A DNA stretch of 64,000 bases from Pelomyxa schiedti (taxonomy: Eukaryota > Protista > Evosea). The stretch covers positions 62,001 through 126,000 of the forward strand of contig JAHLWZ010000792.1 in NCBI GenBank assembly GCA_020536535.1. The letters run 5' to 3'. The notes beneath the pieces were generated by a model that was not told where the DNA came from, did no database searches, and was given only the letters and a program-made list of their open reading frames with translations. Shown here in pieces: positions 1-64,000 of this stretch. The position numbers and the translations under genes were made by a program. Each line of letters opens with the position of its first letter. Position 1 is the first letter of the stretch.

Positions 1-611
1 CTCACGGTGGCGGTATGCTGTTTGTAGTGATTGGTGGAATGGTACTTGTGGGATACGCGCTTCTTGCTCTAGAATGTTTGTTTTTTTGTTTGTTTGGGGT
101 GAACGAAACGAGTGATGTGCTTTTCGAAAAATAGATGGGGCAAATTTCGTGTCACAGTGCCTTTTAGCTGCCGGTCATCCTGACTTGGTTTGTTTTTGAT
201 TTTTGTAGTATGGAATGGACTAACTAATGTTTCTTGGATAAGGTTATATCTCCTTGTCGAGGATATCCTTGCGGCAGAGAGGAAATTGGAGGTATCACCC
301 TCAGCACCTGCCTATAGTGTGTATTCCCCTCCTTTCAACTATCTCATTCGTTTATGGACTGGCTAACCCACACCCAATGTTCCATGAATGTAGCCAAAAC
401 TATGGTTGGAAATCAACTTGCGGTGCACATGCAGCATTGCCGTCGAGTATTGTGCCTGGTGATGTGCTGGTTTTTCACGGAAGTGCGTTTGCACTATTGT
501 TTTCCTTCTCCAATTCGTGGACTCATGTTTCAGCAGGTTCCTGCACAGATTCGGATGTATTCACTTGTTGTTAATTACTCAAATAACATACCCAGACTCA
601 CGCCACACTGA
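1..611 (+). CDS. 3' part of an unidentified multi-exon gene (runs off window start)
   Basis: Short GT-AG introns near 75-135, 173-242 and 292-318 join open frames (...RLYLLVEDILAAERKLE|CVFPSFQLSHSFMDW...TPH*). No recognisable domain. Confidence 0.3.
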
Positions 612-850
612 TTGTTGCAATTTACAATTCAACAGCTTACATCGCCAGTCACTCCAATCAGCACTGGAGTATGTTCTGTACTTCCACACTTTTTGCTTAT
701 GATGAACAGACTACCCACACACCAATTATGCCACACAGTACGGCTACTATGAATGGCTTCATCTCCCCTCATAACTCAAAACAATCGAAATGTTTTTTTT
801 GTTTTGAAAGGAACAAATGCTACCAAAAACAAGAATGAATTCCCGCTTGT

Positions 851-3637
851 CTATAACAAAATACATAGACGTCTCTTTGGACGTTGTCCAGTGCTTATCC
901 CCTCCCCACCCCCAATGCTGGCTGTGAGTGCCTCAGGTTCCCTCAAATACTCACGTATCTCGCGAACGAGAAGATGGAATGTTTCCTCCACATTGATCTT
1001 TGTCTTAGCAGAGGCAAGAACGAAAGATACCTCGAGCATCCTGGCTAACTCGTTTGCTTCCGCGGGTGTCACCCGCCATTCTTGGGGGAGGTCGGCTTTG
1101 TTTCCGACAATGATCACTGGTACTCTGCTGGAATCTTTCACCTCCAGAATGTGCCTGAAAAGACTGCCAGTATCTGCAAAACTTGCCCGTGATGTCATAG
1201 AGAACATTAAGATAAAGCCTTGCCCAGTGCGCATGTACTGATCCCTAATGTCTTTTAAGTACTGCCATGAACATAGTAATAATGGAGTACCTCAAGGTAC
1301 TCAGTTCTTCCTGTCCTAAACAAGTGTTACTTTTTTTTTTTGGTAGTTTAATAATGGGAATAACCAGCAGTATCCTGTAGATATTATGTAAGTTATCTCA
1401 TCAACGGGGGAATTCATTCATACAAGGATGTTTAGCAAGCAGTCAACATCATCAACAGACACTTGCTTACGATAGCACTAAGTATATTAAAGAAGATTAG
1501 AACTCGACCGATGGGGAAAAGAGGCATGCATCTTCAATCGTTGGGTCGTATACTTCGATAAAGCGATCTTTTACAAACGAAATTGTAAAAGCTGATCTGG
1601 AGGCAGTCAATACTATTTTTGAATTGATAAGAGAAAAGCCAGTACTTGCCAACACCCCCAAGGCCAACTACACAAACTTTATAGTCATTATTATCCCGTT
1701 CTCCAGGTTGTCGTGGAGGGTATTTTCTGGGTTTTGGAACAGCTGGTTGCTTGCATGGGTTAGAGTTTTAGGGAGGAAACTGAGTCAACTACATACCGTA
1801 CTGGTAGATTGGTTTTGAGGTACTGTAGTAATTGCGGGACTTGCTGAACTTGCGGGAGTTGCGGGAGTTGTTGCTGGGGTAGACGAAGGAGAGGGCGAAA
1901 GGAGACAACTAGAGGATGTATGGTGTAAAGGAGGAGGCCTGGATGGAGGGGGAGGTGGGGGAGGTGTAAATGCGTTTATAGGTGATGGTTTAGCTTGGGA
2001 TTTCAGTGGAGTTAGGGCTAATTTATTCAAATCATGATCTGAATTTTGACGTTGCTGTTGAAGGGAGCCAGTAGGGGTTTCTGATGACACTGGTATACAT
2101 TCAGATGCTACTGCTCCCAGAACTGATGTGACCACAGGGTCCACTTTAGGTTTTGGTGTAGAAGATGTGGTTTGAGGTGCAGTAACTGACAGATTAGGGT
2201 TTGGCGGAATATTTGTTTCGGGAGGAGTATGGATTGTAGCAACATTCATTGAAACGGGAATCAAATCTACAAAGTTGGTAGGAAAGAACCCAGTGCAGCC
2301 ACGACAAACTCCCTCCAGCCATTCATTGCTATGGGCGTTGATAATTTGAAGCCTTTCTCCCGCCTTAAACGTTAACACATCATCCAGTCCTAAAGTATAC
2401 AAGAAAAGAGTGTTTAAATTACACTGCTACAGAGGGGATACTTCGCACCATTATCATTATCAAAGTCGTATAACGCACAACCCAGTAGCCGGAATTCTAG
2501 ACAGCAAGGGTCGTCATTTGATTCAACCGCAGCAAGTTTATGAGACATGAGTGTGATGAACGGTGCATGCTTTATCATCTCTTCAGTGATTAGCAGCACC
2601 AGAGACTGCAGGTGTTGTGGAGTTGGATTCGTCTCACTCATAGACATTGTGGGCCTCACAAAAAATCTTGAAAAAATGGTAGCTAGCCGGGCAGCGGAAA
2701 TCCTTGTAGAATGCAAATACAGAAGAAGAGCCGAGAGTAGCCTGCGAGACACAGGAGGTAATTTGTTTACCAAAACTCGAACTTGGCGAAGCCGAGTGGC
2801 TTGCTTGGATATGGAGCCAAGTTTAGCTATCGTCCAGTAGTGCTTTGGGGGGATTATTGGGTGAGGAAGCATCTTTAGGTATAAGAGTAGCAATGACGCC
2901 AACGTACAGTGTTGTAAAGCACTCTTGCATTCGCAATCAACTGAAAGTGAAACAGTGTCGTCAGAGTTGGGCGTTGCGCGCGGAATAGCGTCATCAAGCA
3001 CATTTTGAGTCAATTGTAAGCCAAGCTCGATTGCTTTTTTTAACTTCTGGACTCCTTCGTCTTCTTCTGGAACAGAAAAGAGGTCATCCTTTGCCACGGG
3101 CGCCCACACGACGAGCAATTGTAGCATTCTCTCAACCGGCTCAGGTAAAGAAGCCTTACTGCTTGAACCCACACAACGTGTCAACGGCTGACCAAAAGTA
3201 AACACCGAAGAAGCCACGCCGCTGCCGCCACTTCGACACACAGGAGGCTGTTGAACTGACGCTACCGGCGGAGGCTGTGAGCACGATCGCGAGTGAGATG
3301 CGAATCCCTGGGAGTCAAGATCACGAAGGGTGGGAGTGGGCGCCGTAGGTGCGAGAGAAGGAGGCAGTTGAAGTACGGCATCTTCGAGGGTCTGCAGATC
3401 CGCTGAACCACAGCGGTAATCCAAAGCGAGAGGGGCAGATCCCGAGTGCTGTCGCGGCTTTTGTTGGTCCAGTAGCCACGGAGATCCGGACCTCTGTAGA
3501 TCCAGCGAAGGCAGCGGCGCCGGCGACGGAGGTACGACAACGGGCGAACCGAAATTAATTGCCAATATGTCATCTGGCAAAGGAGGCGGAGGAGGCAGGG
3601 GAGTGACGTCAACCGGAGTGCCGAGAACCACGTCCAT
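851..3637 (-). CDS. RhoGAP-like + SH3 + Pro-rich + Ras GTPase (CAAX) fusion protein
   Basis: RhoGAP fold (LLYLKMLPHPIIP, NKLPPVSRRLL). SH3 (ALYDF|..LTFKAGE..EWLEG..GFFPTNFV). Phase-0 intron 1750-1796 leads in frame to QPAVPKPRKYPPRQPGERDNNDYKVCVVGLGGVGKS, then YDPTIEDCY, DTAGQEE, NKAD, SAK and C-terminal CILL*. Confidence 0.82.
1478..1529 (-). other. GC-AG intron in Ras switch I coding region
   Basis: GAA GAT|gcatgc...ttag|TGC TAT CGT AAG CAA restores the PTIED-CYRKQ motif. The only GT alternative inserts 7 aa into switch I. Confidence 0.7.
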
Positions 3638-3884
3638 TGTTTCGTCGTTTCGTCGAACTGCCTTTTTGTGAAACTCAGCGTTTGGATTACCACGAGGGTG
3701 ACTTGAACAACTCGGCTACAACTTCTTCTCCCGTCGTTACCATGAGCGAGTTTCGAGAAATTACTGGATTCCAACTCGTTGGGCGGTCACTCCCAACTTC
3801 GTGCCCGCAGTTGTATCGGTTTTTTTCGCCCTTTATTTTCTCTTCATTTCTGCTTTTTTTTTTCCCCCCTCGTTTGGTGCATGC

Positions 3885-6666
3885 ATGGGAGACCCGTATG
3901 GTGTGGCTTCGATGCACAACATCAACAACAACAGGGCAATGGTGCCAATGGGCGAGGGCGGCTACGGCCAACTTGGTGGCACTGGGCTGCCACAACAACA
4001 ACACCAACGCAACGATGACGACGTGAAACGCGACGTCCAGGAACTTGTGAAGGAGTTTCCCGATATGGGTCAATCTCTAATTATGGACATGAGACGGGAA
4101 CAACCCTCGATGCCTGTACTAAAATGTACTACTGTTTTATAGTTATTCCATACAACAGCTAGGGATTGGAACTCTAACATCATCTTCTTCTCAAATTGGT
4201 TTTTTTTTTTTCTCCCCTGTATAGCCGAACTGTTGGCAATGCGTAGACCTCAAAATCCAATTTCATCCCATGACCCTAAAGTGGATTCATTTGCCCCACA
4301 ACACCTACTCAATGCAGGTACTTTTTCAACCTTGTGAATAATGCATCCTAAGTAAAACAAAGTTTCACCCAGAGACATTCCACCAACTCCCTACATACAA
4401 CAGGCCCCGCGCTCCAACTCTCCAAGAGCACTATCTCCCCCTGTTGCTTCTCCTCCAGCACACACCCTCGCAGCAACTACCCTTCCACCACGTAGTGTAT
4501 CTCCAAGTAATGCAGTGGTTTCGTTTCCTCCAGCATTCCACCCCAGTCAAAGTTACCAATCCCCGCAAAACCTCCAGCTACCTACTTGTATAAATTATGT
4601 TCCATCTAGACCACATCCAAAACACCCGAAACCAACCCCAGTAACTACACCAAACATCATGCCTCAACCAAGGGTCATACCAACAAATTGTACTTCAACC
4701 TCACCCTTATTGAGCCCCCCAACGTCAATTCCCCCCGCACCCTCTCAAAACATGTCCGTCACACCCTATATTCAACCAGCCATAACATTTCCCCCCGTCA
4801 CTAACCCTACTCCACCCCGTAATTACCCCAGTGCAAGTAATGCCCCGGCTGTACAACCACATGTGGCACCAACAGTCACCAGCCCAACGGCATCTTTTCA
4901 TGAAACAAGACCACCTTCCAAGCCAGAGGTGTCTGGAATAGCATCCCTCCCAAATTTGAGCTCTTTTCCAGAGTTTCACAAAGTCAGACCCGCTATCCTG
5001 TCACCTCCTCAACCTCGAGAAAACCAGCCCAACAATCATCAGCCTGCATCTGTGCAAGTGAATCAATATACACAGCGGTCTCCGACTCCACCCAAGTCCC
5101 CACAGCCCTTGAGGAATCCTTCTGAAAATACACCAAGTTTGCACTACCCAAGCCATACTCCAAATCCAATTGTACCAGGAGCGCCGAAACTCCTTCTTGG
5201 AGGTAGCTCACAATACCACATGTTCACAGAACCCATCAATGCACCTACACAACCACCGATATGCTCACCACGTCATGAGACCAATACAACGAATCAACTT
5301 CCATGTGAAACAGCACTTACCAAATCCACGTTTTCGCTAGGAAGCTGTTGCACTCACTTGCGTCTCCCCAGTGAGTTCAAGAGGACTACCACCCTCACAG
5401 TACAGCAGGCTACGCGTCTACGGTCTTTAATATCCTCAACTACCTTGGAAGTCTCTGTTGTTGTTATTGATAATGGGTCTTCCACAATCAAATTTGGTTA
5501 TGCCGGCCATGATCAACCTGCTGGGCAATTCTCAAGTTTAACTTCCCGTTCTGATAAGCTCAACAGTAACTTTCATAAATCGCTTAAATGACTTTTCTTA
5601 GCTCATTCAGGTTTGCCAATGCCAACACTTGACAGAGGCAGAATCAGTGACTGGGGTAGCATGAACAAGCTCTGGACATCTACCTTCTCCGCTTTGCATA
5701 CTGAACCAAGCAAAAACCTACTGTTATTGACTGATATGCCCCTCGGCAAGGAACGAGAGCAAATTGCAACTGAGTGGTTTGAAACACATAGCATTGCTGG
5801 CTTGTACATTGCGTCACAGGGAGTATTGTCATTATTATGTAGTGGACGTCCCACGGGTCTAGCTGTGGAAAGTGGCTATGGGGCCACATACTTCGTTCCA
5901 GTTTACGATGGTATGAGGTGATTTCTTTTTGCACAAAACGCAAACAATCTCTTCAAGGAATGATGCTCAGGCATGGTGTGAAAAGACTCGAAGTAGGTGG
6001 AAAAGACCTGACAGACTATTTCCAGAGGCTTCTTACCCAAAGAACACGCATAGACCGGACTTCGGAAAATTACTGTGCAATAAACAAGGCAAAAGAAGAG
6101 CTTTGTTCAGTGTCCCGGAGCAAAGAAGATATTGAGTTCTCAGAGGAAACTTTTTTACTGCCTGATGGAAAAGTTGTCCCTCTTGGACCTTCCAAACACA
6201 AGGTGACAGAGGCACTTTTTACACCGAGCCTACTGGAATCTTTCAATGTATTTGGGCTCCATCAACATATTCAATTCTCTATCAGGGACTGTGACCCAGA
6301 GCTTGGTATCAACCCGCCATTAACAATCTCCCAACACGTAAAAAAGAAGCGGACCTATACCAGAATATTGTACTTGGTGGTGGGAATTGTATGTTCCGGA
6401 ACCTGGATACGAGACTAACATCAGAGTTGTCTAAACTGACGCCAGCTCCCAAAGTTTCACCAAGAGTTACTTTTGACCAGTCCAAGTGCAAAATTTCTAC
6501 ATGGCTAGGTATTTCAGCACTAGGAAATAATCTTAAGCCATTCCCTTCCTAACTCACGATACTAGGGGCTTCAATACTTGGTTCCATGGGCGACTTCCTT
6601 GACAAGGTTATACTAAAACAAGACTATGACGAGAAAGGTGGAGCTGTGGCACACAAATTCTTCTGA
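3885..6666 (+). CDS. Divergent actin-related protein with long N-terminal CUE-like and Pro-rich extension
   Basis: Actin motifs VVIDNGSSTIKFGYAG, RISDWGSMNKLW, VESGYGATYFVPVYDG, GGKDLTDY, FLLPDG, NIVLGGGNCMF, STWLGASILGS, DYDEKG. N-terminal DVQELVKEFPDMGQSLIMDM joins through GT-AG introns. Confidence 0.85.
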
Positions 6667-6744
6667 AGCCTAAGCCTCTGTTTGTGCAAAAAAAAAAATA
6701 ATAGAAAATAATATAATAAGAAAGGGCACGTGACTTTTGTGAAA

Positions 6745-9700
6745 TCATGATAATAGCTCAGGAACTTTGGTGTAGAATCTTTGCATCTCAGGTGGTATTG
6801 CCTAGGGTAGAATAAACCATTATTCTTGGGCAATTGTTTTTTTGTTTTTGTTGTAAAAAGACATTTGAGCATACCATGGAAACCACAAAGTAGGGAATAC
6901 TGCCAGCAAGCTCACTGTGCACAACATAGTGTACTCTCGTGTGCCCTGGTTTATCAGGAATTGTTTCCAACAGGAACCCACTTGGATATATTGTGCCTCG
7001 TGTGAAGCTTGGGCACGGTGGGCATCGTGGATCCTCAACACTAATGTAACAGAACCATATTCCAACTCCTTCCTCTTCCACCCAAGTTTGTACTTCAGCA
7101 AAGTCTCTGTAGAACAAACAGGCAATATATGGTAAGAATTAGGATATATACACAAGAGGGCAAGGATCGTGTGGGGTTTTTTGTTGTTAATGAAAGAAGC
7201 ATATGATACCTTGCGCTTATCCTACCACCCAAAGCTCCGTTTTGCCTTTCAACATAAAGCTTGAAAGTTCCAGTATGCAACACTACTGTAGTCCCACCAT
7301 AACTTGGATTCCATTCTGTTCGCCTTGCATTGTCCAACAATATCTAGTGACACAAATAAAAACCAAAGCATACAAACAACACTAGCCACAGTTCCCAGAC
7401 AAAATGAATGGCATCCACTACAAACAAGTTCTATGATTTATAAATAACTCTGAGATGCCAACAACCAAAACCCGTTGAAATAGCTTTCAAAAAAAAAAAA
7501 AGTAAGTCGCACGCACTTTATTTAGAATGTCATGCGGGCAAGCAGGCAAAACTCCTACGGCCTTGAAGCACGGCGCAGAGTGCCCCTTCACGTAGGTCCT
7601 CTTCACCTTGGCCGCGTCGGTCGATGACACGTCGGACCACGACTCGGGCCCACTCTCGCGGACCAGCCCCTTGAGCTTGACAAGTGCTTCCCCAAGTGGG
7701 CTGTTGTACTTGGCCAACGCCTCTTGGGCTTCGTTGCCCGCCATTTCGTGTTGGTGGATCGATTTGTCGACCGTAAAAACGAAGCAGTCACTTTGATCAA
7801 AATGCTGTGAGTGAGTGGAGGCTCCACTCGTCCCACAAGAAAATGTATTTCCCTGTTGTTTGGTTTTTTTTATACAGTCTTTGTCCACGGGGCACTAATC
7901 TTGAGGTCGTACTTGCCACTGTTGCCAGAGAAGAACCGGAATTCGTATTCACCAATGGGTAGCTAGTTTCAGGTTTAGTGGCAAGTAAGAATGTGGAGGG
8001 ACGGCTAACCAATCTCCCATTGACCATCCGGGTATTGAATCGCACTGTGCCGCACTCGTGAGTTGGGTTGCTCCTGGCACAATACTCGTAGTACAAGTAC
8101 TGCTTGTTATCGGCACCTACCTCAAAAAGGCCTATCCAGTCACTGGTCGAAGGCTCAAGCTCATGGTACACCCATTTAACATCAACAACAGAGCAGTCCA
8201 CACTATTTCTTGTTGTTAGGTGTAAAAAGAGTAACTAAGGTACAGACTTTGGAGTGATAATAAGCGTGTCAGACTTGGGTATTGTGAGAGGTTCGCTAAA
8301 TCCACTGAAAGCTACACCTGAATTTGCTTTAAAGTAACGCAGTTCATATCTCTTCATGGTGTCTCGAGGAGCTGGGAACACAAGGGGGCAACTTCTGCAG
8401 AGTTGTTTTTGTTTATACTGCCTATTGCTCATTTGACCCTACGTGGCAAGATAAGCTCCAGGAAAAGGTGGTGTGAAATACCAATTCGTAAAGTCCTATC
8501 CAATCATTGGGAGAAGTAGCAACAGGTGCAATGGGGTTCTGCCAAGTAGCTATAATACATTGTCCCGTTTCGTCGTCTTTCACCTGAACGGTCAGAGGGA
8601 CTGGTGACCCCACTAATACGGCATTCGACTTGGCTATCCTTGTACCATCCGCATTGAAGTAGCGGATATCATAATAACCATCCTGGGAAAAATGCTGAAT
8701 AGGAAATTTGAGAACGAAAATTTGTACAGGTAAGTTTAGGAAACAATATTCTCCATGCACTAATCCGTCTATGGAAACCGGAGTGAGTACTTCCTTATTT
8801 ATTTTTAAATGTACTTGTGGCAGAAGAAGCTGTGCGAGATTTTTCTCTGTTATGTATAAATAAATCAATCCAATCTTTCTTGCAGGGGGCGTAGGTGGCA
8901 GTACATGTCCAAGTACATTTAACAGTACTTCCTTCAGCCTATGATAAAATAAGCTCCGGGTTGGAGTTGACTGGAGCACGTACTGTAACATTAAGTACTA
9001 CTTCGGGTTCCCCTGAAACTGGAGTGAATGAAGATATATTAAGCCTCAGCATTGTATCAGCAATATTGACTGGCGTAGTAGTTACAGGGGTGACATTCTC
9101 CGCCTGAACTGTAGTTGTTGCTGGAGGCTCCGTGGGAACAATTGGAGGTTGCCCACTTTGTGTTCTTGTATTGGACTCGATGACTTTGCGATAAGCCACA
9201 AAATTAGGCCTGCAACTCCGATTAAACAAACAAGGAAAGAACTGAACTGTTAGAACCCTGGAGAAATGACATCAATTTTCGCACAGTCTGATTCCTCTTC
9301 AGATCTGGGCAGTTATAAAAAATAGGAAATGCGTATCATAAATTTGGTACCCCTTATCCACTTCTTTCATTTTTGTTTTAAGCCTTTCTAATTCTTCCCG
9401 TAGGGTTGCTTCCTGCTCCCTGTAGTCTGCTATTTGCCTTTGAATATCACTGGGAGATTCAGTTCTAATATCGTTAGAGGGTCACAAGAAAGTGACAGGG
9501 GTTTTACGGTGGTGAAAGATGAATCTCGGTGGGAGGCTCTTCGTGATGTGGGACTAATTCAATACCCGGAATGGGAGCAAAAGGTAGTGGCGTTGGTTCC
9601 AGTTTGAGGAGTTGAGGTGGGTCCAGAACTACAGTCTGCTGAGTTACTGTTGTTTGGATTGGTGGTGTAACCTGCAGGGAGTTAGTGTTGACGACTCAGC

Positions 9701-11186
9701 AATTAGAAAACCGCACAAATTTTTGTATTTCTTGTATTTGTGACTTCTGGATTGTAACCTGCTTCACCAGCAAATCTCTACATTTAAGATGTTACAATAA
9801 TCCCAACAATGGAAGTGGACTACCTCACTTCTTTCAGGTTATCCAAGTTAACGTACTGTGGGTCACTTTTAGGTACGGTGGGAGGCAACAGGAAAGACGG
9901 AACTGCCACAGGTTCAAACATCTGTTCTGGTTGCTCTGAGGCAGGAGGAAGTTGGGGATCGGGTTGAGTTTGCACCTGTGGTTGGGGCTGGTATTGAATC
10001 TGCGCTGGTTGATGGTAATTGGTTTGAGTGGATGGAATTTGCGGTACTACGTTGCTTTGAGGCGGAATTGGCGTTAGAGTGGGTTGGGGGGTGGGCATAA
10101 AAGTTGGTTGGGTGCTGGTAGGTGGCTGTGGCACTGGGGGGCGAACGACAGGTGTTATTTGGGGTGCCTGAGGTGTTGGCAAAACCAACTGTGGTTGGCG
10201 CTGAGGAGGTTGCGACTGTGGTTGGGCCTGTATCTGGGGATGTGGCTGCGGGTGTGTCGGTGTCTGCTGTGGCTGTGGTGTTACTGGCTGTGGCTGGGGT
10301 AGTGGTGTCGGTTGTGGTTGCACTTGTTGAGGTTGCGCCGGTATTGGTGGCTTTGTAGTAGGCGGAACATGTATTTGGGAAGGTGATGGCTTTGGTACCA
10401 CTGTAGGTTGTGGTAGCGGTTTTGGGATGGGTTGTGGCTGTGGTTGTGGCTGAGGTTGCGGTTGGGGTTTTGTAGTTGGTACTATTGGTAATACCTGTGG
10501 CTGTGGGATTGGTTGTGGTTTTGGTGTTGGTGTTGGTGTTGGTGTTGGTGTTGGTGTTGGTGTTGGTGTTGGTGTTGGTGTTGGTGTTGCTTGTGGTTGC
10601 AATTGTGGTTTGGGAGGCAGTGGTTGTGGTAATACTTGGGGTGGTACTTGTGGCTGAGGTAATACTTGGGGAGGTGGCTTTGGTAGGACCTGTGGAGTAG
10701 TTTGTGGTTGAGTTTGGCGAGGGGGTTGTGCAATTGGAGGTGGGCTAGCCCCGGGGAGTGAGGACTGAGCAAGGAGCATGTCCATTGCTTGGTCCATATT
10801 TCCACCGCATCTTCTAAGAGCTTCCACAATCATCCAGCGTGGGTTAGAACAGAACTCCTGTAACTTGGCCACCTTAGGCAGGTTGGTATTAACATTGTGG
10901 AGAGAGTTATTCCATCACTTTATCATCATCAGACAACTCATTCAATTTTCGTGCTTCCTCAACAGGGTCGCTAAAATTGGCCACGGTGGCTACGCATAGA
11001 GAATCAACAACCACAAAAACAACAAGTAATAGCAGCCAAAAACAAAAAAAAAGGGGGAGAAGTACCGTCGTAATTGTTTTTGTTGGCGACAAGGGCATCA
11101 TGTAAAATCGACTGAGAGATGTCCGGAAACTGTCGACGCAAGAGTTGCAAGTTCTGCTGTGTCGTGTTCGGTACTGGTTGTGTCAT
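6745..11186 (-). CDS. CUE + UBA/CUE + Pro/Gln/Thr linker + coiled coil + three SKICH-like domains + C-terminal START domain
   Basis: CUE: LQLLRRQFPDISQSILHDALVANKNNYDATVANF. UBA-like: EALRRCGGNMDQAMDMLL. Three repeats of DWI(G/D)L(F/Y)...Y(D/E)(I/L/F)R(Y/F). START: FKAVGVLPACPHDIL, RRTEWN, ISARDF, RGTIYPSGF, TRVHYVVHSELAGSIP. Frame traced through the introns. Confidence 0.8.
10521..10589. repeat. (GGTGTT)n coding microsatellite (Thr-Pro repeat on minus strand)
   Basis: Perfect hexamer run inside the PQ-rich exon. Confidence 0.95.
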
Positions 11187-11362
11187 CTGCGTTTGTTGTT
11201 TACTTTAATCTTGCAGTTAGCAATCAAGACTTTTTGTTGTTATGGCCCCAAGTTGAGTTTCTAATGCCAACTCAGAACCCCTGAGACGCCAAAAATGCCG
11301 ATTATCCACAGCAGCGAAAATAAATACAAAAAAAAAAGCAAAGAAAGAAGGAGCAGAACGCT

Positions 11363-11953
11363 ATGCGGAGATTTAGCCTCGTTGTTATCGCGTTGTCGTT
11401 GGTTGTTGCAGTATTGGCCTGAGGTCCACCAAAACCCCCCAGAGCTCCAAACGCTCCTGATATTCCAGCGGGAACGTACACAAAGAGGTTTTTCCTTTTT
11501 TTTTTTTTTCCCTCCCCTTTATTTCCTTGTTGTTTTGGTCTTATAAAATGTAGCTGTGGTGGGTGTGCGGTGGAGGATGGCGTTCTCACGTGCACGTGTG
11601 ACGCTCCGGGAAAATCACCCATGATAACCTCGGTTGCTGTTGCGGGGTGCCCCTCATTTGCCAATAGCAATGGTCAGCTTGCTTGCGATAAGGTTTGTAC
11701 TAGTCGTGATTGCGTGAGAAGCTTTCTAATTCTTTCTTAGCCCGGTAATGATGATGGTATTCCGCCTGGACCTTATAGTAACAGCTGCGGTGGTTGTCGT
11801 TTGAGTGATGATGCCGTTCGACTTGAGTGCTCCCACTGTATGACAAATGACATGCAGTACATGGCTTCGAGCATTGATCTTACTCTATGTCCGTCATTTA
11901 CCAACGACAATGGGCAGCTCAAATGCGAGGAGATCCAGAAGTCTGAGCTCTAA
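11363..11953 (+). CDS. Secreted two-repeat cyanovirin-N-like (CVNH-like) Cys-rich protein with in-frame TGA at codon 20
   Basis: Signal peptide MRRFSLVVIALSLVVAVLA, TGA at 11420-11422, then GPPKPP..IPAGTYTKSCGGC..LTCTC..C PSFANSNGQLAC and IPPGPYSNSCGGC..LECSHC..SIDLTLCPSFTNDNGQLKC..KSEL*. Introns 11488-11553 and 11693-11740. Confidence 0.7.
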
Positions 11954-12072
11954 TATATGTACCGGACACAATCTGGCAGGTTGACTTTGTTGCATGAGGA
12001 GAGGAGAGTGATAGCGTAGCAGATGCGGGTTTGTGTCCAGAAGGAGCAGTTTGTTGGTGAAGGGGTGAATTG

Positions 12073-13012
12073 TTAAATGGCAATTTCCCACGCAACTCCC
12101 CCCAGATGATACAAGCAATCCTTCCACAGCAATCCTATTTCTACCACTTTAGCACTTGTAATTTCCTCACACAATAAAAAACAACCTTCAACGATCCTCT
12201 TTGGTTTATTTTTTTTTATTTTTTTTTTTACTTTGTGAACCACTGGTTTGTGGAAACAAGTAAATTAAAAAAAACCAGCCAGGCTACAATTACAATGAAG
12301 CTCCTTTCTGCCATTTGAAGTCCCCTCTCTTTCCTTTTGACCAAAGTTTGGCAATGTTTGGTTCAGAAACAGACGCCGATCCAACCTGGCTCAGCTTGCC
12401 CTTTGTTGTTGATAGCTCGAGCAAATGAATTGAATCCAACCAGGGGCACAGGTTGATGACACACGGCGTTTTGTTGGATGAGCAGCAAGGCGCGATGAAG
12501 ACACGGCCATCATCATAAGGATCACCACTGTGATCACAGTGACAACTCATGTTGTTGCTGCTGTTGTTGTTGATATTGCTGTTGTTGTGCAGGTGTTGAT
12601 GCTGGCCATCAGAACAAGGGTGAAGACAGGCAGACTGGGGGTCCTCAAGGTCCAGGAAGGATGGCAATTGCGGAGTATGGGACTGCGGCCCAAGCCTGGG
12701 TGTGAGGGGCACGTGGGCGTGTGCGTTGAGCATTTGTTTGCGTGAAATGATGGTGGTTGCGTTGGTTGGTCTTTTCGGGGCAAGAAAAAAATCCCCGGAG
12801 ATTAGGAGCAAACCGGGTGTGGACGTCCTCGCCGCTTTTTCCACTCTAAACATAGCACCAGCTGATATGACAAGCACCATTTCCCCGGATGTGGCGCTAA
12901 AAATGCTTTTCGAGAAAAAACTTTCACCCGTTAAAACTCACGTCGTCGTGTTTGATTTCCCGAAAGCCACAGATTTCCCTCCTTCTGCCCCTGCCTCTGC
13001 TATCCTCAGCAT
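12073..13012 (-). CDS. Hypothetical protein
   Basis: 196-aa ORF 12290-12880 with Asn-rich linker, flanked by plausible introns. No domain recognised and both ends uncertain. Confidence 0.35.
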
Positions 13013-13349
13013 TTCTTCTCATTTGTTCTGATGCATGGCTCCCTCGTACCAAAACAAAACTTCTCTCATTCAACTGCCCCATGAGATCCTACTAGGCAAC
13101 CGCCCAAAAGATTTCAGTTTTCAAAACAACAAAAATGATGAACGACTTGCCTCGTGGCCTGCCGACTACGCAACCGATGCCCTACAACCAGCCCTCAGTG
13201 AGTTTATTTATTTTATGTTTTGTCATCGGTAGTTCCTTTGCTCCCCTTTTGTGCCAGTGTCATACTAGTTGCTTCTTTATTAACACTATATTTCCCCTGG
13301 CACGCCAATAAAGAGTTTTGACCAACTTTTGGGCTTGTCATTTGCCACT

Positions 13350-15007
13350 ATGAGCTCACAGCCCAATTCAGGCTACCCTCCCATAATCCCAACAACCACT
13401 CCCCCTGCCTACGCACCACTATCGCTTCCTCCTGCTCCACCACCAACAGATATGCAACAAAACCAACAGCAGTCTTCTCCTAATCCTAATTCTGGCGCCC
13501 CGCCACCGCCTCCTCCACCAATGCAAATGCAACCTCAAATGCAACTGCAGGAGCAGAATAACTTTAGTACCACTGGAGTACAACAGCCACAGCAAATTCA
13601 ACCTCAGTCACAGTCAATTCAGAACTTAGAGCAGGTTTGTGATTGCCTTGTTTGTGCAGGCGTAGTAGAAGTAGTAATTCGGATTAGAGGTTTGGGGTTT
13701 GTTTAGTAAAAATACATTGTTGTATTTTCACTTAATATGAACTTCTCTATAGTGGAAGCAGTTCTTTGCCAATGGCTTTGCTACAATTGAATCAAGGTTG
13801 GCGTCCTTGGAACAAAAGATTACCAATCTCTCAGCTCTTGTTGCACAACATAGTGCCCAATTAAATCCGTACGTTTCCTCCACCTTTTTCACTTTATTTA
13901 ACTTGCCTCTGTTTAGGTCAATTCAATCACCGCTTATGGGTGCTCCTCCATCCTCCAGTATGCCATCAAATTACTCTCCACCTGTAAGGCTTCCCCAGCA
14001 ACTTCCTTATCAGTACAATCCTCTGTCACAATCCGTTCCAACCACTGCCAAGCCGGTCAATGATACATCGTCAGATGAAGTACGTTCCACATCAACAAAA
14101 CGAAAATCGATTGTAACGATTTTCCCCATAACATCCACAGGAATTAGCAAGACAACTTCAGGCCGAGGAAAATCGCCTTGCCCAGCAACCAAATAAACCT
14201 CAGCCTCCACAACCGCAGCCTTCCCAGACACAACCCACCAGTGCTTCTTCTGTGCAAATGGTACCAGATAAAACACTTCTGTGTCTGAACACTTTCAATT
14301 GCAGATCTGTGGGTTGTGCGGCAAAGTATGTACCGCAGGTACAATTCAGCAGCACATGCAGCTTCATACTGGAAATACACATACACCCCTTCAAGTAGTT
14401 TCACAGAGTGTAGGTTCGTTCGTTTTTATTTAACTTCTTCCCCTAACTGGCAGTTATTTAGTTGGACAACCTACAAATAATAGAACGAATGATCGCAATC
14501 CACCGCCACCAGGGTTCTTCTCCTCGTTCTTTGGTGGTAATCTCCATTTCTTTTAGATATATTACCCGGAATGACACAAACCTCTAGGAACTGCCGACAA
14601 ATCCATCGGGGCTTCCCAGGCTCAGCCCCCAACCAAATCGGTTCACCTGATGCCTCCCGGGTTTTCCGATCAACAGCAGCAAGCACTCCTTCAACAGCAA
14701 CAACAACAGCAACAGCAACTGCAACTCCAACAGCAACAACAACTGCAACTCCAACAGCAGCAGCTCGCTCAACAACAATTAATGCAGCAGGCTCAGCTGG
14801 CCCAGCAGGGACTCGCTCCTATGGTCCCTACACCACTCCCTGGGTATGTTATTCTCCCTACGCTCCTTTCTCTAAATGCTGTTTTATAACTCACATAACC
14901 ACACAGCCAACCACCGTACTCCACAGTGTACCAAAATTACCAGTACGCACAAACATTCCATTCTTTCATTACTTTAACTCGAGCAACTTAGGTACCAGAG
15001 AGTGTGA
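13350..15007 (+). CDS. Pro/Gln-rich protein with coiled coil, MIU-like ubiquitin-binding motif and C2H2/UBZ-like finger
   Basis: Spliced SSDE|ELARQLQAEE. ICGLCGKVCTAGTIQQHMQLH. Poly-Q tract near 14670-14790. 3' end approximate. Confidence 0.6.
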
Positions 15008-15126
15008 TGGAACTTGTGTTGTTGTCAAAAACACCCACCCGCCATCAAAACAAAATTTTTTACGAGAACCATTTTCCGGAAACGCGTATCTAGATTTTTT
15101 TGGTGCAGTGGCAGATCTCGTGCATA

Positions 15127-17544
15127 ATGATACGGGCGGCGGTGTCGGGGGAGCGTATACGATACATTGCGGATGGTTTCGATTTGGATCTCGCTTGTAC
15201 GATGCATCTTTTCTTTGTTGGCTCACAGTAACCAATTTGCAGATATTACGACGCGGATTATCGCCATGGCCACTCCGGGCATCACGGCATCGCAAAAAGT
15301 TCCCCTCTTGTTAGGTTGTACAATTGTGACTCAACTGCTTTCATTAGGTGTATCGAAATCCATTACCTGCAGTGCAGAGGTTCTCTTTCTCCTTGAGAAA
15401 TTAATGGCTTATTGTGTAAAGATTTTTCAATCAGCGACACAAAGGCAAATACATGATATACAATCTTTGTTCAGAGGAGTACTGCCAATACGAGCCTACA
15501 GTATTTGATTACCAAAGTACACCCAAAGACCATTGTCTGTTATACTAAATTTGTGAAATTACAGTCACTCAGATCCCCTTCCAGGACCACCATGCCCCGC
15601 CCATCAATTTGATATCCCAGTTTTGCCACAGGTTTCATCCCTCTTGAGCACACTGTCGTATTTGACTTACATCTGACAGTGTCGATTCCTGGTTGGGAAC
15701 CGACCCGAAAAATGTTATAGCAGTTCATTGCAAAGGTGGCAAGGTATGATGTTGACCTGATACTGGTCAAAACAAAAAAAAACCGCCACCCTTTTCCTTT
15801 CAACGAGTAGTGTACCTACATTTTAAATGGGATACAGGGAAGAACGGGATTGATGATTTGTTGTTACCTTGTACACAAAGGAATGACTGCTGAAGAATCT
15901 CTGAAAGAGTTTGGAAAGCAGCGAGGAAAGGTGATTGATTAACTTTACACTGGCAGTGGCAACTCACTTTGTTTAGAATGTCACAGGACCCTCTCAAATT
16001 AGGTATATACACTATTTCGAGCAAGTGACCAGGCGGGAAGTGGAACCTTTGCCAATTCAACTTCCCTTATTACTGGCACGAATTCACCTCATCGGCGAAA
16101 ATCGGTTAGGTGAGATGTCCTTCTAGCAATCATTTCATTAGTCATTCATTTTTTCTCAGAACCTCAGCTGACAGCGAATTTTGAAAATACGGAAATACAT
16201 CTAAATTCCTCCGTAGGCATTAGCTACCCTTTTTCCCCCTGAGTAAATATAATAGATGAATGTGCACTCCAACTACATTGACATCAATTGCGGTGGCTCC
16301 ATTTTGAAAGGAGGTTAAGGGTTCTTTTGTTTCTCAAGTCCTTACTCTATTCTCACAGATGTGGAATTCAATATGTTTTTCAACTTCCTTCCTTTTCTTT
16401 TGTTTTACACTCAATACAGTTTTGATAAGAGAGAAAGTATTGCTATGTTCACAATCCACACAGCGTTTGTTGACCCTAAGGTTCCTCTATTTTTACCAGC
16501 CTCGGAGATTGATAAATGTCGCAGTGAAGTTGAAGGCAAAATTGTCTGCGTAGTTCACTGCAAAATGAATGGACTAATTCCGCCCAGACAACGGTCGGAT
16601 GCATAAAGTCTGTTGAACTCTGTTTTGCTCAGGCGATTCCAGACCCATCCCTGTTATGGGAAAAGTACTCAACTTTCTTTTCTACCAATTCAAACCTTCT
16701 TGCAGTCGTACAGATCGATTCAGGGCAGTAGAAGTTCTACAAATTCCAACAAAGACAGTTGTGCATTCCTGTGCCCCGAATGGCACATTGACGGCCTCCT
16801 GGTTCCTCAAGAATGGTGGAAAAACTTGGGTTGAAGGTTGCAAAGTGATGCTCCTACGAGGGCCTGAAACAGGGAGCTACCCGCCAGTTATTTTACCACC
16901 TCTTGGTCAAGGTACACCCCTGTACTAACATTCAAATTCTCAACATTGCGCGAAGGTCAAGTTATTTTGGCCACAACTACCGTCATAGCACCGTACAAGT
17001 CAGGAGAGTATGTGACCAGTTGGAGCTGTTCAGATCCCTCTGGTGCATTATTTGGAGATATTCTATCGTTTTCTTTCACTGTACTTTTATCAAGTTCAGA
17101 AAGCGATAACACAACCACCACCGACATCAGAGCATCACCAACCACCCCACATGCAATTGTAGCATTATCGAGTACATCACCCTCGACCAAGATTGCAGCC
17201 ACGGTACTGTTCTTACTTATCTCCTTTGAAAATTAACATTGTTGTCCTTCAGCCAGAAGAGGACAAAGCACGAACCTCCCGAAGAGCCCAGTTCGGAGAG
17301 GCTATTGTATGGAAGTTTGCCCGTAACTATCACTCACGGAACTTTGTTTTTTCTGCAGAGAAACCCCCAACAACTTCTTGATGATGTCTTCAAGATGAAT
17401 CTGGAAAACCAGCGGCTGGTTCAGGAACTTGAGCAGCTTCAATCCGACTGTGATGCGATTACCGCAGAAAACCTACTCTTGAGAACACGGCTGGAACAAC
17501 ACCAAGCCTCTTCTGAAAACACCGACCCTCAAACAAATCACTAA
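15127..17544 (+). CDS. PTEN: PTEN/TPTE-family phosphoinositide phosphatase + C2 + NBR1-type FW domain + coiled coil
   Basis: DGFDLDLAYITTRIIAMATP, VYRNP, YMIYNLCSE, PFQDHHAP, catalytic HCKGGKGRTG, GPSQIRYIHYF. FW domain: SWFLKNGGKTWVEG...APYKSGEYVTSWSCSDPSGALFGDILSFSFTV. Confidence 0.88.
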
Positions 17545-17617
17545 TGCAAAAGCAAGCAACAAAAAAAAAGTAGCTTCTATTCACAATTTGTATTTGATGT
17601 GCCAGCCGTGAGTGGGT

Positions 17618-18759
17618 TTATTTATCCATGGGCAATGTGGTTGGGAAGCCAAGTTCCGTCATCAGGCCTTGGAATCCTGTCATGAAGGAAACAAGGAATT
17701 GCTGTACAACTTGACTGGGCACAAAATCGTCCAGTGAGGTGGCATCCAGGTCCAATATTTTCTGAGCCGGGTTTAATTCATGGTAGAGAAAAGAGAGGAA
17801 CGAAAATGGGGAACAAACCTGTTCTTCAGCAGATTGTTGCAGTAAGTCAAAGAATCTTTGGAAGTCAAGTCCAAGCATTGTTCGAATATCAAGGAGATTG
17901 AAGAGGTCCTGGAGTGTGTCCCGGTGGAAGAAAATGGTGTCGGGTTGGTCTGATTGGTTGTTGGTTTTTTTCACTTTATCAGGCTTTGTTAAGTGGGAGA
18001 TGTGATATACCAGCCCATGTTGCTGTTGACATATTTTCCGATACAAGGTTCATTATCCAGGCAACAACGGCATCTATTCCGTTTGGCTTGTTCATCTGCT
18101 CTCTGGTTAAGAAATTGCCGGTTCAATGAGACACACATCATTCCACATCTTTAAAGTACAAAATGTCTGAAATTTCCTTGTTGCGTGCATTGGTTTCTCT
18201 GCAGTTCTCCAGTCTACATGCATTTGCGCAAATTCTAGTGCATCTGGCTGAGTTATCTTCCCCTATACAATGCAAAGCAAAGAAGAATGTAAGATGCCAA
18301 AAATGACATGAAACATGGGGACAGTACTGTTTTATTTTTGTCAAGAAAGTACAATGTGCCCACGTGGCGGAAATCAATCGGGTATTCCCTCGGTACACTA
18401 TCTTGTATTTCCAGTATCTAAACAATAACAAATTTAAAAAAAAGAAAAAAAAAATTGAACAATAACCCAAATTCAACAAACGAAATAAAGACAGAAGCAA
18501 CGACGCACGCACGCACTCTCGCTCTCACCTCGTGCAACACCACGTAGTCCCTGTTTGGCATGGGCCCAGGGGAGTACACCATCGACACCTCCGACCGCGC
18601 CGTGCTCCGTGCCGTGCTGCGCGCCGTGCTGCGGCTCGTGTTGCTTCGTCCGGTGGCCATGCTCGTGCCCGGCCGCGTGCTCAGCGCGTTGGCCGCCGTC
18701 TGCGTGTACATCGTGAACTGCGACGTGACGAACGTGATGTTGGATGCTGCTGTTCCCAT
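17618..18759 (-). CDS. Hypothetical protein, possible N-myristoylation (MGTAAS) and EF-hand-like C-terminus
   Basis: Exons MGTAASN...VVLHE|ILEIQDSVPREYPIDF... and QDLFNLLDIRTMLGLDFQRFFDLLQ. Middle exons unresolved. Confidence 0.4.
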
Positions 18760-19400
18760 GGTATTGTTACGTTGGTCCAACACCAAACAAGTTACTCTTC
18801 CCGTACTCCCTGATCAAGAATCTGTTTCGAATTAAGTTTTTCGGGCGATGAGACACTGGTCTTCCGCCGCGGAGTTTTGCCAATCATACTGCATTCAACG
18901 TGTCTTCCTCTTTTTATGGAATGACGTGGCTTCAAAACACAACAATGCACATAACATTGGGGAAATTGTACATCTGCTACAAAAAATACTTGGAAATGTC
19001 TTTAGGGAGGTGGAATGTACTGTCGCGGTTTTGAAGCACCTGCCAGTTGAGCCTTTCAAAGCAGAGTAGATGAAATGGTTGCCCTCACTCAGTATCTCAG
19101 AGGTAAAAGAAGTCCTATCACCGGGGAACTTCACCAAAGAAGACATTAGAGATGTAAATCTCTCTCGAGAGTACATGCTTTTATCAGCATTGAGATTATA
19201 AAAGGGTTCCCAGAGATAACAGCTACAATGTTCAAGGAGTGAGAAGTTCATGCACATGGCTATTGTAACACCCGGGCACATTGAGTTCACCATGAGGACC
19301 TGGGCCTGTCTTGTAGTGACTTTGCTGGGCCAGAGAAATGGCGGCACAGGCCAAAGCATGGTGGGGTTAAGAATTATTTTTGTTTTTACTGACGTAACAA

Positions 19401-20951
19401 TCAATATGTGGTTGAGAGGACAGAGATGATATGTTCTGGTGTTGGTCGAGAGTTCGGGTCCCTTTTTTTGTTTTTGTTGGATGAGTTGGTTCAAGCTAGT
19501 TTTTTTGAGAGTCAAGAAGCTATACCTAGTGAGGATTTGGCAGAGGAGGTCATTGAATGAGGGTGGAAGTTGCAGACTATGTTTACTGGTAAGGGTACCG
19601 CCACTTTGATAGAATTCAAACAGTGCCTCACAACTTTGAATATCGGGGGGTAGCACGTCATCTCCAACAAGAATCTAGTGTTATTTAAGTACATTACAGA
19701 ATTATTTACGTTATTGTGAAGCAAAACCTCAAGGACTATGACTAAATAGAAGGTTAGGATTGAATTTCAAAACCATGACTACCTCCCAAGGTATAAACAT
19801 CCGCTTTGTAGGGAACATATTCCTCTCCCAGAATAATTTCTGGGGCCTATAAATCCTAGGTTAACTGTGGAGTTAAGGACGCACTTACATGGTAGAGAAG
19901 GAAAAACTGGCTAGTTCTGGGCCCAAACTTTTTTGAGGGACTTGAGTAGTCGGTACACACATAAGAATATGGAAAACAGGTAACTTGATCACAATAAAAA
20001 TTAGTGGCGGAAACAGGTCCCTACCTTTAAGGACTTCATTAACAAAACCTAGATTGGAGGGCTGTGAGAGATGGGAGTGAATAGAGAGGTTGGAAGGAGA
20101 TGGAATACAAAGAGATCATGAACGACCCCCAAGTGCTTAAACAGAACAATTATCTTGGCTACATAAATTTGGTCAATCAACTGTTTAAATTGTAAATTTG
20201 CTCCAAACCAAGCTGCTGAGCAACAGATTGTGCAAAGACAGATTTCATTTCTTTTGGCAGTGTCATCGTCACAGATTGGAAAGGCTGGAACTTCTGGACG
20301 ACTGTATACCTCCCATAGTCATACTATAACATATGTAAGGCGTCGAAGCGATTTACTCATCACTACCCACAGATCAAAACAGAAAATGACATGACAGGAA
20401 TAGGGGTGTACTGGGTGCGTTGCAAGTTGTAATACCAGATCATCCATTTCATCCTTTTTGTGCTTTGTCTGTTAGATTTCCTTTTTGTTCTTAAAAACAA
20501 AAAAAAAAAAGGAAGCCAGGAGACAGGTAAAGAGAATACGTACATCTCTTGAAAAGTTCCTGGTGGAGGTAACAAGAGCCACTTCCACAGGTTGCAATGT
20601 TCGGGCAATCCAAAAGATAATTCCAGTGGTGAATTCCAGAGGGAGAGCTGCAAGAATGTTCCCAAGGTCACATCCCACAGATGTTCCTGAGTGCGCACAC
20701 GAGTGCCTGCACAGTACTATGGTCCTTACAATGGACTTGAATTCATGTGGGAACAGTGAGTGGTTGGCCGGATTCCACTCTGGAAACAACATGGTGCCAA
20801 GTTCAGCACGGAAATCAGAGGCACTATTACTGACATTCAATTTCACAACGAAGCAAAAAAGTGAGTGCCGACGTGTTCGGAACAGACCGCACCAAAACGC
20901 CTTTGATTCTGGCGACAATTCCACAACGAAACCACGCGGTGTCTTCATCAT
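19401..20951 (-). CDS. Divergent protein kinase-like (probable pseudokinase)
   Basis: C-lobe motifs YHAPEIILGEEYVPYKADVYTLG and RDPNSRPTPEHII. No clear GxGxxG, HRD or DFG. N-terminal EWNPANHSLFPHEFKSIVRTIVLC motif. Confidence 0.6.
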
Positions 20952-21087
20952 AAACAGAAATAACAGGTTCTACCTCGCCAACCCACAATTACTTCAATCG
21001 TTCTCTCACCCGCCGACGAAGAAAGTTCGGTTTTTGTCGTTTCGTGAATCGCTGCGATTGATAAAGGTTGAAAAACACACAGGGAGA

Positions 21088-22402
21088 ATGGCATCGGCTG
21101 CTACGGTCACGACCACGAAGAAACGGACTACGGTGCTGAGGGAAGCCATTATGGCACGTCGTGCCGTCGTAGTCCCTGGTCGGGGAAAAGTCTTTCTTTC
21201 TTTTTTTTTTTTTTTACTCCCTTTCGTAACCCATAATTTGTTTAGGGTGCCACGATGCTATGAGTGCTATGGTGATAGAGCAAACTGGATTCGAAGCAAC
21301 ACAGGTATTGTGGCGTTCTACCTTTTCATTCGAGCTTAGTGGCTGTGTGGTTGAGATTTCTGGGTTTGGACTTGCAGCTTCGATATTAGGCAAGCCAGAT
21401 GTTGGGCTTGTACAAATGAAAGATGTGCTGGACATGACGTGGAATATTGTCCAGGCTGTGAAGATACCCGTTATGGCTGATGTGGTATCAATCCCAATCC
21501 CCCGCACTTATTTGTAACTATAACTATCCGTCTACCTGCGCACTTTTTTTTTCCCTGCTTGTTTTAATGCTTTTGTATACAAAAGGATACTGGCGGTGGA
21601 AATGCTGTCAATGCAGCGTGGATCACACAGAGACTCCTTGCCATGGGTGTGGCTGGAATGAACATTGAGGATCAAGTATTCCCGAAGAGGTGTGGCCACA
21701 TGGCTGGAAAGGAAGTCATCTCGGCTGAGGAAATGGCCGGCAAAGTGCGGGCTTGTGCTGCCGTACGGGATGCTGCCGATCCTGATTTCATCATCAATGC
21801 GAGAACCGACTGTTATGCTTCCATGGGACTTGAAGAGGCAGTAAGAAGATGCAACTTGTAGTAGTGTCTATTTCGTTTCTGCAGTATAATAATTCAGACA
21901 GGTATTTGGAATCTGGTGCGGATTTAGTGTTTATCGATGGAATAAGAACACTGGCAGATATTAAGACTGTAAGTCACCAATTGAACCCAAAATTGAAATG
22001 TCACTTAATTCCAGGCCGTGGCAGCAATAAAGGGACCTCTTTCTGTTAACTTGATGGATGGTGTCACCGGTACTTTTTTCTTGCCTCCCTGTGCAAACTC
22101 AGTGTATTGCAGGAGTTAAAACTGAGCTTGTGCCCATTCCCACACTAGCTTCCATTGGAATAGGCCGAGTATCCATTCCCGTTGCCTCTATAATGGTCAC
22201 ACAACGAGCTCTGACAAACTTCTTCACTGAACTCAGGCAATCACCCACTGGCACACTTCCGGGGCAAACTCAATGGGTCCCTACATTCCAGCAGTTCACC
22301 AATTTCGTTGGTGCTGCTGAATACAAGGTAATGGAGGACACTTACCTTCCCCAACAAACTCTCACCCACAAGTATCATGGTGCCACCAGTTTGCACGAAT
22401 AA
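21088..22402 (+). CDS. Isocitrate lyase/PEP mutase superfamily enzyme (methylisocitrate lyase / 2,3-dimethylmalate lyase-like)
   Basis: VVPGCHDAMSA, PVMAD..DTGGG, NIEDQVFPKRCGHM, IINARTD, YLESGADLVF, joined across several GT-AG introns. Confidence 0.92.
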
Positions 22403-22425
22403 AAAAAAAGGGAGTGATGCATTTT

Positions 22426-23816
22426 TTAGCTTTTCAGTGGTACTTGATATAAAAATGACCCACACTTAATTTTTATCATGGACACATTTTGTCTGATGGG
22501 TGCATCATATGTATCAGTGAAAAGGTCCGTTGGGCAATTCAATAGTGAGTCTCCTAGTGCCCAGGCAACACTGACATGAGGTTGTGGGTTCTGAAGAAAA
22601 AATAAGCTGCGGAAATACAAAGCAAAAGTACCTGGTAGAAAACTGGTAGTCCAAAATCTGTCATCACTTGATCAACAGTTGCAATGAGAGATAGAATCTT
22701 GAGAATCTAGTTAGATTGGACCTAGGAGAATTGACATTTCAAATGAAAGAGGGAATAGGTAACCTTGTCAAGATTAAAAATGACTGGTAGGCATAAAAAA
22801 CAGCGAGATTTATCTTCATTTGGAAGGAAGTAAGGCTGTTGAGAGAACTCAGTAAAGAAGCTATTTGTGTTTTTATTCCCTTCATGTTAGTATTATTTCT
22901 CTGTACTACTGGAAAGTACCTGGAGTGTTTTGATAGGGCCGCATGAAGTGCATCAATTAGGGGTCGGATATGGAGGTGCCGCACTGCAAAGGCTTTGGAT
23001 AAACTGAGGTGCAAGTTCTCCGGTGGAGTGATATGAATTTTCCCATTTCCTCCAGTGTTCTTGGAAAAGACTTTAGCTTCAGCTATAACAGGTTTCTCCA
23101 CAACTGCTGCACTCGAAGTCGGTGTATCTGATGAGGGTAGGGGAATAGAATTTTCAGAGTGAAGTTTTTCGTGAAGCCACCCAGAGGCTTTCTGCACTAG
23201 TGGGGCGATATCTTTCTTTCCAATTGCAGTAACTGCTCTTTTGTTGGTTTCGTAAGTGGTTGGTCTAGGTAGGTTAACTTCCCCCTCTCTTTTTATAAAT
23301 CTTGTGCTTCATCCAAACGAAAAAAAGAAGAAGCCAAATGGCAATATAAGATAGTAGTGCTATATAAGGAAACTCGGAAAACACCAGCAACCAACCTTCA
23401 ATGAACACGTGAGAAGGGTAATTACCCTCTACGTGGGGGAAGGCCCTCTTCCTATTCTGGTGCAACGCGGGGTCGTCCACATGCTCCCCCTGCTGCTCCC
23501 GCCCACCCCCACCACCGCCTCCTGGTGCCCCGCTCCTCCCTCCCTCCTCCCCAAGCAACATGAACGACTCGGGCAGGGGAGGCGGGGCCGGCGGCGGCGC
23601 CGCCCGTCGCCTGGCCGATCCGGGGCCCTTGCTGGCCACAGGAATCGGAGACGGCAGCGACGTTGGTGTTGGTGTTGGTGTTGGTGTTGGTGTTGGTGTT
23701 GGTGTTGGTGTTGGTGTTGGTGTTGGTGTTGGTGTTGCTGTTGCTGTTGGTGTTGGTGTTGGTGTTGCTGTTGGTGTTGCTGTTGCTGTTGGTGTTGGTG
23801 TTGGTGTTGCTGTTGG

Positions 23817-23855
<39 letters not shown>

Positions 23856-23996
23856 GGGGAGGGGGGAGCTGGCAGGAAGGGCCGTGCGGGGGTGCTTGGG
23901 TGTGGGGCCCTGTGGTGGCTCCTCGTTCACATCGAGTCGCGTGTGGTCCTGCTCCTCCTCGTCCCCGCTGTCACCGTAAGCTGCGAGCTGGTCCAT
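22426..23996 (-). CDS. USB1: U6 snRNA phosphodiesterase (2H family)
   Basis: MDQLAAYGDS start, RAFPHVEGNYPSHVF, two HxS motifs (LHLSLS, PHVSVAW), C-terminal KCGSFLYQVPL. Confidence 0.92.
23661..23855. repeat. (GGTGTT)/(GCTGTT) coding microsatellite (Thr-Pro/Thr-Ala)
   Basis: Mixed hexamer array within the first USB1 exon. It generates the spurious long plus-strand ORFs. Confidence 0.95.
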
Positions 23997-24181
23997 CCAA
24001 ACGAGTCAGTTGGGTGGATTTCCCTAACCCTAACCCCTGCTATTCCTTCCCAGTTCCACAGACTTGCACCCAGGGAGCTGTATGCGGATGTGGGCCGAGT
24101 GCCGGCGTTCCTGGGGACTCTCTCTGACTGGAAAACCGGTTGAGTGGAGGAGAAAGATTTGCCCTTTGGAAACCGAAAAGA

Positions 24182-25465
24182 ATGCGGTTGGGGTTCCTTG
24201 TGTACTCGCTCACCGGCAACACGCGGCACGTGGCCGAGATGGTGGCGGCGGGGCTGGCCTCCCGCGGCCTCGTGGTCCAGCCCGAGGTAGTCTTCGTCGA
24301 CTGCGTGGAGGTCCAGCGCACCTGCTGCAGCACCGGCGCGGCCGACGACGACGGCGGGGCCGGCGCCCGCCTGGCCGCGGCGGTCTCTGGGTGCGACGTA
24401 GTGGGGCTGGGGTGCCCCTCGTGGGCCTGGCGCGAGTCGCCGCAGTTCTCGCAGCTGCTGCGGCGCATGCCCCCGGGGTGCCTGCGGGGCAAGCACGCGT
24501 TCGTGTTCACGACCAAGGGGGCCACGCAGGTGGTGGCCCACGCCGTCCTGGCCCAGCTCGCGAGGCGGCACCTGGGGGCGAGGGTGGTGGCTCAGTTCTC
24601 GGTGCTGTCTGTATCGAACTTTGCTCCTGCTTGCCCTGCTCTACCTCTCACTCAGAGGTTTGTTTGGTTTTTGTTTGTTTGTTTGTTTGTTTTAAATATA
24701 CATTTCTTATTTGTGTTGGATATTTTGTCTTTATTGGGGTTATGTACGTGGTGGTTTGCGTGGTGTTATTTTTTTTTCGGGAAAATAACTTGAACTTAGG
24801 TGGAACAGGAGGCATCTGGAAGCACGTGTGGGTGAGGCTGTGGAGAAGTTGGTTCCGGTTCTAACGAACCCGGCATCCCTTCCGGAGATATTCCCTGATG
24901 ACACACTTGATGCTGAAATCGCAGAAAGGGTTGCCGTAATCACCAAGGTCATGCCATTTATGACTGATGTTCTTAATGATTCGGTGAGTATTACTCCTTG
25001 CGTTTCCACTCACTAATGAGGAAAAAAGTTTGTTCTTTCAGGAACCGCCAAGGGAATGGGACCATTGGCAGCTGATCAATCCCTATGCATCAAGTGCGGA
25101 AAATGTATCCGGGCCTGCCCGAATCATGCTATCCAACCTGGGCCAGATGGTTTTCCAGGTGAGCTTCTTCCCCTTCCCCCCTTTTCTATTGCAACACAAT
25201 TGGCTCACACAATACAGTTTACAGCGTGGAAAAGTGCGTTGGGTGCTCACTATGCTTCCAAGTGTGCCCAAAGAAGGCGTGGTACTCTCCAGCCATCAAG
25301 AACAACAGCCAGTGGGTCTTCTCGGAAGACAAGCTGAGGGGCGATGTGGAGGACCTCACGCTGGGCCGCGTTGTAATCGACTCCACGACCAACGCAGTGG
25401 TACCGGACCCAATGGCTGACAAGCTCAAAATGTTCTTTGACACCATGGGAAAGTGGAACGACTAG
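24182..25465 (+). CDS. Flavodoxin + 2x[4Fe-4S] ferredoxin fusion (EFR1-like)
   Basis: FMN P-loop YSLTGNTRHVA and GLGCPSW. CIKCGKCIRACP and CVGCSLCFQVCP motifs. Three GT-AG introns. Confidence 0.9.
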
Positions 25466-25643
25466 ATTCTGGAATACCGCCCCTTGCTTGTCATATCTAC
25501 AAGAAGAATGAACTCCCCAAAACGCCCACACCTTTTCACTTTGCCCACAAGTGTCGTGTGTGGAAAGTAACTATGTGTTGCCTTTGGCTTTCGGAACCGT
25601 TGAACCAAGTTAAGCATTTCTGGAAAAAAAAAGAAAAAAATCG

Positions 25644-27523
25644 ATGGACGGGGAAGAGGAGATCGTGTGGCCGGAAGTCCCTGCGACAATCAGTAAGCCA
25701 AAGACGACAACAACGACGACATCGTCATCGACAACAGCTGCCGCCTCAACATCTGCGGCCACTACGACAACAACAGAGGAGAGATCTGCAAACACACCGA
25801 CGCCGATCGTCACTGGGGGAGAACGCGCAAATGACGGCGTTTGCTCCGCCACTAGTACTACTTCTACGACGACTAGTACTACTGCGTCGGCGAGAAACAT
25901 GCACCTGCAGGTTGGTGGCTGTGAGCGCGAGCCTGAAGAGGACGAGGATATGCAGGAATCGCCCAGAATGAAGTTACCCGTTGTGACGCCACAGGATATG
26001 ATGGCGCTGTTGTCTTGCTATAGGTTAGTTGAGGAAAAGATAATGCGGGATAGTGCGTGGAATGGGGCAGGACAAAATGTTTTATTGTCAAATACTTATA
26101 GGTCTGGAGATATAGGAAAGTTGAGCGAGTTCTGTGTTGCTGGGCATTGCAATTCATCAATCGAGTTCAGTGATGTCGAAGGAAGGCAGTTCACTGTACG
26201 GCTATGTCAAGGTGTAATGGGGCAACCCAACGATTCACATTCCAGGTGCCACCACCTTTTGTGTTGTTATGTGTAATTGGCTTTTATGCTTTATTAGCGC
26301 GGAAGAGAGAGATGTGACTACACTGCAACAAATGCAGCTACTTGTTGCTGTGTTACGAGCGTTGAAACCTCTCAGTTTCCCGACTGTATATCCACTTTAC
26401 ATTTCTTCTGGAACTACGTGCATTTCCTACTTTGCTGGCATGCGGGCTATCATCTTCCCTGCTTGCTCTGTAATGAGTTCTCACCTGATTTTTGTGGCAT
26501 GACCAATCACCAAAGGGAACCCCACTTCCAGAAGGACCGACCTCTCTTGTTGCACTCCACAACCTGGGTGTTGTCATTGGTTTGCTAGCATAAACTTTGT
26601 GGGTTTCTGATTTTGAAGCATTCAGGAACTCTTCACTGCTCTACTCAATTGCTTAATGAATCTGGAATTCATTTGTCGGGATACTCCAACGGCATACCTG
26701 AGATGGAAAGGTTCATTTCAAGTCTGCGGGACTCTTTGTTTACTGCCCATCCGTTTATTAAGTGTCTAAGGTTTTTTTACTTATCCAATTACTTACCACC
26801 TCTCAAGCTTTTTATCTGATTACATCAATCACCTAAAGCCGGTATTGAGTAATACCGCCTTACCTAAAGGATTTATTCATGGGAATATTACCCCTGCTTC
26901 GGTTTTGTTTGCTGGAACCACTGTGTCTTGCCTTAAAAATTTTGAGGTTTCTATGAAAATTAGGAATGAAGGGAGGAACTCAAGCAACAATAGGATGTTT
27001 GTCACGCCGAATTTTTGCTCGACATAGCTATGGCAATAACTTCGTTTTGTTATGCAAGTTCCGAGATTATTGATAGAAATCTAGTTGCAGCATTTCTTTC
27101 CGGATACAAAGAATCTCGGCCATTGAGAGGTTCCTTCTCAATTCTCTGTTCTGGTCTCTTATATCATGCAAGGTGAAGAAGCCAATGCCCTTACACTTGC
27201 ACTTTACATAAGTTATGTAACATTGTCAAAAGCCACGCGACTCTTCAGGTTGTATTTATTCAACAGAGTAGGATTTCTCTAGCCAACACCACAACAAAAA
27301 TTTTAGGCAGTGGAACATAACTACACCGGAAAAAACAAAAGCAGACTTATACCTCAGGCATGTCTCTCGGCTGAAAGACATCACCCTCAAGCCGGACCAG
27401 TTTCTCTTTGTACCACTCCTTCTAAGTTACGTTTCCTCACAACAACCAGCTCTAAGACTCGTACGGCAGCAAGAAATCAATGCATGCAGCGGAAATAGAA
27501 GTATCATTTCCCAGAAGAACTAA
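25644..27523 (+). CDS. Aminoglycoside phosphotransferase / homoserine kinase type II-like protein with degenerate catalytic motifs
   Basis: LGVVIGLL..H, LPKGFIHGNITPASVLF, VSCLKNFE, FLLDIAMAITSFC, AAFLSGYKESRPL. Thr-rich N-terminus. 3' end approximate. Confidence 0.75.
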
Positions 27524-27604
27524 ACCGCAACACCCCGAAACACGTCCAACAAAATGCCTAAAATTTCTGTACTTCTTAGTCCACAACGCAGAAGAAAAAC
27601 TACG

Positions 27605-30571
27605 ATGCGAACGGCGGCGTGGCGGGTGGCCGTTGCTGTTGCGGCCCTGCTGTTTGTGGCCTGCTGCCTCGCGCTCCCGCCCAAGGGTGCCGGCGGTGCC
27701 CCCGGCTACACCCACGAGGCCCCAGGCCTGGCGGCTGGGGGCAAGCAGCAGCAGGCGGGAGGGGTGGAGCACCGGCAGCGGGCTCTTATGGAGCAGAGGA
27801 GGCAGCAGCGGCTGGGGGCCCGGCTTGGCGGGAAACCGCGTGAGGCCGGGGAGGGCCTGGTGACTGGGACGCCCAGGGGAAGGAGCGGGTTGATGGATAC
27901 GAGGGATGCGTCAAATTTGAGCGCCGTGTGCATTGGTATGTTTGAATTTCCCTTCTTGTTCTTTCTGTATTGTCGTTTACCTTTTTTTTTTTTTTTTTTT
28001 TTTTTTTTGTACCGTTTTGCTCTTATGAGCACTAATTAATTTTCATGGTGGCTAATTTAGACCCTACTACTGGAGATTACCCCCCTGTGGGCTCGTGTTC
28101 AACGATTTATGATGCCGTGCCTGCTATAATTGAAATTGGTGTATACTTTACTGGTACTTCTTCTATCGGGTTTGGTTTGATTTTAACCAGCTTCTTCCCA
28201 AGAAATTAGCAATATTGACAGTTTTAGTAACACTTTCCAAGCTCAAGGGTATTTTGTAGGTGTATTACACAGTTCTCAAACTTTTTCGTAAGGTACTGTT
28301 GGTTCAAATGGCACACATGCCAGGTGATTGGTGATGTTTTATATAGGTAAGTAATTACATTCTTATTGCATCGTGACCTTGTTTTCTGTTTGTATCCAGA
28401 CCAGACCAAACTATGGTCATGGAAAATACAGCTGAGGTTGTATCTGATCCCATTCCTGAAGTGGGTTGTCCTGATGACCCTGATGTTGGTTGCGCTTTAT
28501 GTGACATTCCTAGAGCGGGTAATTTACTTGCCACAAAGAAATTAAATTCCTAAAAGTTCTCAGGGTGGTCGTACTATAACTTCAAGTTTAATAATCAGGT
28601 TTATTTTCACCTTGCACTGGCACATTTTTACACCTCTGGGTTTCTAGTTTTTTATGAAATTCGGATACAATCACTATCCCCTTGATTCACAATCATTATT
28701 TGTATCTTTCGAGGACATCTATTATTCTGCTGACAGTGTTCAAATTAAATTTGATGTAAGCAGTGCAATATCAAATAGTATGTCTGCCCCAGGATACAAG
28801 GTATAGATTTTGGACCTGTATCTGGCAATGCCTACAACCTTTTCAAAACAAAAAAAAGGTCAGCTCCTCAACTTGGAATAATACGTATAACAATGAGATG
28901 CTAACTGATTATGGACTTGGGGAAAGTAACGCAGTTTACTCCCACTGCAACATTGGACTGAAATTAGAGCGTAACAGTGCCTTCTTTATCTTGAAGGTAA
29001 TAATATATAGTCACCAATAATAGTACTATATTGTAGTGGTTAAAATGCAGATAGACCCCAATGCAAACAGAAAATGTAGATCCTTCCCCCTGCCGCTATC
29101 ACACTAGGAGTTTCCATCATTGTAACTTTCCTTGATCCACTTGAAATACAAGGGAGATTGGGTGTTGCTGTCAGTGGATTACTCTCTATGGTTTTCTTGT
29201 CTACCGGCACAGGTAAAGAAAACGAATGTACCCTTGTTCTCACAAACACTCCAATAGCTTCAAAAATTCCCGACATTGGGCAGGTGTGAATTTCTATCCC
29301 ATTTTAGTGCCACACACCAATTCCATGACGAAACCAGGTCACGATAGCAGATTGGGTCTACAACTGGTACTTCTTCATGCTACTCCTGATTGTAATTGAA
29401 ACCATCACTGTTCACAGGCATGTGTGCAGCAATCCCAATTCAGATACACTAACCTAACAAAAAACCAAAACAAAACAAACAAACACACAGATGGCTGCGT
29501 CGGTTCGGTAATGTTCTGCTCTTCAAAGCACTGGAAGAAGCCGTTTCGACCAAGAAGCCCGAGGCCTCCAGCACCCCCGCGATCCCCGCGTCGCCCAGGA
29601 TCCCCACGAGCCCCCTGGCCACCTCCACCTCCACCTCCACCTCGACCCCAAACCCCAGCCCCTCCGCGTCGCCCGCGCCCGCGCCCTCGCCCTCCCTCCC
29701 CTTCAACCTGCTCCTGAACCCCGCCGCCGGCACCAACGCGGGGGCAGGCAGCCGGAGCAGCACCCCCACGCCCCCAATTACGACGCCCCTCACTGCCCCC
29801 GGCCCCGCCGACTCCCCGGCGCCCCACAGGCACCGCCATCACCACCACAAGCACCGCTCCTCTGACGCTGCTGATGACAAGGACAGCGACAGCAACGACG
29901 GCGGCGGCGGCGTAGGGAGCAAAACCAAGAACAAGAAGAAGGACAAGGACAAGGACAAGGACAACAAGCCAACACTGCCCGAATCCGACCCCTCAGGAGA
30001 TGACAACGACTCTGACAAGAACAGCACCCCACGCTCGTCGTCGTCAACAACAACGACAACAGTGGTGGATTCTCCTACTGCCTCTGCTCACAGAAGCACA
30101 AACACCAGCCCCCCCTCCACGACGGCCACCACATCGCCGCACAGCCCATTGTCTCAAGCACCATCAGTGAACCCACTGCGGTCGTCGTTTGGGTTCGGCC
30201 TTGGGCTCAAGAATTCCAGCCCGCTGCGCACATCGTCGTCGCCACTCACCGCGTCGTCTGTGACACCTACGCTGAGATCTGCTCGTTCTGCGATTTCGAC
30301 CCACATCAGCGAACTGGCAAAGAGCGGCGTCACAAAGTTTGCTGGGAAAGCCAAGGTAGTCTCTATTTCCTATCTTATGAACTGAGACAGAGAGGTGCCC
30401 AACGTCTCGTACTAAACCAACACAAAGGGTTTGGATGTTACGGATGCAAATGAAATGTTCCAAAAACGATTGATGAAAGCAAAGCTGTTTGACAAAGCCA
30501 CAGCACTTTTTATATCTGTTATTGCTGTGCTGGGCACTATCTTTATTTCACTTCTTGGGAAGTATGGCTGA
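27605..30571 (+). CDS. Pentameric ligand-gated ion channel (Cys-less Pro-loop receptor) with long M3-M4 loop
   Basis: Signal peptide. IEIGVYF..ISNIDSFSNTFQAQGYCWFKW. Pro-loop HYPLDSQSL. Pre-M1 KLERNSAFFILKILPP. M2 RLGVAVSGLLSMVFL. M3 IPDIGQVTIADWVYNWYFFMLLLIVIE. M4 AKLFDKATALFISVIAVLGTIFISLL. Confidence 0.85.
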
Positions 30572-30733
30572 AAAAGTTTGAGAAACCTTTTGGTGTTGTA
30601 TAAAAAGATGACAAATTTCTGTTCATATCTTAGCTGCTCTGTGGTGGGTAATAATCTGAAAGTGTGGATTAATATTAAATCCCCAAAGTGTATGTTGAAC
30701 CTCCATCACTGCCGGAGTCTGCTACGGGCAAAG

Positions 30734-32684
30734 TTAGAACAATTTAAAACGGCAAATTTTGTAACCTTTCAGTGGTCTTGTTAGGTCACTGTGGTCACCG
30801 TGTCGGTCATTAATGCTGTCTTCAACAACATCCAGTCGGAACTGGGAAAGAAATCAGTAGATTAAAGGAAGAAGAAATTGAAACCTGGTTAAGTTTCCGT
30901 TTCAACAGAGGCACATTTTTCTTATCTTGTGACAATGGTAAGTTTCATTTTCAAAGTGTGTGACAATACCAGTTAAAACGCAAGTTGTCTGAGTCTTTGC
31001 CAGCTGGATGATAGCGTGGTTCGGGAAAACCTGAAAAGGGTGAGGCGGGAAAAAATTTAAAACATGACAACCGTTGTGGCAAGTATGTCGACGATTGTGG
31101 TTGCAAAGACCATCAACCCAAAGCCACCAATAAACTGGAAAGAGAAGTTGGAATGAGCGGGATATTTAAGGTATGAAGGTACAGTGAGCAGTAAAACGGC
31201 AAAGTCAAATTCACACAAGGTACCAACTTGGAAGGCCTAATGTAACTTAGTCCTTTTAGTTAGTCAGACAAGAGGAGTTGTACCACAATATGAATGGCAT
31301 GCCTTTTTTTTTTTTGTTATTTGTTGCTTTTGTGGAATGGAGTAAGATATACCTTTCTTGAAGATATCGTTGACTTCTGTCAGAGTTGTATTGTATTTCA
31401 TTCGATTTGTACTTTGTTTGGGGGAGAAGAGCTGCTGACATAGTATACCTTCCTTTACGTTAGTTTTCCCCTTATCGGCCCACAGTGAGATGATGAAAGA
31501 TACTTTATGTTATTCAAATTGAATGAGTATTTGTTGGAGTATGTGATTGTGAGGTAGATAACGATTCCGGAATCTCTCATACTATCACCACTGCCGAGGA
31601 CAGGGGCTAAAATCAGGAATACTATTTTAGAAGCAAGAAAAGTAGAATCAAAATAGAGTACAATGGTCATCAAGACTGTTATAACCACAAGCCTTCAAGA
31701 CAGTCTGGACCTCCAGTGTATCCCACAGCCCAGTTTGCCCAATACAATTTGGGTAAGCAGTAAGGTTCATCTCGTCTCCATTGGAATCGAGCATTTCGCC
31801 AAACAACTTGTGAGTGTGTTATGAAGTTAATGAGCAAATTTTTTGCTGTACAAATCGCCCATTTGAAGCAATCCCCACATGAGAGGCAAAGAAACTGTGA
31901 TCGATTCTGATCTACTAGTGTGTCACATAGTGGGCTAGAATCTCAGAAGGAAACCTGAAAGTGTTCGAGATCAGCAATATATTGCGATGTCTGGTTGGAA
32001 ATGGTTTCAAATTGGCACCCATTTTCAGTGCGGTCACAGGAGGGAAGAGCCTATGAAGCATTTAAAAGTAAGATTGCCTAGAGTGCACACACTTGATACT
32101 CAGCATCAGTTCTTGAAGTAACAGTAATGGAATCATCTTCAGTTGTTGGGAACCTATAGTCCAATTAAAGACTCTGTTTAGTTGCACATTCTTACCTGAC
32201 TTCATTTTCATCCCAGTAGATACAAGGATATTTGGTGAAGTTTTCTAGTGGTAAGGTACTTTGAGAGCAATATGCTAAATCTTCTGCATCCATGTATGAT
32301 TCAGGCTTAAAAGGGAACAAAGTAAATTGAAAGGTACAAAAATAAGAAAGCAAATACTGACTGGGTCTAACTGGAATCGAACAGTACCGTCCGGATCCTC
32401 GACGTATAAATAGTTTTTGTTCCACAATATCGTCACCAAACCTATGTAAAGCTGCCAGACAAAGCGCTATCAGCAACAGCGCAAGGACAAAAACCAAAAA
32501 CAAAGAAAAACAGAAAAAAAAAAAATCATGAAAAACGTACCACAATGACAGTGCACACAAACCAGTGGATTGAAGCCAACCGCCAATCCTTAATTTTGAC
32601 CACTTGGACAGTGCTGTAGCACGAAAGTGCATTCTTGACGCCATCAAAGGCGGTGTGGAACAAACCCGAGGCTGTGGACCCCAT
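30734..32684 (-). CDS. P2X receptor, Dictyostelium-type
   Basis: YSTVQVVKIKDWRLASIHWF..LYIGLVTILWNKNYLYVEDPDGTVRF, LAYCSQ..CIYWDE, RHAIHIV, FQVGTLCEFDFAVLLLT, TM2 FIGGFGLMVFATTIVDILAT. 3' end approximate. Confidence 0.87.
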
Positions 32685-32802
32685 GTTGTGGGGGAGCTGT
32701 GTGTTGTTGAACGAGTAAAAAGAATAATGTGATGTTTAATTGGGGTTCCGCGAAGCACGTGAATTCAGATTGAAGATATCGAAGATACGCGTGTGCATCT
32801 GC

Positions 32803-35800
32803 TCATTCCTCATCGGGAAGGAGCTGCTTCTGGATGGTGCTGAGGGTTGCGCATAGCTCGTCGACGTTGCCCGTGTCGCAATCAAAGTCCAAGAACGCGG
32901 TGACTGCTGCTTCGACCCGGGAGCGCAGTAAATCCAGCTTCCCACAAGTGTCCTGTTTTTGCACTGCTGTTTTGTTCTCAAGACATTGGGCCACTTGGGC
33001 TGCTCTGTGTATGATATCCTTTTGTTTTTGGTGGGAATGAATTCATGTTAATGTTTTGGATACCTCCGAGATACCGGCAAGCTTTACGCAGTTATAGGCA
33101 AAACTAGACGGTCGCGATTTGCCGGTGCGCGAGACAATTTTGTATAGGAAAACGACATCTAGGTCAGCACCAACAGAGTTTGTGACAAAGTCCATAGAGT
33201 AATATCCAACAATCCGGGACACTGGTAATTGTGCAAAAATCTTTTTGACGTTGTTTCAAGAGTTCAATGGATGGAAAAGGGGTACCTCCGTGAAATGGGT
33301 GCTTATCAAAGTCTTAGGACATTCGGACCCAAGTGAAACAAGGTGGTTCACAACACCTAGATTTAACTCAGAATGGGGAAACAGATCAAGCATGATCACC
33401 TGCGAGAAGAGAGGCACCAGCGATTGGATCGGTACCTTCAAGCCACAAATGTAAGAAGTATTTATCTTAGTCCCGCAAACCTTTCCCGTATTCATCAACT
33501 AAAGTGGTTTGTTAGGTACATAAGTTGCACCAGGAAGAGAAAAACCGTACTGAGAAGGAGAGAGCGATCAGTACAATCTCGAAGCATCTTGAGTAAAGTT
33601 GGTAATTTCACTTTCCAAAAACGCGCGTACATAAACAACTTGAGCGCAATCCATAGCAAAAGTACTCAGAGTCGAAGAGACAGTCTCTCTTGTTCTTATC
33701 CGGGTGTAAATTCCGTCACATAACCCAAGCGTTGCTGCTTCACATGGCACAAAAGAACCTGGTACAACAAGAGTAAATTAAAAAAAAAAAAAAAACCCAA
33801 ATTATGACGGATTACCGATTTGCGCCATAAAGATAATAAGTCCGACTTGCTTCGAAAAGATTCTATGAGGGGAAAGAAAAATTATGAAAGAAAGGAAAAC
33901 CTTTAGGTACACCGACTTTCCACTACCTGGATTAGAAAATAAATATAGCATCAGCTGTGTTGAGAAATGAAGTCAACATACAATTCGGGCCTAGAGTAAA
34001 CATTTCTTAGTGCAATATTTAATAATTGAGGGTATGTTATGTACCAGTGATTATTTGCAGCATGGATGAAGATGATGAAATATTTGTATCATTTGGTATG
34101 AACGAGCCCTCAACGCACAAAGATTGGATCAAATTTATTCCATTTGAGATGTGAACTTCGTTCTCAGACGACAATTTAGGTCGAGAAAGTCCATACTGGC
34201 TGAGTCAAGAAAGGCGTAATACTCTTAGGAATTCACCTCAACAGCCACGACAGATAAGGTCAAAATGCAATCGAGCTCAGCAAGCACTTTTGTTGTAGAC
34301 GACAGCATGGCAGACTGCTCCAACAATTTGTCTGTCACCTGTTGAAGGATATCTGATTTTCAAGTGAGGATAAGCCTCTAACAGTGGAGGTGAAACCCAT
34401 CTCGAGATCGTTCATAATAGTCACAATATCACCTAATATGGTGAGATTGAGCAGCGTTTAGGAGGTGGAGCACCTAAATCTTCATCAACTTTCCTACAGG
34501 AATTGCACTGGAGTTGTACATGGAGCTTAAAAAAAAAGAAACCAACAGAGAGAAGGAACCTTGAAGTAAACATATTGCAGTGTGTGAAAATAGTATTCTA
34601 GATCCGGGTACTGCAATTGCTGTTCAAGTGGGACTCCTTCACATACTGGGATAGCAATCAAAAATCCGATCTTGTTTTTCGTTTTTTAAAACAAAACCCT
34701 ATCTCACAGTCTGAGCTGACCTGTGGGTAATATACAGCCTCTACTAAGTGTTAGAGATAAAAAAGTGATAGTGAGATAGTTACGAAGGGAGTTTGGTGCC
34801 AAGTTCATGTGTTGCGCTTGTTCTGAGGCAAGAGATAATAGAACTTTGTCCAAATTAAGGTAGACTTCTCTCATTTGGTCAAGATGCTCAGAAACACCAC
34901 GTTTAACTGAGCATGGTGGTCACTGAAACATAACAGTGGACGAGACATTTTAACTACTTGATATAGAGCCCTGTGCATGTGATCGATCAGGATCTATGCA
35001 TCGCTGAATCAAACTTGCCGAGTCTATGAGTACTTTCTCATTAAGAGAAACCACCTAGTTGTTTCTTGAGCTTATATTCTGGTACTATGTATTATGTAAT
35101 GAACCTTTGGGAAAAGTGGCTCTGGAAGGACAGAGTAAATACAACGTAATTTTTACATATCAGAGTACATACCAATAGCACTCGGGAAGACAGTAATCAT
35201 CAATTGTTTGATTTTGATTGTGTTAATAAATGTAACTAACAGCTTTTGCCAATCCAGAAGGGTCGTTGTCGTTGTCTGAGTTTGGTTGGGAGTGGACAAA
35301 AGAAAGTAACTCATTACACTCAATCTAAACATGATGGCTGGAATATCATGAATTTGGCTTAAGAGCTTCTCCAAGTTTGTGCGTAATTCTGCTGCCTCAA
35401 CCTTATGCTATTTAGAATTTGTCACAGAAGAAAAACCGCAACTGAGGCTAGAAGAGCCACACGATCATATCTAAACTCGATTTCCGCAAGGTCCAGTAAA
35501 GGGTGCAAGAACCACTGTCTGTGACAAGAGGTGAAATAATAAAACCTCGGAAATTTTTACTTGAGCAATCTGCTCCCTGAACGTGTGCGTGTTTTATTCA
35601 TAACTCCAAACAAACTCAAGCCTTCTCTGTCTTTGCCAGATCCAGTCAGCACTGGGTGCCTATGGCGATCAGGAAGAAAAAAACAACTTCTTGTGGAAAA
35701 CCGCTCCAAGGAAAAAATGCCTAATGCCTAAATTTGATTAGTTAGTTTTAAGAAGTGGCGTTCTCCACCTCTAAAGTAGTCGTATCAATCCTCATAATCT

Positions 35801-36748
35801 GGTCACTGTAATTGTATTTTAATTGAATAACGATTTGCATCATACAGACATATGTATCTGAACGACTTGCGTAAGATAATCCAGGGTGCCCCTTCCATTT
35901 GGAAGCTTATTTTTCAACAAGAAGTTTAGAAGTCCCCCACACGCCCGCATCTGATTAGTACATTTAATATGCCAGTGCGAGTGCACAGAGTGTTACCATT
36001 TCGGTATTGTCAAAGTTGATAACACTTGAAAGATAAAGCAGTTTGTCTCTATCTGAGAGGCATTCAGAAGCATGTAATGTCGAGCTCGTATTGCCACGAG
36101 AATCAAATCCAGAGGTGGGGTAGACAAGGTTTTGAAGGAGTAAAAGAATCCTTTTGGCGTGGTCCGCGGAGAAATCTTGAACTGAGGCTGTGACTATCTT
36201 AAACTGATCACATCCTTCCTCTTTTGTTTTTTCAAAAAATTAATGTTCTAAACTTTCAGGACCATGCAAGAACCATTGTGTTTTAACAAATCCACAAATG
36301 CTCCAGTGCACCTGTTCGGAGTGATAATTACAGCAGGGTTGAGCTTGAGTTTCACTAAGCACGCTTAGAAGGTGTTACAGCCAAGGTGCATATGTACATT
36401 GGTTCGCAGATGGATAGCCGTCGGGGCAGTCCCAAATCTCAGCCAATGAAACTGTGTCTGCCTCAAAAAATGCTACTCCAACTCTAAGGGAATTCTGTTT
36501 TTAGTCTTTTGCATTCAGAGATGACAGGCCTACTTGGTGTCTTGAACTAGAATGGAAAGAATACTCTCATGTCCATCAGGGAGGTCCGATGTTCGTGTAA
36601 TTGGTGTAGTTGGAGGAGGAGGGCCCACAGAATTAGTAGACGAAACTCGCACAGCAGAAGTGTCAAACGCCAAACTTGAGGCAAGTAACTGTTGTGCACA
36701 AGGAATCGTATTGCACAGTGTGTCCTTCCACCCAGGTGATCCAATCAT
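32803..36748 (-). CDS. MSH5: Meiotic MutS homologue 5
   Basis: DFSADHAKRIL, LYLSSVINF, MRACGGLLNFL, REGLSLFGVMNKTRT, Walker A IITGPNCSGKSVYLK, STFAMDCAQ, DEYGKGT, PKTLISTHF. Lacks the mismatch-recognition domain. Confidence 0.9.
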
Positions 36749-37013
36749 TGAGTGCTATTCACACCAACACTAACAGAAACAAGTCCCAGATGAAGGTTTT
36801 TTTTTGTAAAAAGTGGCAGTTGTCACATGAAAATGAGACTCAATACAGCGCAGGGGAGTTAATGTGCCAAAGAGTTGATGTATCATCGTCATCAAATTGG
36901 AGAAAAAGGCGATGAAAAATTTTGTCAAGAAGAAAAAAATCCAACGAGATCCCCAAAGAACAAAGTCGATTAAAAAAACAGAACAAACAACAAAATAATC
37001 AAGGGACAGAGGG

Positions 37014-40000
37014 ATGTCGTTGTCGGGGTTCTTTGGTGGCACCAAGAAGACAGACAAGTCGGGTCCAACGACATCCGTACCCGAGAAGTCCCATTTGAGA
37101 GCCACTGGCGGTCACATTGATGGTCGTTTTTTTTTCTTCTTCTTCCTTTTTTTCTTTGTACGTTTGTTTCTTGCGTTACTGACTTCTTGAATCCCTTCAG
37201 AAATTATCACCACATTAATTGTGAGTGCGTTTGATTCTGATGCGCATGTGCGGTCAACTATCGCTTCTGCACTGCACGACCTTGGTATTCATGGGCCCTC
37301 TTGTATTACTTACCTCATTTTCGTGTTTCAGGTTTTCGGCTTCCGGTACTTGTTGCAAGTGCGTGCATTGACTGGCTGGCCAAGAATAGTAAAGCATCCA
37401 AAGAGCACCGCGTTATTTTATTGGAGCTCCTCAACACAATTTTGCAGGAGAAGAGGGATGCCATCACACAAGAGTTGGCTACCGACTGTGTCATGATGGC
37501 AATTGAGGAGATGACCAGAGATAAGGTATTGTGCGTGGCTGTCATATCCACATATCAGACTTTCGAGCCCTCACCTTAATGAAAGGATATTGTACCCGAC
37601 TTGCAAACTGCTGCAGCAAATGTTATTGTGTCCCTTTCACATCAATTGCCAGCACTAATAATGGATGAACTCATCAAACTGTGGGAGCCCGGCCAGCTGC
37701 CTCACTATTTTGTCATCAAGACCTTGGGAGATGTAATATCATCAAATGGTGGGCAATACACTTATTTCGTACTTTATCTCCTCCAACAATTCTTCTTCAG
37801 CAATAGCAACCATCCCTCGTGCAAAGGAGATTCTTGCTAGACAAATTCCTATTCTGGCCAATATTAAACATGACAACTTTAAATGGGTGCTGGCCACAAT
37901 TACATGGCAAATTTGTGAGGGAATACAAGCTTACATGCACAACATTGACCAGGGTTCTGACAAAACAATAACCCCACAGTCTTTCAGGTTTTTTCTTATG
38001 AGTAGAACTTCATTTTTTTCCCATCTGAAACTCAAAAGCTCTGAAATCTTTCCCGCGTTTGAAATTATGTTTACTAAGTGGTCCATTGCAGGAGAAAGAA
38101 AGGTTAAACTTTGTTTCTTTGACTCTTTCCCGACATTTTTTTTTTAGATGAAACTTGCGACCTTACGTGCTTCATGCTTCATGAATATTGTATTCACACC
38201 AGCTCAGTATGACGCCACAACGCCAAGGGTTTTGCCAGGTTCCCTTTGCTTTTTTCTTTTGACAATAATTTATTAACCAAATAATTCCTAGTTATCTTAA
38301 CTACCATCAAGAGAGAAAAAGAACATTTGAGCTTGATTGAGGTGTGTTTCTTATGTAATGTGAGGAACTGGATTCACTTTTTTCCTCCTGTGTTTAGGGA
38401 TTGTGTGTTTTGTTGGAGGCTGGCGTTGCAAACAAGTCCGTAGTTCTGGACAAAGAAGCCTTGACGATTGTTATGACAACATTGCATCCACTTATTTGTG
38501 TGCAACCTGACTACACAAATCCAGTTACAATCAAAGTTTTCAGTGAGGCTTTGAGATGCTTTGAGGCAATGGGTACAGCCCCCGCAAAAACAAAAATAAG
38601 ACAATCCTACCATTTCTTGAAGGAAGAGGATTTCCAGAGGCGGTCTTATCCTTCATTCTTGGAAAACTCGAGACTCGCGATATCCCAACACGCCTTGGAA
38701 GCTTAGGAATTGTAAAACACCTTGTTGTGAGCATTGGTTTGCGTTCTTTGTTTCTTTTTCCCGGCTAATTTTTACATACAGATTCATGTCTTGAAGATAA
38801 AAAGGGAGTCCTGGTTGCTGGAATTAAGCCTGTCGCACAGCTGGAAACTAACTTACTTGTGTGCACCTCCTTTGCTACCAGTAAACTGAAAGGTGGTAGG
38901 TCAAAAAGAGCCTCGTTCAACTAGTTTTCTCTATGGCGTCCCATGAATACCTGGAACTAGAGGGAGGAGATACCCTCCTCGAATTCCTCATTCGCAATTC
39001 TGCCTATGAAGAGCCAGCAACCCCGGTACTAACTATAGCAAGACTTTTCTTGGTGACTGACTTTTACCAAAAGGACAAAAATACAGATGTTGCAGGGCAC
39101 CTTGAGTTACGAGATATGTGTGACAATGTAATTGGATTGGCAATCAACTCTATAGAGCCAATGAAACGAGTGTGTAAAAAAAGAAGGCTTTTTCTCCCGT
39201 TCGTAACGCAATCCACAAGATATTGTGGCCCTACATATTCGAAACTATTGTTCCTCCACATTTCACTGGTGCCGCTGCTACGGTGTGCAAGTGTCTCTCT
39301 TTTGTTGCAAGTCGAAAACGTGAAGCTCAAGACGACGATTATTACTTGGATTTTGATAAACTAAGTATTTTTTTCCCCTTGTCCCTATTAACATTTAACA
39401 TCATAAATTCTGCTTTTAGGCAACATTCCAAAACCACAGCAAATAATTGCGAAGTTACTTGTAAATCTCCCTATTCTGCCTGTTTTTATTGTCTTCTTTT
39501 TCATTCTTTACTTAGGTACTGTTAAACACTCCCTTCCGCAGACCGAACTTAGGTTTAAATATTCTCGAGGCTCTGCGACATGTTGGCCCTCTATTCCATC
39601 CAACAGTCTGTGACATGTGGGATGAAAAACTTCCAAAACTCGCAAAGTATCTAGAAGGTACCTAAACGAAACTGTTTCAACTCTCTCATCTCTCACTAGA
39701 AAAGTCCAAATCACAGCCAGATTTTGACACCGCTGCATGGGAAGAGCTGATTTTGCGACTCGTGGGAGAAATCATTCGCATTGCAAACGATGACGATTGG
39801 TCTATGGTTTATGGTGAAGCACTGGTGAACCACGTGGATCAATTCAAAAGCGATCCATATTTAAGGGTGTGTACTATACAAGCTGTTGAAAGCAACTTAT
39901 TTAAAACCAACAGAAAGTAAGTCTTAAACACTTGGGTGTGACGTTACAGAAGTTGACTCAGAAAGAATTTATCAAGTTTGTTTCTCTTGTAGAACTTTTC

Positions 40001-43000
40001 CCAAACAAAATTACGAGACATTCAAATCAAGAGCCAAATTGGAAGCAATGTTTCAGAACACAAACCATGGAAATGAATTGGAGCGAGAAGGCTGCGCCCT
40101 TGGCTTTGGCTTTTGCGCTACAAGTCATCTTGATCTTGTGCTGGAGAAAATTACAGAACATGTGCAGCGTGTGTCCTCCATTTCCACATCCCTGGGCATA
40201 TTGTTGTAACATACGCAACTTGCAGAACACCTTGTCCCAGTAAGATCCTCGGGAGGCCTTTTTAGTTCATTTTCAAGCAAGTCCTCATCACCTGCAGTGC
40301 AAGGCCCCCCAAAGGATCCCGTAGGAGTAAAAAATACCCTAATGCTGGCATACGGCTATACTGCAACCTATGGCGCTACTTCGTACTCTCCGACGAACCA
40401 GTTGAAAAGTCTCCTAATCCCTCTTACTTAGGTTGATAACTTCGCGAGTGGAAGTTCAGATACTCAACACTGTAAAATCGTATATAACATCCGTTAAAGT
40501 CCCTGTTTGTAGGGTAGATCTCTTTACCTATTCTTTGCACTTGACCACCGATATTGTAGGAAGCAGTCTGTAAAGCTCTTACCTTAATTGGGAAAGCAAT
40601 GCACCCGGCACATTTGCAACAACCCTTCGTTTTCAAAGCCAGGGACGAGTTACTTAAAATTGTGTTGGATTTCATGGCAGCAAGGGATACAGAAACTTCC
40701 AATGCAGTTAGGGTTGCTGCATTGGAAGCAATGGCAGCCTTTATGTACTTTACTCTCTAGTGATGGTCACCAATTTAATGCCACTTCAGACTCCTTGAAC
40801 CTCGCCTTTCAGATGATGTGGAGAAGCAAGTCATTATAAGTGCAACCAAGGTGATTGGGTTGCCAGCCCCCCTGCCTGCTGAGGAAAAGTTATTCACTCA
40901 AATGTGGGACCAACTCCACGCTGTTCTTGGGGCACTGCTTGCTATGCAAACATCAGTTGCAGAGTTGTGCAGATTGCTCCAATCTTTGGAACAATGGTGC
41001 ACAGCAGCTGTTGATATTCAAAGGGAACGTGCCTGCGACTGTGTCCTATATTTACTCAAGAAGTTCATTCAAATTAACACAGCAGATCCCTCCAAAAGAG
41101 TGAGAATATACATATTACATTCCTTCCCCACTCAACAGTGATCAGGTAGATGCTGCATTCAGCCAGGTAGGGATAGCCGTGTCCATGCTTATACCCCGAT
41201 GCACAGACTCTATTTCCAAAGTTAGACGAACTGCGATTGAGTCCATTGGAATGATGCTCTGTTTGTTTTCATTACCAACCCACTCTTTTTCATTGATATA
41301 TTTGTAGACACGGACTTTCTGCTCAAGAACGCCAAAGGGGCAACAGGAACTATACCTCCTCCTCCACCACTGAAATCTTTGAATTCAATTCGGTGCGTCT
41401 TACTTTTCCGATGCGTTTTTGCTGAGACTTCTGTAGAGATAAAATTGAGAAGCCAAACATTGATGACCAATTTGCTGCAGTTAACGATCTTTCAAAAGCC
41501 ATTTGCGAAATGGTTCGTTCTTTTTGTATTGCCACTTGCACACTTACTTTGGAAACTAGCTTAGTGAGCTGGAATACCCTGAATGTTTGTTGAGCATGCT
41601 TAATGGCTTGCTAGATTCACAACCTACAAGTGGAAATGGCACCTGTGTTGCCCTCAATGGTGGGTGATGTGACTGTTTCATTTCATCAATTTAAGGTATA
41701 ATTACAGGTATCATCAAGATACGCGGCCATGAGCTTCTTCCAAGAATCCCCGATGTGGTTGAAGGCCTACTGCGTGCTATGGAAGGTACTTAAGAGATAA
41801 AGTAACACCGAGTTCTGAAGATTGGCAGGAATAACAAATGAGAAAACAATGGCTGGGGCTCTTATGGCAATGAGAAATATTGCTGTACACCACCTTATTC
41901 CAGTTCTCAAGCAACTCTTGGAGCAGCCTATTCCCTTCACCGAGTAAGTAAATTGAATTGTACCAGCAAAGTTCCTCTTTCTCATAGATGTCACCAGGAG
42001 TGTTTGCAAATCATTTCAATCAGTTTCCCAAGACCAGCTTTTTGTGCAGTGCCTTCAACATATTACCAACATCATGAATAACACTCGCCTTCATGACGAA
42101 AAGCCTGATCGAAGACATGTTGTTAACATTCCGCTTACGCTGCCAATGAGCGTACGTAAGAAACATGTTAAGGGTGCACCAACAACTAAACGGGAATGTT
42201 AACAATACAGGCAACGGCTGCTCTGGGCCAAATTTTCAAGGCGTCAGATATCGAAGAATCTATCGGGCAGCATTACCCACTCATTATCGGAACATTATTG
42301 CTGCGTGTTGGAACTTGCTCTAACACCGAACCAAAACCAATTCCCCAGACTAGTACCAAAGATCCTAAAGCGGTCAAGACAGTAACTGTGGCTCCAGTCA
42401 AGTATACATGCAAATGAACTACATATAATTTCTAATCTATTCTTAGGCAAATAACAGAGGCAATCAAGATTTTTGTGGCTTTCCCCACTGAGGGAGATCT
42501 CAAGACTGCGTTTGATGCTACTGGCTTTCAAGAGAAATTGGAATCCAGCAAATACCCCGAAGCTATCAGAGAACTTGTGAGGTTTGTAGATTTGATTTTG
42601 TGTCTTTCTGAGACTTTTGTAGTGCCATATGCACGGCTCACCCCGACAAAATGACTGGTCTTTTCGATTTCCTGCTTCCTTATATTCGGGGAAATTATCC
42701 AGAGCAAAGAACAGTTACTGCAGTAGTTTTGGCGGAATGTGTAAACAACTGCAAAGTAAGTAAAAACGGGATCAAAAAAACCCTGAAAAACCCTCGTGTA
42801 GGACAAACCTGACCTGCTCCAAAGTATAATCAACTGTTTGATTGGTTCGATGTCAGATATCAATGTGAAAATACACGTACTCAGAGGTCTTGGAAATATC
42901 AATGCAACTGGTCCCGTGGAGGTTGTTCTAGTTCTGAAGTAGGTTTTTGTTATTTATTTTCACCAAGGCAAACAAATATGCCTCAACCATCCTGGATGCT

Positions 43001-43891
43001 CTTACATCATGCATTGAAGATCCAAATGAGGAATTCGTAATGGAGTCTATGTTAGGACTTTCGAAGGTTCTAGAAGTTGTTGATGAAACGAAGGTAGCAC
43101 CCATCTTGGTCAACCTTTGTCATAGAATCAGGCCTGCCTTCGAAAAAGTAACTCCCATACTATATTATTACCATCGTCCTTAAACACATACAACAGCCAA
43201 ACAATGAAATTCGAGCTGTGTCTATTGAAATGCTTGGGAACTTGGCACGATTTGGAAAAGCCCCAATTTGTGCGGACAGGTTTTATGAACAAGTGCACTT
43301 GAACATTCCCTCCCTTCTCGTACATTTAAATGACGAAAATTCCTTAGTTGTACAGGTAGGTTTGCACCCAAATTTTTTGCAAGTAACGCGTGATTCAGGC
43401 GTGCAAGAAGACGTTCACTAAGCTGAAGGAGTTGCTCCATACACCGGAGTTGGTGAGCTTTATTGACAAGAAGGCTTTCGACCCCGAGGCAACCATGAAC
43501 TATGACGCTACAATGGAGGAACTAGTTCCTCTTATTGTAACTTTCCTCCTTTTTTTTGGAGTTGAGTCTTTTAACAGTTGCTCTCAAGATTGTGGCGTAT
43601 CCAGAGAGGATTCATAGTTACCTGATGGCATTCCTGGAATTCTACAAAAGCCCCTCCAATGTAATTAAGGCAAATGCCACGTTCCTTACAGGTGTATTCT
43701 TGGGGAACATTCCCACAGACAAACGAGCTGCCGCCAACATCAATCCACCTCTTGTAATCCATGGTATATCTAATCCCCAACTAGTGTAGGCTAACTCCCA
43801 AATCACAGATTTGCTTGCACTGCTAAAGGACAGGTCACCACAAGTGAGAGACAGAGCCGTCGATGCACTACGCCTTCTACATACTTATTGA
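37014..43891 (+). CDS. MROH1: Maestro HEAT-repeat protein (Mroh1-like)
   Basis: ATGGHIDEII..SAFDSDAHVRSTIASALHDLG, PHYFVIKTLGD, NYPEQR, DPNEEFVMESMLGLSK, LLKDRSPQVRDRA. Many HEAT repeats over dozens of short introns. Confidence 0.88.
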
Positions 43892-43994
43892 TTTGTATCC
43901 TAGGAATTAACAAAAAAAGCTGGAGTGAAGGGAAAAGTAAAAGTTTTGTGCAACCAACAGTCAACAATAAATTGAATGGAAGTATTCGTTCTCT

Positions 43995-45031
43995 TCAACT
44001 GAATGGAGTTTTACAAAACGAGGGATTGGCAAAAACTGATGCATCAGGGACAACGTAAGGCTCGAGTTCCTCCCAGTCCCAGATCTGTTGTCCAAGTTGA
44101 TGCCGTTCAGTGGACCCAAATCTGGAGGACAAGGAAAGAGAAACCAACACACATTAGAGTCGCCAAAGGGCGAAGTGTTGATCAGCCAGACTGGAATAAT
44201 GGGAGAATCCTTCCTCACATAGAGGGTGCAAGTAATCGTGTCAGTGAAGGTGTACCTCTGTTTGAATTCCATCAATGACGTAACCCACTTGAAGAAACAA
44301 GTCACAACAGTTCATAAAGAGTTGACTTCACGTTGTACCACCTGTCAGAGAGCAAGTTCCAATCATTGGGAAACTTAGTTCGGGACAGAGCCAGCCATTC
44401 ACAGGAACGGCTGGAGCGTTCATTCTAATGGCCTTTCCTTGAATCCCCCACCGTTGTACCACAGAAAGTTGTAAATAGGAATAATAACAAAAGGAATTCT
44501 TCTTGGTAGACACTATCACACACACAACTCAAATGGCAACGAGAGTCTTATCACACCAGGTGGTTACTTTTCCTTTATTATCAAATTCCTCCAAGTTTAC
44601 CACCCATTACAACCAAGGGTTCACTCTCATTGCGCCATGTCCCATTATAAATTAGAGTAACATCACCAGCTGCATCAAGTGCTCCAGCAACTCTCTCTAA
44701 GACTCAAATGCACAATTGATGGTGGACCACACACACTCCCAATTGGAGAAACGCAAGCAATACTACTACGTGGTCAATGGCATGTTACTATCATGTGGAC
44801 GTTACTCCCCATTGAGGCTATTGCACCCTCTGGTGGCATTGTACTTGTGCCAGTGGGTAATGGGAAGTAGAGGTGGTGGTGGTACACACAGTCCAACAAA
44901 GAGGTGCTTTTTGTACCTACATCACATGGGGATGTTGTAAATTGTGAAATAATAATAATAATTGAATTGAAAAGAAATAATAATAATAATTGGGTCGTGG
45001 TCACTCCGTTACCGTGCAGTGTCAATAACAT
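43995..45031 (-). CDS. Hypothetical secreted protein, possibly ependymin-related
   Basis: Hydrophobic N-terminal segment. C-terminal TLYVRKDSPIIPVW...VVPDASVFANPSFC resembles the EPDR C-terminus. Middle splicing unresolved. Confidence 0.35.
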
Positions 45032-45549
45032 GCAAGATGAATGATTGGCATGATTTTTTGTTGTCTACGTACTTTTTAGGCCAGAGATAGGCAAGTGCAT
45101 TTGGTTACACGGCTGTCTGGTGTCGGTTGTTGTAGTAAAGCAACGGGGTGATATGTGTACACCATCGTGCATTCAGCTCTGTGGTCTGCTGACTTCTCGG
45201 GGCGGTTGGGCAGGCGATGCGTAATTACGAAGACGAAGAACGCTGGTTGATGGTTAGGGGAAACAGCAAAGGTGGGGAGAAGCTGCTTAGTTGAAAACAA
45301 AATTGGAGATACCAGATTGTAGAACAAACAAAAAAAACAAAACAAGCACAAGATCGTGGTGCCACATACCCACGTAGAAAGCGTGGCCGAAACAAGTTAT
45401 TGTCAGGTCACACCATTGAAGAAAGAGAGTTGACTTCACCTTTTGTCCTCAAGGTGGTTATTATCCCTTTAATAGAGATGTTTCAAAAACACAAGTTGTG
45501 TGTGATTTTCGTGTATCTTGTGTTGTGTGCCTAGTTCCCCAAATCCTTT

Positions 45550-46436
45550 CTATGATAAGTGCAGGTGCAATTCATGTGAGCTTTTTCCATGGAAACCATG
45601 GTGAGTGGTTTTTTGGGGTTGTTGTTTTGAATTTTTCTTTGTTTTTTCAGTATCAGGGAGGTATTTGGAGAAGGGGGTATGTTGGGTGTAACAGTGCACA
45701 TGGAAAAAGTCTCTCATCATGGCTCCAATCAATCCAATTCTCTTCATTGAAAATACATCCAGAACATAACTGGAACCAGGCTACACACATGCCGTTCTGT
45801 TGTTTACCTTGGAGCAAGAGATGCAGTCTGTCACATGAGCCACTGGAGTTGGTGAGGAGGCTGCAGGGAGAGAAAGCCCACGCTTTGATTCTGTTCCCTG
45901 CATCATCAATGAACAGGAGTGGCTTGACAATAAAGGCCTTGGAAGGCAGACTGTAGGTTGTGGACTTCACAACAGATGCAGAGGTCAAAGAATAACTTTT
46001 TTCCAAGTCAATTACGACTGACACAACTCGTGCCCTCCCCGCCACCTGTGATGCCCCTTATTGGCATTTGCAGATCAATTACACCAAGTGTGTGGCTGAT
46101 GCACACTGCCACACACTCTCGTTCTCCTGTACCACCACAGTATGATTTCACCAACAGTGACGTTTCATTGCACATTATCCACCTCTTTCCAATGTACTCC
46201 ACGACATCAAATGGCAGCACACTTGCCCAACAACAACATGTCGTATTATGCCCACCAGTGCCAGCACTGTCAGCACAGGAACTCATGTAACCCAACCGTG
46301 GCACTTTGCACAATGCAAATGCAACAAATTGTTCACGTGCGTAAAGTACAACTCGTATTGATGACTCTGGTTCTTGTTCACCACCACCACCAGTACATAC
46401 CAATTGGGTACTAGTTGTTGTTGTTATCGTTACCAT
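45550..46436 (-). pseudogene. Frameshifted member of a lineage-expanded intronless family
   Basis: YAREQFVAFALCKVPRLG...LPFDVVEYIGKRW motif. Coding appears to shift frame near 46040 and 45740 with no usable introns. Confidence 0.5.
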
Positions 46437-46539
46437 GGGATAGTGCTCCACCAATTGGATACCAAACCAACAATCCAATTGTTGCAATTAGAGATACCAG
46501 ATTGACACCAATCCTGCATCTCTGGCGACACCACCATAA

Positions 46540-47596
<1,057 letters not shown>

Positions 47597-47770
47597 ACGG
47601 CGATAGAGGAGGAATGTAGTTAGTGTTGTATTAAGGAGCTAAACACAATTTTTCATCATAAATTTGCTTTCCCTTCCCTTTCTATCGATCGTATCATTAC
47701 ATCTGCTATTATACATTATTCACTATACAAAGGCTACAGTGACAATAATTTTTTTTCCTTTGTCTGCCCC

Positions 47771-48242
47771 AATGCCGAAAAGCCAGCCCAACCATGATGA
47801 CCAAGACGAGGCTGACTGCTACGACGACCAAGAGGAAGAAGAAGAAGAGGGTGAGGAAGAGGTAGTGGAGGAGGAGGCTGATGGTGCTGTACCTGAGGAT
47901 AATTATGGAGACATAGAGGGGGAGTATGAGGACAATAACAACAACGACACTAGCAATAATGAACCTCCTCCTAGCACCACCACCACCACCACTAGCACCA
48001 CATCTAGCAGTATACCACCATCAGTAGAGGTCTTCACGACAAGAGGAAACATGAGCACCACTACCACTACCACCGAGGCCAACGCTACCGCTGCCAACAT
48101 GGACACCACCATCATCAACTTGAGTATCATCACCACCACAACCGAGGAGGAACTGAAAAACAGCCGGACCCAAAAAGACGCCGTCGTGCAGAAAGGGTCA
48201 GTTTTGTTGAGGTTAGTACATGGTGTTATGGTGATTAACTAG
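47771..48242 (+). other. Acidic/Thr-rich low-complexity ORF, apparently a truncated gene 5' end
   Basis: Poly-E and poly-T ORF. All downstream splice options I tried hit a stop within about 25 codons. Confidence 0.4.
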
Positions 48243-48583
48243 TAACAATAAAAACAGAAGGAACCTTTACAGGTTGATGAGAGTATCAGACGGCAAATGT
48301 ATATAACCTCAGAGAATATTTCTAAAAAAACTTGATCACACAGAAAAAGTACTTCTTTCTTGTTCAAAGTCCAATGCACGGGTAATTTCGCAATTAATAA
48401 AGAATTCAATAAATTCAAATCACTCAATAGCGCAATGTTGACACTTTGCACTCTTGCAGTTCTCTGGAGTCACTGAAACAAACTGTATGCTACACTTCCA
48501 ATGTGAACATGCTCACTCATTCGCATTAGTTTTTCTTCCCTGAATCTCGAATCAAACATTTCCTGAGCAGAGGGCTCTCACAG

Positions 48584-48778
48584 ATGTCAGTCCATTGTGG
48601 GTGTACTCTTGATTGCACCATTTCAGTGCCACTTACAATGCATACAGGTGGGTTGCATGTCTCCGATATTCCACTGGAAGTTTTGGCTGAAGTTATTTCA
48701 TTTCTGGATGAAGACACATTGGTTACTTGTCGTCTTGTGTGCAAAGATTGCAACATCTGCAATGAATGGTTAACTTAA
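48584..48778 (+). pseudogene. F-box motif fragment
   Basis: SDIPLEVLAEVISFLDEDTLVTCRLVCKD. Its donor splices out of frame into the next (PI3K) exon. Confidence 0.7.
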
Positions 48779-48810
48779 AGCACCACTGTAATGCATTGAC
48801 CTTTTTTTAG

Positions 48811-49470
<660 letters not shown>

Positions 49471-49793
49471 CTCATCGCAGCCCTGGGGCGGAGGAGATGG
49501 AAGGGGGAGGGGAGGAGAGAGGAGGGGTAGATCTCCCTCCCCTCTCTCCCCCCACACACTGAGAGTGAAGGCTCTTTTCCCTGTAATATTGGACAGTATT
49601 CACGGCATTGTAATGTCTTTGGTGGTGTACAAAACAGCGGAGCACTACTCTAAATGACAATAAAAAGTGTATTCCACTGTAAAAGAGATGATTTTTATAA
49701 CAAACGAGACGCAGTGATCGTGTAGTTGCTTGCCCCAAGTGCCGCAAGGCTACCTTCAGCCAATTCTAAACACAGATAGCAGATAAACGGTCA

Positions 49794-52048
49794 ATGGCTG
49801 GCGTGACGCAAAGTGGAGACAACCAGGTCACTACACATAGCAACACTCCTCAACCATTTAATAAAAATTAAATGTTCCTTCCAAAAAGAAAGCGGGCTCG
49901 TGTTTCAAGTATGTCGACCAAAGACACTGTGACCCGAAGTGGAACTGTGTAGTGTGCAAGGCACCTGCTTATTTGCCACTTGTGCATGAGTGCAGCTCGT
50001 GGTTGTGCACCGTCTGTTGTGACAAACAAGTAATTTGTTAGTCTTCTGTCCACCCTCAGAATAAAAATAAAGGAGACATGTTCTGAGTGTGAAGAAGAGA
50101 TCAAAGGAAAACTAAGACCTCTCACTTCAAAAGCAATATTGGTGAAACTAGATGCCATTAAAGTGTATTGCCCTGCATGCAATGGTAAAATTGAAAGGGG
50201 TTCCTTTGATACTCATGTACTGCAGTGCCCAATTGGTTGACATTCTCTTTATCAAAAATACACTAACTTCTCCCAGATTGCCCAAAGAAATGCGGAGTGA
50301 AGGTGGCACCAATTTCCCAAACTCAGCATGAAAACACTGAGTGCTCATGTGTGGAAGTGATATGTGAAATTTGTCATCAATCTGTGCAAAGGCAGTTCAT
50401 GACAGATCTATCTCACAAGCAGTTTAACTGCCCAATTGGTTGAATCCTTTATATTTCTTGATGTGTTGTAACACAAAAAAAGATTGCCCAAAGTCTTGTG
50501 GAATGAAAGTGGCACCAAAAATGCAAGTTGAGCATGAAAACAGTGAATGCTTGAGTGTATTCATAACTTGTGAGGTGTGCAATGAATCTATTCAACGGAG
50601 ATTTCTTAAGGACCTGTCACACAAGAATGACTGCCCTATAGGTAACTTTGATTGCAGTTTTTTAAACCTTATTTTTTTTAAAAAAGATTGCCCAAGGCAA
50701 TGTGGAATGAAGGTAGCTCCAAAACTCCAAAATGAACATGAAAAAGTAGACTGCTTGAGTGTGATGGTTCTTTGTCACTCTTGTAATCAGTACATACAAA
50801 GGAGGTATATCAATGACGCGTCTCATGCAAAGGATTGTCCAATAGGTTGTTTAGTTACCTTAGACTTGACTAATTATAAAGCAAGATTGTCCTAATGGCT
50901 GTGGGGAAAAGGTGAAACCAAAGGAACTGGAAGAGCATCAATCTACCTATTGCCCAAAGCAGATGGTTGAATGCACTGCCCCACTATTTTGTGATTGGAT
51001 AGGCCTAATGTCTGACCGCACTGAACATGTTAGAGCATGTGTGATGGTGAAAGTTGGTACCATAATATCCCCTCTGATGGAAGAAAACAAAAGGCTTTCA
51101 GGAATAATAAAGGTGATGGCGGAAAAGATATCCCAGCTGGAATGCAACCAAGCTCAACTGGAGGCAAGAGTTACAGCCTCAGTGAATGGCCTACTCTTCC
51201 CCCTTAGATTCACGTGCTTGAATGGATCTGGTTATGCCCCACCTACTGTTGCTGACTACGTGTCACCCATACAAAAGGTAACCCTTTCAGGCGGAATACA
51301 AAAGTGGGTGGTGCCACAGACAGGAATCTACAAAATAACAGCTGTAGGTGCAAGTGGTGGTGCCTACTGTGATTCACGGCGTGGTACCTTTTTGCAGGGT
51401 GGATGTGGAGCATCAATTTCAACTGTTATAGAATTGGAACAAGGCCTCCAACTTAATATTCTTGTGGGGCAAATGGGTGCGCCGCCATTGAACCACTATG
51501 GTGCAGGTGGAGGTGGAGGTGGAACTTTCATCTGGGAAGATGCAGTAACTTCAATAGGGTCTGCAGAACAATTGAAGGTTGCAAGCAGAAAATATGTACT
51601 CATTTGTGCAGGTGGGGGTGGGGGTGGAAGTAACAGAACAATTGGGGGTGATGGACTGAATACCTGTGGCAGTGGTGATGGTGGTACCAGAGCAGGAAGT
51701 GGGTGTGGCTGGTTTTCAGACAGCAAAGACAGTAATGGGGGAAAGTCACCAATGCATGGTGGTCACGGTGGGAGGTCAGGTGGGTGTGGTGGGTATGGGG
51801 GATTTGGTGGAGGGGGAGCAGGACAGGGCACCCTCCAGAGTACCAATGGGAATGGCTCCTATTGGGGGGGAGGAGGGGGCGGGTACCAAGGTGGACATGG
51901 AGGGTATTTAAATGGAGTGAGTGAAACAGTTCACAGTGGAGGGGGTTACTCTTTCTGCAGCAACACTACATCCATGAGAGCCACTGCTTGCCCTGGCTCA
52001 AGATCACATTCTGATGGGTTTGTTATTGTGGAGACATTGCAGTCCTGA
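49794..52048 (+). CDS. RING + tandem TRAF-type zinc fingers + coiled coil + ALK/LTK-type glycine-rich domain
   Basis: CVVC..P..HEC..LC..C..C..C RING. Four exon-encoded CP..CG.KVAP..Q..HE...C repeats. FTCLNGSG.APP, GGIQKWVVPQTGIYKITAVGASGG, ILVGQMG, GGGGGTF, GGFGGGG. Confidence 0.88.
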
Positions 52049-52190
52049 ACACAATACCATATGTTGACAAACTTTGGCACCGTTTTCTTACCCAATATTT
52101 TCAGCAACCAAAAAAATCTTAGTCAACATACGTTGTTTCGTTCTTTCTGATAAGGTTACTAATTGAGAAGCAATCATATTGTTTGTGAAG

Positions 52191-52367
<177 letters not shown>

Positions 52368-52479
52368 CTATCCTTGCGATACTGGAGATACCATACATAC
52401 CCAAGATAAGGGATACTGCGATAATGGAGATCCTGGCGATCCGGCGATACTGGTGATAATGAAGAAGTTTGTTAAAATT

Positions 52480-55200
52480 TGAACTAACAGATGCTGGCAC
52501 TCTGCAGAGCTTCTTCTTTCTGCTATGTGTCACACTGTCTTCTTGTGGTCTCATCATTTGTTTCAGGAATAACCAATATTTCACCCAGTATCACTGGTAT
52601 CTCCATTATCACCAGTATCGCTGGTATCTCCACTCTCTTTTTGCACACAAACACAGCTGTACCAACACCAACCCAGGTTCAAATAACCAACACTCACTTG
52701 TATCAATCACACAGTGCACTCTGATAGTTGATTTTCCTCTTGGAAATATTTCCTGAAAAATAATATTGGCAACAGACACAGCACGTTCAGTTCCAGTGAG
52801 ACCATTATTCCAGAAATAAGTGTTTACGAGCTTTGAGAAGATTCAGTCAGCTTGCATTCAGTATTGCTCCAGGTATTTTCCACAAAATCAGCTGTAGAAA
52901 CTGACATAGTGCATAAGGTATTTCCGGAAATAAGTGCATCGATTCGGAAATATCTGACAGTAGTTCTCCTTTGGAGTTGCTGCTCATTCAAGCTTGACAG
53001 TTCAAGGATTCTCAGCATCTTTGTTTCCTTACTAGCTTGTGCTTCCTTAGAATATTTCGCCTTTCTATGCTGAGTGACAGAACAGGTATGCTCACTTCCA
53101 GTGTCTCCTTCCTAACTTCATACTAGTATTTGCTTCTATTGAATGCAGAGGGCTTTATTGAATTCCGGCTCAACAATTGACTACAGTGATTGTGTTCAGC
53201 TCTCCAGTCAAAGTTTTCTCATTCGGGACTATTTCTTGCTTGACAGCACATTGACTTGGGTGTGTCCTCTGCTAAGTGTTTTTGCCAACTTCTAATTTCA
53301 AGTAGAATTCTGCTTTCCGAATGGATTTCATGCTAGATCAGGTTTGATTCAGCAAAGACTGGTTCAGAATTTCTCCCTTGAATGATCGTTTCCTCTCAGC
53401 TGAATTACGGATCGGAATCTTGATTCAATCTCCTTGACAATAGTATTCCATCAAATGATGCAGGTAAGCTTTGACTTTGTATTTCAGCCTTCTGACTTGC
53501 CAATAGATTCGGTCCTTCTTGACCTTTGAGTCTCTCATGATGATTAGGATGGTGACAATGATCTGTTTCGGACTTTATGCTTCAGTATTTCACTTTTCCT
53601 GCAGTGCCATTGATTCATTGATTTCTTGCACTATGGTTCTCTGATTACACGCTCCTTCAGTTCTCCAGACACTTCCTTCATTTTTTGGAATGGTTGGCAC
53701 AACTTGAAGTATTCCAATGTTTAACTTGCCGACAGATGACTTGATATTTGGCAAGCCGACCTCTGACTTCTCTTATGAGGAGTATTTGTTCACTCTAGTG
53801 CACGAACACGGACAATTTCTTCAGGTAGTACAGATGATTCTTCAAGTATTAATGATTCTTCAGGTCCAAATGAGGTGGCTCAATTTCAATGATAAGGGTG
53901 CCAACAATATCCCACCACTTCTAGAGCTACTCCTTTCTCCTATGGGGAAACATGTGTGCAAATAATAAGAACTAGAATCGTCCCACAGGGCGTTTCAGAA
54001 TCCAGTCCATCAGCGATAGGCTGTTTCCAGTAATGGAGGCTGTAATTATACTTCAAACTTCGTCCCAGCATGACAGACGGACCATCAGCGATAGTTATAC
54101 TGCCACTTTGGGGAAACTCACATGATAATGATGATATAGACTTCAATCTTCGTCCCAGCATGACAGGCGGACCATCAGTGATAGTCACACCGCCACTTTG
54201 GGGAAACTAACAACATGATGATGACTTCAGCATTCATTGCAACATTTATCTATAAATTTCGTGAATGCATGGCAGTAAAAGGTATAATTAAATTCAATAA
54301 ATGGTTCATAACCTTGTATCAGGTGTTGACTTGAGCTTGATAATTCTGCTATGAAGTCATAATGCCGGTAAATATCCTCCAAGCAATTATCTGCAATTCC
54401 TGGAAGTATTTCCATGATGCCAGCTGCTTCACAACCACTTGTGCCACTTGCAATCCCACAAATTACTCTTGCACCACTTGCATTGCTCACACCTTGATCA
54501 GGAATACACCACTTGACTCAGAAATTCACCACTTGCAATCGGGAATGTACCACCAACTCTTTCCCTTGCTCACAATCCAGAGTACAACCACCACTTGCTC
54601 CTTTCTGCTCTCTGTTCCTGCCAGGTGTGTACCTTGCCAAAATTCAACCTTGTCTAACTCTTGAGTAGAACTCTTGGATGAAGTTGAGGATGAAGCCACA
54701 AGTCACAAATGATATGTGACAATCGACGTTGGGGGACTACAATAAAAAGAAAAATTACACACGCTAGAGTTAGGGGTTCCCTTGATGCACCTAAGTGTGC
54801 AAACAAAAAAAAGAATAATTGTAGATGGAGAATGCTGCACCCTAGAATCATCATATGCTGGAAGGGAAGAAACAACCCCACACTTCAGCTGTCCCAAAGG
54901 GAATCCCGTCTTGGTTAGTGTAGTCAGTCCTGATTCAGTTGCTTGTCAAATCATACCTGACATTATGTCTTGCACAAGAGTATGTATGTATTGTTACAAG
55001 CCTCCCACTTCATAAAAGCAAAAAAATTAATAACATGGGGTGCAACTCACCACATCGAGCCATTGTAGTTACTAGTTGTAACACCACTCCTTGTGCTATA
55101 CGTGCAATTAGGGAAATGAACTCCTCAGTGATGACTGGATTGGGACTTGTCTTGCCTGTGGCCCCAAACCAAGCCGTAGACACCATCAAACAAAATGATC
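52480..55200 (-). pseudogene. Decayed, apparently intronless low-complexity (Glu/Thr/Val-rich) coding-like sequence
   Basis: Purine-rich minus strand with short coding-like runs (EESLILEESSVLPEE, GDTSDTGDNGDT, recurrent GCAAGTGGTG) broken by frequent stops. Confidence 0.35.
54051..54230. repeat. Two-copy 90-bp tandem repeat
   Basis: cttcaaacttcgtcccagcatgacagacggaccatcagcgatag... at 54051 and cttcaatcttcgtcccagcatgacaggcggaccatcagtgatag... at 54141. Partial third copy at 54007. Confidence 0.9.
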
Positions 55201-55268
55201 GTTCCGTAGTTACATTACTACGGAACTTGGAATTTTGTTTTTAAATCACCAAATCAAAGTGGTTGGGT

Positions 55269-56167
55269 TTAGTGTGGTGCACGGATGAAGAATTGTGTGT
55301 ATGGGCATATCATGTTGGATTCCCAGGCAGACCTTGGCCGTCCATCGTCATGTGTGCCGGCATAGACACCAGGCAACATGTTGGGTGAAAAGGAGTACAC
55401 GTTATTGCCGTGGGAAATAACTGTGAATAGGCTCTCTGGTCCGTGTGGAGTGCCCTTTGGGAGTGTGACGTTTTGGGAAAGAAATTTAGGAAACGTACTG
55501 TAGCATCTACAGTCTGCGTTACAGGGTTGAGGCGTAACCACATGTGAGGTAAATGTGCAGATTGAAATCTCACAAAAGGTCCCTACGTATTTGGTTGGGG
55601 AGTGTCAGCACATATGGAAGCGGTGATACCTCGAAATAAACGTTGAAATGTGTATATGGGCCACCGCACCCATTGAAATCAATATAACCAGAATCCATAA
55701 CTCTCAGCTCTCGCTGGTGAACCATAGATTGTAAGCACACTTGGCTACCAGGAGAAAGTGATCCCTGTTGTTTTTCGTTAAGTTCCTCTCCACTGCCGCG
55801 GCGTCGCCGTTAACAAACTGTATTGCCAGGGAAGGAGATAAACCGGAAGTACAGGAGAGTAAACTGGCATTGGCGTCATCATAGGCATAGGCTGCATCAC
55901 AGGAGTCGGACTGACATAGACCGGAGGTGGCTGAACAACCACCACCTTGGGCTGCGTGTAAACTACTTTCGGAGGAGGCGGCGGGCAGTACACTTTCGGC
56001 GGCGCCAAGATAGCGGCGGCAGCAACAGTTGCGGCGGCACCAAACATCGCGGCAGCAGCGACAGATCCCGGAGATCCGTAATGATGGACAACGTGAGGAG
56101 GGGGAGGAGGGTGATGGAAATGAGGTGGCGGGTGGTGTACGTGTGGAGGAGGATGGTGATGATGCAT
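55269..56167 (-). CDS. His/Pro-rich N-terminus + fascin-like beta-trefoil domain
   Basis: MHHHHPPPHVHH. Spliced repeats CLQSMVHQRELRVMDSGYIDFNGCGGPYTHF, RFQSAHLPHMWLRL..VDATGTPHGPESLF, YSFSPNMLPGVY. Confidence 0.65.
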
Positions 56168-56399
56168 TTATGCGAGATCTCTTGCCCTTTCTTCTTTCTG
56201 TTTTTATTTATATTTTATGTTATGATAACAGTTTTAATTTTTTCCCTTTTTCTTTCTGCTGTTTTGTGTAACGGCTCATAACTGCAGAGATTGAGGCTCT
56301 AAAAATAAATTTAACTAACTTGACCTTACTATTCGCCGGGCGAAAAAACGAACCAGAAAAACTTAAAAAAAAGAAAAAACCAAGAAGATGCTGTCTGTC

Positions 56400-57546
56400 G
56401 TAGCTGGAGGAGGATGGGGCACCTTGTCATGTGTCTCTGTTCGTCCATACGCTTCACTATGTACACTTTCCATACCTGTTTGTCGCGTTTCTGTTGCTAG
56501 ATCTTAACTTCTACGTTGCTTTGGTCTTTTTAGGCACGGTACCAACCAAGGTCGTTTCGACACGCGATAACAAGCCTCGTGCTCGTGTACAGCGTGCTTC
56601 GATGCATACTTTCATTCAACAAGTTGGTGTAACACACTTTTCGGATTTAACACTTATTGTGGTGATAGGTCTCCCCGGCCGGTGATTTTCTACCTTCGCC
56701 GAGTTACCAAGTTGCCGTTCGCATGGTTCATGTTTCCCCTTTGAGACCAATGCTTTCACACTTTGTTTTTGCTCCTTTCACTAACTGTCTCCTTGGGTCT
56801 GCCCAAAATGTGGTGTGCACAGTTGTGTTTTCCCTCCCAATCGTAATCGTATTAATTCAGAGGAGCCTTGGAACCGCCTCGTTACCCAGAGAGCCATGCG
56901 TTCCTTGCTGCCCTCAGCTTATTGCAAAGCTTCCGCAAGCTGATATTGATGTACTTAAACAATTGTCCGAACGTTTGGGAATTAAAGTGCCTGAGAATGC
57001 AACTGCCGTGTGCAAGTTCTTATCCGCCTTTCTATATTTACTTTTAAAAGGATCAACTGCGTGAACTTGTCAAGAAGGAGCTTGAAAAGAGTATTTCCCT
57101 TTCACCCCCCAAACAAGTTTCAACACTTACCCAATCAAGGGGTCGCCTGTGACAAGTCCAAGCCAAAGGAAGCTAAGAAGGGCAAGAAAGGCAAAAAGGA
57201 CAAAGCCAAGAAGGGGAAGAAAGGCAAGAAGTGTAAGGGGAAGTGCAAGGGCAAGAAGGGAAAGACATTCAAGGATGGCAAGAAAGAAATAGTTGTGGAC
57301 CTCAAGAAGATGTCTAAGCCAGAGGAGAAAGGTGACAAACCGGAAGAAAAGAAGGAGGAGAAGAAGCTTTCCAAGAAGGATAAGAAGAAGGCCAAGAAAC
57401 AAGCAAAGAAGGATAAGAAAGGGAAAAAGGGCAAGAAGGGGAAGAAATCGAAGAAAGACAAGAAGAAGGACAAGAAAGGCAAGAAGGGCAAAAAGGGGAA
57501 AAAAGGGAAGAAGGGAAAGAAAGGCAAGAAGGGGAAGAAGCACTGA
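56400..57546 (+). CDS. Highly basic protein with HeH/Rho-N-like motif and KKG-repeat tail
   Basis: Spliced DVLKQLSERLGIKVPENATA|DQLRELVKKELEK|R, then about 130 aa dominated by KKG/KKD. 5' exons uncertain. Confidence 0.6.
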
Positions 57547-57654
57547 TTGTAGTGATAGCTTTTCCATGCAAACCAAAACCAGTCGAAACCAACAATAAAA
57601 AAATTACTTGAGGGTCTTCCTATTGTTTTCGCTCTAAGAAAAAAATTTTTTTTG

Positions 57655-58619
57655 TTACGAATTTGAAACAGGCACAAAGTCGAAAAGTTCCCATGGTCCT
57701 GAACCAAATTGGCAATTCACAATTCCATAGCCAGAACCCTCACTCCTTGCAGGCCCCTGGCCATCCACACGCAAATAGCAGTTTTCAAATTCGGCAGACC
57801 TGATTGCGTAGTGTCCTGAAGTAGGCACGATCACGAACTTCTCCCACGGCCCCAGGCTGCCTTGGCAATTGACCACCCCACAACCTGGTCCCGTTGGGGT
57901 CTTGACAGAATTGCCATCCATCCTGATGTAACTATTCCATTGCATGCTTCGGAATCCCACTGTGCCGTTGCCTGCGGGCACTATTTCGAATTTCTCCCAT
58001 GGTCCAATGTAGCCTTGGCAGTTGATTATACCGTATCCACAATCTGCCCCCCGTGCCGGCCCCTTAGCATCCATGCGGATGTAACTCCCAAACTGCACAT
58101 TGCGGATAGCAACAATTCCGCGTACGGGAGAGTCACAACTTTTGGTGGGAACATCTGCACAGTGACATAAGATAATATTTATGTGCGATGTATGTACCGG
58201 ACCCTGGGGAACAAGTAATACCTCCCGATTGTGCAAGAAGGCTGCACATAGAATGGTTCTTGTACAGGAAATTTGCACAGCACCCAGCCCCCTAGTACAA
58301 AACCAAAAAGGTTGGAAAATTACAATCAACGTTAAGCTGAAAATACTTGAATAGTAGTTGAGGCTTGATCCACGGGACAAAAGATAGACGTTTGGCCAGT
58401 TCGACTAGCGTTACGAACCATCTGGTCTAAACATGAAAGGCAGAAAGTGTGCATGCAATTAAGGGCCCTTCATAGGAATCAGCAAGCCACAAACAAATTC
58501 TCATTGTTTCATTTCCGAATAATCACAAACAAACATAACAACCTTGGCTCGCGAGCGCCCAAATCAAATCGGTTGTGGCATAAAAAACAACTCAACGGTT
58601 CAGCTCCATACGTTGCCAT
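57655..58619 (-). CDS. RING finger + fascin-like beta-trefoil (putative E3 ligase)
   Basis: CFLCHNRFDLGAREPRALNCMHTFCLSCL..IFCPVD. Three repeats of R(M/V)D(G/A)...G.G.(I/V)NCQ...GPWE(K/L)F. Confidence 0.85.
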
Positions 58620-58863
58620 CACTCACTAACCGAAAGTTTTTTTTGTTTCTTGTTGCCAGAGCTTATTCTCAGGAATCTGATAACCAATTGATCCAAGCAC
58701 CGAGCAATTGAGGGAGCTGCCCACACCACAGCGTTCGCTTTGGGAAGGTGACCTTGGCTGACGTCTTTCTGCGACACACATTCCCGTTCCGGATTCAGCT
58801 AAAAGCTCTCGCAAGTTCAGAGCGAGGAACAGAAGAACAAAACAACCGAGAAAGTGTGAAGAC

Positions 58864-59748
58864 ATGTCGGGCAGAGAAGCACCAAGGAGGATGATGGGAA
58901 AGAGGGCCCCACCCAGCAGAATACCAACAAAGCCAGCAACTCCATCCACCCCCTCCAACCCACAATTCGATGTATACACACCCTGCCTACCTGAAGTCTT
59001 TTTTCCTTACTTTTTACGTTTCCCATTTCTTTCTTCTTCAGGCTGATTCGCTGTCAGAAGTCTGGCGGGACTTGTTCACGAGAGCAGGCGTGACACACCA
59101 GGAACTGATAGAAAAGCCGATCCAGAGGCTCCTAATTTCATCTGTAACAGGAAGCACTTCAGCAACTGCGCTACCATCAACTGAAACACTAAGTTCGTTG
59201 TTAACACCTCTTACACACATTCCTGGCTTATTCCATACTGTTTGTTTGTTTGTTTGTTTCCTAATTCCTTTGATAGACACTGATATAGCTGTTGCACTGA
59301 TGGAAAGTGCAATGGACACGTGGAGAAGAGAACACCCCCGCACCGAGTTACGGGACCCAGCCGGCCATGTTTTGAGGAGAACAGCACTTACAAGTTTGGT
59401 TGGTGCCATATTATATTATTAATTAATACATCTCCTTCTCCCCAGCAACAAATTCAACTCTTTCGTAGGAAAATTATGGAGGGACTTATGCATGTGACTT
59501 GTGTGACCATGAACATGGCGAGCCATACCACTGCGGTGTTTGTAGGTATAATTATTGTTAGTTGTTCCAATCAGAAACGAAATACCCAAAACTCATTTCA
59601 CACAGTTATGACCTGTGTTCACTCTGTGCACAGAAGCTTTTTGGCCAGCCTGTGCTTGGATGATTGTAAAAACAAAGCCAAAACAATACAAAGAAACTCA
59701 AATTTTCTTATGTTTGCGTTTCTTGGGCTGGCCCATTTTGTTTCTTAA
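58864..59748 (+). CDS. Hypothetical protein
   Basis: MSGREAPRR exon, EVWRDLFTRAGVTHQEL (weakly like the WASP GBD helical part), plausible introns. Last exon uncertain. Confidence 0.45.
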
Positions 59749-61222
59749 ATGGCATCACCAGTACAAAAGTGCATTAAAACAGCAGAAAGTCCTGAAGCAG
59801 GTCCCAAAAACATTATGCGCTTGCCTGGTTGTGGTGTGGCCCCAAAGAGCAACCACATTGCAGCACCAAATGTTGCTGTGGAGATGTTACCGTACTTGGG
59901 GTAAATGTGTAGTGGTTTATCAACAACACCCAGTGGTGCTAGTAGTTTGTCCCATTGGACTTTGCTAAAGAGTGTTAGTTTGTCATCAGGATTCTTGGAG
60001 TTACCTGTGAGAATGAACTAGGAGGTGGTCACATTCAGTAATGAAGTGAACAAGTTTAGGATTGGTCTGCAAAATTTTCGCTGTTGCAGAGTTTCCAATG
60101 AATCCAAGAGCTCTATGGTCACAGTTCATAACCCACCCATGAAGGGTGTAAGGGTCATTAACATTCGGTTTTGAAGTGGTAGAGGAAGATGTCGGTGGGG
60201 TTCCATGAGGAGTTTTTTCCCCATACAGAGTGGATTTGAATCGCGGATCAGTGGAGGTAGGTGTGTATGAAGGGGGATGGTATTCTGGTAGATATTCCAT
60301 GAAATTAGGAAGGCAGACTGTCGCAGCGCCGGCGATTGAGCAGTCAGAATGGAAAGTAAAATTCCAGGATTTGTTTGTACTCTTTCTGAGGAGAATGAGG
60401 GATGTTGCACATCCCATTGACAGGCCAGCAAAGAGTCTTGTCAATTCTTCATCATCTGCTACCATGCGGTTTGCAGCGGTAGGGGATTGTGCGCCATCCC
60501 AAAATTCAGCAGCAACAATGAGAGCATAGTCTTCAGTCCTGAGGGAAGATTAATCTCAAGTTACGTTTTTTGCCATAGGATTAGAGGATTATCACTTACC
60601 GCAACTGGTCAGACAAAAAAAGGCTGTATGCTAGAGACATCGCTCTATGTGTATTTCAGAATTGGATTAAAAAAGCAAAAAAAAAAAACCTCAGTGTTCC
60701 ATTGCATGCCTCTGTTACATCAAAAGCCTGGGCATCACGTATTCCCAAGGACTGACAGACCAAAGAAGCTTGGCTTGGTTCAATCACACCTTTTCCGCTT
60801 GTTGATTGTTTTTAAAGCTTATAAAAGAAAATACCTTTTGTGACAGATGTAAAGATCACCAGCTGGATGGGAGTTAAAAAAAAGGAACAAAGCCAGAAAG
60901 TATTACCTTGATTGAAGACTTAAATTCCTCTAACCTCGAAAATGCTTTGGCGATGTACTGCAAAGCAGTAACTGACGTGTCACTCCTCAGCGCCCTCGTA
61001 ATAGCACCAGACCTTTCTCAGCCGTTAGGGTTGTATGATTTTTTTTTATTAACAAACACAACAACAACAAAAAAAAGGTGTGCAGTCAGTCGCACACCTC
61101 GAGAACAGCATGTTTATGCCCTCAACAGGAGCACCTGGGTTTACCTTCAAGATCTCCCCTATTACCTCCTCATTGGTGACGAACCTGTCACCAAACTCCA
61201 CCGACACACGATGAATGTCCAT
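59745..61222 (-). CDS. 3-oxoacyl-ACP synthase III / OleA-like condensing enzyme (thiolase fold)
   Basis: FVTNEE, IEPSQASLVCQSLG..FDVTEACNG (Glu and catalytic Cys), YALIVAAE, FAGLSMGCA, DHLLVHSHS (His), YPKYGNISTA (Asn), GPASGLS. Several GT-AG introns. Confidence 0.87.
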
Positions 61223-61475
61223 TTTTTTTTTTTTATGTTTCTTCTGAACAAACAGGGAAAAAAACTGTGTTTCTTCGGTTTTTTCCAACACCGAATACTA
61301 CCGTGCATCATGCCTGATAATCACACGTGGCACCATCACTTTATTCTATTGATATCAACTAGTGGCAGTGCTCTATGGAGCCGTAGATCTGGTCGTGTGT
61401 AAAGTGACGTAGTAGTCGGTAGGTAGTACTTTAGTGCCCACCGCCTCGGATCTGAGCTGATCTGACCAGGGTGCC

Positions 61476-64000
61476 TCACGAGTCGTCCGAATCTTCTTCG
61501 CTGTCGCTATCCTCGTGGGTGGTTTTGGTGGGCGGGAAGGAGTGCAGGCGGACGCCCTTCTCCTCCAACAGCCCCACGATCTGCCTCAGCTCCGTGGGAT
61601 TCATCATGTCGAACAACTTGTCGTCCTTGAGTGCCACAAGCCACATCGCCTTCGACCAAGGAACGTGCCGCACTCCTCGGAAGTAGCTCGATTTGCTTGA
61701 TTTGGCATTGTCACCTGAATAGCGGTAAGTGTTTCTCGGATTTCGAAGGTGTTTTTTTTTGTTTTTTTTGTTTTTTTTGTTTTTTGTTTTTTTGTTTTTT
61801 TTTTCTTTGTGAAGGCTCTTACCTTGTTGTGTTAGGTATTTCAGCAAGAAAAGCCACAAGCCGGGAACTGCTTGGGCATCTGCATTCATCAGTGCACGCT
61901 CACAGAGAGCGCGAACGCGAACTGGACTGTGCAAAACGACTTCCTCCATCCGTATCGCAAACATCCACAGTAGAGCATTGTGGTGGGTCATGTGGTGAGC
62001 CAGTAAGTCGTCAAAGAAAGCCCGCATGCGGAACGCCATGTGTGCTCGCGTTTCGGCACATGCATAAAGCGTGGAGAAGAATGTATTGGAAGGATAGTGC
62101 TGTAGTGAATCCGCGCAAGAAGCCCGCAATTGCGTAGGTGAAGTGAATGATGTAAGTGAGTGCCAGTAGAGAAGGCGAGCTCTGTGTTCGGCAATACACT
62201 CATGCAAATATGTCGCGGGAGAAAACATCATTTTCAAGACTGCATCATATACAACCAGTGCGGCGTCAACTCCCATAGACAGGTACTGAAATAATGCATA
62301 ACACAACACCAGTTCGACTTGGTCATAGTTGACTGTTGCAGGTTGGATCCTAGAAATTTGCTCGGCATAAAACCTTCTTGCACGCAGGAGGGTAGTAGGG
62401 GAAATTGACACAGTAGCACCCTTCTTCACTTGAACATAAGGGGTAGATAAATCAGCCGCGGAAGCAATTATGTGCAGTGGAAGTAATGATCCTTGAGGTT
62501 CATTCTGCATGCACACTTGTGTGTATGCTCGGAAAAGAAGCCGTATGTCTCCTGCTATAGTCTTCTTAGAGCCTCGAGCCTGCGCTGCAGCTAAAGACAA
62601 GGCAGCTTCGTAAGTACGAGAAGATTCATTGGGATGCCCAAGGTACAATTCCATCTGAGCATAGCAGTTCCACAATTGAATGTCATTTCTATTGGTAGAC
62701 AGCAAACGTTTTGCTAGATTTCTGCATGTAGTGGCATCGCTGTGCCTTAGCTCCAGTAGCAGCCTGCCCATAGAGATTGAACTTTCTCCTTGGAATATAC
62801 TAACACACAAGTCTGCTGCTCTCCTAGCAAAGTCAAGTAATCCTCGGGGTAGCTGTGGCTGTTGTGTTGGGGAATTTCTATTGCGGTTCGCATATGTGTC
62901 CAGAACAGATTGGCCACAAAATGGTGCACACCACTCACTAGCCCATAGCCAACTTACAGAGCTTGCTTGGAAGTTCCTTTTTATGTCCTTTTCAAGAGCC
63001 AAAATACGAGAGCTCTCTTGAACAAGAACTGAAAAAACTGGGGATTGAGTGACGTCTTCAATGGATGACACTGTATCATGGAAATGCTGGGAACAAGTAG
63101 GCCAAGAAGAAGGGACTGGAATGCCAAGAAAGTGAAGAAAACGATGTGCTAGAGTGAGCTTCTCTGCAGGACTGGAGAAAGTTAAAGATAACAATAATTG
63201 GTAAACAGATTACCCAGATATCACGAATAGAAAATCTTGAATATCCTCGGACATTACTACTGTATCTGGGTCACTAATTTCAACCAGGTCTCCACTGGAT
63301 GAGACAGACAGTGGTCGAATGGGCTGCCACTGGTTTTTATCCTTTTCATCCTCTTCAGTGACCCAGTGTTTAAGTTTCAAGCGCCATTCAACTTCATCTG
63401 CTGGTGGTTGTATTTCTTGTTGAGCGTTATTTTGTAGAGTCTACAACAGCAGGGTGAGTTGAAACTCAAGAAAGAAATACCAGAAACCTTGGGAGCATCG
63501 GACTCGGATGTGGATTTATGATTTTCTACTTCAGTGGCTTGCATATTGACTTCTTCTTGTGGCTGGGTGTTGTTTTGGGGCGCGGCTGTGACGGTGTCAT
63601 GTGGCCGCTCAGGGGCTACTTCAACATCCACCTCCTCTTCCTCATGGTCTGATGTTGGGGAGGATGGAGAGTAACTTTCACGCAATACTGGGTCTTCCAT
63701 TATCTGATCATTGTTAAAACGAAATACGAGAGTTCTTTTGTACCTGTTTCTGAAGCCTCCTGAAAAAGGACTCCGTTGGGTTTTCATGGTCCAATTCTTC
63801 ATTCCATTCACTCCCGTTGGCATCACCGCCTGCTGTTTTTCTGTGCTCCTCACGCTGCAATCGTAGTCTATGCTCTTCCTCCTCAAGATGTCTTTTTGCT
63901 TCTGACTGCCTCGCTTGATCATCCTGTCGCTGTTGAAGCCATTCTCCCCATCCTGTAGGTGTAAGGCAAAAAACGCTATGCAAGAAGAAATACCTTTGGC
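61476..64000 (-). CDS. NRDE2: NRDE2 (HAT-repeat nuclear RNAi/splicing factor), 5' part outside window
   Basis: VVMSEDIQDFLF, RNDIQLWNCYAQME, LLWMFAIRME, RALCERAL, YFRGVRHVPWSKAMWL, LLEEKGVRL. Confidence 0.87.

Follow-up and report, generated by a model that had tools for sequence, protein, structure and literature searches.

With few exceptions, a classical Ras is a free-standing domain of about 190 residues, and its connections to other pathways are made solely by partners that bind transiently. Among well-studied proteins, only p190RhoGAP (ARHGAP35/ARHGAP5), a link between Ras and Rho signalling, is known to us to unite a Ras-like GTP-binding domain with a RhoGAP domain in a single chain. 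Its GTPase is N-terminal and its active GAP domain C-terminal, it also has FF and pseudoGTPase domains, and it contains neither an SH3 domain nor a CAAX box. The large Rab GTPases (Rab44, Rab45 and CRACR2A) carry a prenylated small GTPase at their C-terminus, joined to long regulatory or adaptor domains at the N-terminus.

The pairing of a RhoGAP fold with an SH3 domain occurs in GRAF/ARHGAP26 and the srGAPs, active GAPs with an arginine finger, in which the RhoGAP domain is followed by SH3, a BAR-PH or F-BAR region stands in front and nothing follows the SH3 domain. It also occurs in p85α and p85β, where an SH3 domain lies beside a RhoGAP-fold BH domain that lacks most of the Rho-binding determinants and has no detectable GAP activity (PMC8305018). 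In p85 the SH3 domain precedes the BH domain and SH2 domains follow, the partner is a lipid kinase, and there is no GTPase domain or lipid anchor.

In the window, a stretch of 64,000 nucleotides of Pelomyxa schiedti DNA, one gene gives rise to one spliced mRNA that encodes a single chain consisting of a RhoGAP-like domain that appears non-catalytic, an SH3 domain, a disordered linker of ~170 residues and a complete Ras. The layout is that of the large Rabs, but the GTPase is a Ras rather than a Rab and the front module is not the EF-hand and coiled-coil of those proteins. The protein is not of the p190RhoGAP type: its domain order is reversed, FF domains are absent from the Pfam results and its GAP is predicted to be dead. 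The p190 GAP domain aligns to the RhoGAP-like domain at Z 16.6. The domain order matches GRAF and the srGAPs, which score 0.91 and 0.87 as atlas look-alikes; the BH domain of GRAF (1f7c) is both the best PDB sequence match of the RhoGAP-like domain (E 1.9e-5) and the first Foldseek hit. p85 ranks first among the language-model look-alikes of the RhoGAP-SH3 portion (score 0.92, a lead only), and its BH structures align at Z ~12, but the order is the reverse and no sequence kinship is detectable beyond the fold.

In Pelomyxa a Ras is thus permanently tethered to a putative dead-GAP and SH3 adaptor, and the same adaptor fronts RhoGEFs and kinases. This provides a natural experiment in the coupling of small-GTPase pathways through domain fusion, and adds another pseudo-GAP family in which a role other than catalysis could be studied. 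We know of no genetics for Pelomyxa, which limits the value of the system, and the proteins of the family are known here from sequence only.

Gene structure and transcript evidence

The coding region lies on the minus strand and comprises eight exons separated by seven introns of 46–59 nt. Its features are as follows.

851..3637, minus strand: complete coding region for 811 aa, in 8 exons; 2436 nt with the stop codon counted
3191..3637, minus strand: N-terminal region of ~150 aa, Pro/Ser/Leu-rich by composition and poorly conserved
2543..3190, minus strand: RhoGAP-like (putative pseudo-GAP) domain, aa ~150–365 (Pfam, PDB match, AF2, VIA, column counts)
2259..2482, minus strand: SH3 domain, aa ~386–440 (Pfam SH3_1, VIA)
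2448..2390, minus strand: intron 1, 59 nt, phase 1, splits the SH3 domain; absent from RNA contig X1
1696..2258, minus strand: linker, aa ~441–612, Pro/Ser/Thr-rich and predicted disordered (composition, pLDDT)
1796..1750, minus strand: intron 2, 47 nt, phase 0, inside the linker; the fusion hinges on its removal
947..1689, minus strand: Ras G domain, aa ~615–780, exons 3–8 (Pfam Ras, PDB matches, motifs)
1749..1646, 1596..1530 and 1477..1424, minus strand: exons 3, 4 and 5
1529..1478, minus strand: intron 4, GC-AG
1374..1365, 1315..1291 and 1244..851, minus strand: exon 6 (a 10-nt microexon), exon 7 and exon 8
851..946, minus strand: hypervariable tail containing the basic residues KRR; CILL, the CAAX box, at 865..854, stop codon TAG at 853..851

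The coding region starts at the ATG at 3637, the first start codon downstream of an in-frame stop. The 811-residue product, with all exon translations in order, is identical to the deposited protein KAH3758015.1 (P0001), named "Ras GTPase [Pelomyxa schiedti]". A tblastn search found no second copy of the gene within the window.

A first reading of the DNA, made from the sequence alone, had proposed that the SH3 exon splices in frame into the exon carrying the Ras P-loop, and that the latter has no start codon of its own. The intron opens with the donor gtatgt at 1796 and closes with the acceptor caag at 1750; it is 47 nt long and in phase 0. In the frame of the Ras P-loop the intron contains a stop codon, no ATG occurs between this stop and DYKVCVVG, and the first in-frame methionine of the Ras part lies downstream of the P-loop. 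In support of the proposed splice, RNA contigs of runs X1 and X2 skip exactly 1750..1796. The skipped segment is bordered by CT..AC on the plus strand, hence GT..AG in the orientation of the gene, and the shorter flank of the joint measures 104 nt.

All seven introns are absent from spliced RNA contigs of single-cell transcriptomes. One of these, X1 record 2 (1365 nt), runs as a single contig from the RhoGAP exon through SH3 to the last Ras exon, in blocks 2606..2448, 2388..1797, 1749..1646, 1596..1530, 1477..1423, the microexon and onwards to 1243..891. The RNA evidence consists of assembled contigs, rather than reads, from three runs on one sample in one study, and the 5' two thirds of exon 1 are covered only by short pieces (2563–2759 and 3306–3465).

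Domains of the encoded protein

The Ras part scores 163.5 bits against Pfam Ras (PF00071) at residues 618–778, covering the full profile (1–161), and its last exon alone finds R-Ras2 and N-Ras as best PDB matches (E 4.5e-27). The motifs GLGGVGKS, YDPTIED, DTAGQEE, NKAD and SAK are all present, so that G1–G5 and the equivalents of Gly12, Gly13 and Gln61 place the domain in the Ras subfamily. The tail ends in KRRLCILL followed by the stop codon, combining a CAAX box with an upstream basic stretch. Of the "intact prenylated Ras" described by the sequence-only reading, the intact Ras domain with its terminal CAAX box holds, and prenylation itself is a prediction from the motif. G1–G5, Gln61 and the basic stretch are kept in all eight Ras-type members, in which the CAAX box ends in L or I.

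The RhoGAP-like domain retains the fold. Residues 243–320 score 43.7 bits against Pfam RhoGAP (PF00620; cut-off 24.5), and the AF2 model (pLDDT 89.9) matches GAP domains by VIA. The best match is the GAP domain of ARHGAP20 (Z 16.9, rmsd 2.6 Å over 181 residues), and matches to ARHGAP20, ARHGAP15, p190, chimaerin and p50RhoGAP span Z 16.9–15.0 with rmsd 2.5–2.8 Å over ~180 residues. The Pfam score and the seven-helix fold make it a RhoGAP domain at the level of fold.

The catalytic residues, on the other hand, are lost. As had been noted from the sequence, the arginine-finger position reads DDLFSVPEE (residues 184–192); Ser188 (3076..3074) aligns with the arginine of G[LI]FR[VI][SP]G in nine canonical RhoGAPs, and the finger loop contains no arginine. 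In p50RhoGAP numbering, the equivalent of Lys319 is Leu251 (2887..2885) and that of Asn391, in the M..NLA motif, is Arg317 (2689..2687); the HMMER alignment to GRAF gives the same asparagine-to-arginine change. The equivalents of Val394 and Pro398 are also missing. Lys319 is the basic residue paired with the finger, whilst Asn391, Val394 and Pro398, together with Arg323, are determinants that bind and stabilise the complex (PMC8305018). The call of a dead GAP made in the earlier reading is thus borne out at the level of residues: with no arginine finger, partner lysine or catalytic-site asparagine, conventional GAP action appears precluded.

The SH3 domain, also claimed in that reading, scores 33.5 bits against Pfam SH3_1 at residues 388–434 (cut-off 22.9) and matches the SH3 domain of β-PIX by VIA (Z 11.7, rmsd 1.4 Å over 60 residues). 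Its ligand-site residues are kept: the sequence contains ALYDF, and no Ras-type relative departs from W420 or P433. The linker that follows has pLDDT below 50 over residues 296–464 of the AF2 model of aa 150–811. It contains one class II SH3 motif (PPPPSR, aa 542) and one class I-like motif (KYPPRQP, aa 603). SH3-ligand motifs occur in the linkers of two of the six scannable Ras-type relatives, and binding of the SH3 domain to its own linker was dropped as a general mechanism because the motifs are not kept across relatives.

The cassette family and its distribution

An exhaustive search of representative proteins recovered a family in which the RhoGAP-like and SH3 domains form a unit, referred to here as the cassette. 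According to Pfam architectures, the cassette precedes Ras, DH-PH RhoGEF, or WW and Tyr/Ser-Thr kinase domains. In a tree of the cassette the GEF types group together as a clade (95/94), and a single clade (86/92) holds most of the Ras types. The architecture RhoGAP-SH3-Ras occurs in at least seven representative clusters. Its carriers include at least two further Pelomyxa paralogues, Mastigella eilhardi and environmental eukaryotes:

KAH3744949.1 (743 aa) and KAH3744992.1 (659 aa): Pelomyxa schiedti paralogues, same architecture
EP01105_P015124 (636-aa transcript): Mastigella eilhardi, same architecture
P0014, P0026, P0042 and P0068: environmental proteins, RhoGAP-like, SH3, linker and Ras-CAAX

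Compared with the 811-residue protein, these relatives share 30–47% identity in the cassette and differ in the lengths of the N-terminal extension and the linker. In another eukaryote a single uninterrupted ORF of a 59.6-kb contig encodes a RhoGAP-SH3-Ras protein of 621 aa, and in a second organism a spliced fused transcript (647 aa) matches an intron-containing genomic locus; together with the 636-aa Mastigella transcript, these support the fusion independently of the Pelomyxa locus.

Column counts over about 28 relatives and the nine canonical RhoGAPs show that the catalytic residues are missing across the family. The finger position (Arg282 in p50RhoGAP) is arginine in one of 28 relatives as against all nine canonical RhoGAPs, the Lys319 equivalent is lysine in the same proportions (1/28 versus 9/9), and the Asn391 equivalent is asparagine in none of 26 relatives as against eight of nine. 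At the Arg323 position, just about two thirds of the family carry a basic residue (Lys or Arg). The RhoGAP-like and SH3 domains thus constitute a conserved, lineage-restricted cassette that lost the catalytic Arg, Lys and Asn long ago and fronts three kinds of signalling protein. The residues kept across the cassette (FG, DLF, LPHP..PP, KLP and F..R) are mostly fold-core motifs, and so do not indicate a specific ligand.

Word-index searches with exon 1, with residues 150–445 of P0001 and with a profile of eight full-length relatives returned no relatives, and missed known family members too, so that they carry no weight as evidence of absence; an NCBIfam search of the exons added nothing. Besides the query, the word-index profile search returned three unrelated proteins, which matched only the Ras or the SH3 part.

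The sequence-only reading knew of no characterised protein with this architecture, and this stands within the literature searched. Full-text searches found no description of a RhoGAP-SH3-Ras architecture; the Pelomyxa genome paper (PMC8887013) mentions neither RhoGAP nor SH3 and contains no occurrence of Ras or GTPase, and small GTPases receive only a passing mention in the Mastigamoeba genome paper (PMC8136499). The protein itself is already deposited under the name "Ras GTPase", and neither it nor its cassette relatives are characterised as far as the search extended.

Proposed function of the cassette

The explanation that we favour, and consider reasonably probable as a whole, is that of one fused gene and a shared cassette acting as a non-catalytic adaptor or address module in front of Ras. 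The Ras part would cycle normally between GDP and GTP, held on the membrane by a C-terminal lipid, most likely geranylgeranyl because the CAAX box ends in leucine. The cassette, judging by the architecture, would perform no catalysis: its SH3 domain may bind proline-rich partners and its GAP-like helical domain a protein partner, either a small GTPase or another protein. These contacts would bring the same partners, or the same site, to whichever output domain comes next, and the result in Pelomyxa would be a Ras switch with its own scaffold on a long leash.

A more specific reading, the one put forward from the sequence at the outset, is that the pseudo-GAP still binds GTP-loaded Rho or Rac without stimulating hydrolysis, as OCRL1 does, to create a hard-wired coincidence link between Ras and Rho. 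The fold is fully kept, and the structures that match it best are of GAP domains in crystals with RhoA or Cdc42; OCRL1-type RhoGAP-like domains without the arginine finger have been reported to bind Rac1-GTP (PMC8305018), and a cassette ahead of DH-PH RhoGEFs would fit feedback within the Rho family. However, the family lacks not only the finger but also the equivalents of Lys319, Asn391, Val394 and Pro398, and its Arg323 position is inconsistently basic. Most of the canonical Rho-binding determinants thus appear to be gone, as in the BH domains of p85, which show no GAP activity (PMC8305018); this weakens the case for Rho binding, and we regard the reading as rather unlikely.

Unlikely too, and more speculative, is the idea that the cassette is a lineage-specific sensor of some small GTPase or other membrane-proximal partner, plugged before three outputs by archamoebae and their relatives to give a hard-wired cross-talk network. 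If so, one upstream cue would address Ras, Rho and kinase signalling in parallel, and the form with Ras would be without precedent as a classical Ras equipped with its own input module.

The cassette might instead regulate Ras in cis, with the GAP-like domain docked on its own Ras, or the SH3 domain on its own linker, keeping Ras closed as long as no partner releases it. In a tethered protein even weak contacts within the chain are plausible, and the linker offers the two SH3 motifs described above, but such motifs occur in only a third of the scannable Ras-type relatives. The AF2 model of residues 150–811 has a pTM of 0.39 and no confident inter-domain packing, a weak result from an alignment of only 9 rows that says little either way about docking of Ras on the cassette. 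A cis partner specific to Ras is made less likely by the use of the same cassette with GEF and kinase outputs, and regulation of this type seems distinctly improbable.

Finally, the notion that neighbouring RhoGAP-SH3 and Ras genes were joined artificially, by read-through or chimeric transcript assembly, is largely refuted and deserves very little weight. In its favour, a transcript that kept intron 2 would run into a stop three codons into the intron (..STSTVCS, stop) and give a Ras-less product of about 597 aa, Trinity isoforms from Mastigella (401 and 416 aa) terminate within the linker and lack Ras, and the RNA contigs come from one sample. Against it, the 47 nt are removed precisely and in frame in two runs, no start codon is available in the Ras exon, and the three domains form an uninterrupted ORF in another organism and recur together across the representative clusters.

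Gene structure and transcript

The gene lies on the minus strand at 3637..851 and consists of eight exons, placed by three-frame translation and splice-site positions, with a coding sequence of 2436 nt (811 codons and a stop).

Exons of the gene, in transcript order
E1: 3637..2449, minus strand, start ATG at 3637
E2: 2389..1797, minus strand
E3: 1749..1646, minus strand
E4: 1596..1530, minus strand
E5: 1477..1424, minus strand
E6: 1374..1365, minus strand, 10-nt microexon
E7: 1315..1291, minus strand, 25 nt
E8: 1244..851, minus strand, stop TAG at 853..851

The seven introns measure 59, 47, 49, 52, 49, 49 and 46 nt in order and six are GT-AG; intron 4 (1529..1478, minus strand, gcatgc...ttag, 52 nt) is GC-AG, and each of the three RNA runs has contigs from which it is spliced out. 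The intron number and the GC-AG intron fit the P. schiedti genome, where genes average 7.43 introns and 1.59% of introns are GC-AG according to a paper (PMC8887013) from which discussion of the 811-aa protein is absent. The DTAG of switch II is encoded by the microexon at 1374..1365, which, like the 25-nt exon that follows at 1315..1291, is used in the RNA contigs.

A search of every cluster representative with the RhoGAP-like part (window 2450-3190, minus strand) returned a 100% identical match of 811 aa, P0001, which contains all eight exon translations in order and is deposited as KAH3758015.1, 'Ras GTPase [Pelomyxa schiedti]'.

Four public runs contain the gene region, and their contigs were compared with window 500-4300. 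X4 is DNA, near-identical and probably the source assembly, whilst the other three (X1, X2 and X3) consist of single-cell RNA-seq contigs (not reads) from one sample of one study. All seven predicted introns are spliced out in the RNA contigs. A 1365-nt RNA contig (X1, record 2) matches 2606..2448, 2388..1797, 1749..1646, 1596..1530 and 1477..1423, followed downstream by eight letters matching the microexon and then by 1243..891. Splicing thus brings the exons for RhoGAP, SH3/linker and Ras together in one RNA; the contigs cover the 5' part of E1 only in pieces and do not reveal transcript ends.

The sequence-only reading had proposed an in-frame splice from the SH3 exon to a Ras P-loop exon with no in-frame ATG of its own, and both points hold. 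Intron 1796..1750 (gtatgt...caag) is phase 0 by splice-site placement, and its 47 nt are precisely removed in contigs of X1 and X2, the shorter flank of the joint being 104 nt. If the intron is retained, the frame ends after three codons. The P-loop exon frame has a stop inside this intron and no ATG between that stop and DYKVCVVG, and therefore the Ras part is not translatable alone from this exon. The original observation is confirmed, and the gene model is firmly supported.

Two small differences were seen between contigs. At window 1973 the X1 and X2 RNA contigs carry T as opposed to C in the window and the DNA contig, changing Ala536 to Thr (gene strand) within the disordered linker; allelic variation, a difference between strains and an error are all possible sources. 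The X4 contig is one base shorter in the A-run at window 1331, inside intron 6, a homopolymer length difference without coding effect.

Domains and catalytic state

Pfam domains of P0001
RhoGAP: residues 243-320, 43.7 bits (cut-off 24.5)
SH3_1: residues 388-434, 33.5 bits
Ras: residues 618-778, 163.5 bits, full profile

The Ras domain is intact, as had been proposed: G1-G5, Gln61, the basic stretch and a CAAX box with final Leu or Ile are kept in all Ras-type members, and the best solved-structure matches of the last Ras exon alone are R-Ras2 and N-Ras (E 4.5e-27). The linker (residues 441-612) is rich in Pro (22%), Ser (15%) and Thr (12%) and is predicted to be disordered. The AF2 model of the RhoGAP-like and SH3 cassette (residues 150-445, 30 relatives in the alignment) is confident (pLDDT 89.9, pTM 0.88); its GAP-like half aligns structurally with the GAP domains of ARHGAP20, ARHGAP15, p190, chimaerin and p50RhoGAP (Z 15-17, rmsd 2.5-2.8 Å over about 180 residues) and its SH3 half with the SH3 domains of beta-PIX and DNMBP (Z about 11.6).

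Key columns were counted in an alignment of the GAP-like parts of 39 hits, nine of which are canonical RhoGAPs carrying G[LI]FR[VI][SP]G and M..NLA..F.P.L.R.

Key RhoGAP positions (p50RhoGAP numbering)
Arg282 (finger): Ser188 in P0001; Arg in 1/28 cassette relatives and 9/9 canonical
Lys319: Leu251 in P0001; Lys in 1/28 cassette relatives and 9/9 canonical
Asn391: Arg317 in P0001; Asn in 0/26 cassette relatives and 8/9 canonical
Val394: Thr in P0001; variable in cassette relatives; M, I, V or T in canonical
Pro398: Arg in P0001; Pro in 5 cassette relatives and 8/9 canonical

According to the review PMC8305018, Arg282 and Lys319 form the functional hallmark of the RhoGAP domain, and Arg323, Asn391, Val394 and Pro398 are binding determinants absent from p85. 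Since the equivalents of Arg282, Lys319 and Asn391 are replaced in P0001 and in almost all cassette relatives, the description of the domain as GAP-dead, with a non-Arg finger position, is well founded at the level of sequence; the Asn-to-Arg replacement is seen likewise in the HMMER alignment to GRAF. Judged by these counts, the dead state is old within the cassette family. P0043 (654 aa, Logan) is the sole cassette relative with a finger Arg (ALFRFD), which may be the ancestral state or a reversion.

A cassette with three back ends

The RhoGAP-like query matches 48 of 1.84 billion cluster representatives at E <= 0.001. Pfam architecture scans of the long matches among them reveal one RhoGAP-like-then-SH3 front end joined to three types of back end.

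Back ends of the cassette
Ras: P0001, P0005, P0011, P0013, P0014, P0026, P0042 and P0068
DH-PH RhoGEF: P0021, P0023, P0027, P0030 and P0033
WW and Tyr/Ser-Thr kinase: P0019, P0028 (KAH3732570.1) and P0031, the last also with ankyrin repeats

Members assigned to a species are confined to two sources. Pelomyxa schiedti contributes three Ras types (P0001 and two paralogues that share its architecture), the kinase KAH3732570.1 and two short models labelled 'hypothetical'; the second source is the Mastigella eilhardi transcriptome, which also has the Ras architecture. All others are ENA, Logan and JGI contigs. The fusion is independently confirmed in two further organisms. One is a eukaryote in which a single uninterrupted ORF on a 59.6-kb contig, adjoining a CLU-family gene, specifies a RhoGAP-SH3-Ras protein of 621 aa. 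The other yields a 1979-nt transcript-like contig (647 aa, all three domains) that aligns blockwise to a genomic locus whose parts are split by short introns, with Ras exons 100% identical.

The cassette tree unites the GEF types in one clade (95/94) and most Ras types, together with fragments, in another (86/92), with P0011 outside the resolved clades, and the data are compatible with each fusion having arisen once, without proving it. Two Trinity isoforms of Mastigella eilhardi, P0049 (401 aa) and P0052 (416 aa), have residues 1-386 in common with the 636-aa form and terminate within the linker, before Ras, so a Ras-less isoform via intron retention is conceivable; they could also be unspliced RNA. 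Among the Pelomyxa contigs for the gene only the spliced form was seen.

Proposed role and neighbouring genes

In one chain, a dead GAP fold, an SH3 domain and a disordered tether thus precede an intact Ras with a CAAX box, and the cassette is common to the GEF and kinase paralogues. We suggest that the cassette would act as a non-catalytic adaptor or address module, with Ras as the membrane-anchored output. The sequence-only reading went further, to a Rho-binding pseudo-GAP linking Ras and Rho; its architecture is borne out by the single spliced RNA and Pfam and its dead GAP by the column counts. Rho binding is possible, as OCRL1-type pseudo-GAPs bind Rac-GTP (PMC8305018), but most binding determinants are lost in the cassette, which weakens this reading, and canonical Rho binding is therefore not to be assumed. 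Regulation of Ras in cis by its own cassette or linker finds no support, either from SH3-ligand motif conservation or from the low-confidence long AF2 model.

Among known proteins, p85 likewise combines an SH3 with an inactive BH domain and came first in the Atlas feature search (0.92, a lead only), but differs in domain order and in the remainder of the protein. GRAF (0.91 against the cassette in that search) and srGAP share the RhoGAP-then-SH3 order, but their GAP is active. p190RhoGAP also unites a GTPase domain with a RhoGAP, but its GTPase domain comes first, its GAP is active and it lacks a lipid anchor. Our literature search found no paper describing the RhoGAP-like-SH3-Ras architecture. 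P0001 is a classical Ras to which a pseudo-GAP/SH3 module, a putative adaptor, is permanently joined, in a small, lineage-restricted and uncharacterised family.

The gene has a transcribed convergent neighbour at about 537..790 (plus strand) with very short GT..AG introns at 557..595 (39 nt) and 669..709 (41 nt); the overlapping 106-aa ORF at 254..574 (plus strand) has no Pfam match. On its other side, a long ORF at 4515..5591 (plus strand) runs from about 300 proline-rich residues into an actin-fold start (VVIDNGSSTIKFGYAG) and scores 26.5 bits against Pfam Actin, slightly short of the threshold; this ORF is likely to be exon 1 of an actin-related protein whose N-terminal extension is unusual.

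Follow-up and report, generated by a model that had tools for sequence, protein, structure and literature searches.

The interval that runs from 11186 down to 6745 on the minus strand of the window (the whole stretch of 64,000 nucleotides of Pelomyxa schiedti DNA that was analyzed) very probably contains two adjacent genes on the same strand, here called gene A and gene B, and not the single gene that the original prediction had read there. To judge from the sequence, these two are most likely neighbors and nothing more, and the gene A protein would have no C-terminal START domain. The apparent fusion of a receptor with a lipid carrier seems to have arisen because a frame was read across the 125-nt gap between two genes; a fused SKICH-START protein, be it the main product or a minor one, is improbable. 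The features of the interval are as follows, with amino acid (aa) positions counted in the gene A protein.

11186 to 7870, minus strand: gene A, 14 exons, 898 aa, with CUE, UBA-like domain, PQ/TP linker, coiled coils and three SKICH domains
11186-11066, 10989-10919, 10872-9824, 9777-9717, 9671-9508, 9464-9351 and 9304-9257, minus strand: exons 1 to 7 of gene A
9209-8984, 8938-8815, 8768-8728, 8682-8482, 8438-8248, 8202-8010 and 7962-7870, minus strand: exons 8 to 14 of gene A
11156 to 10970, minus strand: CUE domain, aa 11-47, in exons 1 and 2, split by intron 1 (11065-10990)
10872 to 10765, minus strand: second, UBA/CUE-like three-helix domain, aa 65-100, below the Pfam UBA cut-off
10764 to 9850, minus strand: PQ/TP-rich low-complexity linker, aa 101-405 (about 300 aa), including a (TP)n run, from the translation and the alignment with the paralogue P0155
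9849 to 9304, minus strand: helical/coiled-coil segments (aa 406-434, 489-527) and a proline-rich spacer; weak matches to coiled-coil families
9849-9717 and 9509-9304 (approximate), minus strand: the coiled coils of gene A
9022 to 8608, minus strand: SKICH1, aa 606-698; Pfam SKICH E 0.008 on exon 8938-8815, aligns with the family
8607 to 8250, minus strand: SKICH2, aa 699-803; Pfam SKICH E 0.23 on an exon piece, aligns with the family
8249 to 7873, minus strand: SKICH3, aa 804-898; Pfam SKICH 27.7 bits, E 4e-6, aligns with the family
7872 to 7870, minus strand: TAA stop of gene A; TKTV-stop also in the paralogue, and the C-termini of the family align here
7869 to 7745, minus strand: intergenic spacer of 125 nt, from the stop of gene A to the ATG of gene B, holding most of the hypothetical intron 7875-7805
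7744 to 6745, minus strand: gene B, START only, 216 aa, in four exons (7744-7517, 7343-7210, 7106-6875 and 6801-6745)

All six of the elements that had been predicted (CUE, UBA-like, PQ/TP linker, coiled coil, three SKICH and START) are indeed found on the minus strand between 11186 and 6745, in the order that was given for them, and the predicted ends are exact, with an ATG at 11186 and a stop at 6747-6745. They are not, however, carried by one traceable reading frame: the TAA at 7872-7870 comes directly after SKICH3, giving the gene A protein a C-terminus that reads ...TKTV, and START can be joined to what precedes it only by way of an unsupported 71-nt GT-AG intron at 7875-7805. Were this intron used to skip the stop, there would be a single gene, and its main product would be a 1133-aa CUE-UBA-triple-SKICH-START protein that combines ubiquitin recognition with lipid transfer. 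This we consider exceedingly improbable, although the GT...AG pair has a compatible phase and a pyrimidine-rich acceptor, the two coding regions are on the same strand and only 125 nt apart, and the joined frame is open (1110 aa in a first, incomplete model). The P. schiedti genome has introns of about 45 nt, exons of sometimes no more than 41 nt and gene spacers of about 125-200 nt, and with introns, exons and spacers as short as these, open joined frames arise easily. The 15-exon, 1110-aa joined model, open frame and all, was dropped after the comparisons with the paralogue, the annotation and the family.

The introns of gene A are all GT-AG (13 of 13), and its frame is open with one terminal stop. 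Their donors have little in common beyond GT(A/G), and therefore splice-site strength cannot decide whether 7875-7805 is used. With respect to length, 12 of the 13 are 43-47 nt (the exception is intron 1, of 76 nt), whereas those of gene B are 73-173 nt; the 71-nt intron needed by a single gene falls outside the mode of gene A. The micro-exons 9777-9717 (61 nt) and 9304-9257, as well as the 45-nt in-frame intron 8727-8683, were placed with the help of the paralogue P0155.

The closest paralogue, KAH3760142.1 (P0155, on contig C632), shares with gene A the conserved stop that a single gene would have to skip; it has the identical TKTV-stop ending both in its DNA and in the GenBank protein, and gene A can be aligned to it from Met to stop, colinear throughout. 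Two transcripts split around 9300-9800 had been named as what would refute the original prediction, but the paralogue protein runs straight through this region, where two micro-exons, both conserved in the paralogue, form the bridge; the actual split is at 7870/7744. Among the 26 eukaryotic relatives, amoebozoan as well as metatranscriptomic, every one has its C-terminus some 5-25 residues past the last SKICH, and Pfam detects SKICH in all 26, CUE in nine and START in none. Nor did any of the best 150 matches to the SKICH profile match any START exon. This absence of START from all the relatives examined, whatever their species, argues against a single gene. The P. schiedti genome itself has seven START loci and five SKICH loci, and the sole contig common to both sets is the one with gene A and gene B; its START paralogues are stand-alone, with a Met just before helix 1.

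The START part is also annotated on its own. GenBank keeps it as a separate 216-aa protein, P0151, with the ATG at 7744 as first codon. The GenBank models used here (P0151 and P0155) are automatic predictions, and such annotation is sometimes poor in the P. schiedti genome, for example in its protein names, a point that could be raised in favor of a single gene. Nevertheless, the annotated ATG stands where coding-like GC content begins: GC is 0.60 directly past 7744, as against 0.43 across the spacer (7745..7869), and the 20 codons that would have to serve as a "linker" in a joined protein (7804-7745), at 0.42, match the spacer. A further arrangement would be two genes with an occasional conjoined read-through transcript, spliced at 7875/7805 and giving a minor SKICH-START isoform. 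In its favor are the very short spacer and the compatible splice signals, and other eukaryotes are known to make conjoined transcripts from closely spaced tandem genes; the gene A family, however, bears no sign of selection for a SKICH-START product, and we regard such an isoform as very unlikely. Two separate genes remain our preferred reading. A cargo receptor that also delivers or senses lipid, as was originally proposed, fails because START would have to be part of the SKICH protein, and the conserved stop, the START-less relatives, the separate GenBank protein, the stand-alone paralogues and the lack of any other contig with both domains all place it outside. Had a lipid-transfer domain really been joined to a ubiquitin receptor, the protein would have represented a new kind of cargo receptor, but the evidence is against it.

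Gene B then looks quite unremarkable. The translation of its four exons agrees in length (216 aa) and at both termini with P0151, "START domain [Pelomyxa schiedti]", and P0151 is 100% identical to its part of START exon 12. The HMM check called for by the original prediction bears out the START assignment: Pfam START (PF01852) gives E 2.8e-11 on one exon and E 1e-22, or 81 bits against a cut-off of 22, on the whole of P0151. No other Pfam family is found in P0151, and gene B, though not gene A, belongs among the START-only proteins. Like the START-only sterol carriers STARD4, STARD5 and STARD6, it has no further domain beyond its START of about 216 aa, and its closest solved structures are those of STARD5 (E 8.7e-13), STARD6 and STARD4, at low identity. 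Contigs C890 and C885 of P. schiedti carry similar paralogues, at least two in all, that likewise stand alone. Gene B is presumably an ordinary soluble protein of the STARD4/5/6 type, a carrier of sterol or another lipid.

For gene A, the sequence and family searches used single exons, while the domain tests on contiguous sequence used database paralogues; the joined gene A and the fusion were subjected to frame checks, to local tblastn and blastp against the same-genome paralogue and the START loci, and to local alignment with P0155. Exon 1 alone gives only 13.5 bits (E 0.06) with Pfam CUE (PF02845, cut-off 21.1), but the paralogue P0155, which is 76-85% identical in this region, reaches 25.2 bits against the same cut-off. 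The FP motif of CUE helix 1 is present in gene A, and helix 3 ends in ..ANF in place of the usual di-leucine. The second domain (10872-10765) scores 16.1 bits (E 0.01) with Pfam UBA (PF00627), under the cut-off of 22.4, and hence can be called only "UBA-like"; it is kept in relatives from Pelomyxa, Mastigella, Mastigamoeba and Protostelium. An AF2 model of the N-terminus of a paralogue has two three-helix units, the second at residues 54-92, and in a fold search with that model CUE and UBA structures top the list, albeit with weak E-values. The PQ/TP linker that follows is some 250 aa longer in gene A than in P0155. Two LIR-like motifs, at aa 380 and 401, were found by pattern match only. The helical/coiled-coil segments are conserved in the paralogue.

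With respect to the SKICH array, the suggested HMM confirmation succeeded in part. Against the Pfam SKICH (PF17751) cut-off of 23.4 bits, the exon 13 piece representing SKICH3 is above, with 27.7 bits, but SKICH1 and SKICH2, as single-exon pieces, are below, with 17.1 and 12.4 bits. Full-length paralogues of gene A obtain 46-64 bits with this profile, and the alignment of SKICH2 with the family includes the DWIGLY and YELRYF motifs. When SKICH3 was compared with the sequences in the PDB, the only matches, weak ones, were to the SKICH domain of TAX1BP1. The triple-SKICH region of a paralogue (P0005:330-613, not gene A itself) was modeled by AF2 with a pLDDT of 93.7, and in a rigid-body search with this model the best match was the SKICH of NDP52 (Z 9.6, with 99 residues aligned at an rmsd of 3.1) and the second-best the N-terminal domain of HECW2 (Z 9.3); generic FN3/Ig domains followed less than one Z unit behind, in effect a tie. 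Foldseek, given the whole three-domain model, returned only tandem FN3 arrays and does not separate SKICH from FN3.

P. schiedti has at least five paralogues of this kind, gene A among them, and the family is represented in Mastigamoeba, Mastigella, Protostelium and uncultured eukaryotes as well. The plan of these proteins begins with an N-terminal CUE and UBA-like domain; a disordered linker and a short coiled coil lead from there to the three tandem SKICH domains at the C-terminus. The amoebozoan proteins with CUE and triple SKICH, namely KAH3760142.1, KAH3760234.1 and KAH3764812.1 of P. schiedti, EP00727_P011275 and P012738 of Mastigamoeba balamuthi, and those of Mastigella eilhardi and Protostelium nocturnum, have the same end-to-end architecture as gene A, C-terminus directly past SKICH3 included, and with the P. 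schiedti paralogues it has intron positions in common. What distinguishes gene A is its size, 898 aa as opposed to 490-690 aa in the amoebozoan relatives, and its much longer PQ/TP linker. Our search of the literature found no papers on this family, which is uncharacterized; GenBank misnames two of its members "primase/polymerase".

Outside the amoebozoans, the closest sequence relatives of the SKICH domains are repeats found in tandem in proteases and dehydrogenases that look bacterial. Bacterial-looking proteins have 3-38 SKICH-like copies in a row, and these share the DWIGL and YE.R.F motifs of gene A. The SKICH domains of gene A also resemble the N-terminal domain of HECW1/2, in that Pfam HECW_N matches the same domains (in 22 of the 26 family members, on their SKICH domains). 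However, HECW1/2 are E3 ligases and the bacterial proteins are secreted enzymes (S8 and C10 peptidases, GSDH), and both, unlike gene A, lack CUE and UBA domains.

The original prediction had likened the protein to the animal receptors NDP52 and TAX1BP1, and with the domain identities now in hand the analogy of ubiquitin binder, coiled coil and SKICH holds. Gene A resembles the CALCOCO family (NDP52/CALCOCO2, TAX1BP1 and CALCOCO1) in being a soluble protein that unites a beta-sandwich of the same SKICH Pfam family with a coiled coil and a ubiquitin-binding module, a predicted one in gene A, and to our knowledge this combination is otherwise found only in the CALCOCO autophagy receptors. NDP52 and TAX1BP1 have a single N-terminal SKICH, a central coiled coil and one or more ubiquitin-binding zinc fingers at the C-terminus. 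In gene A this order is reversed, with the ubiquitin binder N-terminal and the SKICH domains, three instead of one, C-terminal. Its predicted ubiquitin binding would involve CUE/UBA helices with no zinc finger, in contrast to the C-terminal zinc fingers of CALCOCO proteins, and its LIR/CLIR candidates are pattern matches, none of them validated, whereas the CALCOCO LIR binds Atg8-family proteins. Sequence similarity to animal SKICH domains is also weak (E 0.03-0.7 in the PDB). Gene A is therefore outside the CALCOCO family and at most a functional analogue of its members.

By this analogy, the CUE/UBA pair would bind cargo through its ubiquitin mark, oligomerization would come from the coiled coil and the SKICH array would offer a docking surface for partner proteins, as the SKICH of NDP52 and TAX1BP1 does for FIP200 and NAP1/SINTBAD. 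It is plausible that gene A encodes a ubiquitin-dependent adaptor, possibly a receptor for selective autophagy, and equally the amoebozoan CUE and triple-SKICH proteins may plausibly be regarded as putative ubiquitin-dependent cargo adaptors. Alternatively, the protein may have no part in autophagy: its SKICH domains could be generic beta-sandwich spacers, or bind some other ligand (for instance glycan, membrane or cytoskeleton), of the kind seen in the inositol phosphatases SKIP and PIPP and in secreted bacterial proteins, and the CUE/UBA pair could belong to a different ubiquitin pathway, for instance endosomal sorting or ERAD, where CUE domains are typical. We give this alternative serious weight, if rather less than an even chance. 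It would fit with the tandem repeats of bacterial-looking proteases and dehydrogenases as nearest non-amoebozoan relatives and with the matches to HECW_N, a related domain of a ubiquitin ligase; SKICH-type domains are common in bacterial secreted proteins, in which an autophagy role is impossible. In the same vein, no ATG11/FIP200 claw domain was detected in a six-frame search. The combination otherwise seen only in CALCOCO receptors, the presence of ATG8 genes in the P. schiedti genome and the two LIR-like motifs in the gene A linker speak, on the other hand, for the autophagy adaptor.

The fuller proposal, which we offer tentatively and with considerable doubt, is that proteins with CUE, UBA-like domain, coiled coil and triple SKICH are amoebozoan ubiquitin-dependent receptors for selective autophagy or xenophagy (at least five of them in P. 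schiedti), assembled independently of NDP52/TAX1BP1 from the same blocks in the reverse order. SKICH-based ubiquitin adaptors are usually regarded as an animal invention, and here a conserved, uncharacterized CUE and triple-SKICH family is present in several amoebozoan lineages. Pelomyxa lives with bacterial and archaeal endosymbionts, and in this amoeba such receptors might police the vacuoles of the symbionts. Should a role as autophagy receptors hold true, the family would represent an independent assembly of the functional logic of NDP52/TAX1BP1 and would provide a handle on how amoebae treat ubiquitinated cargo or symbionts.

When individual stop-free segments on the minus strand (11186 to 6745) were scanned against Pfam and their translations inspected, all of the elements that the original prediction had read there (CUE, UBA-like, PQ/TP linker, coiled coil, three SKICH domains and START) were found in the claimed order and on the claimed strand. 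The two end coordinates, 6745 and 11186, proved to be exact, and HMM matches confirm SKICH in its best piece and START in a single piece. Against PDB sequences, the SKICH3 exon matched only the SKICH domains of TAX1BP1, and these weakly.

Pfam matches of the stop-free pieces
Exon 1, minus strand: CUE (E 0.06)
Start of the long exon, minus strand: UBA (E 0.01)
9481-9302, minus strand: coiled-coil families (weak matches)
Three separate pieces, minus strand: SKICH (E 0.008, 0.23 and 4e-6; the last with 27.7 bits against a cut-off of 23.4)
7138-6791, minus strand: START (E 2.8e-11)

The interval had also been described as one traceable reading frame. A 15-exon GT-AG model of 1110 aa does join everything, but the join needs to skip a TAA stop codon at 7872-7870. 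It hinges on one hypothetical 71-nt intron between SKICH3 and START (7875-7805), whose donor GT forms positions 1 and 2 of a Val codon, with the TAA directly after. We consider it very probable that the interval comprises two genes, A and B.

The two probable genes of the interval
11186-7870, minus strand: gene A, CUE, UBA-like, PQ/TP linker, coiled coils and three SKICH domains (898 aa)
7744-6745, minus strand: gene B, START only; exons 7744-7517, 7343-7210, 7106-6875 and 6801-6745, with a translation equal to the GenBank protein P0151

In the DNA of contig C632, the closest paralogue of gene A has the same four last residues and stop (TKTV-TAA) at the homologous position, and its GenBank protein, KAH3760142.1 (P0155, 655 aa), terminates at the same TKTV point. 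The 60 nt that a fusion would read as a "linker" (7804-7745) have a GC content of 0.42, compared with 0.60 in the exon from the ATG on, and the introns of gene B (173, 103 and 73 nt) differ from the 43-47-nt class of gene A. On the START side, a word search that covers proteins of up to 1.75 times the query length returned one protein, P0151, named by NCBI "START domain [Pelomyxa schiedti]" (216 aa, 100% identical to the query), the first Met of which is encoded at 7744-7742. Pfam finds START in it at 81 bits and no other domain, and the solved structures nearest to it are those of STARD5, STARD6 and STARD4, which are likewise START-only. Six other START loci are present in the assembly, all on contigs without SKICH matches, and the two most similar to gene B are stand-alone genes whose start Met precedes the first START helix by a few residues. 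Judged by its sequence, gene B is a START-only protein of the usual sort, and GenBank already lists it as a START protein. A convergent actin-like gene on the plus strand has its last exon at 6391-6552 and ends 192 nt from the gene B stop (6745). The P. schiedti genome is compact, with very short intergenic spacers; the assembly holding the window has 52,367,397 bases in 5337 contigs, and the published description gives 52.4 Mb, 5337 scaffolds, 19,876 predicted proteins and 7.43 introns per gene (PMC8887013).

On the SKICH side, a six-frame Pfam search of the assembly revealed four further loci (contigs C626, C455, C255 and C632), all with the same three-SKICH cassette, colinear with gene A. 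A profile (A1) of the exon that runs from the last part of SKICH1 into the first part of SKICH2, built from the five paralogues, gave 564 matches at E <= 0.001 among 1.84 billion representative proteins. The best 150 of these 564 include paralogues annotated in P. schiedti (523, 613 and 490 aa), alongside two proteins from Mastigamoeba balamuthi, others from Mastigella eilhardi and Protostelium nocturnum, and numerous ORFs from metatranscriptomes. All 26 eukaryotic relatives examined from these best 150 have their C-terminus only a few residues beyond the last SKICH; Pfam finds SKICH in 26/26, HECW_N in 22/26, CUE in 9/26 and START in none of them, and the START exons of the window have no match in any of the best 150.

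Because these several independent lines agree (the paralogues, the wider family, the START side, the other START loci and the GC step), we take the TAA at 7872-7870 to be the real end of gene A, which contradicts the predicted protein "ending in START". It follows that neither component would have lost its ancestral boundary: the CUE-3xSKICH gene would end at its own stop, and the START-only gene would begin at its own ATG 125 nt further on. The joined 1110-aa model was consequently dropped, given the conserved stop after SKICH3, the relatives without START and the separate START protein in GenBank. A spliced read-through SKICH-START transcript, main or minor, for which that GT-AG model speaks and against which the same lines stand, is unlikely overall: as the main product the fusion seems highly improbable, and as a minor isoform beside two separate genes scarcely less so.

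Gene A, corrected with P0155 as a guide, has 14 exons and aligns to this paralogue from its initiating Met through to the TKTV end; its joins were built from coordinates and used for frame checks, local comparison with the same-genome paralogue and START loci, and local P0155 alignment. All but one of its 13 introns measure 43-47 nt, and it contains micro-exons of 41, 48 and 61 nt, two of which (9777-9717 and 9304-9257) were revealed, with the 45-nt intron 8727-8683, by the P0155 comparison. Stretches of 141 and 157 nt that look like "long introns" each consist of a micro-exon between two introns of ~45 nt.

Domain layout of gene A (minus strand)
aa 11-47: CUE, with the FP motif present and the usual di-leucine absent
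aa 65-100: second UBA/CUE-like domain, ~20 residues after the CUE; below the Pfam cut-off in the window
Next ~300 aa: PQ/TP-rich linker
After the linker: two short helical/coiled-coil segments, then a Ser/Thr/Pro-rich stretch
C-terminus: three SKICH domains (Pfam)

The CUE and UBA/CUE-like domains recur as a conserved pair in Pelomyxa, Mastigella, Mastigamoeba and Protostelium relatives. For the first 100 residues of a paralogue (rather than of gene A itself), AF2 predicts two three-helix units (pLDDT 73), and CUE and UBA structures, with weak E-values, nearly fill the top of the fold-search list of this model. Since the linker exceeds that of the closest paralogue by ~250 aa, it is probably a fast-expanding low-complexity tether; a perfect (Thr-Pro)n run of ~13 units lies within it (10500-10590, minus strand). 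By its sequence, gene A adds a new member, with an expanded linker, to a CUE + 3xSKICH family of which we found no description, literature searches on SKICH in Amoebozoa or Dictyostelium giving unrelated mentions only.

GenBank names of database matches to the locus and its paralogues end in "[Pelomyxa schiedti]". Two of them, KAH3760142.1 (C632, loci L006/L010) and KAH3764812.1 (C255, L009/L013), are called "DNA-directed primase/polymerase protein", apparently a propagated misannotation, as Pfam finds only CUE, SKICH and HECW_N in both. The C455 paralogue is followed downstream by a 279-aa single-exon ORF without an assigned kind and, further on, by an ORF with an R...STS...E pattern reminiscent of ADP-ribosyltransferases (L012:720-1556 and L012:3643-4238 cover both).

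For the triple-SKICH region of another paralogue, P0005, AF2 gives an all-beta model (pLDDT 93.7, pTM 0.85). In a rigid-body search of 48,161 PDB representatives its best match was the FIP200-bound NDP52 SKICH (Z 9.6, rmsd 3.1, 99 residues aligned), with the N-terminal domain of HECW2 second (Z 9.3). Within one Z unit of these two come ordinary FN3 and Ig domains, so that fold alone cannot tell SKICH from FN3; the domains are called SKICH on their Pfam scores, which in full-length relatives reach E 1e-12 to 1e-19. Bacterial-looking secreted proteins (P0001, P0002, P0004, P0006-P0008 and P0012) also carry SKICH/HECW_N-like domains with the family's DWIGL and YE.R.F motifs, partnered with Peptidase_S8, Peptidase_C10, glucose/sorbosone dehydrogenase and FlgD_ig/CHU_C tails. 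To judge from such sequences, the SKICH-like domain is far from animal-specific.

From its domain make-up, gene A is best read as a putative ubiquitin-dependent adaptor: its two ubiquitin-binding-type helical domains are predicted to recognise ubiquitin, the long linker would be a flexible tether, the coiled coil would oligomerise the protein and the SKICH array may serve as protein-docking beta-sandwiches. Of the lipid-delivering cargo receptor originally proposed, the domain identities and the analogy to NDP52/TAX1BP1 survive, but neither the SKICH-START fusion nor the lipid delivery does. NDP52 and TAX1BP1, which use their SKICH domains to recruit FIP200 and NAP1/SINTBAD (PMC9582228), would be the closest functional analogues. 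Gene A does not belong to their family: its domain order is reversed, it has three SKICH domains and its ubiquitin-binding-type modules are CUE/UBA instead of zinc fingers. That it is an autophagy receptor is a possibility that we hold only tentatively: ATG8 genes are present in the genome and two LIR-like motifs occur in the linker by pattern match alone; a six-frame search of the genome gave no match to the ATG11/FIP200 claw domain. In a serious competing reading, the ligand of the SKICH array has no connection with autophagy: tandem arrays of 3-38 copies of this domain type are found in the bacterial-looking secreted peptidases and dehydrogenases, and the domain type is also present in HECW ubiquitin ligases. 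Returning to the putative adaptor, gene A as a kind would be a variation on the theme of SKICH, coiled coil and ubiquitin binder.

What the first reader, a model, noticed from the sequence alone, without database searches (positions are those of the whole stretch)
27605..30571. Pentameric ligand-gated ion channel in an amoeba: prokaryote-like loop, animal-like intracellular domain
Seen: Pro-loop YPLDSQ without the flanking Cys pair, M1 proline, M2 R0' and L9' with neither the E-1' cation nor the P-A-R anion filter (Q-G-R instead), and a roughly 300-aa low-complexity M3-M4 loop. Known: GLIC/ELIC are Cys-less but have minimal M3-M4 loops. Long loops are typical of animal receptors, and protist pLGICs are sporadic and mostly uncharacterised. 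Inference: a chemosensory channel with unknown ligand and selectivity.
Basis: partly seen in the sequence, partly recalled or inferred. Interest (0 to 1): 0.75.

Follow-up and report, generated by a model that had tools for sequence, protein, structure and literature searches.

The report
Cys-less pentameric channel gene in Pelomyxa
This is a real 13-exon gene of the anaerobic amoeba Pelomyxa schiedti for a cysteine-less relative of nicotinic/GABA-type receptor channels; it belongs to a small amoebozoan branch of a family known in protists since 2016, and its very long intracellular loop is a floppy, lineage-specific insertion.

Summary
Observation confirmed. Window 27605-30571 (+) holds a 13-exon gene that encodes exactly GenBank KAH3758029.1 (Pelo_10159, "hypothetical protein", Pelomyxa schiedti, 738 aa).

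- A clade profile hits 282 PDB pLGIC sequences, best E 1.9e-23.
- The AlphaFold core model matches GLIC/ELIC at Z 16.6.
- YPLD, pre-M1 Arg, M1 Pro, R0', L9' and the M2-M3 Pro are all present.
- The Cys-loop cysteines are replaced by Met229 and Leu243.
- The filter reads Q-G-R.

It belongs to a small clade seen only in Pelomyxa, Balamuthia and a few environmental contigs. The clade carries its own Cys-rich ectodomain insert.

"Animal-like intracellular domain" is only superficially right. The 315-residue M3-M4 span is a GC-rich, Ser/Pro/Thr-rich disordered expansion. Relatives have 72-149 residues there. Only the helices after M3 and before M4 are conserved.

Ligand, selectivity and cellular location remain untested. 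The transmembrane domain is most like anion channels.

The scan already reported this kind of gene on other DNA of the same genome (s1-383175, s1-386726). Verdict: new member of a known kind, moderate interest.

The parts
27605..27935 (+). Exon 1 (residues 1-111): putative signal peptide (1-24, window 27605-27676), then a Gly/Ala/Arg/Gln-rich low-complexity extension. GC 0.71, GC3 0.80.
   Evidence: pLDDT below 50 for 23-58 and 73-107
28061..28153 (+). Exon 2 (residues 111-142): start of the ectodomain, first beta strand (VPAIIEIGVYFT), clade-conserved C123.
28203..28248 (+). Exon 3 (residues 142-157): ISNIDSFSNTFQAQG, second beta strand.
28293..28346 (+). Exon 4 (residues 157-175): YCWFKWHTCQ motif with clade-invariant C166.
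28400..28518 (+). Exon 5 (residues 175-215): clade-specific Cys-rich insert C198 ... C206-x-x-C209 (window 28467-28502). The insert is absent from the prokaryote-like relatives P0009 and P0010.
   Evidence: low pLDDT in both models
28564..28598 (+). Exon 6, a 35-nt micro-exon (residues 215-226, GWSYYNFKFNNQ).
28648..28800 (+). Exon 7 (residues 227-277): Cys-less Pro-loop. M229 and L243 stand in place of the two cysteines. YPLDSQ at window 28675-28692. FEDIYY (loop B region).
28859..28996 (+). Exon 8 (residues 278-323): last ectodomain strands, loop C region TDYGLG...VYSH, pre-M1 R315 (window 28970-28972), start of M1.
29080..29212 (+). Exon 9 (residues 324-368): M1 with P327, M1-M2 linker DPLEIQGR (E-4', Q-2', G-1', R0' at window 29149-29157), M2 with L9' (window 29182-29184).
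29258..29283 (+). Exon 10, a 26-nt micro-exon (residues 368-376): M2-M3 linker ASKIPDIGQ with the conserved P372 at 23'.
   Evidence: The exhaustive search hit stopped at query residue 46, showing that the 45-nt stretch before this exon is spliced out.
29338..29417 (+). Exon 11 (residues 377-403): M3. It ends at the gene's only GC-AG intron.
   Evidence: The HRW junction is kept in relatives from a transcript or intron-poor contigs. 1.59% of P. schiedti introns are GC-AG (PMC8887013).
29491..30355 (+). Exon 12 (residues 403-691): intracellular loop. A helix runs on from M3 to about residue 422. It is followed by about 250 disordered Ser/Pro/Thr/Ala-rich residues with a His run and a Lys/Asp run. 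GC 0.64, GC3 0.76.
30428..30571 (+). Exon 13 (residues 692-738 plus stop): basic amphipathic pre-M4 helix (MA-like, F.KRLMKAK..DK) continuous with M4.
   Evidence: helix 695-737, pLDDT 58-73

Best explanation
The gene is an intact nuclear gene of Pelomyxa schiedti (Pelo_10159). [quoted passage not shown]

Shown:
- an exact 13-exon model
- superfamily membership by sequence profile and by predicted fold
- every residue of the conserved ectodomain-to-pore coupling core
- membership of a small clade found in Pelomyxa, Balamuthia and a few environmental eukaryote contigs

Inferred mechanism:
- A signal peptide places the beta-sandwich domain outside the cell or in an organelle lumen.
- Five subunits assemble, and a small ligand or protons bind between ectodomains. 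The conserved FED (loop B) and TDFG...YS (loop C) motifs suggest one shared agonist class across the clade, possibly an amine or amino acid.
- The signal passes through the YPLD tip, the D239-R315 salt bridge and the M2-M3 proline, and opens a pore gated by the L9' ring.
- Selectivity cannot be read off Q-G-R. I lean to anion-preferring or weakly selective. The M1-M3 region aligns without gaps to GABA-A alpha1, the best transmembrane matches are all anion channels, -1' is Gly and there is no acidic ring at -1' or 20'.
- The 315-residue intracellular span is a recent disordered expansion, likely a regulatory or phosphorylation tether. It sits between two conserved helices and is not an animal-type domain.
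For: - Exact mapping of P0001 on the window.
- Identity as KAH3758029.1 on a 217-kb P. schiedti contig among eukaryotic genes.
- phmmer against the PDB: 235 pLGIC sequences, best 1.6e-9, aligned over residues 127-407.
- Clade profile against the PDB: 282 sequences, all shown being pLGICs, best 1.9e-23.
- Full-length AF2 model with strands in 132-315 and helices 317-340, 343-368, 379-422 and 695-737.
- Core model pLDDT 71 and pTM 0.64.
- Foldseek top 500 significant, every listed row a pLGIC, E about 1e-14.
- VIA Z 16.6 to GLIC/ELIC, with 214-252 residues aligned and rmsd 3.1-3.6 A over about 215 residues.
- Invariant Y/P/D, R315, P327, E345, R349, L358 and P372 across six clade members.
- Loop lengths 72-149 residues in relatives against 315 here.
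- Nine introns shared in position and phase with the paralog Pelo_12482.
- Loop exon open in one frame only.
- The conserved-residue list and the statement that Cys-less protist receptors exist are from PMC4795631.
Against:
- P0001 alone is below Pfam's gathering cut-offs for both domains.
- The models are monomers of moderate confidence. The Cys-rich insert and the M2-M3 linker have low pLDDT.
- Pentamer formation, ligand, gating and selectivity are all untested.
- An invariant E-4', and E at -2' in some relatives (as in GLIC, from memory), would fit cation selectivity instead.
- PMC4795631 states that this position does not predict selectivity in protist sequences.
Confidence: 0.8

Rival explanations
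1. It has the same fold but is cation-selective and proton- or amine-gated like GLIC/ELIC. That would make it a depolarising sensor, not an anion channel.
For: The ectodomain aligns over its full length with GLIC and ELIC ectodomains. E-4' is invariant, and E occupies -2' in P0004 and in the L002 ORF. The nearest non-clade relative, P0009, is prokaryote-like with a short M3-M4 linker (hhalign 99.5%, E 1.7e-22).
Against: This gene has Q at -2', G at -1' and no acidic residue at 19' or 20'. The best transmembrane matches are GABA-A, GlyR, GluCl and a pH-gated chloride channel; nicotinic receptors score far lower. The M1-M2 linker aligns without gaps to GABA-A alpha1.
Confidence: 0.3
2. It works on an internal membrane (phagosome, endolysosome or vacuole), with the 'ectodomain' facing the lumen and sensing luminal pH or metabolites. 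It would then not be a surface chemosensor.
For: Only topology is established (signal peptide plus four TM helices), and that fits either membrane. From my own knowledge, Dictyostelium P2X receptors are intracellular, on the contractile vacuole. The tail-to-tail neighbour here is a P2X-like gene (faint PF00864). The large Ser/Thr/Pro-rich cytosolic loop could carry sorting signals.
Against: There is no localisation evidence of any kind. No sorting motif was tested. The adjacency to the P2X-like gene may be chance.
Confidence: 0.35
3. The giant loop is partly an annotation artefact: exon 12 contains unrecognised introns or is alternatively spliced. The real protein would then have a loop of about 70-150 residues like its relatives.
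For: Relatives have 72-149 residues in this span. Exon 12 has a composition unlike the conserved exons (GC3 0.76 against 0.29-0.50). No transcript was seen for this gene.
Against: Only one of six frames is open over all 865 nt, and only 12 of 5000 shuffles are open. The published annotation was refined with transcript data using PASA and EVM (PMC8887013). GC-rich islands occur elsewhere in the window, so this composition is a habit of the genome.
Confidence: 0.12
4. The clade entered Amoebozoa by an old transfer of a bacterial Pro-loop receptor, rather than descending from the eukaryotic Cys-less lineage.
For: Closest outside the clade are short-loop, prokaryote-like sequences that share the LPDIG M2-M3 motif (P0009, P0010). 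No intron position is shared between the Pelomyxa and Balamuthia genes, as expected if the ancestral gene had no introns. Jaiteh et al. list no Amoebozoa.
Against: The source organisms of P0009 and P0010 are unknown. A scan of 185,579 prokaryotic genomes with the clade motifs found nothing. Language-model features place the core nearest eukaryotic clusters from rotifers, molluscs and diatoms (a lead only). Intron turnover alone could explain. No phylogeny could be built here.
Confidence: 0.3

Closest known systems
Cys-less Pro-loop receptors of unicellular eukaryotes (Jaiteh, Taly & Henin 2016, PMC4795631)
   Same: A Cys-less beta6-beta7 loop with [F/Y]PxD. The full conserved core is present (pre-M1 Arg, M1 Pro, M2-M3 Pro, basic 0', Leu 9'). 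The M3-M4 region is variable. Biological role and selectivity are unknown.
   Different: That inventory names stramenopiles, green algae, opisthokonts and alveolates, and the word Amoebozoa does not occur in its text. This clade also has its own conserved cysteines (C166, C198, C206-x-x-C209). This member has an unusually long disordered loop and N-terminal extension.
GLIC and ELIC (bacterial pLGICs)
   Same: Best structural matches, at Z 16.4-16.6. The ectodomain aligns over its full length. There are no Cys-loop cysteines.
   Different: From my own knowledge, GLIC and ELIC have M3-M4 linkers of a few residues and no introns. Here the span is 315 residues, with helices prolonging M3 and M4. 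The gene also has a signal peptide plus an 80-residue extension and 12 spliceosomal introns. The charge filter differs.
Anionic Cys-loop receptors (GABA-A alpha, GlyR, GluCl)
   Same: Best-scoring transmembrane matches. The M1-M2-M3 alignment to GABA-A alpha1 has no gaps and places Q-G-R on P-A-R. Arg at 0', a small residue at -1', Ser/Thr at 6' and Leu at 9'.
   Different: No Cys-loop disulfide. No Pro at -2'. The ectodomain is only weakly similar. The intracellular loop is unrelated low-complexity sequence.
Clade relatives: Pelo_12482 (P0005), Pelomyxa sp. JSP transcript (P0004), Balamuthia mandrillaris QOT17_006708 and QOT17_015759 (P0007, P0008), and environmental contigs (P0002/L003, L002, P0003)
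   Same: 27-59% identity over the whole alignment. Same motifs and same cysteines. Nine introns are shared with Pelo_12482.
   Different: These relatives have 72-149 residues between M3 and M4 and shorter N-termini. Several carry acidic residues at -2', 19' or 20' that this gene lacks. The Balamuthia genes have four or five introns, all at other positions.

Membership tests
Pro-loop receptor / pLGIC superfamily | [F/Y]PxD at the tip of the beta6-beta7 loop, with the only absolutely conserved residue (Pro) | tested here: met
   Y236-P237-L238-D239. P and D are invariant in all six clade members. Criterion from PMC4795631 Table 1.
Pro-loop receptor / pLGIC superfamily | Pre-M1 Arg (salt bridge to the loop Asp), M1 Pro kink, M2-M3 Pro | tested here: met
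   R315, P327 and P372 (at 23'), all invariant in the clade.
Pro-loop receptor / pLGIC superfamily | Four TM helices, with M2 carrying a basic 0' and Leu 9' | tested here: met
   Hydropathy peaks and predicted helices at 317-340, 343-368, 379-422 and 695-737. R349 and L358 are invariant.
Pro-loop receptor / pLGIC superfamily | Beta-sandwich ectodomain on a helical bundle (fold) | tested here: met
   Predicted model only. Foldseek E about 1e-14, with every listed row a pLGIC. VIA Z 16.6 to GLIC/ELIC.
Pro-loop receptor / pLGIC superfamily | Significant sequence-profile match to known members | tested here: met
   phmmer 1.6e-9 and clade profile 1.9e-23 against solved pLGICs.
Pro-loop receptor / pLGIC superfamily | Pfam PF02931 and PF02932 above the gathering score | tested here: not met
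   P0001 scores 12.5 against 26 bits and 16.0 against 28.1 bits. PF02932 is passed by P0002, P0004 and P0007 in the scan and is recorded for P0008 in the precomputed Pfam column. This is a sensitivity limit of the models on a divergent clade, not a missing feature.
Pro-loop receptor / pLGIC superfamily | Pentameric assembly and agonist-gated conductance | not testable with these tools
   Only monomers could be predicted. There is no electrophysiology.
Metazoan-type Cys-loop receptors | Disulfide-forming Cys pair flanking the loop (Pro-8 and Pro+6) | tested here: not met
   M229 and L243. The clade has M/T at the first position; at the second it has L/I/V, with Cys in one member, P0007.
Anionic-type selectivity signature | P(-2') A(-1') R(0') | tested here: not met
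   Q347-G348-R349 is aligned column for column on P-A-R of GABA-A alpha1.
Cationic-type selectivity signature | G(-2') E(-1') K/R(0') | tested here: not met
   There is no acidic residue at -1' in any clade member.
Animal-type intracellular domain | Structured MX and MA helices homologous to those of animal receptors | tested here: inconclusive
   Helices prolong M3 (to about residue 422) and M4 (from 695), and a basic pre-M4 motif is conserved in the clade. No sequence similarity to animal intracellular domains appeared. The bulk of the loop is disordered and not conserved.

The most novel reading that the evidence does not exclude
The four clade-conserved ectodomain cysteines (C166, C198 and the C206-x-x-C209 pair) sit in an insert that prokaryote-like relatives lack. 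The insert lies in the stretch that I place, by motif spacing rather than by a structural alignment, at the loop A region beside the agonist pocket. These cysteines could form a metal (Cys4) or redox-switch site. Amoebozoan Pro-loop receptors would then be gated or tuned by redox state, sulfide or Zn/Fe in anoxic sediment. That would be a sensing mode not described for this superfamily. With the adjacent P2X-like gene, the locus would be a small ionotropic sensing unit.
Probability: 0.08. Interest if true: 0.7.

Novelty: new member of a known kind. Interest (0 to 1): 0.4.

Why it matters
No biological role is known for any pLGIC of a unicellular organism (PMC4795631). Amoebozoa were not in the published inventory.

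This gene and its relatives extend the family to a further eukaryotic supergroup, including the pathogen Balamuthia. They are compact targets, for example the 393-residue Pelomyxa sp. transcript. Testing them could show what ligand-gated channels do in cells without synapses. It could also show how selectivity is set when neither canonical filter is present.

The gene is also a clean example of GC-rich low-complexity expansions inflating the loop regions of a conserved membrane protein.

The gain is incremental. Cys-less protist receptors with variable loops have been known since 2016. The scan has already reported pLGIC genes elsewhere in this genome.

Tried and rejected
- Pfam on nine single exons by reference found nothing relevant (one search failed on a coordinate slip, which I corrected).
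- phmmer of the Pro-loop exon and of the M1-M2 exon against the PDB gave nothing or chance hits.
- The word search with the full alignment was swamped by low-complexity words and returned only its own members.
- Trimmed alignments added only P0008, P0009 and P0010.
- The scan of prokaryotic genomes with clade motifs found no relative.
- The metagenome scan found two contigs.
- Literature searches for amoebozoan pLGICs found none; the 'amoeba' hits are the AMOEBA force field.
- My own first exon model wrongly skipped the CWFKWHTCQ exon and read through the 45-nt intron. The database protein corrected it.
- A contaminant or bacterial origin of the locus is rejected: it has 12 spliceosomal introns and eukaryotic neighbours on a 217-kb contig.
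- A phylogeny with animal, protist and bacterial receptors was not built, because no tool gave me those sequences by reference.
- Cysteine pairing could not be read, because model coordinates are not exposed.
The full-length queries used the database protein P0001, which a search returned. Exons were joined only inside a script, to check identity with P0001.
Full report
**What is there**

The region is AT-rich (33-47% GC) and is interrupted by two GC-rich blocks. By eye it reads as a multi-exon gene.

- Pfam found nothing on nine exon pieces.
- phmmer against the PDB found nothing on the Pro-loop exon, and only chance hits on the M1-M2 exon.

The exhaustive protein search with the M1-M2 open frame (window 29080-29286) returned a 738-residue protein, P0001. 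It is 96% identical over query residues 1-46, and the match stops exactly where a 45-nt intron begins. P0001 is GenBank KAH3758029.1, "hypothetical protein Pelo_10159 [Pelomyxa schiedti]". It lies on a 217-kb contig of assembly GCA_020536535.1.

A script that walks the window and demands exact identity to P0001 gives one real solution:
- 13 exons and 12 introns of 44-125 nt.
- Eleven introns are GT-AG and one is GC-AG.
- Two exons are micro-exons of 35 and 26 nt.

The many extra "solutions" of a looser run are empty-exon artefacts after the last codon. The model fits the published genome statistics of 7.43 introns per gene and 1.59% GC-AG introns. That annotation was made with Augustus and refined with PASA and EVM using transcript data (PMC8887013).

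No model joined by me was sent to any search tool. All full-length work used the database protein that a search returned.

**Is it a pentameric ligand-gated channel subunit?**

Yes, on four lines of evidence.

1. Sequence. P0001 alone is under Pfam's cut-offs (PF02932 16.0 against 28.1 bits; PF02931 12.5 against 26 bits). phmmer against the PDB finds 235 sequences. All 60 shown are pLGICs. The best is an ELIC/GLIC-GABA-A chimera at 1.6e-9, aligned over residues 127-407. A profile of five clade members raises this to 1.9e-23, with 282 sequences matched and again only pLGICs among the 60 shown.

2. Fold. The full-length AlphaFold2 model is poor overall (pLDDT 48) because more than half the chain is disordered. 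It still shows a strand-rich domain at 132-315 and helices at 317-340, 343-368, 379-422 and 695-737. The core alone (residues 108-425, nine-sequence alignment) reaches pLDDT 71 and pTM 0.64.
   - Foldseek gives at least 500 significant hits, every listed row a pLGIC, at E about 1e-14.
   - VIA-align gives Z 16.6 to GLIC and ELIC. It aligns 214-252 residues, with rmsd 3.1-3.6 A over about 215 of them.

3. Conserved core. Table 1 of Jaiteh et al. 2016 (PMC4795631) lists the conserved residues of the superfamily. Nearly all are present here and invariant in the clade:
   - Y236-P237-x-D239
   - pre-M1 R315
   - M1 P327
   - M2-M3 P372, exactly at 23'
   - R349 at 0'
   - L358 at 9'
   - The beta9 tryptophan is not clearly conserved.

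4. Topology. There is an N-terminal hydrophobic segment that is a probable signal peptide, plus four hydrophobic helices.

All are confirmed:
- The two Cys-loop positions are M229 and L243.
- The pre-M2 triplet is Q-G-R. It lies column for column on P-A-R of GABA-A alpha1 in a gap-free alignment from M1 to M3.
- 315 residues lie between the invariant E397 in M3 and D713 before M4.

**The loop is not animal-like in any deeper sense**

- The five closest relatives have 72-149 residues in the same span.
- About 250 residues are modelled as disordered, with pLDDT around 30.
- A 300-residue stretch (404-703) contains 54 Ser, 37 Pro, 36 Thr and 29 Ala. By eye it also has a His run and a Lys/Asp run.
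- The loop exon and exon 1 (an 80-residue Gly/Ala/Arg/Gln-rich extension after the signal peptide) have GC3 of 0.76 and 0.80. The conserved exons have 0.29-0.50.
- Similar GC-rich islands occur elsewhere in the window.

These are therefore lineage-specific low-complexity expansions of a kind common in this genome.

The loop exon is probably coding. Only one of six frames is open, and only 12 of 5000 shuffles are open.

What the clade does share is a helix running on from M3 (HRWLRRFGNVLLFKALEE) and a basic helix continuous with M4 (F.KRL.KAK..DK). GLIC and ELIC lack these (my own knowledge).

**Relatives**

The clade is small in very large databases:
- a paralog in the same genome (Pelo_12482, P0005)
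- a transcript of Pelomyxa sp. JSP from EukProt (P0004, 393 aa)
- two genes of Balamuthia mandrillaris (P0007, P0008)
- two metagenome contigs (L002; L003 = P0002)
- an exon-sized ORF present twice on one ENA metagenome contig (P0003)

All members share four ectodomain cysteines: C166 in W.TC, C198, and C206-x-x-C209. The last three lie in an insert that the nearest outside sequences lack.

Those outside sequences have short loops and look prokaryotic. P0009 matches at hhalign 99.5%, E 1.7e-22. P0010 carries PF02931 and PF02932. Their organisms are unknown.

A motif scan of 185,579 prokaryotic genomes found nothing. Language-model features place the core nearest eukaryotic pLGIC clusters from rotifers, molluscs and diatoms (a lead only).

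Intron positions:
- P0001 and P0005 share nine introns in position and phase. The duplication is therefore old relative to intron gain within Pelomyxa.
- None of the Balamuthia introns coincides with a Pelomyxa intron.
- This fits an intron-poor ancestor, possibly a transferred bacterial gene. It also fits plain intron turnover.

I could not build the phylogeny that would decide this.

**Mechanism**

Shown: an intact coupling core and a pore with a Leu 9' ring.

Inferred: pentamer formation, agonist or proton binding between ectodomains, and gating through the Pro-loop, pre-M1 and M2-M3 interface.

The conserved FED (loop B region) and TDFG...YS (loop C region) motifs suggest that clade members bind one agonist class.

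I lean to anion-preferring or weakly selective for these reasons:
- The best transmembrane matches are GABA-A, GlyR, GluCl and a pH-gated chloride channel.
- The alignment to GABA-A alpha1 has no gaps.
- -1' is Gly, and nothing acidic sits at -1', 19' or 20' in this member.

Against this lean:
- E-4' is invariant, and relatives carry E at -2'.
- Jaiteh et al. warn that this site does not predict selectivity in protists.

Location is open. A luminal-facing organellar channel is as compatible with the topology as a surface chemosensor. The tail-to-tail neighbour is a P2X-like gene. From my own knowledge, P2X receptors of Dictyostelium are intracellular.

**Novelty**

The text of the 2016 inventory does not mention Amoebozoa. 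My literature searches found no amoebozoan pLGIC. The gene is annotated only as hypothetical.

Cys-less protist receptors with variable loops are, however, a known kind. This scan has already reported a paralog with the same reading (s1-383175) and a SAM-capped pLGIC pair (s1-386726) in this genome.

Verdict: new member of a known kind, moderate interest.

**Not done**

- The reads tools could not be used, so expression of this gene is unverified.
- No pentamer prediction.
- No phylogeny.
- No inspection of cysteine geometry.

Noticed in passing
window 30630-32684 (-): The tail-to-tail neighbour is a 421-residue gene with a faint PF00864 (P2X receptor) hit. Its 3' end lies 58 nt from the stop codon of the pLGIC gene, so two ligand-gated channel families sit side by side (also noted as s1-386915).
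   Followed up: partly
window 27605-27935 and 29491-30355 compared with the other exons: There is strong compositional heterogeneity within the gene. The two low-complexity exons have GC3 of 0.80 and 0.76. The conserved exons have 0.29-0.50. I have no explanation beyond 'GC-rich repeat expansion'.
   Followed up: partly
window 18501-18800, 23401-24600: Further islands of 63-78% GC lie in a 45% GC window. They may be the same kind of low-complexity coding expansion in other genes.
   Followed up: no
window 27982-28008: A run of 27 T sits inside intron 1.
   Followed up: no
L010 1501-3515 and L011 1501-3702 (Balamuthia mandrillaris GCA_031835245.2): The pathogenic amoeba Balamuthia has two genes of this clade, both annotated as hypothetical. 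They have four and five introns. Four intron positions are shared between the two genes, and none is shared with Pelomyxa.
   Followed up: partly
L004 4001-4267 and L005 2254-2520 (ENA ERZ21831265 ctg76858c): An identical 88-residue ORF covering M1-M2 of this clade occurs twice, about 22 kb apart, on one 35-kb metagenome contig. The same small neighbouring ORFs flank both copies. This is a duplicated pLGIC locus in an unidentified AT-rich eukaryote.
   Followed up: no
L002 10-927 and 997-1533: A metagenome relative is split into two ORFs exactly at the M2-M3 linker. That is where the Pelomyxa genes have introns, so this may be a retained or single intron in an otherwise intron-free copy.
   Followed up: no
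L009 (P. schiedti JAHLWZ010000846.1): The paralog Pelo_12482 lies next to a 947-residue arrestin-N/arrestin-C/C2 protein gene on the opposite strand.
   Followed up: no
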